A DNA stretch of 61,543 bases, taken from positions 1-61,543 of the forward strand of contig CBFFRQ010000025.1 of NCBI GenBank assembly GCA_965644315.1, in the 5' to 3' direction. Under the pieces are notes generated by a model, which made no database searches, was not told the DNA's origin, and saw only the letters and a list, made by a program, of their open reading frames with translations. Every line of letters starts with the position of its first letter. Within the stretch, counting starts at the first letter, position 1. Positions 1 to 61,543 of this stretch are shown one piece after another. The stretch comes from Caecitellus pseudoparvulus (lineage: Eukaryota > Protista > Bigyra: Bicosoecida). The translations under genes and the position numbers were made by a program.

Positions 1-143
1 GCCCAGGCCACACTGGATACACGCCAGGATGGTAACCGGCAGGGCGACACCTGCGCCCGGCGCCCTGCATTGATGCGCGCAGCATTGGCCTGACTGCGCC
101 CCATCGCCCCCAGTGCCTGTCACACCGCCCAGCCCACTGCCCA

Positions 144-1166
144 TCAGCGCACTCGAGCCGACCGCAGCAGCACCATGCCCCGCCGACCCTGTCGAGTGCT
201 GGTGCCGACCCAGACAGCATCCTTGGCGGGCTGCACAGCGTGCTCGCCAGCAGCAAGCCGTGCCTGCAGCGGGATGGCTCGGTGTCCGGTGAGGCCCAGG
301 AGCTCACGCACAACGCCAGGATGTCTATTCCCACAGGCCCATCGGAAGCCAAGGTCAGGCTCGCCTTCAGGTCCAGCGTGCACGTCCACCTCGCGATGTC
401 CAGTGAGGCCCAGCAGCTCCCGCACGATGTCCAACTGCCCATACTCACAAGCGAGTCGGAAGCCAGCCTCAGGCCCAGCCTCATCCCCCGCATGCACATC
501 TACCTCACGATCACCCGTCAGCGCCAGCAGCTCGCGCACAACCTCCGCGTGACCATTGCAGCAAGCAGACCGGAAGGCAGATTCCGGCCCACCCCGATCC
601 CCAGCATGCACATCCACCGCACGGCGCCCGTTCAAAGCCAGCAGCTCGCGAACCACATCAATGTGCCCGTTCTCACATGCAGCTCGGAAGCCAGGCTCGG
701 GATCGCCATACAGCCCAGCATGCACGTCCACCTCGCGATCGCCTCTCAGTGCCAGTAGCTCACGCACCACGTCAATGTGCCCAATGCAACAGGCAGACCA
801 GAAGCCCCCCTCATGCACATCATGCACATCACCCAACTCGACACCTGACAAGCCCAACAGCTCGCGCACGTTGTCAGCGTGCCCCCTCCTGCATGCTCCT
901 TGGAATATGACACCATAGTCACGACTCATGTCAAAGCCCCGGGCCACAACCACACTCAGCACCTCCCGCAGCAGCACAACGTCGCCCCTCTCACATGCGA
1001 TTCGAGCAACACGAAACACGTCGGTCGCCTCCACAGCCGCCTTGCCCCGCCTGGCGCCATCAGACGCGTCTTCCAGCAGTGTCAACAGGCTCCACACGTC
1101 CTCACTGGCACACGCTGCCCTCCACCGCTTCATCCACCGTCCCTTGCCGCCACTCCCAGCTGCCAT
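144..1166 (-). CDS. 38-aa ankyrin-type repeat protein, paralogue of 60414-61543
   Basis: Intronless ORF with repeated units G-H-x-D-V-V-R-E-L-L-x-L-x-G-x-R-x-V-D-V-H-A-G-x-x-x-G-P-E-x-x-F-R-x-A-C. First ATG (MAAGSGG) at 1166. C-terminal tail DAVWVGTSTRQGRRGMVLLR is shared with the paralogue. Confidence 0.8.
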   Translation of the reverse strand: MAAGSGGKGRWMKRWRAACASEDVWSLLTLLEDASDGARRGKAAVEATDVFRVARIACERGDVVLLREVLSVVVARGFDMSRDYGVIFQGACRRGHADNVRELLGLSGVELGDVHDVHEGGFWSACCIGHIDVVRELLALRGDREVDVHAGLYGDPEPGFRAACENGHIDVVRELLALNGRRAVDVHAGDRGGPESAFRSACCNGHAEVVRELLALTGDREVDVHAGDEAGPEAGFRLACEYGQLDIVRELLGLTGHREVDVHAGPEGEPDLGFRWACGNRHPGVVRELLGLTGHRAIPLQARLAAGEHAVQPAKDAVWVGTSTRQGRRGMVLLRSARVR

Positions 1167-1488
1167 GGCGTGGTGGCTCCAAACTCCGTACCCACACACC
1201 CGCGACGTGAGCCTGCAAGCCGCCTCACACACCGTGCACAGACGCCCCTGTGCAAGTCATGCGTCTCTACACTGCACATGGGTGAGTGTTGTGATGTGCG
1301 AGTTTGGACAGGGTGTGTCATTGCAGGTGCGCTGGTGGGCCCCCCCTGTTGCTGCACAGGCTGGTCTGCAGTTTACGGGGCAGGTCACGGCAGCAGAGAG
1401 CACGTCATAGCAGCGCCCGTGACCACACCATCTACCCCACAACAGCTGAAAAATGCACCCAGCAGTGCATTTCCCGAGGCCGGTGGTG

Positions 1489-3923
1489 CTACAGCTTCGC
1501 TGGCGTGGCCTGTGTGGCAGCTGCAAGAACAGCTCCCAGTTTCCCGGCGAGGGCCATGTTGCCCTTCAGCTTCAGCTTGCCACGCAGGAAGGCTTGCTGC
1601 GCGTTGAGCGCGCCGTCTGCGATGGCGCACAAGTCGCCGTCTGCTACTGCCACGCTGAGGTGGACGTCCGAGGGGGGGCTGGTACCCTCCTCCAGGCGTC
1701 GCACAGATCCGGGCGAGGCGGTCAGGTCCACCACCCACGTCACAGGGTGGGAGGCATGTGCAGGGGTAGACACGAGGAACGCGATCTTCCCTCGCACCTG
1801 CTGGACGAGTTTCTGCCCGCCTTCTTCGCGCAAGGCGTCTGCCATGGACGTGAACAGGCGCGTGCAAGCGAGGGCCGGCTCTGCCCCCTGCTGCGTTTGC
1901 TGGACGCCTTGCGCGTTCGCGACGTCAATGGCCACCTCGGCCACCCCTCGCGTCAGCACTTCAGCATCGCCTCGCCCTGGCAGGGTCAGCTTGAACAGCA
2001 CTTGGCGTGTGGCTCGGGCGTCAGCAGGGGCGCCGTGCCCCCACCACGCTGTGAGGGTCAGCGTCTCGCCGGGGAAGACGTGCTTCGCGAAGCGAGCGCT
2101 CATGCGTTTCAGAGCGCCCGCGTCCCCGCCGAGGAGGTGCTTCACCACCAAGTACCCCGCCACCCCGTAGCTGCAGAGGCCGTGCAGGATGGGGGCGCTG
2201 AAGCCGCCCATCGCGGCCATGTCCGGGTCGGCGTGGAGAGGGTTCCTGTCTCCGTTGAGGCGGTAGAGCAGGGCTGCGTTGGGTGGCAAGGTGACGGAGA
2301 CGCTGAGGGCAGGGGGTCCGGAGGGCAGCTGCCAGGCGGGCGCAGGGGGCCCCCTGTCCCCGCCGAAGCCGCCAATGCCCCGGATGAAGATGCGGGAGCG
2401 GTTCAGGGCCAGGACGGCGGGGCTACCGGCCTCCCGGGAGGTGCTGTCCAGGACCACCACGGCGCCGGAGCCCTTGTCGTACACGGCGCCGACACGGGTG
2501 GTGGTGGTGACGTCCCCTGACGTGGGCAGGGGGGCATCCCCCCACACCGTCTCCTGCTCCCCATGCAGCAGCATCATGGGGTTGAACGTCAGGCCAGGCA
2601 TGTCCACGATGCCGGCGTTGCCTGCGTGGGGCCACAGGACGGCAAAGGTGGGCAGCACGGCGAAGCCAGGCGCCAGTTCGTACGTCCAGGCCAAGTCTGC
2701 GGCGTCGGCGGGGTCGCGACTGGCGCCCACAGACAACGCGTACAGCATGGTGTCACGGGCATCGTGCCGAGCACGGGTGGGCGGCAGGGCTGTGGCCAGC
2801 ACCTTCTGCACGTCCACGGCATCAGAATGCCCCGTGCGCCCGCCTTCCAGGACCGGCAGGGCCAGGTCTGGGTCAGAGGTTGGGCGTTTGCCGCTGGCTC
2901 CAGCCGCGTCGGCTGCGCCAGCGATGTCCTGCCCCACACCGTCGCCACTGGCAGCGTGCTTGGAGACATTGGCCATGATGGGTTCAAAGGCGCTCTGAGT
3001 GGAGGAGGGGTGTGTCGCCTTGCCGTCGTCGAAGTCCACGACGGCGGGCCAGGCGGCGGCGATGTCCTCCAGGCTGTGACGCGGCGGCAGGGCGGCACCA
3101 GCACTGCGTTGCCAGCGCACCTGCGCCACCCACCCCGCCCCAGCTTCAAACACGCGGCCCGTGCAGGCGCAGGACTCGTGTGCGAGGAAGGCGACGAGGG
3201 GCGCGACGGCCTCGGGCGCCAGGGCGGCCAGGAGGTCTGGCGGCATGACGTCAGCTGTCATGCGGCTGGCGGCGATGGGCGAGATGGTGTTCACGCGAAT
3301 TCCGCGCCGGGCACCCTCCAAGGCCAGGGTGGAGGACAGGCCCAGAATGCCCATCTTGGCGGCGCCATAGTTGGCCTGGCCGAAGTTGCCGTACAGCCCC
3401 GTGCTGGAGGCTACATTGATGATGCGGCCGTAGCCCGCCTCGCGCATGTGCGGCCAGGCGGCCCGTGTGACGGAGAAGGTGCCTTGCAAGTGCACCGCCA
3501 GCACGGACTCCCACGCGGCGTCGGTCATCTTCTGGAAGCTGCCGTCCCGCAGGATGCCGGCGTTGTTCACGAGGATGTCCAGGCGGCCGAAGGCTTGCAG
3601 CGCCGTGGCCACGATGGCCTCGCCATCCGTGCAGCTGTCATACGAAGGCACTGCCTGGCCGCCCAGGGCTTTGATTTCAGACACCACCACGTCGGCAGCC
3701 TTCTTGCTGGCTCCAGAGCCGTCCACGGCCCCTCCCAGGTCGTTCACGACCACCTGTGCCGCGGCGGCGGGCAGTGCAGCGGCGTGGTGTGGTGCCTGCA
3801 CGCCGACCTGCAACGCACTTTTGCTCCGCGAGAGCCCAGGAGGAGGGCGTATGCTCGGCCGAGACCATTTCCTGCTCCAGTCACGATGGCCACACGGCCA
3901 TCGAAACGCAGCTTTTGCGCCAT
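1489..3923 (-). CDS. HSD17B4: Peroxisomal multifunctional enzyme type 2 (SDR dehydrogenase + enoyl-CoA hydratase 2 + SCP2), PTS1
   Basis: Exon 1 (3819-3923) [26 protein letters not shown], then GT-AG intron 3754-3818. SDR motifs NNAGILRD and YGAAK; hydratase-2 motif [14 protein letters not shown]; SCP2-like [16 protein letters not shown]; ends in AKL-stop. Confidence 0.95.
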
Positions 3924-4167
3924 GCTCGCGTGGTTAGGGCGCCGGTCTGCTGCTGTGGGCGTGGTGGTGGCGCAGAGCCGGCCAAGGGCAGGGCGCTGCA
4001 CGGCAGGCCCGGAAGGGTACAGACGGCAAAAACGACACGTGGGCCTTGCAATGTGACGCAAGGGTGTCTTGCGGTATCACCAGCCTCCTTGGGTATTGTG
4101 AACTCAGGTGTTTTGGGCACAAGTTGGCCACCGTCGTCTTGCGGAATTTGGACGCACCCCAACCAGA

Positions 4168-4743
4168 ATGGCGTCTGACAGCACCCCTGGCACAGGGCCA
4201 GTGGAGAGCGTGGCAGAAAGCACGACATTGGAGAAGGTAGATCTATCGGAGCCCCTTGCTGCGTGGGCACAGGAGCAGGTGAAGGCTGAAGTGGCCCGTG
4301 TCGCTGGCCTGGGCAGCAAGTGCCTGCCAGTGCCAGTGGTTTCGTGCGCCACAGACGTCGAGCAGGGGGAGGGGGCCGACGCCAAGATCGTGCACATCGT
4401 GGAAGCCAAGACCAAGTGCGTCCCATGCGCTGCACTGCGCTCACCGTCCCCGCCACCGCCGCCTCGCTTCGCTCTGCTCAGGTTTGACTTCGCTCGGGTG
4501 CAGCAGATCCTGCTCAGTGCTGCGACGCCTGTGCCGGAGGAGCTGCAGGGGACAGTGAACGGGGAGGCCACGGAGCTGGCCCTGGTGTTCCTGGTGCTGC
4601 TGGGGGACAAGCCCATCCCCCTCCTACTGCCGTACCTGCACGCCGCGCAGCACAGCAGCGCGCTGACAGAGTGGTGCCTTGTGAATTCCCAGGGCGCCGG
4701 CGTGCGCCACCACGTGGAGGGCTTCGCCGACGTGGCTTCCTGA
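4168..4743 (+). CDS. Hypothetical protein (~170 aa, one probable intron 4416-4481)
   Basis: ATG at 4168, coding-like composition, GTGCGT...CTCAG intron, AATGCA motif just after the stop. No family recognised. Confidence 0.6.
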   Translation: MASDSTPGTGPVESVAESTTLEKVDLSEPLAAWAQEQVKAEVARVAGLGSKCLPVPVVSCATDVEQGEGADAKIVHIVEAKTKCVPCAALRSPSPPPPPRFALLRFDFARVQQILLSAATPVPEELQGTVNGEATELALVFLVLLGDKPIPLLLPYLHAAQHSSALTEWCLVNSQGAGVRHHVEGFADVAS

Positions 4744-4758
4744 GGCGCACAATGCATG

Positions 4759-6220
4759 TCACCCCGACGCCATGCCGCCGTGCCCCAGCGCCAGCAGCGT
4801 CATGCCCAGGCTCGCCAGCATGCGTTGTGGGTCATCCAGGGGGCACAGCTGCCCACTGTATGGGAGGGCTTCCCAGGCACAGACACTGGCGTCGCCACAG
4901 GCCATGATGCTGTGCAGGGCCTGCATGTCCCCCGTGAAGGGCCAGGGCTGGCAGGGCCCACGGGCGGCCTCCCCCACAAAGCCCAAGATGCGGGTGGAGA
5001 AATGGGCCCACTGCCCACGCAGGGCAGGCGCAGGCAGCGCGGCACGGGCCAGACCTGCGGAAATGTACGCTCCCACGGCAGCTGGAGACAGCTGCTTCGT
5101 CGCCTGCAGCACACCGCGCCCGACGTGGGAGTGCCGGCGTGCCGGCCCGAGGCTCAAATCCCGCAACGCCACGGCGGCAGACTCCCAGGCACCACAGGCG
5201 ATGAGGGCGCGAAGCGTCGTCCACTGCAGCCACTCATTCCAGGAGGGCCCTGCCAAGGCCAGTGGGTTGCACAGCACCAGCACGCGGAAGGCGAAGCGTT
5301 GCTGGAGACTGGCGTGCACGAGGGCGGTGGCGCCCTGTCCCACGCCCACCGCCACACACTGGTGCACTCCGAACGTCGCCAGGACCTGCAGAATGGCAAA
5401 AGGGATGGAGTCCCAGTCCGGCACGGCCTTGGACACCACCTGGACCGCTGCTCCGTCCACCTCCTGCTCCGCCTGTGACTCTCCGGCGCCGTCCTGCGTT
5501 GCGGCGTTGCCGTGCCCAGACAGAGCAGCCTCCACTGTCTGTGCCAGCTCTGCTGAGCGCGTCTCAGGGCTCAGGCGGTGCTTGGCTGGCAGGCGTGGAG
5601 CTGTGACGCGGTGCTGTCCGCGCACAGACTCGTACCCAGGCAGGTCAATGTGCACAAACTGCGCAGGTGCGGGGGTAAGTGCAGTGTGTGGGTGACGTGC
5701 CTGACCCACCAGCGGGCGCCCTTTGCGCACCTGGACGTGTGCAAAGCGAGGCTGCGAGCGCATTTCGCTCTCAAATCGACCGAATGTTGTGCGGTGGTCC
5801 GCCGCTGCGAAGCGACGCGTGGAGGGGCGTGGCGCGGCGCCAAGCGGGGGGGGCGTGCTGCGGAAACTGGTTCGCACCCGCTCCGTGCACTGTGACAATA
5901 GTCAGCGTGTGCTGGTCTTCCGGGCGCACCACCGTGACGTTGACGTCCATGGCATCCGTCTCCACCAAGAAAGTCGTGCGCACAGCCTTCACCTTCGCAG
6001 CCCTCCCTTCTGCTGCCTTGGACGCTGCGACGGACTTGGCCCGCTGCAGCATGCGCTTGTGCCGCTCCGCACGCCTGCCTGCGGGGGTGTCTGTGCCAGC
6101 CTCTTCCTCCTCGGCAGGGGGCGGAGGCTGCACTGCCACAAACACCAGCCAGCATATCAACACCACCACCGAGGCCGCTGCGACATACGCGACGTTGTGC
6201 CCCCGCAACAGGCGATCCAT
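4759..6220 (-). CDS. NDRG/Ndr-family alpha/beta-hydrolase-fold protein with N-terminal transmembrane anchor
   Basis: Spliced reading (introns ~5805-5877 and 5659-5730) gives TIVTVHG..DHRTTF..FVHIDLPGYE..VAVGVGQGA..LVLCNP...SWNEW, matching the NDRG pattern TxHD..H..F..HxDxPG.E..GxGVGAGA..LVLxN..W.EW. Hydrophobic segment YVAAASVVVLICWLVFVAV lies near the N-terminus. Confidence 0.7.
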
Positions 6221-6371
6221 GGGTGCCCACACACGGTGCTGGCTGGCGCTGCACAGGCACAGGAGCCCGAAGCGGTCAAAAGCGCGTGGGCTGTGGAATG
6301 TCGCTGTGATGCATGTGCCGTCCTGCGCACACTGCAGCATGTAGGCCAGCCAGGCAGCTGGAGCGCTGAGC

Positions 6372-6897
6372 ATGGCGGAGGGGGGTGGAGCCAGCCCCTC
6401 GCCAGCAACGCATGCGCATGGCGGGGGTCTGCAGCCGAATTGGCCAGCTGAGCAGATGAGCATTGATGACTGGAAAGCCCTCCAAGCCCAGCTGCGTGCC
6501 TCTCGGTCCTACGCGCTGCAGGCACTGGCAGCTCTGCAGGTGAGGCGGTCGATTTCCGCAGCCTCCGCCCCACCCCCTCTGCCCCACCCTGGACACGGCA
6601 CTGGTCGCTTGCACATCGCAGGTGGAGGAGCAGATGCTGCGTGCTGGCTGCCAGGTGGAGTCCGACCACGAGGCTGTGCAGCTGGCGCTGGCAACGCACT
6701 TCCAGCGCCCTGCCGCGGAGCAAGTCACAGCACCCCTGCCTTTCCCTGCGCCGGCCAGCAGCGACGAGGACAGCGACAGCGACGGCGGCGCGACGCCCAC
6801 CCCTGCAGCAGCCCAGCTCATGGCCATGTTGGAAGCCGAGCTGGACTCGCCCCTGGAGGGCTCTGACAGCGACGCGGCGTCAGGCAGTGGTCCGTAG
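6372..6897 (+). CDS. Hypothetical small acidic protein (intron 6540-6621)
   Basis: Two ORF pieces joined in frame by CAG|GTGAGG...CGCAG. Palindromic AATGCATT follows the stop. Start could be 6372 or 6456. Confidence 0.55.
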
Positions 6898-6961
6898 CAG
6901 GCCACGCTCGCCGCCCAGCGCCAGAATGCATTGCCAGGGAGCTGCGGGGGCCCAGCGCTCC

Positions 6962-9724
6962 TCACAGGCGGTCCACGACGTCGATGCCGACGAGGTTGAG
7001 CATGGTGCGCACCATGAGCGCGCTGGCGTACACGAGGGCGACGCGGTGGGGGTGCACCACCATGCTGCCGTCCGCCTGCGTGTCCATGACGCGGCAGTCC
7101 CGGAAGAACTTGGAGAAGACGACGGCGATGTCGTAGGTGGCGGAGCAGATGTAGTGCGGGTTCAGCTCCGCCTGCACGTTCAAGATGGCCTCCACCGCCG
7201 CACTCATGGTGTGCAGCAGGGCGCACTCAGAGGGGTGCTCCACCGTCAGGCGCCCCAGCACCTCCTCCGCACTGTCTGCCTTGAGGCCAGCCAGGAAGGC
7301 ATCCACGTCGAAGCCGGCCTTGGCGGGCAGTTTGCGCAGGATGGAGCACATGCGAGCGTGGGCGTAGTTCAAGTACACCGCCGTGTTGCCGTCGGCCGCC
7401 AGCATGCGGTCGTAGCTGAACTGGTAGTCGTTGATGCGGTTGTTCTTCAGGTCGCCGTACTTCACGCCGCCGTACCCCAGCACTTCCGCCAGGCGGGGAA
7501 TGTCCGCCGCCTCAATGGGGGACGTCCCTGCCGCCAGGCGCTCCGTCAAGCTCTCCTCCATGCGTCGCTTGGCTTCGTCCAGCAGGTCCACCAGACGCAC
7601 CGTGGCGCCGGAGCGGGTCTTGAGGCGCTTCTTGTCCTCGCCCTGCACGACGCCGAAGCCGACGTGCTCCACGCGGTGTGTGGCGGGGTCGTACAGGCCA
7701 GCCTTGCGAGCCCCCGCGAACACGACCTGGAAGTGCAGGTTCTGCCCCGCATCCACACAGTACAGGATCCAGTCCGCCTTGAGCTCCTGCACGCGATGCT
7801 TGAGGGCGGCCAGGTCCGTGGAGTCGTACCCGAAGCCGCCGTCGGACTTCTGCAGCATGAGGGGCACTTCGTGGCCCTCAGCGAACACCACCACGGCGCC
7901 GTTGTGGGGCTCCGCCACGCCGGCAGACTGCAGCTGCTGCACGAGGGGCTTCAGCATGGGGTTGTAGAAGGACTCACCCACCACCTTCAGGTCGGGGTGC
8001 ACGCCCAGGCGCCTGTACACGTCCGTGAACATGCTCTCCGACACGGCACACAGGGCCTTCCACATGGCCAGGTTCTCGGGGTCACCGCCCTGCAGCGCCA
8101 CCACCTCCCCATGGGCGCGCTCTGCGAACTCGGGCTCCTTGTCGAAGCGCACCTTGGCAGCCTTGTAGAAGGTGGTGAGGTCGGTGATGGGGGGGGGCGT
8201 TGTGGCTGCGTCAGGGAAGGTGTCCTTCAAGTGTGCGATGAGCATGCCGAACTGGGTGCCCCAGTCCCCCACATGGTTCACGCGCGTGACGCGGTGGCCC
8301 AGGAACTCCAGCACGCGGGAGAGGCTGTCGCCTAGGATGGTGCTGCGCAGGTGCCCCACGTGCATGTCCTTGGCGATGTTGGGCGAGGAGTAGTCCACCA
8401 CGACGTGCTTGGGGGTGGTGGGCGGCGGCACCAGGCCCTTCGTGGACACCCACCTCAGGTACGCCGTGAAGAAAGCCGGCGTCATGGTGATGTTGATGAA
8501 GCCTGGCCCCGTCACGGTGCAGGAGGCGATGAGGTCGTTGGGGGGCAATGCCGCCAGGATGGCTTGGGCCAGCTGTTGGGGCGACTTGACACCCTCGGGC
8601 AGCACGCCGGGGGTCTTCTTGTACCGCCCGAAGACGGGCATGGCGGCATTGCACTGGAAGTGGTGGGGCAGCTTGGCCGTGATGGTGTTGTGGGCCACCG
8701 CCGCCTCCGGCACGTCAGCCTTGCACCCCGGCACTGCGCTGTGCAGGGCGGACGTGAACAGGTCCCGCACCAGGCTCAGGCAGGAGTGCGAGAAGTCCAG
8801 GCTGGCGGCAGAGACGGTCTCCCCACCAGCGCCGGCTGCACCCCCCGCCCCAGTGGCGGCAGGCGCACTGCTCAGGTCTTGCCACTGCCCCAGTGCGGCG
8901 CTGAAGCCAGAGTGGGCGGCAAGGGTGGCGGCGAGGGTGCGCAGGCTGATGCCGACAGAGGGCGGCAGCAGGCCGTAGCCCGAGTCGCCCCCCGACAGGA
9001 TGGGGAACAGCGTGCTCACCACGGCGATGTCAGCCAGGGACAGGGCGGGGCCCACCAGCCACTGGCCAGCGGCGTTGGAGGCCACGCCGGCGTCAGCTGC
9101 CTGCACTGCGGCGACGGCAGCAGAGTACGCTGCGACGGCCTTGCTGTCCACGCTAGCAGGCTTCTTGCCGCCGGTGGAGCCGGCTGTGGCGGCCTGTGCA
9201 GGGGGAGGGCGGTGCTGGGTGCGGGGGGCGTGGCACGAGTCTGCGCGCCAGGCTGGCCCACGCACGTAGAGGGACATGGCCGAAGCAGCCTCGTCAAAGG
9301 ACGCCTGCCCGGCGTTGGCAGCGGCAGCGTCCAGGGGGAAGGTGGCCCCTGCCGCCGCTGCCGCCGTCAAGCCCTCCACGGCAGGCGCAGCGGTGCTGGT
9401 GCTCCACTGCACCCATTCGTCCACAGCGAGAGTGTCAGCAACCAGAGACACACCTCCCTTGCCGGGCTTGCTGCAGATGTACTGGGAAGCAGCTGCAGAG
9501 CCGTACAGAGTGCCTTCGGGGGTGTTCAGGGCCACATCGGCGCCGAGGGGCAGCGCTGCGAGGGGACGAGGTGGGGGATTGCGGAAATTGGCCCTGGCGA
9601 ACAGAACCCGCAGGGGCGCACCATTCGCTGTCACCTCCGCTGTGACGTCGAACTTGGCCAGCTGTGCAGCCACCAAGACCTGGAGGGCGCCCCCGTTGAC
9701 CTTGGACACCAGGAGCGTGCTCAT
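6962..9724 (-). CDS. RARS1: Arginyl-tRNA synthetase with N-terminal GST-like domain
   Basis: VVVDYSSPNIAKDMHVGHLRSTILGD (HIGH motif), NHVGDWGTQFGMLI, KSDGGFGYDSTD, KTRSG, GNTAVYLNYAHAR. Probable in-frame introns at 9556-9621 and 9194-9265. ATG (MSTLLVSK) at 9724. Confidence 0.95.
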   Translation of the reverse strand: MSTLLVSKVNGGALQVLVAAQLAKFDVTAEVTANGAPLRVLFARANFRNPPPRPLAALPLGADVALNTPEGTLYGSAAASQYICSKPGKGGVSLVADTLAVDEWVQWSTSTAAPAVEGLTAAAAAGATFPLDAAAANAGQASFDEAASAMSLYVRGPAWRADSCHAPRTQHRPPPAQAATAGSTGGKKPASVDSKAVAAYSAAVAAVQAADAGVASNAAGQWLVGPALSLADIAVVSTLFPILSGGDSGYGLLPPSVGISLRTLAATLAAHSGFSAALGQWQDLSSAPAATGAGGAAGAGGETVSAASLDFSHSCLSLVRDLFTSALHSAVPGCKADVPEAAVAHNTITAKLPHHFQCNAAMPVFGRYKKTPGVLPEGVKSPQQLAQAILAALPPNDLIASCTVTGPGFINITMTPAFFTAYLRWVSTKGLVPPPTTPKHVVVDYSSPNIAKDMHVGHLRSTILGDSLSRVLEFLGHRVTRVNHVGDWGTQFGMLIAHLKDTFPDAATTPPPITDLTTFYKAAKVRFDKEPEFAERAHGEVVALQGGDPENLAMWKALCAVSESMFTDVYRRLGVHPDLKVVGESFYNPMLKPLVQQLQSAGVAEPHNGAVVVFAEGHEVPLMLQKSDGGFGYDSTDLAALKHRVQELKADWILYCVDAGQNLHFQVVFAGARKAGLYDPATHRVEHVGFGVVQGEDKKRLKTRSGATVRLVDLLDEAKRRMEESLTERLAAGTSPIEAADIPRLAEVLGYGGVKYGDLKNNRINDYQFSYDRMLAADGNTAVYLNYAHARMCSILRKLPAKAGFDVDAFLAGLKADSAEEVLGRLTVEHPSECALLHTMSAAVEAILNVQAELNPHYICSATYDIAVVFSKFFRDCRVMDTQADGSMVVHPHRVALVYASALMVRTMLNLVGIDVVDRL

Positions 9725-10329
9725 GTTCACAGCAAGAGGCGCGTGCAGTCTGCGGTGGTGGCGGCTGAGAGTCGCAGCTCTCAACATCAGCGGGTGCCAG
9801 TCGCGCGTCGCAAGCTGCGGGCTGGCTTGCGGTCGGAGACGCTCCCTGCTCATGCATGAAGATGTGAGGTGGCGTTTGTAAAGTGGCCCATGTGGGCTCC
9901 CTGGCGCCTGGGCTGCATGTGTGCGGAGGGTGGCTGACTGGCGCAGCCAGCCGTCTGTTGCTCTGCAGTGGGCTGTGGCCTTCCTTGGAACGGGGCACTG
10001 CGCAACGGCATACCCGGCGCATCTGTGCGTCGGGATTACGGTACCTGTTGGCGCAGCTCCGCGTGGCTGCCCTGTGGGGGGCCACCAGGGCCGTTCTGGG
10101 GGGGTGGTGGAGTCTGAGTGGCAAAGGCCGCAGCGCATCACAATCAACCCAACCCCCCACCCTCAGCTGCTCGCGCCTGCCCCGTCAGACCTGAGCAGTA
10201 GTCTTCCTCTCGATCACTGGCCTCGCTCTCCCTGTGCTGTGTTCCAGGCAGAGCCAGCCCGAAGCGCACGCGCCGCGCACCCTCAGCCCACCGGCTAGCT
10301 GCGGAACGCTCACACCAGCGGCTCCAGCC

Positions 10330-13300
10330 ATGGCAACAGCTTCCAAACTGCAACGGTTATCGTCAAACACCATCAACCTACAATCTGGCTACGCAGCCTT
10401 GCTCGCCGAGCTCCGGGAGGCGCTCCCAGCTCACCCTGACGTGGCAGTGCGTGCTCACCGGCAACTTGCGGAGCCAGCGGCAGCCGGCACCGCAGCACCA
10501 GCAGCTCACTAAACCCGCCACCATGGCGCACAGGTACACTACCATGACTTGAAGTACACAGTGAAGGTACCTTCTGTGGCTTACGACGTGCCCACCGTCG
10601 CTTCTGCGTGTGTGGGGTGCCTTGCAGGCATGGCTCGCGGCTTGGCGTGCCGAGCCGAAGAGGGCGCGCCACTGCACGTGCTGCAGGGCATCGACGGCAC
10701 TCTGCGACCAGGCACCATGACGTTGGTGTTGGCCCCTCCTGGCCATGGCAAGTCCGCGTTCCTGCAGGCGCTGGGGGGCCGCATCTCGGGAGAAGGAGTC
10801 ACCGGCAAGGTGCGGCTCGCAGCTTCCGGCACCTTGTGCTCACACAACTGACACGCCACCTGCCTCGTCCCGCCGCCACAGGTGACCTATGGAGGCCTCA
10901 CTGCCGATGAAGTGCCTGGCAGCTTGAACAAGCTGGTCGCTTACATGCCCCAGGTGCGCCGCCTTGGCCCCCGCTCGGCGCTTCCGCCCTGCACCCACCT
11001 GCGCACTGTGCCCTGCACAGCACGATGAGCACATGGCGCTGCTGACGGTGCGTGAGACGCTGAACTTTGCCTTGAAAAACGCAGTTGTGGCCAATGAAGG
11101 CCTACTGCAAGATGCCGGCGCCGTAAAGGCCATGGTGCGGCGTGTGGACACCGTCCTGAAGCTGCTTGGGCTGGAGGAGTGTGCGGAGACGTACGTCGGC
11201 AATGACTTGGTGCGAGGCGTTTCAGGCGGCCAGCGCAAGCGCATCAGCATCGGGGAAGTCCTCATCACCAACGCCCGCGTCATGCTGCTGGATGAGTACA
11301 GCACTGGCCTGGACACCTCCACCACGTTTGACATCACCAACGCTCTGCGCCAGTGGACGCGGCACATGGGCGGCGTTCTGGGTGCTTCACTGCTGCAGCC
11401 CACGCCCGAGGTGTACGCACTGTTCGACGACATCGTCCTGCTGCGGGAGGGTGCCGTCGTGTTCCACGGCCCCCGCCACTTGTTGAGGCCGTTCTTTGAA
11501 GCAGCAGGGTGGGTCATCCCGCCCACGGTGGACGAGGCTGACTGGCTGGTGGAGATGCTGACCGACCCGCCGGCCATGTGGGCCAAGGCGCAGCAGCCTG
11601 GCGTCACGCCCTCTGCTGGCCCTGGTGCGCCCCCACTGACGACAGCCGACATGGTCACTGCCTGGCGTGCCAGCGACCTGTGCAGCCGCCTGTCTGCCGC
11701 TGCCCGAGGGCAAGACGTCCCGCCTGGCCCGCCTGGCCCGCCCTCAGAGGCCAGTGACGCGGAGGAGGGTGCTGGCAGTGCCGAGGAGAGCTCTGGGGCT
11801 GCATCGCAGGAAGACGGTGCTGGATCAGAGGAAAGCGCTGACGCGCAGGCCCACACCAAGTCTGACTGGCTCGCAGGGTACTCCGCCCCCGCCTTGGCGC
11901 TGCAGTCAGCCTTTGCCAATCAGCAGTTCGGCACAGGCGCCACGCAGAGCTGGGGGGCACACTTTGCGCTGAACCTGTCCCGGCAGTGGAGCTTGCTGAC
12001 GCGCAACCCCATGTACATGGCCGGGAAGTTGATGGACAACTGCCTCATGGGCGCCGCCCTGGGCTCCCTGTTCTGGCAGCTGCCCCAGGAGAGCGCCGTG
12101 GGCCGGCTGGGGGCGGTGGTGTTCGGCCTGGTCCTGGCTGCCTTCTCGAACTTCGCCGTCATTCCCTCTGCGATTGAGGCCCGCAACGTCATCCAGAAGC
12201 AGGACCGCCTGGGCTTCTACCCCATGAGCTCATACGTGGCTGCCACAGCAGTCATGCACCTGCCCGTGGCGGCGCTGGAGAGCATGGCGCTGTCCGCCCT
12301 TATCTACTTCATGCCGGGCTTCGTGAACGACGCCGGCCGCTTCCTGTTCTTCTACCTCTTCATCTTCATGACTGACATGCTCTTCGCCATGGTGTTCCAG
12401 GTCCTCACGTATGTGTCCCCCAACATGGAAGCGGCCCAGTCCCTCTCAGCGCCGCTGGTGTCCCTGTTCCTGCTGTTCGCGGGCCTGCTCAACACCCGCT
12501 CCTCCATCCCCGACTTCATGATTTGGATGTACTGGCTGTCACCCTTTGCCTGGAGCACCCGTGCCGTCGCCCAGAACGAGTTCTTGTCCTCCGAGTACGA
12601 CGCTGCGGTGCCCGGTACGGACAAGAACTTCGGGCAAGTCCTCCTTGAGCGCTTCGAAGTGCAGACGGAGGAAGACTACCAGTGGGCAGGTGTCGTCTTC
12701 AACTTGGCTATGTACGTGCTCGCTTTCGGCCTCACTGTCTTTGCCATCTCCAAGGTCCGCTTCGATGTGGCCATTGGCACTGCTCGCCCGACCAAGGCCG
12801 ACGAAGAAGCTGCACCCCAGGCTGTCCCGGAAGTGCGCCCCGTCCCCCCCAAGACCTTGACCTTTGCAGACCTCGGCTACACAGTGAAGTTGAAGGATGG
12901 CACAGAGCGCGCACTGCTGACTAATGTGAACGGCGTCATGCGCCCCGGCACATGCACCGCGCTCTGCGGCGTGTCGGGGGCTGGCAAGTCCACCCTGCTG
13001 GATGTCCTGGCAGGCCGCAAGACGGCGGGGAAGCAGACAGGGCAGGTGTTCGTGAATGGGCAGGTGCAAGACCCCCTCACATTCGCCCGCATCACTGCGT
13101 ACGTGGAGCAGGAGAGCTTGCTCATGGACCACGCCACGGTGCTGGAGAGCGTGCAGTTCGCCGCTGCGTTGCGCCTGGACCCCGTGACAGTGGATGCCGC
13201 CACTCGTGAAACCATCGTGGCGGAAGTCATGTCCATCATGGAGCTGAACCCCCTGGCAGACCGCATTGTGGGCGAGGCGGGCACGAGGAACGCCCTGTCC

Positions 13301-14746
13301 CCCTCCCAGCGCAAGCTGCTGTCCATCGCCATCGAGCTGGTGTCCCAGCCCTCCATCCTGTTCCTGGACGAGCCCACCAGCGGCCTGGACTCCCGCGCCG
13401 CCGCCAACGTCATGCGCGTCGTGCGCAACATCGCCAACACCGGCCGCACTGTCATCTGCACCATCCACCAGCCCAGCAAGGAGGTGTTCCTGTCCTCCTT
13501 CGATGCCATGCTGCTGCTGCAGCGCGGCGGGCACACTGCATTCTGTGGCAATCTGGGGGTTGACGCTGGCAACATGCTGCAGTACTTTGGCACCTTCCCC
13601 GGTGTGCAGCCCATGCGAGAGGGCGACAACCCCGCAACGTGGATGCTGGATGTGCTGGACGGCGGCTCGGGCACGCTGTCCGCAGAGGCCGGCGACGAAG
13701 AAGCTGCCAAGGCTGGCGGGGAGCAGGGCGTCACTGACTTCCCCGCTGCTTTCAAGCAGAGTGAGCTGGCTGCCAGCGTCAAGGCGGCGGTGCAGGAGGA
13801 AAAGACACGCAGCCAGGGCAGCACGCAGGCGGCACCCCCTGCGCAGTATGCGACAGGGGTGGCGACGCAGCTGTGGCATGTCACAGGGCGCCACTGGCTG
13901 GGCTACTGGCGCAACACGAACTTGAACTTCACGCGGCTGTCCATCCTCACCTTCCTTGGCTTCTTCTTCGGCCTGTCGTACCTCGACACGCCCGGCAACA
14001 CGGTGGGCGGCATCACGTCCCAGATCTCCTTGCTCTTCATCGCGACGTCCTTTGCCGCGCTGATGAACCAGGGTGTCATGCTGCCTGTGCTGGCTAAAGA
14101 ACGGGCAGTCTTCTACCGTGAACGCTCCGCGAACATGTACACCCCTGAGGTGTACGGCATCGCAGTCGTCGTGTGCGAGGTGCCGTACCTGGTCGTCATC
14201 AGCACCGTCATGGCAACCATCTACTACTGGATGGCGGGATTTGAAGCCGACGCTGGTGTGTTTGGCGCCTACTTGCTCATGCACGCCCTGGTTTCGTTCG
14301 CGTACTGCACTCTGGGCATGTTCTTCGCCATTGCCATGGGGGACGTGGAGAGCGGCCAGACCACCGCCTCCCTCATCACGACTTTGTGGCTGCTGCTGGG
14401 CGGCACCTTTGCGCCCTGGCCGACCGTGCCGGAGGGCTGGGCATGGACGCGGTGGATCAACCCTTCGGCGTATGCCGTGAACTCCATGGCCGCCATGCAG
14501 TTCCACTGCGACGCGGAGCCAACGCTTGCAGCCGATGGGTCGGTTGTGGACTTCAACTGCCCGACGCTGAACCTGGTCACAGCAGCCGGCAGCGTGGATA
14601 TTCCAGTCTGGGAGTACGTCAAGAGCACGTATGACATCCGGTATGAGGATCGCTGGACAGACATGGGCTGGGTGGTGGTCATTGGCGCCTTCTGGATCGT
14701 GCTCTTCATGCTGGCCCTGCGCTTCATCTCGCACCTCAAGCGCTGA
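10330..14746 (+). CDS. Full-size ABCG (PDR-type) transporter, NBD-TMD-NBD-TMD
   Basis: NBD1 has APPGHGKS, VSGGQRKR, LLDEYSTGLD. NBD2 has GVSGAGKS, degenerate signature LSPSQRK, FLDEPTSGLD, CTIHQP. Two TMDs. Introns at 10447-10533, 10810-10881 and 10954-11020. Confidence 0.95.
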
Positions 14747-14872
14747 ACCTGCCAGCGCACAATGCATGTTTTCATTAGCACCCTTGCTTCCGCAGCATCT
14801 TGCGCATGCATCAGCCAGCGCCCTGCTAGCTGCGGCTTTCCAACAGAGCTGTGAATTGCTGCAGTCCCGAGC

Positions 14873-16984
14873 CTAGAACACCGGCACTGGAACCACGTGT
14901 AGCATGGCCAGGGCACCAATGTCTTGCACAGGGACGTCACCGCCCTCCAGGTTCTGGATGACAGACCGCGCGAAGGGCGTGGGCCGCTGGATGGTGACGC
15001 TGCCAAGGCTGCCCATGTCCAGCTCGAAAGGCAGCCCTTTGTCGCCACCCTTCAGGGAGTGCAGCAGCTGTGCGCGCTGCGCTGCAAAGTGCTTCTCATC
15101 CCGCTGCGCCAAGGCTCCCAGCCGGGCGCTGACAGCTGACGCCCTCGCCAGCGCGAGCTCTTCTGGCGTTTCAGGAACGACCGTGAGGAGCTCCTGCGCC
15201 GGTGCTTGCTCGGCAAGGCGCAGACCACCCAGTGCCAGCAGCAGCATGCGGAGGGAAACGTGCAGGATTTCGGTGTCGTCCACTGCCTGCTCTAGCACGG
15301 CGTGCTGAGCAGACCCGCTCCTGCGCACGGCCATGGCCACTTCCAACGGCTGGCTGCTCTCTGCCAACGCGAGGCCCTCCATCACCTCCAGCTGTGCGTT
15401 GAGGAGGTCCCGCGGGCCCAGCGTGACTGGCCCACTCCCTGGCAGAATGTCAGTGATGTATGTGGTCTGGCGAATGACGTGCCCGCCAAGGCTCTTTTCC
15501 TCGTACACGCTTTCCACGGCGTAGAACGGCAAGTACTCGACTGCCTCCATGCTCTTGTCGAACGCCTCAGGTCTAAGCAAGCGCAGGTACTGGCTCTCGA
15601 ACTGGAACGACGCCATGCCCATATTTCGCGCCGCGAGGAACGCCAGGCAGCGGCGCATGGTGGCAGCGGGGTGCATCCACAGCGGAAATCGCTGTGAGTC
15701 ACCCGTCTCCTTCAAATCCGACACGGCATCCCACTCGCCGATGCGGAAGAGGTCTCCGAACGCGGAATTCAGGCACATCCACGACACGACACAGGATTCA
15801 CCCGTCAACAGGACAGAACAACTGGCAGCCCTGATGTTGTTGGAGTGGGCTGAGATGAGGCGCTGCAGTGGGGCGGGTGGCAGAGGTGGCAGGTTCAGCC
15901 GGGCTGCCTGCATCTGCTGCAGGTACTCCCTGCACTCCTCGGCCTCCTCTGCACTCAGTGCGCCCAGGAGGCGAGGCAGGTGCGGCCACCGCTCCAAGAT
16001 CAGGCTTGTGGGCGCCTGGTGTGAGTTGACCACCTCATCCACCGGCGCCGACAGTCGAGCAGGGGACAGGCCGCCACCCTCTTTTGACGTGTGCACGAGG
16101 TTCACGGGCGCCATGAGCACTTGCAGGCCAATGGGCACTGTCACCATGTCTGCGCCATCCACCCAGGCCACGGCCAGCCCGGCCAGCCCCGCTGTGGACA
16201 GGTGCAGGCCGTCCCAAATGCCGTGCATGAGCGCGACCTGCTTCCCAGCTGGCGCACTCCACAAGCGCTGGAACAGGAGTGGCCGCAGGTCAGGCCTCGC
16301 AGCTTCCAGGAGGCGAAGGGGCATGCCAGCCGCATGTGCCCGTCGGGTGGCCAGGCGCACCAAGTCCTCATCGCTGCTGTGAGCGACCAGTGCCGCGAGG
16401 CGACCTGCCACGTCACCCGCTGCCTCTGCCGCTTGGGACAGGAAGTAGTAGCCCTTGTTGAAGCGCGCCTCCTTTGCGCCTGCGAAGGCGGTGAGGACGT
16501 CCAGCAGCTTCACATGGGCCACTTCATCTCCCCTTTCACAGTCCGCGAGGCAGCTGGCCGGGTCAGACGTGGGGCTGCACGTGCTCAAGGAATCCTCCTC
16601 GCCTCGCGCATCCAGCAGCTGAGCGGCCTGGTTCCACTCCCGGGCGCGCGCACGCAGCTTTCGAGAAGACTTGCTCTCTTGGCATTCTATCCCGAGACGT
16701 TTGCAGCGCGCGCATGGTCTCTGTATTGTGCACGAGGCGGGGACGCCGGTTGGGCTCGGGTGCGGAAATTGGTCCACCGGCCGCCAACGCACCTTCCCGT
16801 CACACTTCATCTTCACCTTCTGGCAGGCGGCGCAGGTGAGGCCAACGCGAGCACGCCGGCGCTTGCCACTGCTGCGTTTGGGGTCGCCTGCATTGCTTGT
16901 CACTGGGGCAGCAGGGGCATGCTTTGGGCACTGCTCCGATGCGTGGCAGCTTGAGCCAGCCCCAGTGCCGGCTGCTGAAGCCAT
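14873..16984 (-). CDS. Zn(II)2Cys6 binuclear-cluster transcription factor
   Basis: Removing intron 16721-16792 gives CAACQKVKMKCDGKRPCARCKRLGIEC (C-x2-C-x6-C-x5-C-x2-C-x6-C), preceded by the basic stretch KRRRAR. Start MASAAG at 16984 is inferred. Confidence 0.85.
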   Translation of the reverse strand: MASAAGTGAGSSCHASEQCPKHAPAAPVTSNAGDPKRSSGKRRRARVGLTCAACQKVKMKCDGKVRWRPVDQFPHPSPTGVPASCTIQRPCARCKRLGIECQESKSSRKLRARAREWNQAAQLLDARGEEDSLSTCSPTSDPASCLADCERGDEVAHVKLLDVLTAFAGAKEARFNKGYYFLSQAAEAAGDVAGRLAALVAHSSDEDLVRLATRRAHAAGMPLRLLEAARPDLRPLLFQRLWSAPAGKQVALMHGIWDGLHLSTAGLAGLAVAWVDGADMVTVPIGLQVLMAPVNLVHTSKEGGGLSPARLSAPVDEVVNSHQAPTSLILERWPHLPRLLGALSAEEAEECREYLQQMQAARLNLPPLPPAPLQRLISAHSNNIRAASCSVLLTGESCVVSWMCLNSAFGDLFRIGEWDAVSDLKETGDSQRFPLWMHPAATMRRCLAFLAARNMGMASFQFESQYLRLLRPEAFDKSMEAVEYLPFYAVESVYEEKSLGGHVIRQTTYITDILPGSGPVTLGPRDLLNAQLEVMEGLALAESSQPLEVAMAVRRSGSAQHAVLEQAVDDTEILHVSLRMLLLALGGLRLAEQAPAQELLTVVPETPEELALARASAVSARLGALAQRDEKHFAAQRAQLLHSLKGGDKGLPFELDMGSLGSVTIQRPTPFARSVIQNLEGGDVPVQDIGALAMLHVVPVPVF

Positions 16985-17236
16985 TCTCGGCTTCACGGTG
17001 GCCCGCGGTGCACTCCAACCATGTGCACTTCCGTCATGGTTGCGATCTTCGCGCGCTCGTTTGTATCCGGCTGGTTCCTTTGCAGCCCTCGGTGCAGGGC
17101 TTCTGTGCCCGTCGTGAATCCCTGCACCAACCAGCACAGGGACATCGCAGGCGGGCTGCAGGCGCCTGGCCCGCCACGAGCACTCCACAAGCGTGTACTC
17201 CCACTGCCGCTCCCTCTCTAACGGCAATCTCAGCAG

Positions 17237-17845
17237 CTACCTGTCCTCAGCCGAGCTGCTTGCCTCTGGCGCACCCTGACTTGCGTCAGTCTTGCGGTAG
17301 GACATGACCGGCACCAGGCCTGTGCCCTTGCTGTACGCATCGTAGGTGTCCATCATCACTAACACAGCGAAGTACGGCGCCATGGCGGTGCCGTTGCCCA
17401 TCACCAGGAACGGCACGTACCCTGCTCCGAACGCCAAGAAAACGTTGCTGATGTCCGAGTCAGCGTTCACGCCGCCCAGGCGCAGGCCAGAGAGGGTGCC
17501 CTGGTAAATTGCGAAGAATCCCGCACACATGGCGATGCGAGACACCATGAGGCGCGGCAGGTTGGGCGGCACAAACTTGCCGCCACCCGCCTTCACCTTG
17601 GCAGCTCCAGTGCGTTGCCCGTAGTAATCCACCAAGCCAGCACCAGCGCCCACGAATCCACCAGCAACCGTGCCAAGTAGGCTGTACTTTCCTACTGCCT
17701 TCAAGTACTCTGGCCAAGTCCGCTCTTCGGGGCTGGGGGAGCTGCCGTCCTCCACTGCCCCTGCGGAATCTGCCTCCTTGCGCCGGCGCCGCACTCGCCT
17801 GGGTGTGTGGCGGTCTACACCCCACTCAGTCTCGTCCATTGGCAT
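17237..17845 (-). CDS. Tim17/Tim22/Tim23 (PRAT)-like membrane protein
   Basis: Gly-rich TM GTVAGGFVGAGAG followed by PRAT-like GFFAIYQG..L..R....D..N..LA.G and further TMs. Confidence 0.6.
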   Translation of the reverse strand: MPMDETEWGVDRHTPRRVRRRRKEADSAGAVEDGSSPSPEERTWPEYLKAVGKYSLLGTVAGGFVGAGAGLVDYYGQRTGAAKVKAGGGKFVPPNLPRLMVSRIAMCAGFFAIYQGTLSGLRLGGVNADSDISNVFLAFGAGYVPFLVMGNGTAMAPYFAVLVMMDTYDAYSKGTGLVPVMSYRKTDASQGAPEASSSAEDR

Positions 17846-18174
17846 GGTGGATTTCACTGGCCGCCAGGAAGTTCACGTGTCAAGGTCTGTGCTGGAGGTT
17901 TACGGTGCGCTTGGACGATCTGGCCGCTCCGTGTTTTGGCGGAATATGGGCGACGGCTCCTTGCAGCACTGTTAAGGCGTCAGGTGCACAGCAAGGCAAG
18001 GGGAACTCTCTTTCAAAACCATGACTTCTAGATATGCGTTGGATTGAGGTTTGAAGTTTGCAAGCTCATGTGCAGGGACACTCGTGGTTGCTGTCGCGCA
18101 AGCGATTTCCGCACACCCTGACAAGCTTTGCGGCGTCTTTGCACGCCTCTAGTGCGAAGATACGCTCAGCAACG

Positions 18175-19045
18175 ATGATGAACACAGCGTGTGCTGCATC
18201 TCGGGCCATCACTCGCCACATGTCAGCTGCAGCAGCCGGTGTTGGCAGCGCTCAGGGTGTGAATGTCGCTGCGGCGCAGCAAGCGCTGCTCAACGCCGAC
18301 CTGGTGGCCTTTGACGTCGACTCGACAGTGCTGAATGGCGAAGGCATTGACGCGCTGGCTGCCTTGGCTGGGAAGGGCGAGGAGGTGGCAGCCTGGACCG
18401 CCAAGTGAGCGATGCAGCTGAGCGGGGTGTGCTGCTGCTGCGCACGGCATTCGTTCACTCTGCCGCCCCCCCCGCAGGGCCATGGAAGGCGGCGTGACCT
18501 TCGAGGAATCCCTGGCTGCTCGTCTGGACATCATCAAGCCGGACGCTGCGTTGCTCGCGGCGTTTCACGAGTCGGACCCGCTGGAGTTGACTCCGGGCGT
18601 GGCCGAGGTGGTGCAAGCCCTGCTCCGTCGCGGCACGGCAGTGTACCTCGTATCAGGGGGCTTCGACGCCATGATCGCGCCCACTGCAGCTCGCCTGGAC
18701 CTGCCAGCATCCCACGTTCTGGCCAACCACATCAAGCTGGACGCCGAAGGAGCCTTCGCAGGGCATGACGAGGAGGCGTTCACTGCGCGGTCAGGAGGCA
18801 AGGCGCGCGCCGTGGCAGCGCTGAAGGAACGCACTGGGGCCACGACGGTGGTCATGGTGGGGGACGGCGCCACGGACATGGAGGCCAGGCCGCCGGCAGA
18901 CGCGTTCATTGGCTACGGGGGCATCGCTGTGCGGCCGGCGGTGCGGGCCGGCGCCGACTGGTTCGTCACCTCGTGGGACCCGGTACTGGAGCTTCTCAGC
19001 GAGAAGCAGGCGGGTGGCACAGCCCCTGCCTCAGCCGAGAGGTAG
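18175..19045 (+). CDS. PSPH: Phosphoserine phosphatase (HAD), possible mitochondrial presequence
   Basis: FDVDSTV, AMEGGVTFEESLAARL, LVSGGF, GGK, MVGDGATD. Intron 18405-18477. N-terminus MMNTACAASRAITRHMS is presequence-like. Confidence 0.92.
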
Positions 19046-19260
19046 TGGGTCGCTTGGCCGGCGCAGAGGTCGATCCAGCGAAATAGCGAACTCACCGGTA
19101 GCAAGGCGTGGGAAGAACGCCACGAATAAAAACCAACAACCACAGCGAACCGCACCCAAGAGGCAGCTTACAGACCACTTCGCTGGTCTACGCTTGTCTC
19201 TGGCGCGGCTCCGAACGGTGCTGCGAAGGGGGTGCCTGGCTCAATTACCGCACGCCAGCC

Positions 19261-19889
19261 ATGAGGAAGCTGAAATTCCATGAGAAGAAGCTGCTGAAGA
19301 AGGTGGACTTCCTGCAGTGGAAATCAGATCGCACAGCAAGGGAATCCGCAGTTCTGAAGCAGTACATGATCCAAGACCGCCAGGACTACGTCAAGTGGGC
19401 ATCGCACCCTCATGTTCCGCAGCCTCGCCTCGCATGCGCTGCACCGCCTCCATGCTCCCCCCTTGTCCTAGGTACAACCGTCTGGCCGGCCAGGTGACGC
19501 AGATGTCCAAGAAGCTTCTAGGCCTGCCCCCCCACAGCCGTGTGCGCATCGAATTGACCGACAAGCTGCTGGACAAGCTGTTTCTCATGGGTGTCATCAA
19601 CAGCAAGCGCAGCCTGGTGGCGGTGGAGAAGTTGACGTCTGCAGCTTTCGCGCGGCGGCGGCTGCCTGTGGTGCTGGTGCGCATGAAGTTTTGCGAGACG
19701 CTGAAGCAGGCGACACAGTTCATTCAGCAGGGGCACATTCGGGTGGGGCCAGAGGTGGTGACAGACCCCGCCTTCTTCGTCACTCGCAGCATGGAGGATT
19801 TCATCACCTGGGTCGACGGCTCCAAGGTCAAGCGCACAGTGGCCAAGTACAACGACAAGCTGGACGACTTCGACCTGCTGGGAGAGTAG
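19261..19889 (+). CDS. IMP3: U3 snoRNP protein Imp3
   Basis: MRKLKFHEKKLLKKVDFLQWK; intron 19395-19471; RRRLPVV..QGHIRVGPEVVTDPAFFVTRSMEDFITWVD..YNDKLDDFDLL. Confidence 0.97.
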
Positions 19890-19895
19890 TGCCCG

Positions 19896-21230
19896 TCACT
19901 TGGCATGCGCTGCCCACAGCTGCCACGCCAGCTGCAGTGCGCAGCGCCGCAGAGCCTGCTGAGTGTGCACAGCTGACAATTTCTCTGCACCAAGCGCCCA
20001 CCGGCCAGCTTTCACTGCAGCATGGGCTTTGGCCACGACTGGGTGTGCGGACCCCACCACGGGGGCAGTTGTCGCCCCGGCACTGCGCAAGGAGTCAAGC
20101 CGGCGTTGCAGGCCAGCGCAGCGCACTTCCAAGGCCGCCACCCGCAGCTGTGCAGTTTCGCGAGCACTGTCAGCGTCCCGAACCTCTGCAGTTGCCTTGT
20201 TCAGGCGGTTTGTCAGGCGCCGCACAGCTTGCTGGAGGCGGTTCATGCGCTCAGCGCTTGCTATGCTGGCGCCTTCGGCACTTGGCGGCGCCCCCGCCAG
20301 CAACGCCGCCCCTGAGGAACCCTGCCGTTGCTTGGGGAGGGATGCGGAGCGCCTGGTGGCCTTGTGCTGGGCAGAGCGTGTTTGTGCCTGCCGCCTCAAT
20401 GCAGCCATTTGCCCTCTCAGGGCTCTGTTGTCCTCCACCAGCCGCTGGGCGCGCTCTTCCGCCTTGCTAGCGCGCTGCGCTGCCGCGGCCTTGGCCTGCC
20501 GCAGCCCTGCCAGCTTCTGCTTGCTGGCGGCGGCATACGCGACAAGTTGCTCCATTTGCTGCTGTTCTGCGTCGATGAGGGCTGCCTGCAGACGCCGCAT
20601 CTCCGCCAGCGCGGCGTCTCGCTCGTCTTGCGCCAATTGCAGGCTCGCGCTGCTGCCGGCCTCTGTGCGCTGCGCCTCTTGCATCCTGGCCTGCACCCTG
20701 GCCTGCACTTCCGCTTCCAGCGTTTCATGCTTCGCACGCAGCAGCTCCTGCGTTTCCTCGCGCAGGGTGTCTAGCTGCTGCATGGCGGCTGCCACCTGGC
20801 CCGCCACCCGAGCCTCCTGCTCAGCCTTGACTGCCTGGTACTCGGCCTCCAGGCGCTGCAGCCGAGCTGTGGCAGCTGCCTCGGCGCGCTTCACCTGTTC
20901 CGAGATGCGGGCAATGGCCTGTGCCTCCACAGTGCCGTGGCCCTCTTGCACGGCGCCCGCCTGCCGTTGTGTGGCAGCTTGCGCGACAGCCTGTATCTCC
21001 TCCGCCACCGCTTCTGTGATTTCCGCCTGCACGCTGCGCAAGCGGGCTGCCTGGTCGGCTATGTGCTGAATCATGTGATCCTGCACCTGGCGTGCCATTT
21101 GCAGGTTGCCCCGCACTGTGGCCGCTGCGCTGCGCTGCATGGAAGCCAACTCCTGCATGTCTTGCAGGACCGGGCTGGGTTGTGGGGCTGCAGGCGGAGC
21201 CCACCCCTCCTGTGGCACCTTCACTGACAT
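19896..21230 (-). CDS. Hypothetical coiled-coil protein
   Basis: Long A/E/Q/R-rich heptad-like ORF. Start (MSVKVPQ at 21230) and C-terminus are uncertain. Confidence 0.6.
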   Translation of the reverse strand: MSVKVPQEGWAPPAAPQPSPVLQDMQELASMQRSAAATVRGNLQMARQVQDHMIQHIADQAARLRSVQAEITEAVAEEIQAVAQAATQRQAGAVQEGHGTVEAQAIARISEQVKRAEAAATARLQRLEAEYQAVKAEQEARVAGQVAAAMQQLDTLREETQELLRAKHETLEAEVQARVQARMQEAQRTEAGSSASLQLAQDERDAALAEMRRLQAALIDAEQQQMEQLVAYAAASKQKLAGLRQAKAAAAQRASKAEERAQRLVEDNRALRGQMAALRRQAQTRSAQHKATRRSASLPKQRQGSSGAALLAGAPPSAEGASIASAERMNRLQQAVRRLTNRLNKATAEVRDADSARETAQLRVAALEVRCAGLQRRLDSLRSAGATTAPVVGSAHPVVAKAHAAVKAGRWALGAEKLSAVHTQQALRRCALQLAWQLWAAHAK

Positions 21231-21613
21231 GCCAGGTGGTGGAGATGGCGGTCCAGTCGTGGTGGGTGGTGTGGGAGGTGCCTGCGGTGTGGAGGGGGGC
21301 TGCAAGGCAGCTTTCGCGCGTTTCCTCCGCGTTTCATGTGTCCACGCCCCCCTCCGAACCGGGTCTCCAAGCTCCAGACGGCGGCAGCGTGGGTTCGACA
21401 TGGCAGTGTGTTCAACAGGATATCATGAACATGCCAAGGGGGTGAAGGTAGCGTCTCGTCTCGTCGGCAACTCCTTGAAGGAGCAGTGTAGTGGCTTGTG
21501 CAAGCTGCCGTTGCACTGGCAACAAACTGTGCAGCGCGAGAATACAAATGTACATTCAATGGGGGGGACAGCCACAGCATAAACGGGCGTGTGACTTCAA
21601 TTGACTTGGCCCG

Positions 21614-24600
21614 TCAAATGCTGACGCTGCAAAGCATGTGCTTGGGGTTCGCGCCGTTGCTGGGCCACCGGCGGCGGGGCGGAGCGTCGGGGTCAGCGAG
21701 CATGCGCTGCACCCGCTCGGCAGCCGCACGCCCACGAGGAGTGCCCTCCTCCAGCGGCACCGGTGCCGTCTCTGCCAGTGCGTTGGCGGCGTCTGTGGCC
21801 GTGGCCAGGTCCTCCAGGCGCTGCTGGAAGCGGCCCCAGATGTCGGATGCTTCCTGCCACCGTGCATCGCGGAGGAAGACATGGGAGAAGTCCTCCATCA
21901 GGCGTGGCTGCTTGAAGCCCGTGACCATGGCGATGGACAGCAGCTGGAAGTGCGCGTGCACGTCGGCGATGTTGTACCCAGGCCTCATGCGGGCTGTGGC
22001 CCAGGTGGGGTTGGACACATACGCCGTCACCCGCCCCACGTGCAGGTGGTACGCCGTGACCAGGACGATGTTGGTGGCCAGGATGCGGGCAGCCTGCTCC
22101 CGCGTCTCGGCAGTGGGGAAGTGCCCCTTGTCGTGCACCCGCAGCTCCGTGATGAAGGCCTGCCACTGCCTGTCTTGCTGCAAGGCCGTGTCGTTGGCAT
22201 AGTACAGGTGCATGTACTCCACCACCATGTCGGTGACGATGTCCTCAAAGGCCGCCATGTCCTGGCCGAAGGGGTACAGGTGCCCCGGCACATCGGCCAT
22301 GCCCTGGGCCTGCAGTCGCTCCGAGATGGGCTTGTAGCTGGACCGTTCGAAGGTGGCGCTGAAGGCGGACTTGAGGCCGTTCCAGGTGAGGGCGGTGGCG
22401 CGGTGGAGGAAGCCGTTCTTGGAGAGCAGGGTGGAGATGGCGCCGTGGTTGATGGTGACGGTTTGGAAGGTGTGGATGCCGAGCAGGCGTCGGAGGGGGT
22501 GGTCAGCACCCAGCTGCTCACGCGTGGCCATGGCGAGGTTGTTGGCCACCATGAGGTGTGTCTCAGTCAAGTGGTTCCCTGCCGTGATGCCCACGAGTGC
22601 AGAGGACCTCCACACGAAGGAGGCGTGGATCCACAGGTCCTGCGGGCCGTCAGGCGGCACCCACCGCGGGTTGCCAGAGTTGGGCCACAGCAAGCCCAGC
22701 GTGTGCCCCGTCGCGTTGAAGAAGGCAGCTGCGCCGAACTCAGCCGTGTTGGGGCGCACCTCCAGCGCTGTCATCCACGTGAAGTCGTTCACGAACTCCA
22801 CCTGCTGCAGCACGGGGTGCTCCTCCCCCAGCAGGCCTCGCAGTGCCGCCATGACATCCTCCGCGGCGGGCGACGTGGCCCTGGCCAGGTTGTGGGCTGC
22901 CAGGTCCGCGAAGGAGATGCGGGCGATGTCTTCGGGCCGCGTCATGTCGGTCCAGGGCGTCAGGGGTGGCGGCAGGCGCGTCATGCCCCGGGTGGCCAGC
23001 TGCGTGATGACGTAGCCGTCGTGGGCAGACGCGAACGGGTCGCTGCTGTCATCCATGGGGTACATGAGGGGTTGGCGCAGGAGGGCCAGGACGATGTTCT
23101 CGATCCACTTGCCGGAGATGCCACCGGGGTGCTCCTCGTCCTCCACTGGCAGGGGCAGGGCGAAGACGTTGCGCTCCTTCTTCAGGGGGCGGAACCAGGT
23201 CGTGGGCACGACAGCGTGTGGGTCGTCGCTGCCTTCCTGCTTGTCCAGGCCCATGGTCAGCATGCCGTACAGGATGCGGGCATGCCGGGAGGTGCCGGAG
23301 GTGTACGCCACCTGGGCTTGGGCACACAGCGTCGCCAGCGCAATGTGGGACTGCGGGATGCCCAGCTTCGTCGCGTTCAGGACCTGGAAGACACCCGGGT
23401 CCGCCAGGTTGAAGTTGCACAGCTGGATGTCGGAGAGAGTGGAGAGGCCGAATGTGGCGGCCATGAGCACCAGCGCCAGCACCACCATGCCGCTGAGGAT
23501 GAAGCCGTACTGCCCCTGCCCCGAGCACTTGCCCCGCAGGAGCTTGCTGCAGCCGTCCATCCAGCCCACGCAGCCCTGCCCAGCCGACTTGTCAGGGGCA
23601 CTGGGGGACGCCGCCCCCTCCGAGTCGCCCGGTAGCTCGTCCTCGCCGTTGTCCACAGGAAAGGCATCCTGCTGTGCCTCCTTGGCAGTTGCGCGGGCGT
23701 ACAGCATGGCGCGGATGAGCTTGGGGTCTCGCCCCGCCAGGCGCTGCGTGGTGGTGTCCATGATGGGGAAGGCCCACAAGGCCATGGGCAGGTGGACGCA
23801 GCCCAGGAACAGCCCCGTGAAGAAGGGGAACAGTGTCGGCACAAACAGCCACACGAGAATGACGAGGGTGACACAGGCGTATGCCGAGAGGGTGGTGCAG
23901 GCCAGCGCCCGGCCCATGTCCGAGACGGGGAAGTTGGTCAGCAGCTTGTACAGGATGTGGTCGGGCTGCACCCCGGCAGCCACGGTGCGGAAATGGTGCC
24001 CGTCCCACGCGTGCTCCTGGGTCAGGCGCGTGATGGTGTACAGGTACAGCGCCACGGCCGGCACGGCGACGACGCAGGACATGTTGTGGAAGGGGAAATC
24101 GTTGGACACGTTCATGTACAAGCCGAAGGCGACGATGTTCAGGAACACCACCGACGCCCACACGACGATGGTGGGGCCGGCGGGGGGGGCTCGGTCCACG
24201 GGGCATCGCTCTGGCTTTACCATCTCCGCGATGGCGCTGTCCAGCTGGGTGCTGCCAAAGAGCGGGATGATGGAGCCGTTCCAGTGCACATCCATGAGGT
24301 GCAGCTCCTCGTCCACGCCCATTGTGGACGGTTCGATCTTGGGCGGGTAGCGAGACGGCGGGGCGCCCCTGACACCTGACCCCATCAAGAGCCGCATGAG
24401 TGCAGCCTCCGACTGCAGGTTGGATGCGCGCAAGGGCTCTGCAGAGCCCATCGTGTGCCTCCGAGGGCGTCCGCGGGGCGTGGCTGGCGGCGTGGCAGCG
24501 CGCTGAAAGTCCTCCTCATCCTCGCCGTCTCCTGGCACAGCCATGGACCCGGCAGACCCTGCGTGCACAAGCCTGACGCATTGGCGGGTGCTGGTCCCGG

Positions 24601-27353
24601 AATCGAACCTTTGTAAGTTGCCGGGGGGCACCGCCACCGTCACCTGCCTCCGGCGCACCATGGGCGACGCCACCAACCGCTGCACATCATCGGCGAAGCT
24701 GCCCACAGGCACGGCCAGCGGGTTGGCACTGGCGTCCGTGTCCAGCCTTCCCCCTACACTGTGCCGCCGCGCAGGACGGTGCCCACGCAAGAGCTCATCA
24801 TCATCAGCAGAACTGTAGACATGCGTCTCGACATGTTCCTCCTCGTCACTGGAGTCTGAGCTCGATGCCCGCGCGGTGTCCAGCACGGGCACAGCCGGCC
24901 GTGGAGTGGGGGCTTCGAGCAAGGCGGAGCTGTGCCTGGTGGTGGAGGTAGTGGCACCACTGCTCATGGGCATGTGGTGATCCCGCAGTGTGTCGAACGT
25001 TTGACGGTGGCCGTGAGAGTCTGACCCTGTTCGAAGGGGGGCCACGGCGTTGGGAGGGGCGCTGGGCAGGACGGAGTCGTCGGTCCTCGTCAAGCGCTCA
25101 CTGTCTGCCGTGTACGTGGGGGTGGTGGCGGAGCCCAGGCTGGACACCTGTCGCGCCGTGGCGTGCATGTCAGGGGGCACGACACTGCCGGCACGTTTGG
25201 CGGCCTCCACCTCCGCGAGGCCCCCCACATCCGACACCCGCACGAAGGTAGATATACTGGCCATAATGGCGGAGGACGCCCGCATGAAGATGGCGTGCAG
25301 GCGCCGCGTCTCCTCCCAGTGTGCAGTGGCCTGCAGCCACAACACGAAAATGGCACCGGAACTGCTGATAGTACCGACACACTGCAGGAAGGGCAGGCGC
25401 AGGTACCAGCCTAGGCCGTACAGCACTTGGAACATCAGGAAGCACATGATGTGCATGGAGTACTCGCCCACTTTGCACCTGGCTTTCACCAGCGTTGCCA
25501 CGGTGCCCGCCATCGCCATGCACAGCCAGGTCGTCATGCCCAGGGTGTTGTACAGGCCGTCCCCAGAGATCATGGCGATGTCGCCGTCATCAGCAGCGCT
25601 GGCTTGTTGCAGCAGCCGAGTGCGCTGCTGCACCAGGGACGGCTTGGGGGGCAGGAAGCCCTCCACCACTCGCTGGGCAATGGACAGGGACAGGCGGCGG
25701 GCAGGGCAGGCGCGCGGCGCAACGGTCCAGTCCACAAAGCCATGCTTATCCCAGGCCCACTGCGGCCCTCCAAAGGCCAGGGAGTGCCGGATGTCAGCAC
25801 GGCTTGGGTCGAATTGCCGGGCACGGGCGGTGGAGGAGGCGTGCCCGCCGAACACGGACGGGTCTTGGTTGGCAGCGGAGATGAAGTACTGAACCGTCTT
25901 GCCAGGGGGGATGGTGGCGGGGTTATCGGGGAAACGGGCCGTGGCCACCTTCTGCTCCGTCTGCAGGATGTTCGTGAAACTGCCGATGGGTGGGTCCAGC
26001 CGAGCCGTCTCCAACAAGAACGCCTGCGGGTTCTCCGCCCACATGCCCAAGAAACGCTTGGGGTCTGCACGCACCCGGCGCAGGGTGGAGCGGACGAGGG
26101 ACACGATGGACAGCATGCCAGTGAACAAGAACGTGTCCGTCATGCGCTTGTGGGTGTCCACGATTTCCTTGGCCAGGCGACTGGATCCCGCCGGCAGGTG
26201 AGGGAACATGCGCGTCACCGTGTCCTGCACGCGCGAGCCGACAGGAGTCAGCATGACACTGTCCCGGATCTTCTTTCGCAGCTGCTTGACGTCGCCGGAG
26301 AAGAGGCCCGAGGCGTGCTGGTCCAGGGGCTGCCCCAGCCACACCACCACTTCGAATTCCCTGTACTGCATGCACCAGCGCACTTCCGTCTCGTTGAGGG
26401 TCCCATTGAACATGGCAGAGAAGAGGGTGCCTGCTACGGTGCGGGCGACGGCCAAGTCTACGTCGTCGTCCCATGCCTCGTCCCAGCCGTCGTCACTGGC
26501 CTTGGCGGCACGCATGGCACCGGAGGCGGTCTCCCGCGCGCCCGCTGGCACCACCAGCGGCACATCCACCGCATGGCGCGGGTCAAAGGCGGGGGACAGC
26601 TGCATCATCAGCCTCCGCAGGTCGGCATGTTCCTTCCCTGAGCTCAGCATGCGCAGGCCACCCGGTTCGATGACGTCCTTGCTGACTGGGAGGCCGCCCA
26701 GGAACGGACCTCGGGCCTGCGGACTTTGCAGCGCTGCCAACACTTGAGAATGCCGGCCGTGTGCGAGCTGTGCAGGGGGCGTGGCGGGGAAGAGCCGGTG
26801 TAGGCAGGGTGGCAGATGCCTCAGAAGGGCCATGTGGCGTGTGGAAATGCAAGTGAAGTTGGCGCACCTGCGCCCCGCCAGCGAGCAGCTGGCAGGGCGC
26901 CATCGCACAGCGACGTGGCACGGCACGCACGCCATCAAGCCAGAGGGCTTCGTCCCCCTGCACTTTGTGCACACGCCCGATGAGCGTGGCAATGTCCCAG
27001 TTCTCTACAATGAACAGGGGCAGTGTCAAGGCGACGTTGGCAAAGAGGTGCCCCACGCCCGCCAAAGAGGGCGCGCCCATAATGGCTACATCAGCCAGCC
27101 CTTTCCTGGCGAAAGAGTCCACCGACAACAGGAATTCCCTCCCCTCCTCCATCAGGAACAGCGTGCTCACCGCCGAAAGCACCGCCACGGAGAGGAGAAT
27201 GCATGTCCCAAGGGCAAACTGCACTCGCATGGCGAAGGCATGCCCCGCATTCATAGCCACTTCATCTTGAGCAGCGCTGCTGCTAGCGGCGGCACGCTCT
27301 TCCCGCTCAGCACCAGGTGCAGCAGGTTGCCCTCTGGCGCGCTGGGTGGCCAT
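21614..27353 (-). CDS. Atypical (CYP74-like) cytochrome P450 + multi-pass membrane domain + lipoxygenase fusion protein (~1,860 aa)
   Basis: Exon 1 (27353 to ~26931) has an N-terminal TM; exon 2 (26767-21614) is uninterrupted. P450 motifs: ETARLDPP (ExxR), ANQDPSVF, FDPSR, F..RACPA with the Cys at 25706-25708. About 8 further TMs. LOX motifs: HLTETH, HPLRRLLGIH....IN, TAYH, C-terminal SVSI. Confidence 0.85.
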
Positions 27354-27989
27354 GGCGGGTGTGGGTGGCCGACCACGGGACCCTGAACAACATGGGAAGC
27401 ATGCGGGACGTCTCTGCATTGGCGACGGGTGGCGTTTTTGGCGCGCGGCAGCGATTGCGGATGCTCTGCCTCCTTCGGCTCCGTGCCACGCTCCAACGCG
27501 GCCTGCTCCTCCCCCCACTCTCATGCATTGCACTGCACGGCACCCCGCGTGCCTGTTGCAAGCAACCCAGCCCAAGAGGGGGCCCTTTTGGCGCAAGCAA
27601 CGCCATGCTTTGGGTGTCCTGGTCGGAATGTCGCCGGAACTTGCGCCCGGCTCATCAACGCTGCTGCCACATCCCGCCCGCGCTCTCTGCACGCGGGCCA
27701 AGCAAAGGCTCGGGCCTTGCGCCTCTGCAGGCTGCCCACGGCACGGAAGGGGGGGTCCAGGGGCCGGAAGACGGCGAATCCCGCCGTGCGATGCATTGCC
27801 CGTGCCCGGACAACGCCTGGTACCCCGTGTCTACCGCCCCAAAACCAGCGCTGCTGCTGCTGCTGCTTCCCTCGAATCGCCAGCGCTACGCCGGGCAGCT
27901 TCATGCAGCTGCAAGCACCGGCGCCGGGCAGGTTGCAGCGGCGCGCCTGAAAGGAGGGACAGCCTCCGCCCCCAGCTTAGGAACGTGAT

Positions 27990-28435
27990 GGCATTTTGCC
28001 CCACTTTCGTGCTGGAGGTAGCGCCACCAGCCCGGGGTCATGCTGTGTGGGGGGCAGAGGCACAGGCGAGCCAACCTTCACCAACGGGCTGTGGTTGCAC
28101 TTCACTTTCGAAGCCCCGTGCGTGGGGGCAAATCGGAGGGCAGGAAGTATGCAATACAGCCCATGGGGTTTGACACGCAGCATTCTGTCGCGGTTGGGGT
28201 GACCCGTTTGTGCCACGCGAGGGCTCGTCCGAGGAACTTGCTTGGCAACAGCTCGGCAGGTTGCCACCGGTTCACGGTGCCGAAGGGTAGCGCACCCCAG
28301 CAGGGCGCAGGCCCCTCCGCGGGGCTGACAGTGGTTCCCTTCGCGGCCTTTAGCCCGAGGTCATTTGCACTGTTTGTGGGCAAAGGGTGGTCGTGGTAGC
28401 TTCGCAACTTCAGCGAGCAGGCTGTGCCTCTGGCG
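27990..28435 (+). ncRNA. Candidate structured non-coding RNA of unknown class
   Basis: Closing helix CAGAGGCACAG (~28036) / CTGTGCCTCTG (~28422). A ~100-nt G-U-containing hairpin at 28073-28170 and several further hairpins. Lies in an unusually long ORF-poor intergenic gap. Confidence 0.35.
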
Positions 28436-28777
28436 CTGGACGAAGATATGCCAGGCCTAGAAACACCGTGGATAGCGATGGAGTACCCTAATAATGCCTG
28501 CAAAACGCAGCCAGGGACTCAGCTGCCGCACATGTTGCCTCGGGCTGTGTGCGATGAAAGCCAGACACGTGTGGCCACGCGACCCCCCCTCCAGCTTTAC
28601 AAGGCACAGGCCAAGCACTCAGACTGGTGCAGCAAATAAATACTTACTTGAAAATAGAACTCAAACTCCCTTCTATTGGACTGCGCCTGTTTTCTGGGTT
28701 TTGGGCCAGGGTGCGCTTGGCGTGCTGCGGAATTTGGTCCGCCACGTTGGCTTCAGCAACTGGTGGCCTCACGCAAG

Positions 28778-30582
28778 ATGCTGGACCACTTTTCCGTGTT
28801 CAACCGCCATGGAGTGGTGCTTTGGAGTGAAGATCTCTCTGAAACCCCTGTCACGGGAAAGCCCGTGGACGACCTGGTGCGGCACGTGTTGCTGGAGGAG
28901 CGCGCAGCGCAAGAGCACACAGTGGGAAACTACATGCTCAAGTGGACCCTGGTGAACGGGCTGGACCTGGTCTTCGTCGTCGTCTTCAACCGCATCATCG
29001 GCAAGACCCTCACGTACATTGACGAGCTCTTGGCCTCTGTGCAATCGGTGTGTCGCGGCATGCCACTGCTGACACGGCCCGGGCTGCAGCGACAGCCTGC
29101 TGTACCTCACAGGCGTTTTTGGAAGAGCACAAGGAGGCCATCGCGATGGGGTCTGGAAAGGGCGTGGATTTCCATGACACCTTCCACGCGCTGTGGGCCA
29201 AGGCGGAAGGCAGGAAACCCTCCCCCCTCGCGCCGCCCCCCAGCAAAGCACACCCCGCTGACCCAGCTGCGTCTGAGGACACAGAGACAGCACCGAAGGT
29301 AGTGGCACCCCCAGCAGTGCCCTTGACACCCGAGGAGCGCAAGGCACGGCTGCAGGCCATGAAGGGCTCCTCCAGGCGGGGAGGCAAGGGCGGTGCAGGG
29401 GCGGGGTCGAGCGGCTCCAAGAAGGGCAAGGGCCCCAAGAAGCCCCGAAAGTGGGCTGACTCTGCCCTCACTGCGGAGGAAGTGCAGGCTCTGGATGCTG
29501 CCGCTGGCGCTGCAGGCGGCAGCGGCGGGCAGGCAGCCGTGGAGGAAGTGTCGTACTCTGGTGACGGCACCGGCTCTGACGTGAGCAAGGAGTGGGACGT
29601 CGGGGCGGCGCATGCAGAGGAGACGGGGTGGTGGACCTCTGTCACCGCCACCTCGGCGTCCTGGCTGGGGTCCCTCACTGGCAGCACCCCCCTGACCCAG
29701 GAAGCCATCGCGCCCGCCATGGACACCCTCCGCGAGCACTTGCTGGAGAAGAACGTGGCGCGAGACATTGCGCAGGAGCTGTGCGACTCGGTGGCCACCT
29801 CCCTCGTGGGCGTCGTACCGGGGACGTTCACCAGCGTCCCCGCCCTCGTGCGGGATGCGCTGGGCGCTGCCATCCGCCGCAAGCTCACAGCGCGCTCCTC
29901 CATCGACGTTCTGGCCGCCGCCAACGCCAAGGCAGCCACTGGCGGTGCCTCGGCGGCGCCCTACACCATCGTCTTCATCGGCGTGAACGGCGTGGGCAAG
30001 AGCACCAGCCTGGCCAAGGTCGTGTACTACCTGAAGGACAACGGCAAGCAGGTGCTCATCGCCGCGTGTGACACCTTCCGAGCAGGAGCCGTGGAGCAGC
30101 TGAAGCGGCACGCCAAAGCCCTGAAGGTGCCGCTTTTCGAGCGGGGCTACGAGAAGGACAGCGCGGCGGTGGCTGCTGCGGCTGTGAAGCACGGAGCGGA
30201 GACCGGCCACGACGTGGTGGTGGTGGACACTGCTGGGCGCATGCAGAACAACGACAAGCTCATGGTGGAGCTGGCTGCCCTGGTAGACAGGGTGCAGCCT
30301 GACCTCGTGCTGTTTGTGGGCGAGGCGCTGGTGGGCAACGACGGCGTGGACCAGCTGCAGGCGTTTCACCGTGCGCTGCAAGACCACAGCCGTTCTGCAA
30401 CGCCACGCGGCATTGACGGCATCGTGTTGACCAAGTTCGACACCATCGACGACAAGGTGGGCGCCAGTCTGTCCATGGTGTACCGCACGGGCGTGCCAGT
30501 GGTCTTCGTCGGCACAGGGCAGAAGCACACCAACCTGCGCAAGCTCAACGTGGACGCTGTGGTGGAGGCGCTGCTGGCATAA
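28778..30582 (+). CDS. SRPRA: Signal recognition particle receptor alpha subunit
   Basis: SRX start MLDHFSVFNRHGVVLW; intron 29048-29112; GVNGVGKSTSLAK, DTFRAGAVEQL, DTAGRMQ, TKFDTIDDKVG, GTGQ. Confidence 0.97.
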
Positions 30583-30647
30583 GGGGACACAATGCAAATG
30601 CCTCCGTCAACCCCGCCAACTAGCCAGGAGCTGCACTGCCGCACGCC

Positions 30648-32459
30648 ATGTCTCTCGTGCCACTTGTGCTCTTCGTGGCGCCGCTGCGTGAGGCGGCGCC
30701 ATGGCTGCTGGACACGGCTGCTGTCGCTGCTGCTCTGCAGGTGCGTCCGTTGCAGCACCATTTCGCCGTGGAGCAGCGCGTGGGGCCGGCGTGCACTGCG
30801 CAGGAGCTGCATCACGCAGTGTTTGCACCACACACGCTGTCTTCTCGCAGGAACAACACTTGCAAGAGCGTGTGGAGCTGGAGCGGGACATCGAGAGCAA
30901 GCCTGTGAGGGCCGAGGCGCACCGCCAAAGTCCGCAGGGGTGCCTTCCACACACAGTGCTGGCGCCCTTTCGCAGCTTGAGCCCCAACTAAGCCCCCAAC
31001 TGCAGAACATGATGGCACAGGAGGAGGAGGCGGGGCGTTCGGGCGCCTCCTATGCTTCCCTGCGCGGCCAACTCACGTCAAGGGTGGACGCTCAAGTGAG
31101 ATTGACACGCCACCCTGTCCACTGCTGTCCGGGCCACGCCGCCCCACCGCTGTGCCGCAGATCGACGCCGAGTGCCAGGCAGCCATGGACTACATTCTAG
31201 ACGTGCACATGAGCCAGCGCAAGTCCGTGCTGTCCAAGCAGAGCAAGCAGCGGGCCAGCCTTGCCAAGGCTGTAACAGCAGCCATCAAAACCCATCTTGG
31301 GCCCGCTGCTTTGTCCAAAGAGCCGCTGCCAGCCCCCACCGCAGAGCCGCCAAGCAGCTTGCCCCCCCTGTCACCGACATCCCATAGAAGCCATGCCAGC
31401 ACCCTGCCTGTTCCGGGCTACGCGCCACCCGCTGTTGGCAGTGCAGCCACTGTTGCAGACGTTGCCGTGCTGCAGCGTGAAGAAGCAGCACAGGTGTGGA
31501 CACACCGGGAGCGCTACACCATCCAGGCCGCCTTCACGAACCAGCTGGCCCGCATCGAAGCTGAGTGGAAGGAGTACCTCGTGTCCATGCACTCTGAGTG
31601 GGAGGATGAGTACAAGGCCATCACAGGCCACGCGCCTGACCAGGCCGCCGTGGCCGCCACTGGTGTGGACGTGCAGGCGTTGAAATCTGGCTCAGGTGAC
31701 CCCCCCAAGAGCTGGCTGGACAAGGCCAAGCAGGAGCAACTCATCCACACGGCCCCTGTCATCATGCCCTCGGGCGCAGGCGCCATGCGCCGTGGAGCCG
31801 CCCCCTCGGCGCCCACCGCCCCCTCCACCTCCCTCAGCGCCACTGCAAAGCGGCAGGTGGCAGAGCTGGCCACCAAGTACGCAAACGCCCGCGCCAGCGT
31901 CAAGGCCCAGCAGGCGGAAGTGGCACGGTGGGTGCAGCGCCAGTGCCGCCGCATGCTCATGCAGGTGGACGGGGCGGGGCAGGAGCGTGCTGCCGTGGCG
32001 GCGGCGGAGGCCAAGCTCGCGGCCTCCTGGGCCGACGTGGCCACGCTGCTGTACAATGCGGCAGTGACTGTCAGCCGCTCCAGTGGCACGCCGCTGCAGT
32101 ACGCCTCCACCACGGACACCGTGGCGTACCTGCGGGAGTGGGGCGGGCTGGGGCCTGAGCCACTGGCCACACCGCCCACACCAGCCCCTGCAACCTCCAC
32201 ACCAGTCCCCGCTGCCTCGCCACCCCCCACCCGCTCGCCTGCACGAGCAACCCCAGGCAGCGCCTCACGCTCCCGTCAGAAGGGCTCCCCAGCCGCCACA
32301 AGCTTCAGAGTGTCCCCAGTCACGACGCCAGGCAGCCGCAGAGCTGGTGGCATGCCTTCCTCAGCTGGCAGCGGCAGCGGCAGTGGTCTGCGGGGCAGCC
32401 GGCGAGGAGTGGCAGGGGTGGCCATGCCCATGGCGCGGCGGGCAGGCGGCAAGCGGTGA
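30648..32459 (+). CDS. Hypothetical multi-exon coiled-coil / low-complexity protein
   Basis: Main exon 31161-32459, with upstream pieces linked by plausible GT-AG introns (30741-30850, ~30905-31006, 31096-31160). The 5' exon structure is uncertain. Confidence 0.55.
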
Positions 32460-32513
32460 GCGTGGGCCGGCGTCTGCCTGCGTGTGACGCCAATGTACTG
32501 TGTTCATTTGCAG

Positions 32514-34684
32514 CTACTTCTTGCTGCTGGCGCCACCCAGCACAGGACGACCGTCGGCGCCCCACGGCGCAGCCAAGCCGCCCTTGCCACTGGCACCCAG
32601 GCTGCGCAGGCGAGAGGAGCCCCCCATTGCAGGCAGGTGGTGCGGGGCCTTCGCAGCGCCCAGGGAGAAGCCCTGTGCCCGTCCGGGGCTGAGGGCGGAC
32701 CCCGCACCCCCCCCTCCAGCAGCTGCCGAGGGAGTGGGCTCGCTGTCCTTGCCCTCTGCATCAGGCTCGGGGACCTCTGCCACCTTGCTCTCCTCTGCAG
32801 CGGGGGCGGGGGACGGCGCTGGTGCTGGGGCGTCCTCAGAGGCCTTGCCCTCTGCACCTGCCTCCGCCTGCGCCTTGGCCGGGCTGGCAGCGGCAGTCGC
32901 AGCGGCCGCTTCAGCCGCCTCAGCGGCAGCTCGCTTGCGCGCAGCGGCGCGGATTTCGTCCCCCACCGACCCGTGGCCCACCTGAGCCCTGAAAGCGTCC
33001 TCCTTCACAGCTGCGACCGTGCCCCACCCAACGCCCGGCACACCCTTGCGGCGGCCTTCCCACACGGACAGGCGCTTGGGCATGGGCAGGTCCTTGCGAG
33101 TGGCGTACTCTGCCTCGGCGTACTGCTTCACCTGCACGCCACGGCAGCGCGCAGTGACGTCGGGGAAGGCGACGTCCAGCAGTGGCTGGTCGTCCTTGGT
33201 GTCGGCCAGGACGCAGTACAGACTGCCGCCGAACCAGACGCAGTGCAGGACGATGCCGACGGAGGTGTACTGCTTGGAGGCGATGACCTCCACGTGTTCC
33301 ATCTCAGGTGGCACTTCGAAGGCCAGCTCGAAGAAGGAGGAGCTCCAGTCCTCGTTCAGCCAGCCGGTAAGGCCCAGCTGGCTCAGCTTCTCCAGCTCCT
33401 CCTCCACGCTGAGCATCTCGGCAGTGAGGAACTCCAGGCTGGCCTTGTACGCCGCCAGGACCGCTGCGTTGGGGGAGTCTGACGGGAACTTGCTGATTTC
33501 ACACAGGTATGCCAAGTTGCCCTGCTGCTTCTGCAGGGTGGGCAGGACGTCCGGGACGTCCCCCAGGTGCAGCCCCTCCACGCCGAAATCCACCTCGCCA
33601 CCGTAGCACCAGTTGCCGAAACGGAAGAGGGCGTCCCGTCTTGTGCTGCCGCTGTCCAGGTGCTTGGGCTTCATCACACAGTACACCTGCATGTACCCTT
33701 CCCCAGCCAGGTCTTCTGTGCCCGTCGCCCGCCTGCCGTCACCCGCTGCTGCTGTCTGCCCGGGGGCGCGGCCGAACGCTGGGTCAGGCACCTGCTCACT
33801 GGCCTCCCACAGCGACAGCTTGCTGAACACGGGGTGGTCGTATGCACGTAGCTGTGAGGGGTGCGCGGAAGGCGGGGTGAGCCAGGCCCATTGCGAAGTG
33901 AGCCACAGCGAGGCTCAACAGAAGCGGAGCAGGCAGCCCACACGTCGCACATGATATGATCGGGCCAAGGCTACACTGTGCACGGGCAACGCGCACGCAC
34001 CTGCAGTCCACGGCGCTTGCCGTAAATCTGCGGAAACATCGTGTCCACCAACGCCTGCTCTCCTGACGAAGACGGAGACAGCGTCACGTAGAACGTGGAG
34101 CGGTACCAGATGACAGTGAGCATGATGTCTCCTGTGAATGTCTTGGCAAACACCACCTCCGCATTCTGCGTTCCAGGAGGGTCGTGGCGAGCAGCGTGAG
34201 CTTAGTGCGCTGCTGGCGTTTCGTGAGTGGCAGCAGCGCCAGCAAGCCGCAACGGCAGCGCCCCTGCACGGAGCACTCCACGCACGTTGAGGGTGTAGGA
34301 CGCCCGGGACTCAAACTCAAAGTACAAGTTCACGTCCTCCTCTGCGATCCAGGTCTCTGTCTCCAAGTACTCTGCCAGCACTTCTTCCACAGAGCCCAGC
34401 TCCTCCTTGATGAAGTCCAGCGCCTCGTTGAGGGTCGCCAGGGACTTGCTGTGGGGACTGTGCTTGGGGATGGCATCAAACTCCGTGAAGTACGGGATGG
34501 TGCCCTGAATGCTCTGCAGGTACCGCATCACAGACGGCAAGTGCTCCATGCTGGGCACGCCAGTGGCAAGCTCCACTGGGCCCGTGTAGCAGAACCTGCC
34601 ATATCGGTACAGGCACGTGGGGCTGGTGAAGCGGGAACCAGAGGCCCCAGCCTGAGGCTTGTACACGAAGTACACTTGGTCCAT
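32514..34684 (-). CDS. Hypothetical protein with two tandem copies of an unrecognised ~230-aa domain
   Basis: Three ORF pieces join in frame through introns 34166-34285 and 33852-34000. The two halves align (QVY.V.KP, L(Y/F)R(Y/F)G..CY.G.V, LQ..QG...Y..E...P..SP, SVEE.L, D..FP....RG.Q, LS.WE). Confidence 0.75.
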
Positions 34685-35133
34685 GGCCGGTGCTCGAAGC
34701 TGCCGGGTCGTGTCACACTTCTGCGGACTTTGGCCGGGCTGCGTCGGGCGAGGCGCACTGCCGGGCAGCGCAAGGCGGGACAGGCAATTGCTGTCAGGCA
34801 ATGAGCTGCAGGCAGGTGTGGACTTTGATTGCCGCGCATCACTGGTCCAGGGCATGGGTCCCTGCGACGAGGGAGCTGGCAGGTGTGTGGGGGGGGTGTG
34901 CACGTCCAACGGCACCCCCCCTCGCCTCGCCTCAGCTTGTCCACGCATCATTCCCCTCCACCCAGCACATCCACACCTGCACCCGCAGTGTGGATGTCAA
35001 GTCAGCTCTGCAGCTCCTGCTGGCTGTGCAGACAGCCTGCCCAGCAGGAGCTGTGCCTGGGTCTCCGCCATGAAGGGGTGAGGTGAGTGGCTTGCGTGCG
35101 TTTGTCAGTCAGTGCGAGTGTGTGTGTGGTCTT

Positions 35134-35216
35134 GGGCGGTGAGGAAGACAAACCAGACTCAGCAAGGGGTTACCAACTTCCACTGTTGACAGATATCACC
35201 CATATATTCTGAGCCC
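35134..35216 (+). ncRNA. Box C/D snoRNA candidate A (copy 1)
   Basis: Terminal stem GGGC/GCCC flanks a C-box variant GTGAGGA (35139-35145) and D box CTGA (35209-35212). C'-like CTGTTGA. Identical in both copies. Confidence 0.55.
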
Positions 35217-35288
35217 TTGCTTGTGTGGGGGCGTGTGCCGCCCCGGAAGTGTGTGCGTGTGGCGGGTGTGTGGCTTTGCCGTGGCGCT

Positions 35289-35382
35289 CTGCTCTGTGAT
35301 GACTGGACTTACCCAGCTCGCTTCGACCTCGTCGGATGAAGAGAACTTTCGTCCCCAACTCACGTACCTTGTCTGAGAGCAG
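35289..35382 (+). ncRNA. Box C/D snoRNA candidate B, U29/snR71-like (copy 1)
   Basis: Stem CTGCTC/GAGCAG, C box GTGATGA (35296-35302), D box CTGA (35373-35376), C'-like CGGATGA. Guide ACCCAGCTCGC before a D'-like TCGA pairs with conserved LSU rRNA GUGAGCUGGGU, and the +5 rule falls on the A. Confidence 0.75.
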
Positions 35383-36192
35383 TGTGTCGTGTGCCGGGCA
35401 GCGTGTTGGCGTGTGGCTGGTTGGCCGGCGTGTCAGCTGGTGTTGGGTTGTCATGTTCCGCACGGCGCCGTGCTTCACGACTTGGCGCGTCGCTTTCTTG
35501 CGCAGGGGCGATGGAGTGCAGGCATGTGAAGAGCGTGGTCAGGGCGTGGAGGTGGGTGTGCATGTGTGTGCTGGGTGTGTGGCCGCCGAGAGGGAGCCGA
35601 AGGCATCCAATTGCAGCCCGGGCGTCCATGCTGGAGCTGTCCAGACACCTTCGCACAGCACGTGTGGGCCTTGAGTGCGGCGGGTGGTGGCCCTCGTGCT
35701 GAGGTGCGCCGCCTGCCCCCTTGGTCCCGGGCGTGGGTCCTTAAGGCGGCCACCCCCCTTCCGTGGCGAAGTATGTGCCGAGTTTGCCTGGGCATGGCGC
35801 ACGGCAGTGAGGCATGTCCAGTGCGGGCCGGTGAGCATGCCGCCGTGACGCGGTTGGGAGCTCTGCGTGTCAGAGTGCATCCTGGGTGCTTCACTGAGTC
35901 ATACCTGCGCGACATGCACAGGCAGCCTTGAATCGATGTGTTTGTGGAGTGGGAGCAATACATTTGACCTCACTCGCCCCGCGGCGCTGGCTTGCATGCA
36001 TACTGTGAGACCGAGGCAATGCACATGGCGCCACCAAACACTTGCCCTACGGAGGTCGTGTGGATCTCGTGAGCCTTGAGCCATCGTGGACGCTGTCCTG
36101 CATCTGCTCTGCTTGTTGCCGCCTGCGTTTTCCAGTGTCCTCGTGCGGAACTTGACCACGTGCCGATCAGGCTCGGTGTGGCCTGCTGCCAC

Positions 36193-39100
36193 ATGGCAGG
36201 CCTGGCTCCCTCACGCTCCATGGCTCGGAGTTTAGCATGCTGTCTGCTCATTGTAGCTACTCTCCGCGGCCTTGCTCAAGGCTCGTCTCAGCCGCAGGCT
36301 GTGCCTGGCGTCCCACAGGGTGTGCCAGCGCCGATGCAGGGCAACGGCGCTCGTGACAGGTTCCTGTCCATGGCCAGTCGCAGCTGGGCCGATGTAGGCA
36401 TTCCTCCCCAAGTGCTGGGGCGAGTTCCTGGAACCCTGCGACTGCAAGTCACGGAGCAGCCATCCAAGACCACTCCCGCGGAGAACCGAGCAGCAGGTGG
36501 CGCTCCGCAGAGCAAGGAGCACTCCATGCTGCACAGTTTCGACTGCCTGCTCCCAGTGCCCGCGCAGCACCCTGCTCAGCTGCTGTTTGAGTCTGCTCGT
36601 CTCGTGCTGTGGATGGAGGGCCTGCGTGTGGCGCCCCGTTTCCCGCTCGGCTGGCTGGCAGATCCGCTGCGGCCGGAGGAGGGCGCGGCGCCCCCCCCCT
36701 GGCTCAGCGACGCAGAGCTGTCATCCGTCCTGGCCGCTGCACGGAAGGCGCGCTACCCGGTGAAACATGCGGCACCTTCAACGCCCGCGGAGCAAGCGGC
36801 GTTTCTGACAGCCTGGAACTCCTCCCTCATCCTGCACCCGTACGCTGAGGACTGGGCGGACAAGCTGGTGGAGTCAGTCAAGAACACGACGCTCCCCACA
36901 GCCCTGACGTGGCTCACAGCTGCAGCTGCGGCGGGGCATCCGGCGTCAAAGGTGCTCCTGGCGCACTTGTGGCTGTATGGCGACCGGGCTCTACTGCCGG
37001 ATGCTGCGTGGAGGGCAGTGTCTGCCCTGCTCCGCGGCAGCTCAGGCAAAGCTGTGCAGGCAGCGTCGCTGGCACACTTGCGCCGCCTACACAGTGTCGT
37101 GGGTGGGCACGGCCGCCTGCTGCGGGAGGTGCAGACAGCCATCTCGGCCCTCCAGACGGCTCCCACGTGGGGGTTCAGCTTGACTAGCATGGCCGACGCA
37201 CAGCTGTTGCTGGCAAGTGCGGTGGAGGACTTGGAGACTTCGTTTGCACCACTTGTGGATGTCCTCCAAGGTCGCACGGTGTCCACACCCTGGTACGCCA
37301 TCCTGCACTCGCAGTGGGTGGCGGAGGTGTCTGCTGCCGTCGCCGCAGACCTGCAGCAGTCGCCCCTGCCGCCCGCCCCAGCCAGAAGCACGCCGCCTGC
37401 AGAGAACGCCTCGGCGTATTTCGCCCATGGTGCAGGCGTCGCGTCTCCACGGGCTTGGGCATCTGACAAGCCGGGGGCGCTGCGCCTAGCCCCCGTTGCT
37501 GAGGCTGCACACGTTGTGGGAGCCGCACCCGCCCACGAGCAGCAGGTGCAAGAGGCAGCAGAATCGCTCATGCACCGAGCCCTGCAGCATGCCATGACCC
37601 ACTTGCAGGCGCCGAACGTGAAGCAGCTGGCACAGGGCTTGAAGCACGAGCTGGGCAGCAGTCCCACAGTGGCGGGTGAACACGACCAGCCCTGGCCCCA
37701 GAAACTGGCTGTGGCGGGGCCAGCGTCCGCCCCAGAGCCTACCAGTGGCAGTTTACCGGTTGGGCTGATTGGCTGGGTGGCCGAGGACGCAGGGGCTCTG
37801 CCTGGTGTGCGGGATGCGCTGGAGGCGTGGGCCAGCGCGCTGTCCACGCTGTCCCTCCTGGCCGCCGCCAAGGCCCCAGCACCAACCTTCTCCGCCATTG
37901 GAGGCTTGCACGCTGGGCACGGCGACGCCGCCCCCTGGTTACAAGGTCACGCAGTGGGGCCTCTGGAGGAGCTGCTGCGCCAGGGCACGCTTCCAGGAGC
38001 TCTGCCGCTGCAGCCTGCCTCCGATGACCACCCGCCTGCGCAAACATCCCCTGCTGAAGCTGCCCAGGCGCTTCGCAAGCAGGCCGACGAAGAGTCCTCC
38101 ATGTTAGTCGGCGTCATGCAGCGCCTGGGGGCGGCAGGGGACCCTGTCGTGGCGATGGGGCATGCGTTTGGCCAAGTGTGGCCGCAGCTGCAGCAGCATC
38201 CTGCCGGTTGGCCAGGGGCCAGCGCGTGGAACGGCAGTGCGGCCACGCCAGCAGACGGCACCCACTGCCAGGCAGTGCAAGCCGCCATCATGAAGCACGC
38301 CTCGCGGGTTCTGCAGGCCCAAGACATGGGCGCAGCAGGCACCTCGCCGCCCATGGCCACTCTGTGGGAGGACAGCCAGGTGTCGGCAGCGGAAGCAGAG
38401 AAGGACGACTCACTGGAGTACCTGCAGTCCCTGGCAGAGCAGGGCAATGGACCAGCGGCGGCCCGCATGGGGGAGATGCACTACCATGGGGATGAGGTGG
38501 CGGGTCGGGACAGGGACATGCAGGCAGCCCACCGTTTCTGGCGCATGGCGGCGGACGCGGGGCACGCCGCGGGGCACGCCAATCTCGGCATGCTGTACGT
38601 GAATGGCTTGGGGCCCGCGCCCGAGGGCTTGGATGGGCAGGGGCCAGAGGGTGCTGAGCTGGAAGCGGCCGAGGCTGGTGCTGCCGTTGATGTTGGCGGG
38701 CAAGGCATGGGTGGCGGCGGCTTCGGCGTCCCAGCGGGGGGGGGCGCTGACCATGGTGGTGATGCAGTGCCAGGTGAGCATGGTGGTGGCGATGGCCAGG
38801 GCGGTGGCGGGGTCGGGCACGGTGCAGGCGGAGGAGGTGCTGAGGCTGGAGGGGGACGCCAGCAGGCAGGGGCCGGTGCCGGCGCTGCCGACGCGCCACA
38901 TGCAGGCGCTGGGCTGGAGGGGCTGGCAGACGAGCCCTTCCCAGGGGATGAGGACTTTGACCCGCTCGCGCCGCGGCGCCACCATATGCTCTCCATGCTG
39001 CCAGACGGCCGCGTGGTGAACGTGACGGGGGCGCTGTTCCACTACCACACGGCAGCGGAGATGGGCGAGCCCTCTGCGTACAATGGCCTCGGGTACATTT

Positions 39101-41475
39101 ACATGACTGGCATGGACGGCGCTGTGCCGCCCAACATCACTGCCGCAGCGCTGTACTTCGCCATGGCCACGGAAGCCGGCGTGGCGGAGGCGGCGGGGAA
39201 CCTGGCTGTCATGTACTTGGGGGGTAACGGCGTGCCGCTGAACGGCACCAAGGCCCGGCAGTTGCTGGAGTTCGTGGGGCAGCAGCACCCCCCCATCGTG
39301 CACTCCACGTACAACCTGGGCTTGCTGCACGCGTACGGGTGGGACCCCGAGGCTGGCGTCTCGTGCCCAGAGGCAGTGAAGCACTTCCTCACTGTCGTGA
39401 GCAGGGGGCCGTGGCAGTACACGTACCCAGCGTCGCTGGACCTGGCTGTCGCCGCCTTCAACGCTGGCATGGCGTCGTTGGGCAAGGGCCCCAGTGACGC
39501 AGCCTTGACCCTGGCCCGTGGCCGGGTCAAGCAGTGGTGGAGGGGGGTGCTGGACTCCCCCGACGTGCCAGACGGCCCGACTGCCTCCTCCACTGCGCTG
39601 CCGGCCCCTGCTGTGGACGGCGCCGGCCTGATGCTGCCGCACAGCATCGCGCCACATGCGAGCCTGCTGGACACCCTGCACTGGGAGGAGCCGGCGAGTA
39701 GCCTTGAGGGTGGACAGGACTCCCCACCGTCCCCGCGTGAGGAGACGCCGCTGGAGGTGGTGGCGGGGACTGTGGACGGGTTGGCGCGCGGCGTGCGTAG
39801 TGTCGCCAAGGCGTTACGCGCCTTTGGCCGCACGGCAGCCCACGTTGCCCGGCGCGGGGCAGGGGACACGAACCCCATTCCCAGCGCCTTCAATGCCGAG
39901 CGAGAGCCGTGGAGTCTGCAGCGCCCGTTGCTGGGCGTCAGGGACATCCCCATGCCAGCCGGCAGCCCCCCTTCAGCCTGGCGCGCTGCCCTGCGCCACA
40001 CGCTCACCCTGTCTGCGGCAGGGTCTCTGCCTGGCATCGATGACTCGGCCTGGTTGCTGGATAAGGGTGTGGGGCGCGAGGACTGGGCCCCCATCACGTT
40101 CTTCAGCCCCGTCACCCACCGCCTCGCCGCCAACATCCCGCTCATGGGGCACGCAGCTCTGCATCTCGCGGCAGCAGCGCCCTCCAACCGTCCAGCCTGG
40201 CTGCGAGATGTGCTGGTGGCTGCCAACGTGCCCCCCGATGTGGCCAAGGGCAGCCTGCCCAGCGCCACTTCTTGGGCGCTGCTGCAAGGCGCTGCCCTTG
40301 CGTCCGGACTGCAGGGCGCACTGCAGCTGTCTGCGTACACCCACGCCTTCGCCCTGGCTTCGCCGGGTGCCGAGGCGGCGTCAAGAGCACTGTATCCATC
40401 TAGTGGGGGTCTTGGCTGCCGCTTGGCTGTGCCTGGCGCGCAGCTGCCCTCCGGCCTCGCGCCGACATGCGGGGGACCTCAGCGGCTCCATGCTTCGCCC
40501 GAGGTGTGGGGGGTGGCGCGGGGTCTGGCTGCTACCCGACTGTACGCGGCGGGAGCAGCCCGAGGCGGACGGCGGGCGGCGCGCCGCGCAGGCGAGTGCG
40601 CGCTGGCAGCGGCTCTGGACGGCGGCGAGACCGTCGTGTCTCCCGCTGAGGTGGGTGGGGTGCGCACCCTGTACGGGAGCAAGGAGGGCCCCCTGCGTGC
40701 CGTGCTGGATGTCAATGTCGGCAAGGGGCTGGGGGGGTTCGTTGCCGGCGCCTGCCCCGCCAATGGGACTCTAGGCCTGGCGTTGCTGCACACTGCGGAG
40801 AGCAGGGGCGACGCAGCCGCCTCGCTGCACCTGGCTTCGCTGCAGGCGAGTGGGGTGGCGGTGGGGGGCGGGGAGCGCTCCCTCATCCCCCCCTCCGTGC
40901 AGCGGGCGTGGTCCGAGTTGGACAGCATTGACGACGGGGCTTGGGCTCGGTACCATGCAGTGTGGCTGCAACACCGCCTGGTGTGGAGCTGGGCGGCGGG
41001 GAAGGTGTGGGAGGCTGCCGAGGGCGGGGTGGGCGGCCTGGTGCAGCTTGGGCGTGCGTTTGCGGCGGAGGTGGGGGGATTCTTGGCCAACCACTCGTTG
41101 GAGGCACTCAGTGCCATGGTGTCGCACAATGAGCAGGCATATGCTGCGAACTTGCCCGAGCCGCAGTGGGCGGGCCTGGCGGATGAGGTGCGAGCTGCAG
41201 TGGAGGGGGGTGAGGAGGGGGCTGAGGAGGAAGAGGAGGCTTCCGTCGACGGCGCAGGAGATGACAAGGACGTGGCATCTGTGTCAGGTGCTGACAGCGG
41301 CAGCCCGGGCGACAGCGCGAGCAGCTTGCAGTTTGTGCGCCTGGGCCCCGTTGAGGTGCAGCCGCAGGAGGCGGGGCAGCTCCTGGCCGGTATGTACGCG
41401 GCTGCGGGGGGGCTGGCGCTGCTCACAGCGTGGCTGGTTTGGTTGGCTGTTGCCGCAGTGGTGTCTGGGATGTGA
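36193..41475 (+). CDS. SEL1L: SEL1L/HRD3-like SEL1-repeat ER membrane protein, greatly expanded
   Basis: Signal-peptide-like N-terminus. SEL1 repeats EYLQSLAEQGNGPAAARMGEMHYHG, AADAGHAAGHANLGMLYVNG and AYNGLGYIYMTG. SCPEAVKHFLTVVSRGPW resembles the SEL1L SC..AV..FK.V.ERG.W motif. C-terminal TM. Confidence 0.75.
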   Translation: MAGLAPSRSMARSLACCLLIVATLRGLAQGSSQPQAVPGVPQGVPAPMQGNGARDRFLSMASRSWADVGIPPQVLGRVPGTLRLQVTEQPSKTTPAENRAAGGAPQSKEHSMLHSFDCLLPVPAQHPAQLLFESARLVLWMEGLRVAPRFPLGWLADPLRPEEGAAPPPWLSDAELSSVLAAARKARYPVKHAAPSTPAEQAAFLTAWNSSLILHPYAEDWADKLVESVKNTTLPTALTWLTAAAAAGHPASKVLLAHLWLYGDRALLPDAAWRAVSALLRGSSGKAVQAASLAHLRRLHSVVGGHGRLLREVQTAISALQTAPTWGFSLTSMADAQLLLASAVEDLETSFAPLVDVLQGRTVSTPWYAILHSQWVAEVSAAVAADLQQSPLPPAPARSTPPAENASAYFAHGAGVASPRAWASDKPGALRLAPVAEAAHVVGAAPAHEQQVQEAAESLMHRALQHAMTHLQAPNVKQLAQGLKHELGSSPTVAGEHDQPWPQKLAVAGPASAPEPTSGSLPVGLIGWVAEDAGALPGVRDALEAWASALSTLSLLAAAKAPAPTFSAIGGLHAGHGDAAPWLQGHAVGPLEELLRQGTLPGALPLQPASDDHPPAQTSPAEAAQALRKQADEESSMLVGVMQRLGAAGDPVVAMGHAFGQVWPQLQQHPAGWPGASAWNGSAATPADGTHCQAVQAAIMKHASRVLQAQDMGAAGTSPPMATLWEDSQVSAAEAEKDDSLEYLQSLAEQGNGPAAARMGEMHYHGDEVAGRDRDMQAAHRFWRMAADAGHAAGHANLGMLYVNGLGPAPEGLDGQGPEGAELEAAEAGAAVDVGGQGMGGGGFGVPAGGGADHGGDAVPGEHGGGDGQGGGGVGHGAGGGGAEAGGGRQQAGAGAGAADAPHAGAGLEGLADEPFPGDEDFDPLAPRRHHMLSMLPDGRVVNVTGALFHYHTAAEMGEPSAYNGLGYIYMTGMDGAVPPNITAAALYFAMATEAGVAEAAGNLAVMYLGGNGVPLNGTKARQLLEFVGQQHPPIVHSTYNLGLLHAYGWDPEAGVSCPEAVKHFLTVVSRGPWQYTYPASLDLAVAAFNAGMASLGKGPSDAALTLARGRVKQWWRGVLDSPDVPDGPTASSTALPAPAVDGAGLMLPHSIAPHASLLDTLHWEEPASSLEGGQDSPPSPREETPLEVVAGTVDGLARGVRSVAKALRAFGRTAAHVARRGAGDTNPIPSAFNAEREPWSLQRPLLGVRDIPMPAGSPPSAWRAALRHTLTLSAAGSLPGIDDSAWLLDKGVGREDWAPITFFSPVTHRLAANIPLMGHAALHLAAAAPSNRPAWLRDVLVAANVPPDVAKGSLPSATSWALLQGAALASGLQGALQLSAYTHAFALASPGAEAASRALYPSSGGLGCRLAVPGAQLPSGLAPTCGGPQRLHASPEVWGVARGLAATRLYAAGAARGGRRAARRAGECALAAALDGGETVVSPAEVGGVRTLYGSKEGPLRAVLDVNVGKGLGGFVAGACPANGTLGLALLHTAESRGDAAASLHLASLQASGVAVGGGERSLIPPSVQRAWSELDSIDDGAWARYHAVWLQHRLVWSWAAGKVWEAAEGGVGGLVQLGRAFAAEVGGFLANHSLEALSAMVSHNEQAYAANLPEPQWAGLADEVRAAVEGGEEGAEEEEEASVDGAGDDKDVASVSGADSGSPGDSASSLQFVRLGPVEVQPQEAGQLLAGMYAAAGGLALLTAWLVWLAVAAVVSGM

Positions 41476-41710
41476 TGGCGCGTTGCAAGCAGGTGGAGGG
41501 TTGACGCTTCACCAGACGTTGCATGGTGGCCGGAGCATCCATGAAGGGGGGGGCGGGAAAGCTCGCAGGGACAAGCCCCAAAATGTAAACATGCGCCCTC
41601 TTGGCCTTTCCTGCGCTGAAGCTCCGCGCAGAGCAGCACATGATGAAGAGTGCGGGCTGTGGTGGAGTTGAGCTGGACCAATTTCCGCAGCCAACGCCAC
41701 GCCGAGCGCC

Positions 41711-44632
41711 ATGGCACGCCCTGAAGGCAAGGGGGCCTCCGGAGGCATGGGAAGGCTGCGCATGCTTGTGAACACACCCATGACGTCGTGCAGCAACCCC
41801 GTGCTGGTCGCCACTAGCGCAAGTCGTGGAGCACACAGCGCCCCAAGCCTGACAAGCCGGGCAGCATCAACACCCGCGGCGCGGGCCACAACCCAGCCCG
41901 CCCCTGTCCATGAGGAGCCTGAGCAGGAAACAAAAGGACCCCAGCTTGCACAAACATCCTCAGCGGCGCCTCGCCACCGGCCTTCCCTCGCAGCGCGGTG
42001 GCAGCGGCGCGTTGCAGCACAGCAAGCACAGGCAGCGCAGCGCCTGCGAGAGCTGGAGGAGGCTCGGCGGCACCTGGTGGAGCACGAGGTGGCTGCGGCA
42101 GAGCACAAGCCAGGGGAGCTCAAAGGGCAAGATGGCGCGCGTCTGTACCCTGCACCCACCCCCACCGGTAAGCCTGAGCTGCACCTGGACCTGCCGCAAG
42201 GCACGGTGGGCAGTGTCGTGCAGGGGTGGGGCGGCTCCCAAGCTGGCTCCCACTCCCCGCCGGTGTCCCGCAGGGCGTCTCACAGCGCAGCTGAGAAGTC
42301 CACTGCCCCGCCCGATTCGCCTCCCATGCGCCTGACCATCGCTGCCGTGCGTGAGGGGAGCGACCTGCCCCTCATGGCATCCCCGAAACGCAGCACAGGG
42401 CTGGCCCCAGCAGCCCCCGTCTCCTTCCTGCCCGTCCCACCCTCCTTCGCCCCTCCAGGACTGGGCGAAGGCGCCCGGGCGACAGCGGCACTGACTGGCT
42501 CGCTGGCGGAGGATGGGGCATCGGCAGGCGGCCACATCCGCCGCCCCGGCATGTCCGAACCCGCCGCGTCGCCGCGCCGAGGCCCACTGCCATTCCCCCC
42601 CACACAAACCCTGATTTCCTCGCAACTGCTCTCTGAGGAGCAACCCGATAGGGAGGCCTCAAGCGGGGAGTCTGCCGCCCAAGACGAGGGGTGGGGACAT
42701 GGGGCCTCGCCTGCCCCAGCCCCAGCACCAGCCCCAGCGCCAACGCCAACGCCAGTACCAGTGCCAACGCATCTCGCAGAAGCAAAGCCTGCTGAAGAGT
42801 CGGATGTGCCTTCGTGGATGCAGCGCCCAGCATCCCCCGTGCCTCCCCCCCTCCCCACTCCACCACATGACTCTGATATGCCGTTCTGGCTCCGGCAATC
42901 TGTTGCACCAGCGCCAGCTCCGACCCCAGCTCCAGCTCCAGCTCCAGCTCCATCGCAAGCTTCATCACAAGCCTCAACGCAAACTCCGGCCGAGCCACAA
43001 GTGGAGCGTGTGGCATCCACCGGCACCCCCCCCCAGCCATCCCTGCCGAGCCGGAAGGGCAGGCGTGCCCGAACACTCACCGCTGAACAGGAGGCGTTGC
43101 TGGCGCGAACGCTGTCCCCCAAGCACTCCGCAGCCAAGGCGCCAGGGGGTGGGCCTCTCTTTGACGAGCCACCGCTGGCGCCTGACTCGGGCAGCCTGAG
43201 CCCCAGAGGCCGTGCCCAGACCTCTGACAGCGACGCGCTGTACCTTCCGTTGCCGGGGTGGCAGCCAGCCTCAGTGGCGCCAGCGCCGAGCAGCGCCCCA
43301 CGGCTGCAAGTCACGATCGCACCGGCCACCTCCACCTCGCTGCCACAGCCTTCCCCGCTGCAGGCCAGCCAGGGGCCACTGCTCGTGGGCATCCGTTCCA
43401 CGCCGCAGGCTGGGCCGTGGCAGGCGCCCACTGTGCCGGAGACGCACCCCGTCCTTCCGTCCCACCCGCGCACCCCCCGCGCAGAGGCATCCCAGGGCAG
43501 CAGCACGCCTGCGCCCGGGTCACCCTCCTCCACCGCATCCGTCACGGGGCGGGGTCCAGTGCCAGAGCTGTCTCCGGCGCTGCCCGGGGACGTGCCTTCA
43601 CACTCCCTGCAGGGCATGGGAGGCGAGCTCATGGCAGCCGCCCGAGCTGAGCAGCCGCTCCGTCTGCCCATACAGGGCGACAGCAGCACGCCCGCCAACC
43701 AACCCCGCCGACGAGCGGCGTCTGTCGAATCCGCGGGGCGAGTGGCGGAGTTGCGGCGGCAGCACACTTCCCGGGGGTCAGGCAGCTCGCCGCTGGCGCC
43801 AGGCCAGGCTGCCCCTGCCTCGCCCACCCCTAGCTCGGACAGTGAGGATGACGAGTACGCTGGGCTGCGGCCCCGGGCGGCGTCCAGCCCCGCGGCACAC
43901 ATGACTCAGGCACACATTTCTCTATACAAGCGCACCTTGCAGCCGACCGCCTCGCCCACGCACCTGGTGAACGCCCACCTGTCCCTGCAGCGCCGTATGT
44001 CACAGGGCAGGGAGGCGGAGCCTGCTCCAGCCCACTCCAGCGTGGCCCAGGCACAAGCGCTGGTTCCGGATCGAAGGGCGCCTCGACCGGCCACAGTCCA
44101 GTCGCCGCGGCCCAATCGCCAGCGCATCACCCAGCTACTGTACGGCGTCAACACGCCGCCTCGAGACCCCGTCGCCGCAGAGACTGCCCTGGCATCCCGG
44201 CGCGGTCGGGCGGAGGAGCATGCGCTAGCGTGCGCTGAGGCGGACGAGGTGGACGAGGAAGCCGGCGGCGTGGCGCCTGCTGTGCCCCTGAGAGGGGGGC
44301 TGGTGGCGGAGGAGGCCGCTGTGGCGGACGCGCGGGACCGAGGGCAGACGCTGCAGCCGGACATGGAGCACTTTTACGCCATGGATGGCTTCAGCAAGGA
44401 GGACTTGGCGGCCCTGGGCGTGGGGGATGTGCCGCTGCCGGCTCAGGCCGAGGCAGAGGAGGCCGCTGCAGGTGGTGGGGGCGTGCCGGGTGACATGTCT
44501 CTGGGCAACTTGTTCGCAGACATGCCTGTGGTGGAGGGTGGGGATGCGGGGGAGCTGGACTTGGAGGCGTTGCTGGACGAGCAGTGGATGCAGCAGCAGC
44601 ACGGGTTTCTGAGGGATGGCGAAGAGGGCTGA
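41711..44632 (+). CDS. Hypothetical Pro/Ala/Ser-rich disordered protein
   Basis: 973-aa ATG-initiated ORF filling the gap between neighbours, with (PA)n tracts and an acidic C-terminus. No domain recognised. Confidence 0.6.
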   Translation: MARPEGKGASGGMGRLRMLVNTPMTSCSNPVLVATSASRGAHSAPSLTSRAASTPAARATTQPAPVHEEPEQETKGPQLAQTSSAAPRHRPSLAARWQRRVAAQQAQAAQRLRELEEARRHLVEHEVAAAEHKPGELKGQDGARLYPAPTPTGKPELHLDLPQGTVGSVVQGWGGSQAGSHSPPVSRRASHSAAEKSTAPPDSPPMRLTIAAVREGSDLPLMASPKRSTGLAPAAPVSFLPVPPSFAPPGLGEGARATAALTGSLAEDGASAGGHIRRPGMSEPAASPRRGPLPFPPTQTLISSQLLSEEQPDREASSGESAAQDEGWGHGASPAPAPAPAPAPTPTPVPVPTHLAEAKPAEESDVPSWMQRPASPVPPPLPTPPHDSDMPFWLRQSVAPAPAPTPAPAPAPAPSQASSQASTQTPAEPQVERVASTGTPPQPSLPSRKGRRARTLTAEQEALLARTLSPKHSAAKAPGGGPLFDEPPLAPDSGSLSPRGRAQTSDSDALYLPLPGWQPASVAPAPSSAPRLQVTIAPATSTSLPQPSPLQASQGPLLVGIRSTPQAGPWQAPTVPETHPVLPSHPRTPRAEASQGSSTPAPGSPSSTASVTGRGPVPELSPALPGDVPSHSLQGMGGELMAAARAEQPLRLPIQGDSSTPANQPRRRAASVESAGRVAELRRQHTSRGSGSSPLAPGQAAPASPTPSSDSEDDEYAGLRPRAASSPAAHMTQAHISLYKRTLQPTASPTHLVNAHLSLQRRMSQGREAEPAPAHSSVAQAQALVPDRRAPRPATVQSPRPNRQRITQLLYGVNTPPRDPVAAETALASRRGRAEEHALACAEADEVDEEAGGVAPAVPLRGGLVAEEAAVADARDRGQTLQPDMEHFYAMDGFSKEDLAALGVGDVPLPAQAEAEEAAAGGGGVPGDMSLGNLFADMPVVEGGDAGELDLEALLDEQWMQQQHGFLRDGEEG

Positions 44633-44693
44633 AGGGGTGGGTGTCATGCCTTTGCATTTGCCGAATTCACACATGAGAGCAGTCTGCCGCCCC

Positions 44694-47600
44694 TCACGCA
44701 CGCTTGACACGCGTCCACAAGGTATCACTGCTGGCAGCGGAGTCATCCAAGCCCCGTCGCCCGCCCATTGGCGACACGACCCGCATGCGCCGTGGCGTGC
44801 CGCCGCGCGCCTTGTGGGGGCTGCGTGCCTGCTTCCGGCTTCGTGCAGGGCTGCGCGATTTCAGCTCGCGGGACAGCAGGCGGCAGTACTGCTGGATGTC
44901 TGCCGCCTCACCCTGCGTGGCGGCAGCCATGCCGGAGCGAGCTTCACGTAGCCACTGCCGCAGCTGCTCCGCCGGCACCTGCGCCAGTTGCAGGTGAGGC
45001 GACCCTGCCGCGCCAGCAGCGCTGCTGCCCGCTGCGGGGGGTCGTGAGCGTCTGGAGGCACTTCGCAGTTTGTGCGGGGTGTGCTTTGACCGCGCCTTCT
45101 GCCCCCGCTGCTTGGTGGAGCGGCGGGAGGGCAAAGATGACCCAGCAGCAGCAGCAGCAGGCTCCGGAGCAGGGGCTGGGGGTGGCGCCGTCCTTGCGCT
45201 GGTACGTGCTGCCAGGTCGGCCAGGCGACTGGTGAAGGTTCGCAGGCTGCTGGAGCCGGGCGAGGGGGACCGGTCCTGCAGGGCAGTGCCCGCGGAGGGC
45301 GGGGCGCCGCCGAATGCTTGGGAGAAAGCCCGCGTGCTGCTGGACTCGGGGCTCCACACGGGGCTGTGGGGAGGCCGGCGGGGAGGGGTGCTGGGCGGCA
45401 CCGCGGCGGCGTCGTGTCCTGCGACGGACTCAGAGTGACCCGTGGCCACAGACGACAAGCCGTCCTCCGCCTCCACATTCTTGCGCCCCAGACCAGCACC
45501 GAGTCCGTCCCGCTCCCGCAGCGCGCTGGCAGACAGTTGCTGCGTGCGGGGCCCCCCTGTCTCCCCAGGTTCCAACCCCCCTTCCCTCCTCGATACAGCC
45601 CGGCGGAGTGTCTCCACCTCGGCCACCAGGGCACACCTTGCGTCCTCCGCCGCCTCAGCCGCCGCCTTGGAGTCCTGGGCTGACGCGGCAGCCGCCTGCT
45701 CCAGCAAGCGGACCTTGCGTCGCAGCGCTGCCACGTCCGCCTCCCGTGCCGTCAACTCGGAAGCCAATTTTTCAGCCCTGGCCGCCGTGGCACGGGCTTC
45801 ACCGGCAGGCACACTCATGGCCAGGGCGGCGCGGATTTCAGCGTCCCGACCCTCCTCCAGACTCTTGGCTCGGGCCAGCGCCGCCTGCGCCAGCTTCACA
45901 CTGGGGTGCTCTGCGGACGCCCCGCCCTGCGTCCCAGGCCGCAGGGTGGATCTCAGCGCGTCAAACGCCTCCCGCGCCTGGGCCAGCTCTTGCTGCACGT
46001 CGCCGGCCGCAGCGAGCATTCGCCTGCAGGCTGAGGCGTGGGACTGCCGCAGCTCACGGCTGGTCTTGTGGGCCATGTCCAGGGCTGCCGCCTCTGCCTC
46101 CGCCTGTGCCGCCGCGCGAGCCTCTGCCGCTGCCGCCTGCCGCCGTGCCGCTGCGGCAGCCACCTGGGCTGAGTGCACGGCAGTGGCAGCTTCTGCCAGC
46201 AGGGACGCTTTGTGCTCCACTGACCGAGTCAGGCTGGTGACGTTGTCTGACAGCCGCGTGATGGCGGCAGCGGAACGCGTGGTGAGCTGCGCAGATCCGC
46301 TTGGGGCCTGTGGCACAGCCCGCAAGTTGGCAGCCTTGCACGCTTGTTGGGCCTGGCCAATGACAGAGGTGAGGGTGTCTGTGATGATGTTGGAGGTCGT
46401 CAGGAGGTCCCCCCACGCGCCAGTGCCAGTGGCAGGCGCCACCTGGTTCAGGCTCGTCAGCATATCCTTCCACACTGAGAACAGCCCTGCGAGGGAGGAC
46501 AGCACTGCCTTGCTGCTGCGGGCACACTGCACAGCGGCTGCTGAGTCTCCACTGGCTCCCGCCTCTGGCCGGGCGTGGGACACTGCCTCCAGACTCGCCA
46601 CCACCTCTGCGTGCTGCTGCTTCAGACCCTCCAGCGCCGCTGTCCGTTCAGCACACAGCTCCTTGTATGCGGCAAGTTCCTCCGCCACGTAGTCGGCGCT
46701 GGCTGCAGGCGCTGCGACGAGAGCCGTGTGGCGGCCTGGTCGCGGCACCGCAGTGCTGGGCACGGCGGGCGGCACAGCAGCCATGGCTTGCAGCGCATCT
46801 TGCAGCTCGCCCAGGCGGGAGGTGACGCGCTCCAGGTGCCCCTCTGCGCTGAGCATGAAGCTTCGGAGGCCGCTGCTCGCATCGGCACCGGTGGTCGCGT
46901 CGGCGTCGCGGAAGGCAGCTTGCAGGCGTGCCTTGGACTCGGCGTCGCGCGCCACCACCGCCGCTGCAACTTGCTGCTGCAAGTCCGACACGGCGCCCTT
47001 CGCCGCGGCAAGGGCCGTGTCCTGTGTCTCCAGCGCAGCTTGCAGCTGGGAGACTTTCTGCTTCTGGGACTGCAGCTCTCGTTGGGCGTCTTGAAGCTCG
47101 GCTTCCAGGCGAGACTTGGCGCCGCCTTCCCGCTCGGCAGCTTGGCGGACTGCCGCGGCGTCGCCTTCCGCGTCAGCTGCTGCCTTGCCCGCCTCCACCA
47201 TACTGAAGCGCACGGTGGAGACGAGGGACAGAATGGCGGCCGTGTCTGGGGCCTCCCGCGCGGCAGGTGGCTGGGGCAGGAGGGAGGCCACAGCGTGCCA
47301 CACCGTGCGAGCGGTCTTGTCCGCATGGTCAGTCGCGGCCGCTTCCCGCCTGCCGGCAGCCTCGGCCGCACTCTCAGCGCGCTGCAGCGCCAGGCGCAAG
47401 CTGGTGATGGCGGACTGCACACCTTGCAGTCGTGGCAGTGCTGCAAGTGCTTCCGCCTCCGTGTCCTGGCTGCCGGAGTGCGTGGATGCGGCAGGCACGT
47501 CCGCTGCATCTGCGACGGCATGCGCCGCAGCAAGGAGTCGCAGCGTCACAAGGCTCTGGCCAGGGTGTGAGGCAGCTGTGGCAGGAACCGGCACGACTTG

Positions 47601-50600
47601 CCTGTCCTGCGTGGTGTCAACTAACTCCTTGCTCTGGCTCAAGGAAGTGGAAGCCTCTGGAGCAGCGGCCGCAGCTGCAGCAGCCTTGGCCTGTGCCGCC
47701 TCCCGTGTGGCCTGCAGCAGCTGGTCCTGAACATCGGCAAGGCGCACCTCTGCAGCGGTGCACCGAGATGACGCGGCTGCCTCTGCCTCCTGGCTGTCCT
47801 TCAGTGCCCCCTGCAACTCGCGGTTCGTGCTCAGGGCCGCTTCCAGCCGGGCCGACAAACTCTCAGCCGCTGCGATGCGGGCGGTGGCCTCTGCCGCCGC
47901 GCTGCGGGCTGCAGACACGGCATCAGCTGCTTCTTCCTGCAGCCTCGCGCGCTCACCCTGGCTGTCCTTGAGCTGCCGCCCAGCCTCCGCTGCCAGGCCG
48001 GCGCAGCGGCGGCACTCACGCTCCGCCTCGTGCAGGGCGCTTCGCAGCTGCGCCTCGGACGCCACCAGCTCCTTGCAACGCGCCTCCAACGCAAGCGTCT
48101 CGCGCCGCCGGTGCAGCAGGCGGCCTGCCAGCGACCGTAGCTCGGACCGTACCCGCTCCTCCCGTTCCCCGGCAGCCTCCAACTGCACGGCGAGGGAGGC
48201 CTCTCGCTGGGACGCCGCCACGGCAGCAGCCGTTTCGTCACTGACATCAGCGCCCAGAACGTCGCGGGCCGGCGTGGCGGTCATGGCCACCGCCAGGGAG
48301 GGCGACATGAACAGGGGCAGGCCATCCCCAGGCCCAGAGCCGGCATCGTACCGTGCGCGTTTGGGCGTCTTGGTCGGAGTCATGGCCACCGAGGTTGAGT
48401 GCCCTCCCGCGGCGTACGTTGAAGCCGCCGCCGTCACCACACGCAGTCGTTCCTCCAGATGGTTGCTGCGCTTCCTGGCCGCCTCCAACGCAGCACGGAG
48501 GCCACCCACCTCCCGCGCCAACGACAGGCGCTCCTCGTCTGCGGCAGCCAGGCTGGCCTGCAAGTCCTGCACCTCGCGCCGCTCAGCCACGGCCCCCGCC
48601 TGCATGGCAGCCAGCTCACGCGACAAGGAGGCGCTGGTCGCAGATGCCGACTCGTTCGCCGACTGCGCTGCAGCCAGCTGCTCTCCCAGGGAAGTCTCCG
48701 CTGCCTCTGCGCGGGCCAGGCGGCTCTCCAAGGACGCCACTTGCAGCTGCAGTTCTTGCTGCGTGGCCATGGCCACGGCTGCTTCGCCTTGTGCCGCCTC
48801 GGCAGCTTCCAGTGCCTGCGCCGAGCGGCCTGCCTCCGCCCCCACTCGCGCTCGGAGGGTGGACACTTCACCCACCAAGTGCCGCTCCCGCTCATTGCCC
48901 TCCTCCACTTGCCCCAGCAGCACACTGACCTCGGCACGCAGGCCAGCAGCCTCTGCGGCCAGGCGATGATGACTTGTGCGGAGGACCTGTAGCTCTTGGG
49001 CAGCCAGGGCCGCGGTGGCGGAAGCGGTGGGTGTGTCACCCTCCAGCAGTGGCCCAGTGCTGATGGACGTGTCGGCACTGCTGCAAGCCTGCAGAGCTTC
49101 CAGACTCTGCTCTGCCGCAACGCATCGGCGCTGCCAAGCGCTGCAGTCATCTCGTGCCTTGGACAGGGCTGTGCGAAGCGCCTCCTGCGCCTGGGCGTCT
49201 GCCGCTGAGAAGGGGGCATTTGAATGGGAGGCCTGGGCGGCCTGCGTTGGGCGCTGCTGCAGCGCCTTCTTGGCTTCCTTCAGCAGCTGTGCAGCAGCCT
49301 CTTCACTGGCGGCGATCCGCTGTGCAGCCGTGTTGACTGCTTCCTCCTTCCGCTGCAGCTCCTTGCGGCGTGCTTGCACCTGGGCCTCAGCAGTGGACAC
49401 TGCAGCTGCTCGTTCAGCTCCAGCGGCCTCGAGTGCTTGGAGCTCTGCAGCCTTCTGATTCAATGCAGCCTCCCTCGCCCGAAGAGCGGCAGCTTCGTTC
49501 GACAAGGCAAGCCTTTCTTGTGCCACAGCGATACGGTCGTCGCCAACCTGGGAACTTGCATCCGCCAGCTCCTTGCTCTCCGACCGCGCAGCAGCCGAAA
49601 GCGATTGCTGAAAGGCGGTCCGCTCTGCTTCAACCGCCCTGACTTGCCCTTCCAGCATCTCAACCCTGTCCTGCAGACTGCGCACCTTCTCCTGCAGCGC
49701 CGCCTCCGACGCCTCCGCCGCCTGCTTGCCACTCTCCAGACTGCTCACCTGTGCCGCCAGCGCATCACGCTCAGACTGCAGACGCTGCACAGCGCCAGCC
49801 AGCTCCTCCTGAGCACTGCCCGCCTCACCCGCCAGCGCCTGCAGACTGCGCACCTTCTCCTGCAGCGCCGCCTCCGACGCCTCCGCCGCCTGCTTGCCAC
49901 TCTCCAGACTGCTCACCTGTGCCGCCAGCGCATCACGCTCAGACTGCAGACGCTGCACGGCGCCAGCCAGCTCCTCCTGAGCACTGCCCGCCTCACCCGC
50001 CAGCGCCTGCAGACTGCGCACCTTCTCCTGCAGTGCCGCCTCTGACGCCTCCGCCGCCTGCTTGCCGCTCTCCAGACTGCTCACCTGTGCCGCCAGCGCA
50101 TCACGCTCAGACTGCAGACGCTGCACAGCGCCAGCCAGCTCCTCCTGAGCACTGCCCGCCTCACCCGCCAGCGCCTGCAGACTGCGCACCTTCTCCTGCA
50201 GTGCCGCCTCCGACGCCTCCGCCGCCTGCTTGCCACTCTCCAGACTGCTCACCTGTGCCGCCAGCGCATCACGCTCAGACTGCAGACGCTGCACGGCGCC
50301 AGCCAGCTCCTCCTGAGCACTGCCCGCCTCACCCGCCAGCGCCTGCAGACTGCGCACCTTCTCCTGCAGTGCCGCCTCCGACGCCTCCGCCGCCTGCTTG
50401 CCACTCTCCAGACTGCTCACCTGTGCCGCCAGCGCATCACGCTCAGACTGCAGACGCTGCACGGCGCCAGCCAGCTCCTCCTGAGCACTGCCCGCCTCAC
50501 CCGCCAGCGCCTGCAGACTGCGCACCTTCTCCTGCAGTGCCGCCTCCGACGCCTCCGCCGCCTGCTTGCCACTCTCCAGACTGCTCACCTGTGCCGCCAG

Positions 50601-52115
50601 CGCATCACGCTCAGACTGCAGACGCTGCACGGCGCCAGCCAGCTCCTCCTGAGCACTGCCCGCCTCACCCGCCAGCGCCTGCAGACTGCGCACCTTCTCC
50701 TGCAGTGCCGCCTCCGACGCCTCCGCCGCCTGCTTGCCACTCTCCAGACTGCTCACCTGTGCCGCCAGCGCATCACGCTCAGACTGCAGACGCTGCACGG
50801 CGCCAGCCAGCTCCTCCTGAGCACTGCCCGCCTCACCCGCCAGCGCCTGCAGACTGCGCACCTTCTCCTGCAGCGCCGCCTCCGACGCCTCCGCCGCCTG
50901 CTTGCCACTCTCCAGACTGCTCACCTGTGCCGCCAGCGCATCACGCTCAGACTGCAGACGCTGCACGGCGCCAGCCAGCTCCTCCTGAGCACTGCCCGCC
51001 TCACCCGCCAGCGCCTGCAGACTGCGCACCTTCTCCTGCAGCGCCGCCTCCGACGCCTCCGCCGCCTGCTTGCCACTCTCCAGACTGCTCACCTGTGCCG
51101 CCAGCGCATCACGCTCAGACTGCAGACGCTGCACGGCGCCAGCCAGCTCCTCCTGAGCACTGCCCGCCTCACCCGCCAGCGCCTGCAGACTGCGCACCTT
51201 CTCCTGCAGCGCCGCCTCCGACGCCTCCGCCGCCTGCTTGCCGCTCTCCAGACTGCTCACCTGTGCCGCCAGCGCATCACGCTCAGACTGCAGACGCTGC
51301 ACGGCGCCAGCCAGCTCCTCCTGAGCACTGCCCGCCTCACCCGCCAGCGCCTGCAGACTGCGCACCTTCTCCTGCAGTGCCGCCTCCGACGCCTCCGCCG
51401 CCTGCTTGCCACTCTCCAGACTGCTCACCTGTGCCGCCAGCGCGTCACGCTCAGACGTGAGTTCGGTCACCCTTTCAGCACCTTGATGTCGGGCAGCCTC
51501 TGCCTCCGTCCTTAGCTCGTTCAAGTAGAGCCGCAGCTGACTCAGCGGACCGGTGCCATCGGCAACGAGGCCAAACTCTGCCATGAAGGCACGCATCTCT
51601 TGCTGTTGGTGGGTAGCAGCTGCCTCTTGGCGAGCTGCGGCTTCGCTCGCTGCAGCTTTCGCGTCAGCCAGCTGTGCCTTCAGCGCATCCAGCTGGAGTT
51701 GCAAGTCAGCTGAAGTGCCTGCTTCGTCCTGGTGCAGGCTGGCGTCCCCTGCAGCAAGTTCTAACTCCGCTTGCTTCATGTTCTCCATCGCAACTTGCTG
51801 TTCTGCCACGTACTGAAGCAGTTGTGCTGCCAGAGTGCGAAGCTGCTCGCTGCTGATGTGGCTGTCCTCTTCACCAAGCGTGGCCACACAAGCATCGTGC
51901 TGCGCCAGAATCGCATCCAGTGTGACATGTACAAGTGCCGCTTGCTGGGTAGCGCCGTGAGGGACCAACGCCAGCGCGCGCTCATGCAAGTCCTCTGTGA
52001 AGCAGCAATGTGCAGTGCAAACTTGCGGGCCAAAGTGGGCATGACAACTCACTTGTGCCTTCAGCTCCTTTGCGGAAGCTTGTCCGAGGTGTGTACGGAT
52101 AATCCTTCTGCACAA
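44694..52115 (-). CDS. Giant coiled-coil protein (>2,400 aa) with 56-aa tandem repeats; 5' end uncertain
   Basis: 7.4-kb ORF of heptad-rich sequence. The true start is probably in upstream spliced exons that could not be resolved. Confidence 0.8.
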   Translation of the reverse strand: MCRRIIRTHLGQASAKELKAQVSCHAHFGPQVCTAHCCFTEDLHERALALVPHGATQQAALVHVTLDAILAQHDACVATLGEEDSHISSEQLRTLAAQLLQYVAEQQVAMENMKQAELELAAGDASLHQDEAGTSADLQLQLDALKAQLADAKAAASEAAARQEAAATHQQQEMRAFMAEFGLVADGTGPLSQLRLYLNELRTEAEAARHQGAERVTELTSERDALAAQVSSLESGKQAAEASEAALQEKVRSLQALAGEAGSAQEELAGAVQRLQSERDALAAQVSSLESGKQAAEASEAALQEKVRSLQALAGEAGSAQEELAGAVQRLQSERDALAAQVSSLESGKQAAEASEAALQEKVRSLQALAGEAGSAQEELAGAVQRLQSERDALAAQVSSLESGKQAAEASEAALQEKVRSLQALAGEAGSAQEELAGAVQRLQSERDALAAQVSSLESGKQAAEASEAALQEKVRSLQALAGEAGSAQEELAGAVQRLQSERDALAAQVSSLESGKQAAEASEAALQEKVRSLQALAGEAGSAQEELAGAVQRLQSERDALAAQVSSLESGKQAAEASEAALQEKVRSLQALAGEAGSAQEELAGAVQRLQSERDALAAQVSSLESGKQAAEASEAALQEKVRSLQALAGEAGSAQEELAGAVQRLQSERDALAAQVSSLESGKQAAEASEAALQEKVRSLQALAGEAGSAQEELAGAVQRLQSERDALAAQVSSLESGKQAAEASEAALQEKVRSLQALAGEAGSAQEELAGAVQRLQSERDALAAQVSSLESGKQAAEASEAALQEKVRSLQDRVEMLEGQVRAVEAERTAFQQSLSAAARSESKELADASSQVGDDRIAVAQERLALSNEAAALRAREAALNQKAAELQALEAAGAERAAAVSTAEAQVQARRKELQRKEEAVNTAAQRIAASEEAAAQLLKEAKKALQQRPTQAAQASHSNAPFSAADAQAQEALRTALSKARDDCSAWQRRCVAAEQSLEALQACSSADTSISTGPLLEGDTPTASATAALAAQELQVLRTSHHRLAAEAAGLRAEVSVLLGQVEEGNERERHLVGEVSTLRARVGAEAGRSAQALEAAEAAQGEAAVAMATQQELQLQVASLESRLARAEAAETSLGEQLAAAQSANESASATSASLSRELAAMQAGAVAERREVQDLQASLAAADEERLSLAREVGGLRAALEAARKRSNHLEERLRVVTAAASTYAAGGHSTSVAMTPTKTPKRARYDAGSGPGDGLPLFMSPSLAVAMTATPARDVLGADVSDETAAAVAASQREASLAVQLEAAGEREERVRSELRSLAGRLLHRRRETLALEARCKELVASEAQLRSALHEAERECRRCAGLAAEAGRQLKDSQGERARLQEEAADAVSAARSAAAEATARIAAAESLSARLEAALSTNRELQGALKDSQEAEAAASSRCTAAEVRLADVQDQLLQATREAAQAKAAAAAAAAPEASTSLSQSKELVDTTQDRQVVPVPATAASHPGQSLVTLRLLAAAHAVADAADVPAASTHSGSQDTEAEALAALPRLQGVQSAITSLRLALQRAESAAEAAGRREAAATDHADKTARTVWHAVASLLPQPPAAREAPDTAAILSLVSTVRFSMVEAGKAAADAEGDAAAVRQAAEREGGAKSRLEAELQDAQRELQSQKQKVSQLQAALETQDTALAAAKGAVSDLQQQVAAAVVARDAESKARLQAAFRDADATTGADASSGLRSFMLSAEGHLERVTSRLGELQDALQAMAAVPPAVPSTAVPRPGRHTALVAAPAASADYVAEELAAYKELCAERTAALEGLKQQHAEVVASLEAVSHARPEAGASGDSAAAVQCARSSKAVLSSLAGLFSVWKDMLTSLNQVAPATGTGAWGDLLTTSNIITDTLTSVIGQAQQACKAANLRAVPQAPSGSAQLTTRSAAAITRLSDNVTSLTRSVEHKASLLAEAATAVHSAQVAAAAARRQAAAAEARAAAQAEAEAAALDMAHKTSRELRQSHASACRRMLAAAGDVQQELAQAREAFDALRSTLRPGTQGGASAEHPSVKLAQAALARAKSLEEGRDAEIRAALAMSVPAGEARATAARAEKLASELTAREADVAALRRKVRLLEQAAAASAQDSKAAAEAAEDARCALVAEVETLRRAVSRREGGLEPGETGGPRTQQLSASALRERDGLGAGLGRKNVEAEDGLSSVATGHSESVAGHDAAAVPPSTPPRRPPHSPVWSPESSSTRAFSQAFGGAPPSAGTALQDRSPSPGSSSLRTFTSRLADLAARTSARTAPPPAPAPEPAAAAAGSSLPSRRSTKQRGQKARSKHTPHKLRSASRRSRPPAAGSSAAGAAGSPHLQLAQVPAEQLRQWLREARSGMAAATQGEAADIQQYCRLLSRELKSRSPARSRKQARSPHKARGGTPRRMRVVSPMGGRRGLDDSAASSDTLWTRVKRA
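49671..51455 (-). repeat. Coding tandem repeat, 168-bp unit x ~10.6
   Basis: Unit encodes SERDALAAQVSSLESGKQAAEASEAALQEKVRSLQALAGEAGSAQEELAGAVQRLQ. The same register recurs at 49921 and 50761 (840 = 5 x 168). Confidence 0.97.
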
Positions 52116-52942
52116 GCATGATTCACTTGGTGACTTCCCTGCATGTCGCTGGTTGCGCAGAGCAGCAGGTCGGAGCGGCGGCTCACGTGTTGCGTCTCTG
52201 GGCCAGTGGGCGGTGTGTGAAGGGCCGGGGAAGGCGACCCTTGCGCAGCTTCTGGAGACTGGAACGACACACTGGTACTTGGACGGGGAGAGTCTGTCGC
52301 TTCGCTGGCAGTGGTTCCAATGAACACAGCCCCTGGCCTTGCGCGAGGTGCGCTCGCCGGCCGTTGGGTGCGGAACTTGGTCAGCTGCGCAGGCAGGAGA
52401 AAGCGGAGTGAGGGCCTGCCTTGGGACACAGCTGTGCGTGAAAACCTACTTTCTGTTTTCCGAGCTGTAGCAGACGAGCTCGGGTTTGAGAGTCTGATGC
52501 CGCCATAGCACACCAAGGCCCAACGGAAGCCAGCAACAAACTGCAGCACCAGGCAGGCGATCCCTTGAAAACAGGCGCAAGCCGGCAATGCTGTAGGTTA
52601 CCTCGGCTTGGATATGAGAGGAATCAATGTCCTATTAGTGCAAGGTCGTTCCTTGCCAGTGCTGCGCACGTGTGGGTATTGGTAGGCGTCTCAACTGGCA
52701 GGGGGCGTGCATGTCCAACGGCACCCCCCCTCGCCTCGCCTCGGCTTGTCCACGCATCATTCCCCCCCGCCCAGCACATCCACACCTGCACCCGCAGTGT
52801 GGATGTCAAGTCAGCTCTGCAGCTCCTGCTGGCTGTGCAGACAGCCTGCCCAGCAGGAGCTGTGCCTGGGTCTCCGCCATGAAGGGGTGAGGTGAGTGGC
52901 TTGCGTGCGTTTGTCAGTCAGTGCGAGTGTGTGTGTGGTCTT

Positions 52943-53025
52943 GGGCGGTGAGGAAGACAAACCAGACTCAGCAAGGGGTTACCAACTTCCACTGTTGACA
53001 GATATCACCCATATATTCTGAGCCC
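52943..53025 (+). ncRNA. Box C/D snoRNA candidate A (copy 2)
   Basis: Identical to 35134-35216. Confidence 0.55.
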
Positions 53026-53097
53026 TTGCGTGTGTGGGGGCGTGTGTCGCCCCGGAAGTGTGTGCGTGTGGCGGGTGTGTGGCTTTGCCGTGGCGCT

Positions 53098-53191
53098 CTG
53101 CTCTGTGATGACTGGACTTACCCAGCTCGCTTCGACCTCGTCGGATGAAGAGAACTTTCGTCCCCAACTCACGTACCTTGTCTGAGAGCAG
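53098..53191 (+). ncRNA. Box C/D snoRNA candidate B, U29/snR71-like (copy 2)
   Basis: Identical to 35289-35382. Confidence 0.75.
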
Positions 53192-53816
53192 TGTGTCGTG
53201 TGCCCCGCAGCGTGTTGGCGTGTGGCTGGTTGGCTGGCGTGTCAGCTGGTGTTGGGTTGTCATGTTCCGCACGGCGTCGTGCTTCACGACTTGGCGCGTC
53301 GCTTTCTTGCGCAGGGGCGATGGAGTGCAGGCATGTGAAGAGTGTGGTCAGGGCGTGGAGGTGGGTGTGCATGTGTGTGTGTGCTGGGTGTGTGGCCGCC
53401 GCGAGGGAGCCGAAGGCATCCAATTGCAGCCCGGGCGTCCATGCTGGAGCTGTCCAGACACCTTCGCACAGCACGTGTGGGCCTTGAGTGCGGCGGGTGG
53501 TGGCCCTCGTGCTGAGGTGCGCCGCCTGCCCCCTTGGTCCCGGGCGTGGGTCCTTAAGGCGGCCACCCCCCTTCCGTGGCGAAGTATGTGCCGAGTTTGC
53601 CTGGGCATGGCGCACGGCAGTGAGGCATGTCCAGTGTGGGCCGGTGAGCATGCCGCCGTGACGCGGTTGGGAGCTCTGCGTGTCAGAGTGCATCCTGGGT
53701 GCTTCACTGAGTCATACCTGCGCGACATGCACAGGCAGCCTTGAATCGATGTGCTTGTGGAGTGGGAGCAATACATTTGACTTCACTCGCCACGCGGCGC
53801 TGGCTTGCAAGCTGTC

Positions 53817-55314
53817 TCACTTGCTGCCTGGGGCCCAGTTCGCGATCCACTTGCGGATGTGGGCCCGCTCAATGTTGCGTGCTTCGATGACGCTGGGCGG
53901 GTCGAGCGGGTTGGGGCTGCGCAGGTCCAGGTGGTGCGCACCGCCTTTGATGACATAGGCGATGACGCCTGCCTCAGGGCCACCCGTGACGTTGTATGTC
54001 ACGCCCCCTCCCTTCCAAGGGTCCAGGTCGCCGTTGGTGAAGACGATGTTGGAGTACTGGGCCAGGTGCTTGCCGCCGTAGTGCACTGCCACATACCCTG
54101 GGCGGGGGGTGATGCCGTATGCCTCCTGGCAGCCCTGCACATCCTGCGTCAGGTTCCAAGGTGCAGGCCAGAACATGTCTGAAGGGGGGCCGTACTGTCC
54201 AATGGGCATGACCATCTCCGTGCAGGACTGGTAGTTCCAGCCCGGCACCCGGAGACCAGGGGGGTTCAGGCTGCCGGTGTTGAAGCAGGTGGGCTCCTGC
54301 CCCGACGAGTTGTAGAAAACGTTCATGACGCCGCGCAGGGCGAGGAGGAGGGCCTTGTCGCCCATGTCAGCGGGGGAGCCGGTGAAGTAGCTGGCGCTGA
54401 CATTGATGGGGCTGCCCGGCATGGGGCCCAGGAAGGAGGCGGGGTACGGGTAGTCTGCCATGGCCATGAAGCCCAGCGCGTTGCTGATCCACTGGAACAG
54501 TGTGCCAGTCACGTCGTCGGGAGTGGCGAGGGGCTGGCAGGGCGAGAAGATGGAGTTGAGGGTGGAGAGGCCCGAGGGCGTGGAGGCCAGGCCCTCCATG
54601 ATGCCCCAGGAAGCGGCGATGCCTGCCGAGGCGTTGGCGTTGGCGTCGTGGAAGTCCCGTGTGATGATGCTCATGTACTGCCGCGGGTCCACCAGCCCTG
54701 TGAACTGCCAAATGGGCGCCGAGGCAGCGATGCCGCCCGCGAAGGTCCCGGGGTACTTCATGCGTGCCCAGGCGGTGAGCATGCCTCCGTAGGACCCCCC
54801 GAATGCGACGAAGGGGCAGTCGCCAGTCACGTTCACCTTGAGGGATTCCACCAGCGCAGCGTAGTCTGCGAGCGCCTGCTCAGAGCTGAGCCACTGCAGG
54901 TTGCTCGGCTTGGAGTATGTGCTGGACCCAAAGGGCATGGTTGCGCCATAGTACCTGTGTTCTGCAAACACCACCATGGCCCCGAATTCAGGCGCCAAAG
55001 TCCACACAAGGCCTGCGAGGGTGCAGGTGCAGTGCCCTTGGGCAAGGCGCAGCGACGCTGGGGACACGCCTGTGCCGCTCACCTGTGTTCTCGGCAAACA
55101 GCGTGATGTTGCCTTCGTTTCCGGTGTAGAAGAAGACAGGCCCCCCAGGCTTCCAGTGCTCCTTGGAGATCAAGTACCGCTGCTGAAACGTCGCTGTGTT
55201 GGAGAAGTCGAAGTGGTCCAGCTCCTGTGTGAACCACTTCGTCTCGTACTGCGGCGAAGCAGCGACCGACGCCAGAGCCAGAGCCGCGACGAGCACAGTG
55301 CCCAACGTTCTCAT
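53817..55314 (-). CDS. PRCP: Lysosomal Pro-X carboxypeptidase / DPP2 family (peptidase S28)
   Basis: Signal peptide; FTQELDHF, FYTGNEG; intron 55013-55082; AEHRYYG, QALADY, FGGSYGG (catalytic Ser), NGDLDPW (Asp), AHHLDLR (His). Confidence 0.93.
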
Positions 55315-55743
55315 GGTGCAAGTGACGAGCAGGCGCGGCGGGCGAGCGGGCGGCGAATCGTGCAGGAGCGCTTGCGATGCCACTGGCAAGCACTGAGAGA
55401 GCAGATGGGTGGGGAGCTGACAAGTCGCCTCCTCAAGCTCGCTGACAAGCGAGACATTGCTGTGGATTGTGCAGGTATGTGAATTGTACTGTCTGCCCGT
55501 GTGTTCTTCGGCTCCCGTGCTGTTGGAGCTTACTTTCGTTCTGACAACAGCTTGGAGAGCGCGGCCCTCGTGATCCTACCTGCAGCATGCAGTGCAATCC
55601 CAATCAATAAAATCAACACTGCACACGTGCCCAGTGCTTCAGCCTTACACTTTGATTGTATTTTCTTGCACTTCAAGCCCTGGAGATAGGTGCAATCGGA
55701 GGAGTTTGTTTGGCCTGGTGTCACCAATTTCCGCACTATCGCG

Positions 55744-57729
55744 ATGGACGCTGCCTCTGCGGTCCTCTCAGATGCGCTTCAAGCGCTTCACAGCGGATTC
55801 GTCCCGGATAAGCTTCCTTGCAGACTGCGTGAACGCACCCAGTTGCTCCGGCATGTGCGCTCCTGCCTGGCAGGCAACGAAGGCGGTGCAGTGTATGTCG
55901 CTGGGGCGCCCGGCACTGGCAAAACCGCAACGGTGGTGCGTCACACTGGCGTGCAGGTAGACTCCAGGTACGCCGTATCACCACCCCCACCCCCCATTTC
56001 CAGTCTCGTATCATCCATGATGTTCCCGCGCTGGCCGCTGACTGGGTGCGTCGCACGCGGGGAAACGCTTTGAATGACACAGGCCGTGCAGTGACACACC
56101 GCTGCCACTCCGCAGGGTTTGCAAGCGCCAGCGGTCGTGTACCTCAACGGCATGTCAATCTCTGGATCTTCAGAGGCGCTGTGGAAAGGACTGTGGCGTG
56201 GAATCGTCACACCAGCCCGGAGGAAGAAGCCCCCTCCAGCTGATGTGCGCGGCGCAGTGCGCAAGGTGCTGGCGCCAAAGCCCACGAAGAAAGGGCCCAC
56301 GAAGCAAATGGTCCTGTTCTTCTTGGACGAAATGGACGCCTTCTTACCCCGAGGCACCCTTGGCAGTGCCCCCAGCACGCGCAGCACCGCAGGTGTGCCG
56401 AAGCCTGCAAGCGCAAGCCCGCAGCGCAGCACGGCAGCGGGGCCTGCCAGTTCACCAGCTCGGCCTGTGGCGGGCGCTGGCACAGGCACCACTGCTGGGC
56501 AGTCTCAGCAGATGACTCCCAAACGAACCTCTGCATCACAAGGCTCGCAGTTGCGGGGTGGCGGGTCAGCCTGTGTGGACGCCCTGTACACGTTGTTTGA
56601 GCTGGCGAACTGCCACGGCTCGCGCCTCGTCCTGGTCGGCATGGCCAATGCCATTGACATGGTGAACCGGGCGCTGCCCAAGCTCCCCAGTCTGGGCCTC
56701 AAGCACTCCCGTGTGCTGTTCTCGCCCTACTCGCAAGCGCAAGTGCGGCGCATCGTGGAGGAGCGGCTGCAGGCTGTGGCACGCCACCCCCTCGCCCCAC
56801 CGCCAAAGCAGCCAAAGCAAGATGCTTCTGCGGTGGAGCCCCAACAATCGCTGTTTGCACCTGGCGCGCTGGACCTGCTCAGCAAGAAAGTGGCAGCCCG
56901 GAACGGCGACATGCGCCTCATGCTGCAGCTGCTACGCGAGTCCGTCATTGCAGCAGGGCGGCGGCTGGGGCTCACCCTGTGCCACTCCCCCCGCCCAGGC
57001 AGCCCCGCAGACGGGGAGCCCGGGGACCCACACCCCACCTGCGATGGCAGCCAGGCCTCAGAGCCCTGCTCCGCGCTGCGTGCGTCCCCCTGCCACAGCG
57101 TGCCGAGCCCTCAGCGAGTGGGCGGATGCAAGCGGGCACGAGCGTGCGAGGACCCAGCTGCGCCGCAGGTGACGGTGACCCTGCTCGACGCGCTGGCTGC
57201 AACGCGCAGCGTGCTGTCGTCGCCCTACGTCGCCACGCTGCGTGCCCTGCCGCTGAACTGCCAGGTGGTCGTGGCGCTGGCAGCGGCAGTGGCCAGGGCC
57301 AAGAAGGTGAAGCAGGTTCCCCTGGACACCAGTGTGAATGTGTGGGCCAACAAGGGCTGGGGTGCTGCTGTGGCGCCTGCCACGCCGCCAGCTGCCAGCA
57401 TTCGCTCAGCTGGCTCCAGCGTGACGGTGGGGGAGCTCAACACCGCCTTCAATCGGGTGGCGCGCAGGAAGCTGCTGGACGTGCACGGCGTGACGGGGAG
57501 TGAGTTCGGGGACCTCGTCTCACGTGCCGTGGAAGGGGGCATGCTAGCCGTCTCGTCGGGAGCTGGGCGCTCGAAAGGCGCCGTGGCGGAGTGGGGACTG
57601 GGCTTCGGCGTGGGTGTGCGCTTGCGGGTGAACGTCAGCGAGGAAGACGTGGAAGCTGCGCTCAAGTCAGGCCCCCTGTGGTCTGTGCTATCAAGTGAAT
57701 TGCAAGGCCTGGGCAGCGTGAGGAAGTGA
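55744..57729 (+). CDS. CDC6: Cell division control protein 6 (AAA+ replication licensing factor)
   Basis: LPCRLRE, Walker A GAPGTGKT, Walker B LFFLDEMD, LYTLFE, LVGMANAID, FSPY, KKVAARNGDMR. Two short introns between ~55933 and 56115. Confidence 0.9.
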
Positions 57730-57771
57730 GGGGCCCTGCGCGCTGCCCGGGGAGAGGGGCAGGCTGCGTGT

Positions 57772-59763
57772 CTACTGCGCAGCTGACCCGCTGGCTGCCT
57801 GCTTCAGCGCCAAGTTCTCAGCGCGCACCGCTTCCAAGTCCGCCTTGACCTGCGCTGTGCGCGCTGGGTCCACGTGCCGCTTCAAGTCGTCGATGTGCGT
57901 CTGCACGTCCCGTTCTTCGTTCTCCGCTGCTGCGATGTCAGCCACGGTGGTGCGGAGATCGTGGAACAGCTCCTGCATCATGGTCAAGTTGCGGTAGGCT
58001 TCGATGTGCGTGGTCTGCTTCTTGCCTGGCGCCTGGGCAGCTGCGAAGATGAGGGACTCGGTGGCGGCAGTGGTGCGGCCCAGCTTGTCGGCGCTCATGC
58101 CTGCCGCCCGCTGCAGGCCCTTGATCTCTGCCATGACCTTGCCGATCTCCCCCTGCTGCTTCCGCACTTCCCGCACGATCTCCAGGATGCGCTTCGTGTA
58201 CTCGTTGCGGTTGTGGTCCTGGGGCAGTGACTGCAGCTGTGCCGACAGCTGGCCCACCTTGGCCTCGCGAGCCTTGATGTCGCTGCCCATGCCTGCCATC
58301 TCGGAGCGGATGGCTGACATCTCCGACACCATCTCCTCGCACCGGGCCCGGCGCTTGGCCAGGGCGACCTTGTACCGCCGAATGCCCTCCACCAGGGGTC
58401 GGCGCCGCAGCTCCCACTGTGCGGCCAGCTCCACCAGTCGGTCAGCCACTGCACTGCACTTGCCTTGCAATTCAGGAATGATGGTGTCGGCCTGCGGCAC
58501 CAGCGCCAGCGTGGACTTGGCTTCGCGGAGTTTCGTCTCCAGCTCCCGCGTGGATGCCAGAGTGTCCGACAAGTTGCTTCGCAGCTGCACCGCGCTTCGC
58601 TCTGCGTCAGCAGTGGTGTGCTGCAGAGCAGCGGCCTCTGCCTCGGCCGCGGCAAGCTGGCGCGCCAGGTCCTCCAGCTCCCCCTCCCGCTCCGCTGCCA
58701 GTTCCTCTTCCGTCTTGCCCCCGGCCTCTGTGGCCTGCGCAGCGCCGACGTCCTCTGGCGCAGCAGCGGCCTTCTCCTGCGTCATGATGGCCTTGGCCTT
58801 GAACCCTGTCACGCTGGCAGCCGGCCGCCTGCTGGCGCGGATGCGCGCTGCCATGCTGTCCAGGGACAACGCACTGCCCGCCCCGAAGCCTGCGCCGTCC
58901 GAGGCCTGGGAAAAGGCAGTGCGTACCTGCGACGCCAGGGCCCCCCGCCGCCCCGCAAACAGGCGCTGGACACCTTCCATGCCTGCTCGCTCCAGGTCCG
59001 CCTCGTGCAGACGACTGCGCTCGCCGCGAGCTCCGTCCGCCTCGTGCAGGGCGACGAGCAGCCCAGGCATGCTGGGGGCTCGCGCTGACACCAGCGGCTG
59101 AATGGTGGACACGAACTGCACCTGGTCCGGCGTGCCGGCCAGGAAAGGCTCGGGACGGTGCAGGCGGCGTGTGACGACGCGCCGAGGTCCAGCCTTGCTG
59201 GCCTTGGGGGCCGTCCACGGCGTGGAGACCCACTTGCCCATGGCTTGCTTGAGGCTCTGCTCCAAGGCGGATTCCAGCTCCTGTCCTGCATCTGCATCTG
59301 CGTCGTCCTGGGGCAGCTTGGAGACGAGGAAGGTGGCGATGCTGCGCACGTCCGCGTCGCTGGGGTACAGCATCTGGTTGAAGCCGGCCTCCCCTCGGAA
59401 GCCTAAAGCCTGCAATGCAACGCAAGAGGGAGAGCAGGTGGTACGCCGCAGCGGGCGGGTGTTCAGGGGCGGCCACCCACCTTGATCTTCTTCCCGAGAG
59501 CTGCACCTGCCCTGTGGCGGGCAGCAACATTCGCTGGCAAGGAGCCAGCATTGCCGCTGTCGCCAAGCACCACGTCCAGAGCAGACGAGACGAGGCCAAA
59601 CCAGACATGTGCTTCCAAGCCTTTCAGAGAGTCCACCTCATCCGGGATAATGCTGCGCGAGAGCAAGCAGACCGGTGAAGGAGGGTGGACCTAAAGTGCA
59701 CTGCACCACGCACCAGCCAGCACTGCGCAGCGTCCCCAGCACGATGGCGTCAGCTTCATCCAT
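57772..59763 (-). CDS. CCDC22: CCDC22 (CCC/Commander complex)
   Basis: N-terminus MDEADAIVLGTLRSAG, then spliced LPANVAARHR..LGFRGEAGFNQMLYP..FLVSKLP. C-terminal coiled coil with QWELRRRPL, RNEYTKRILEIV and AYRNL. Confidence 0.9.
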
Positions 59764-60413
59764 GGCGATGGGCAGCACAAGCAAGGAACTTCAACTGTAA
59801 AACGTGCCGCAACAAGAGCCACTTCAAGAACGCTCGTTCTGGCAGCTGTGGTAGCTTCGGGTGTGAGCCGATGGTGGTGTTGGTCTGGCTTGTGGGTGGG
59901 CGATGGGCGTAGGCAGTGCGCTTCCTGATCAGGGGGGTAAGACTATGTAAAGTTATCCCTTTCAGGTAGTGTGAATTTGTACGTTTTGTTGTTGGAAAAC
60001 TGAGTTGCCAGCCGTGCAACGCTTGGTGTGTGCACGTGAAGGAAAGGCCAGCAAACGCGCCACCTCCGTGCACAACAAAGCCGAGAACGCTGGTGCAGGA
60101 GCTGGGCAGAGGAGGTGCCTTTGTTCATACACTAACGAGCAATGCGGGGTGCAGACGTTGAGCATGCAGGCTCCACCCAAGTGCCGTCGCGTCAAGACTG
60201 ACTTGAGAACCTGCCAGCTGCTTGCCAGTCCCAACCAGACTGCATGAACAAGCTTGCCACGTCACAAAAGCCACAAAGTCCAGGTGACAAGCATGAAGGC
60301 ACTGAACACTGACCTGCGTTCAAAGTGGCGTGGTCTTTTTGGGGACCTGCAGTGCTGCCAGCGAGGACTCGCTGGGAGCGGACCAGTTGCAATCCACCGA
60401 CCTTCTTCTCGGA

Positions 60414-61543
60414 TCAAGGCCGCACTGCAACACGGACTCTCAGCAAGAGCATTGAACGCCGCCCTTGCCGAGTACTTGTGCCAGCCCATACTGCGTCGCG
60501 GGCAGCTTGCGCGGCGAACCCCCCTTCTTGTCGCCAGACTTGAGCTGGGATGGCGCGGTGCCCTCTGAGGCCCACCAGCTCACGCACGATGTCTGTGTGA
60601 CCCTTGGCGCATGCCTCTCGGAAGGCGGCCTCAGGTCCATCCTCATCCGCCGCGTGCACATCGACTTCCCGTGCCCCAGTGAGACCCAGCAGCTCACGCA
60701 CGATGCCTGTGTGGCCTTCCCGGCATGCACATCGGAATGCGGCCTCAGGTCCACCCCAACCTGCTGCATGCACATCCACTTCTTGTGCACCAGTGAGAGC
60801 CAACAGCTCACGCACGATGTCTGTGTGACCATTGGCGCATGCCCATCGGAAGGCGGCCTCGGGTCCATGCCAACCTGCTGCATGCACATCCACTGCCCGA
60901 GCACCAGTGAGAGCCAACAGCTCACGCACGATGCCTGTGTGGCCATTGGCGCATGCCCATCGGAATGCGGCCTCAGGTCCATACTCATCCGCCGCATGTA
61001 CATCGACTTCCCGCGCTCCAGTGAGGCTCAGCAGCTCACGCACGATGTCAGTGCGGCCACGAGCGCATGCCAATCGGAAGGCGGCCTCAGGCCCATACTC
61101 ATCCGCCGCATGTACATCGACTTCCCGTGCCCCAGTCAGAGCCAGCAGCTCGCGCACGATGTCAGTGCGGCCACGAGCGCATGCCCGTCGGAAGGCCACC
61201 TCAGGTCCATCCTCATCCGCCGCATGTACATCCACAGCCCGCGCCCCAGTGAGACCCAACAGCTCACGCACGATGTCTGTGTGACCATTGCTGCATGCCA
61301 ATCGGAAGGCGGCCTCAGGCCCATACTCATCCGCCGCATGTACATCGACTTCCCGCGCTCCAGTGAGGCTCAGCAGCTCACGCACGATGTCAGTGCGGCC
61401 ACGAGCGCATGCCAATCGGAAGGCGGCCTCAGGGCAAAAGCCTGCAAAGATAAACTCAACTGAAGTTTTATCCGCCGCGTGCACGTTCACCTCCCGCGCT
61501 CCAGTGAGACCCAGCAGCTCACGCACGATGTCGAGGTGGCCAT
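60414..61543 (-). CDS. 38-aa ankyrin-type repeat protein (5'-truncated by the window edge)
   Basis: About 8-9 repeats with a 114-bp period, e.g. GRTDIVRELLSLTGAREVDVHAADEYGPEAAFRLACAR. Same C-terminal tail as 144-1166. Confidence 0.85.
   Translation of the reverse strand, partial: GHLDIVRELLGLTGAREVNVHAADKTSVEFIFAGFCPEAAFRLACARGRTDIVRELLSLTGAREVDVHAADEYGPEAAFRLACSNGHTDIVRELLGLTGARAVDVHAADEDGPEVAFRRACARGRTDIVRELLALTGAREVDVHAADEYGPEAAFRLACARGRTDIVRELLSLTGAREVDVHAADEYGPEAAFRWACANGHTGIVRELLALTGARAVDVHAAGWHGPEAAFRWACANGHTDIVRELLALTGAQEVDVHAAGWGGPEAAFRCACREGHTGIVRELLGLTGAREVDVHAADEDGPEAAFREACAKGHTDIVRELVGLRGHRAIPAQVWRQEGGFAAQAARDAVWAGTSTRQGRRSMLLLRVRVAVRP

Follow-up and report, generated by a model that had tools for sequence, protein, structure and literature searches.

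Contig CBFFRQ010000025.1 of the marine unicellular eukaryote Caecitellus pseudoparvulus, analyzed here over a window of 61,543 nucleotides, carries an intact gene of a conserved family of protist proteins in which a cytochrome P450, a 7TM bundle, and a lipoxygenase (LOX) lie on one chain, a layout present in at least four lineages. The fusion probably works at the outer face of a membrane, making oxidized-lipid signals or defense compounds. Oxylipins of marine protists serve grazing defense and signaling, and to our knowledge the enzymes that transform the hydroperoxides are not known for most marine protist lineages. The P450-7TM-LOX family provides a concrete, expressible candidate for such an enzyme across at least four lineages. 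Its features in C. pseudoparvulus are as follows.

26931 to 27353, minus strand: exon 1, with a start at 27353 or 27254, containing the first portion of the P450 fold
27218 to 27150, minus strand: N-terminal hydrophobic anchor or signal within exon 1
26768 to 26930, minus strand: inferred phase 0 intron of 163 nt, GT..AG, from splice sites and frame
26767 to 21614, minus strand: exon 2, stop-free, 1,717 codons
25643 to 26767, minus strand: divergent cytochrome P450 domain, from PDB, ESM Atlas, family profile, and motifs
26125 to 26105, minus strand: I-helix motif FTGMLSI of the P450 domain
26011 to 26000, minus strand: ExxR motif (ETAR) of the P450 domain
25708 to 25706, minus strand: heme Cys, at the end of RAC, downstream of an elongated loop
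25328 to 25555, minus strand: helices 1 to 3 of the 7TM bundle, from family alignment, hhalign (E 0.003), and homolog model
24220 to 25249, minus strand: Ser/Ala/Arg/Pro-rich insertion in the helix 3-4 loop, predicted to be cytosolic, from loop lengths, charges, and composition
23756 to 24172, minus strand: helices 4 to 7 of the 7TM bundle, from hmmsearch (E 1e-8), hhalign (E 3e-4), and conservation
23444 to 23509, minus strand: helix 8, apart from the bundle, from homolog model and loop 7-8 charge bias
23318 to 23422, minus strand: stalk carrying two conserved Cys residues (present in 26/26 and 26/28 rows)
21614 to 23287, minus strand: lipoxygenase domain, from Pfam PF00305, PDB matches, and motifs
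22573 to 22556, minus strand: LOX motif HLTETH
22048, minus strand: third His ligand, at the end of TAYH
Directly before the stop at 21614, minus strand: C-terminal Ile, a LOX motif

The minus-strand frame runs without a stop across 1,792 codons (26992-21614), and the 1,717 stop-free codons of exon 2 would occur at random with a probability of about 1e-18 at this composition. The first-pass annotation had read a single stop-free exon encoding a P450, about eight transmembrane segments, and a LOX; that exon was confirmed, all of the P450 and LOX motifs it quoted and the C-terminal Ile are present in frame, and we add a 5' exon. The spliced gene model was analyzed one exon at a time. Exon 1 is weakly similar (E 0.005-0.009) to the N-terminal anchor of the intronless homologs P0009 and P0019, and the sequence flanking the inferred intron is collinear with an intronless paralog in the same genome. 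Between strains, the intron diverges by 4.3% compared to about 1% in the exons. Across the whole gene, 52 synonymous changes stand against 6 nonsynonymous ones, with all six differences in exon 1 synonymous and ratios of 11 to 1 in the P450 domain, 6 to 2 in the helix 3-4 insertion, and 17 to 2 in the LOX domain. The gene is a single frame under purifying selection over every domain and linker. Its neighbors encode an SRP receptor alpha subunit, an ABC-G transporter, and an Arg-tRNA synthetase; no pathway cluster was found among them, and neighbors vary between homologs. An Rfam search of positions 17000 to 33000 gave no match.

The LOX domain matches PF00305 (E 2.6e-11; 43 bits against a cutoff of 23.6) and PDB lipoxygenases with E values down to 7e-14. 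All three His ligands and the C-terminal Ile are kept, each His occurring in 157 to 159 of 160 relatives. Lipoxygenases have Asn, His, or Ser as a fourth side-chain ligand at the Asn694 site. The equivalent residue is Gly in this copy and in 155/160 relatives and is a clade trait; we counted it as contrary evidence.

In alignments, the eight hydrophobic segments of the protein correspond to the eight family helices. The topology of the bundle was established on a model of homolog P0014, whose membrane module is predicted to adopt a GPCR/CREST-type 7TM fold followed by one further helix, the eighth (pLDDT 84), a resemblance that the first-pass annotation had overlooked. Every one of the top 50 structural matches is a 7TM GPCR/CREST fold (about 190-209 residues; Z 10.4-13.7), with ACER3 the best (Z 13.7, rmsd 4.1, 196 aligned residues). 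At the sequence level, the module matched nothing in Pfam, PDB sequences, or Atlas features, including any GPCR family. Lys and Arg make up 12-20% of loops 1-2, 3-4, 5-6, and 7-8, compared to 2-9% in the remaining loops and beside both enzymes, and all large loop expansions are confined to the basic loops. Because glycosylation sequons are not significantly enriched (33 versus 26 and 49 versus 44 expected), the topology rests on this charge bias and on Cys pairs; the pair in the stalk probably forms a disulfide. From the loop charges, both enzymes are predicted on the noncytosolic side of the membrane, away from P450 reductase, a placement that the first-pass annotation did not mention.

Such a fold raises the outside possibility that the bundle functions as a receptor or sensor that binds its own oxylipin or gates the enzymes, with its cytosolic loops contacting G proteins or kinases. 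This reading would extend the best explanation rather than replace it. The uniformly GPCR/CREST-like matches point that way, as do the nearest ESM Atlas shapes, which include 7TM sensor domains of signaling proteins and an oomycete 7TM-kinase. The bundle is predicted to have GPCR orientation and enlarged cytosolic loops, among them the helix 3-4 insertion of about 340-385 amino acids with two RRxS/T motifs (24769 and 24463); intramembrane Gln, Tyr, Asp, and Pro are conserved in the family, the genome encodes two G-alpha genes, and oomycete GPCR-enzyme fusions are known (PMC6033456). However, function cannot be deduced from fold, a Z of about 13 is attainable by helical bundles generally, the Foldseek E value is only 0.02, mean identity is only 20% with no GPCR family matched by sequence, the polar Arg and Asp of helix 7 are lost in this copy, and the cytosolic tail reenters the membrane. 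Were it to hold, for which we see only a modest chance, the protein would be a receptor-enzyme cassette, a 7TM protein with the complete pathway for its own lipid mediator on the outer face, wiring oxylipin synthesis and perception into a single polypeptide. This cassette would be conserved across several supergroups of eukaryotes.

The P450 domain is harder to recognize. The expectation that PF00067 and PF00305 would both be found on this chain held for the LOX, which scored above its cutoff, but not for the P450, for which Pfam gave no match in this protein. Its best PDB sequence match is CYP164A2 (E 4e-4), it falls with ESM Atlas p450 clusters at 0.97, and a 20-sequence family profile matches 16 PDB sequences, all of them P450s (best E 5e-8); single-sequence structure prediction reached a pLDDT of only 38. 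Pfam detects the P450 in only 4/20 family members, and the family is therefore annotated merely as "lipoxygenase." Within the I-helix, an acid is absent family-wide from its usual position (Leu or Phe in 22/26 members), and the Thr position holds Gly in 21/26 members and Ser in this copy. At the position of the CYP74 Asn (Asn321 of Arabidopsis AOS), 20/26 members have Ala and this copy has Thr; the distal Asn is not needed by fungal AOS or thromboxane synthase (PMC13049297). The spacing from W/F to Cys in the heme loop is 16 in 20/26 members, the canonical 7 plus exactly 9 extra residues, and this copy has 15 extra. An insertion of nine residues at this site characterizes CYP74 (PMC10813956). 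The first-pass annotation was right to see a likeness to CYP74, which here consists of the heme-loop insertion and the missing acid-alcohol pair; the missing catalytic Asn had escaped it. AOS matches the family profile at E 0.0024, scoring below bacterial P450s (E 5e-8). We rejected firm CYP74 membership. As contrary evidence we counted this missing Asn, the higher scores of bacterial P450s over plant AOS, and the loss of the heme Cys in some members (P0041 and P0053), as well as, in this copy, the Ser at the Thr position, a lost P450 Cys pair, a heme loop 6 residues longer than that of the family, and the lost helix-7 Arg and Asp.

Since this copy is among the more divergent family members and its nearest clade holds P0012 and P0013, which carry degenerate P450s, its own P450 could be decayed or noncatalytic, leaving a membrane-anchored LOX and the full chemistry to the paralog. 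We regard this as improbable: heme Cys, ExxR, and meander are all retained, and the domain has the 11-to-1 excess of synonymous changes given above.

We favor, as the likely reading, a membrane-bound two-step oxylipin synthase, in which LOX hydroperoxides are rearranged by a reductase-free P450; a relay from LOX to P450, proposed in the first-pass annotation, is also our best mechanism. The chain would begin with the N-terminal anchor and the P450, cross the membrane as a 7TM bundle oriented like a typical GPCR, and continue via helix 8 and the Cys-paired stalk to the LOX, with helix 8 bringing it back to the exoplasmic side so that P450 and LOX share the lumenal or extracellular face, as the charge bias suggests. 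The nonheme-iron LOX, with its conserved ligands, would add O2 to a polyunsaturated fatty acid. CYP74 enzymes take a fatty-acid hydroperoxide as both substrate and oxygen donor, and the adjoining P450 may do the same, because it lacks the acid-alcohol pair and, on its predicted side of the membrane, access to cytosolic NADPH reductase. The product would be an epoxyalcohol, an allene oxide, or a cleavage product, among which sequence cannot discriminate. The 7TM bundle would hold the P450 and the LOX in one place at the membrane, with lipid presentation as a possible further role.

It is quite improbable that the P450 is instead a reductase-fed monooxygenase, or a peroxygenase acting on a second substrate, in a fusion that merely colocates enzymes on the cytosolic face of the ER. 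The best PDB matches are bacterial monooxygenases, Ser occupies the Thr position in this copy, and a Thr is conserved one residue later in 19/26 members. But the acid residue is absent family-wide, the chain contains no reductase domain, sequence inspection revealed no basic-proline hinge past the anchor, and the charge bias puts the P450 away from the cytosol.

At least 24 distinct proteins carry the P450, the membrane module, and the LOX, confirming in several distant protist groups the architecture for which a search had been suggested. They form one clade of the LOX tree (support 0.999), with members in a chlorarachniophyte (Amorphochlora), a cryptophyte (Rhodomonas), and a diplonemid (Sulcionema); the Rhodomonas and Sulcionema members come from transcript sets. 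The intronless paralog has the same architecture, and the only two LOX genes detectable in the genome are both P450-7TM-LOX fusions. No close relative was found in prokaryotic genomes by an insensitive search. Two adjacent genes sharing a frame, or an assembly artifact, are highly improbable and were rejected: an NCBI model (P0002, Symbiodinium sp. KB8 assembly) spans the second half only, but the same uninterrupted chain is present in three independent metagenome contigs and is therefore not an assembly join, the 7TM bundle crosses the supposed junction, and homologous transcripts code for the entire chain.

P450-LOX single chains as such are not new. The Saprolegnia protein SDRG_14277 (P0008), which matches both PF00067 and PF00305, was catalogued as CYP5619B2 by Bamal et al. 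2018 (PMC5919972). The supplement of that paper labels the CYP5619 C-terminal domain "Lipoxygenase superfamily," although the text calls it a heme peroxidase/dioxygenase. The published oomycete CYP5619 "heme dioxygenase" fusions are mislabeled P450-LOX proteins. The novelty claimed earlier holds, within the topics searched, only for the form joined by a polytopic membrane domain: we found no paper on a P450-7TM-LOX architecture, and CYP5619 was the sole related fusion found. Like the family described here, oomycete CYP5619 and CYP5851-5853 (PMC4486971, PMC5919972) have an N-terminal P450 and a C-terminal LOX of the same broad group, with Gly at the fourth-ligand site; they also share a degenerate heme motif and the lack of a reductase domain, and are uncharacterized. 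Unlike our family, they have no 7TM bundle or anchor. CYP5619 membership was rejected: P450 identity is not >40% (no similarity by pairwise BLAST, 22% by profile), indicating another P450 family, and the 7TM bundle and helix 8 separate the P450 from the dioxygenase domain. The LOX sits in another clade of the LOX tree, and the 7TM-bridged family is a clade separate from CYP5619.

The CYP74 clan (AOS, HPL, DES, and EAS) shares with most members the Gly at the Thr position, the missing acid-alcohol pair, the 9-residue heme-loop insertion, and a LOX partner, although a heme loop of this length is not exclusive, as BcmD also has a long one. Unlike CYP74, our P450 has no I-helix Asn, is not nearer AOS than bacterial P450s in sequence, is covalently fused to its LOX, and is predicted to be exoplasmic. 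Coral and cyanobacterial catalase-AOS-LOX and fungal Ppo (CYP6001-6005) also combine a dioxygenase and a hydroperoxide-transforming heme enzyme on one chain (PMC13049297, PMC10813956), but these are other domain pairs, soluble and without a membrane bundle. CREST 7TM lipid hydrolases (ACER3, AdipoR, and SIDT) are the best structural match to the bundle. These hydrolases have a conserved Zn-binding His triad; no His column in the membrane module reaches 30% conservation, so there is no Zn hydrolase site, and we rejected this identity. Oomycete GPCR-bigrams (PMC6033456) likewise fuse a protist 7TM domain to a catalytic domain, which is mostly C-terminal and cytosolic, with no P450 or LOX type described, whereas in our family the bundle lies between two enzymes, each of which is predicted to be noncytosolic. 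If this model is correct, P450 and LOX biology would both gain a new layout, with a noncytosolic P450 linked to its LOX by a receptor-like 7TM bundle.

The gene lies on the minus strand, where the stop-free frame described by the first-pass annotation was confirmed from 26992 to 21614 with every motif it had quoted. The first 75 codons of this frame are largely intron, and the 5' end of the gene is modelled as follows.

27353 or 27254 to 26931, minus strand: exon 1, encoding a hydrophobic anchor and the P450 start
Between the exon 1 end at 26931 and 26767, minus strand: phase 0 GT..AG intron of 163 nt, based on splice sites and frame

The exon 1 product weakly resembles the N termini of intronless homologs by sequence comparison, giving a predicted protein of 1,825 or 1,858 amino acids, depending on the start. 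Compared with a second strain (metagenome contig L001), the exons carry 52 synonymous and 6 nonsynonymous changes, linker included, and divergence is 4.3% in the intron and 7.1% in the 3' flank. Three ENA contigs encode the same chain. We infer that the gene is spliced and gives one single transcript. An "Alox5" entry for Symbiodinium sp. KB8 (CAE7253517.1) is a near-identical copy of half of the protein, which suggests that the KB8 assembly contains DNA of the Caecitellus organism. Between the fusion gene and the SRP receptor gene (27990-28435), an Rfam search gave no match at an E value of 0.1. The 18S rRNA of the genome is 1,697 nt long (G000:C81:462535-464231; L018).

The C-terminal part is a lipoxygenase (LOX) by Pfam (PF00305, E value of 2.6e-11) and by PDB sequence matches, whereas the N-terminal part has no Pfam match and is assigned to the P450s by a weak PDB match to CYP164A2, by a match at 0.97 to ESM Atlas clusters of P450s, and by a profile of 20 family members that matched 16 PDB sequences, all of them P450s. 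In the I-helix, most members have Leu/Phe at the acid position and Gly at the Thr position; this copy has Leu and Ser, respectively. The haem loop exceeds the canonical length by 9 residues in 20 of 26 members and by 15 in this copy. A nine-residue-longer loop is a hallmark of CYP74 (PMC10813956), the CYP74 Asn is missing from the family, and fungal AOS and thromboxane synthase likewise lack it (PMC13049297). On sequence alone, the domain could not be assigned to the CYP74 clan. In the LOX domain, three His remain, as does the terminal Ile; Gly occupies the site of the fourth iron ligand in 155/160 LOX domains of the protist/oomycete group that includes it.

Searches with the LOX domain and a profile recovered the order P450, membrane module, LOX in 24 distinct proteins of 1,130 to 1,900 amino acids, including those of Amorphochlora amoebiformis, Rhodomonas abbreviata (MMETSP transcript), and Sulcionema specki (3,684-nt transcript); three further members each occupy transcript-sized contigs. 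In the genome itself, the only detectable LOX genes are the fusion gene and the following paralog, whose P450 is nearer the family type (Cys pair present, WNG haem loop).

G000:C53:281274-285863 (L006:2775-7364), minus strand: intronless paralog, single 1,530-codon frame, same architecture

In a midpoint-rooted FastTree phylogeny of 137 LOX domains, one clade (support of 0.999) takes in all membrane-module members; outside it fall P0007, a fusion from an oomycete, and a second set of direct fusions. Judged by sequence, the P450-7TM-LOX fusion is real and conserved. Nearest to the paralog are P0012 and P0013 (L010:3001-9381; 2,126 amino acids), which keep the membrane module and LOX with a strongly degenerate P450. 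Within the clade, P0006 is a 612-amino-acid LOX preceded only by helix 8 and the Cys stalk, possibly a stand-alone anchored LOX or else a truncated transcript.

Sequence searches with the membrane module against Pfam, PDB, and the Atlas gave no match. A confident model of the module from the compact homolog P0014, built from 30 sequences (pLDDT of 84 overall, above 90 in the bundle), has seven packed helices and an eighth helix, and its 50 best structural matches are all GPCR- or CREST-type 7TM folds. Z is 13.7 for ACER3 and 10-12 for GPCRs, over alignments of about 200 residues (rmsd of 4-5), but helical bundles may reach such values from helix arrangement alone, and the modelled resemblance therefore speaks to fold, not function; Foldseek agrees with a weak E value. 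This copy aligns with both halves of the module, with about 385 residues separating helices 3 and 4. A CREST hydrolase site is excluded because the family alignment has no conserved His in the module.

Across 19 members, Lys and Arg make up 12, 13, 16, and 20% of loops 1-2, 3-4, 5-6, and 7-8, against 9% of loop 2-3 and 2% of each of loops 4-5 and 6-7; the flanks adjoining the P450 and LOX have 8 and 7%, and all large loop expansions lie within basic loops. The positive-inside rule predicts that both enzymes are lumenal or extracellular and that the bundle is oriented as is usual for a GPCR. Conserved Cys pairs, one in the P450 (both residues lost together in this copy) and one in the stalk, fit such a location; sequon counts added no support.

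The LOX would probably form a fatty-acid hydroperoxide on the exoplasmic side of the membrane, and the tethered P450, out of reach of cytosolic reductase, would rearrange or cleave this product, with the 7TM bundle at least scaffolding the pair. A receptor role for the bundle has a low probability; in its favour, the genome has two G-alpha genes and oomycetes have GPCR-enzyme fusions, though none with a P450 or LOX (PMC6033456).

A third group, in which a P450 akin to the family's is joined straight to LOX with no intervening 7TM module, comprises P0072 (L011:5001-8615; GCA_905250025.1), P0155, P0136, P0113, P0121, P0082, and P0120. We take the CAJNO accession series to be bdelloid rotifers; if so, this direct fusion occurs in an animal.

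A P450 and a LOX on one chain are not without precedent. The partner domain of CYP5619 was named a haem peroxidase/dioxygenase in the describing papers (PMC4486971, PMC5919972), but the supplementary domain table of the latter lists a lipoxygenase. Saprolegnia SDRG_14277 (P0008), which is CYP5619B2, has both PF00067 and PF00305; by Pfam and the paper's own table, the CYP5619 fusions (P0008, P0007) are P450-lipoxygenase proteins, and such a chain was therefore already on record, mislabelled. Unlike the family described here, CYP5619 fusions have no membrane module, and their P450 belongs to another P450 family. The claim of novelty for a chain joined by a membrane domain survives: the membrane-bridged form is absent from the literature searched and, as far as our searches reach, represents an undescribed variant among the known dioxygenase/hydroperoxide-enzyme fusions.
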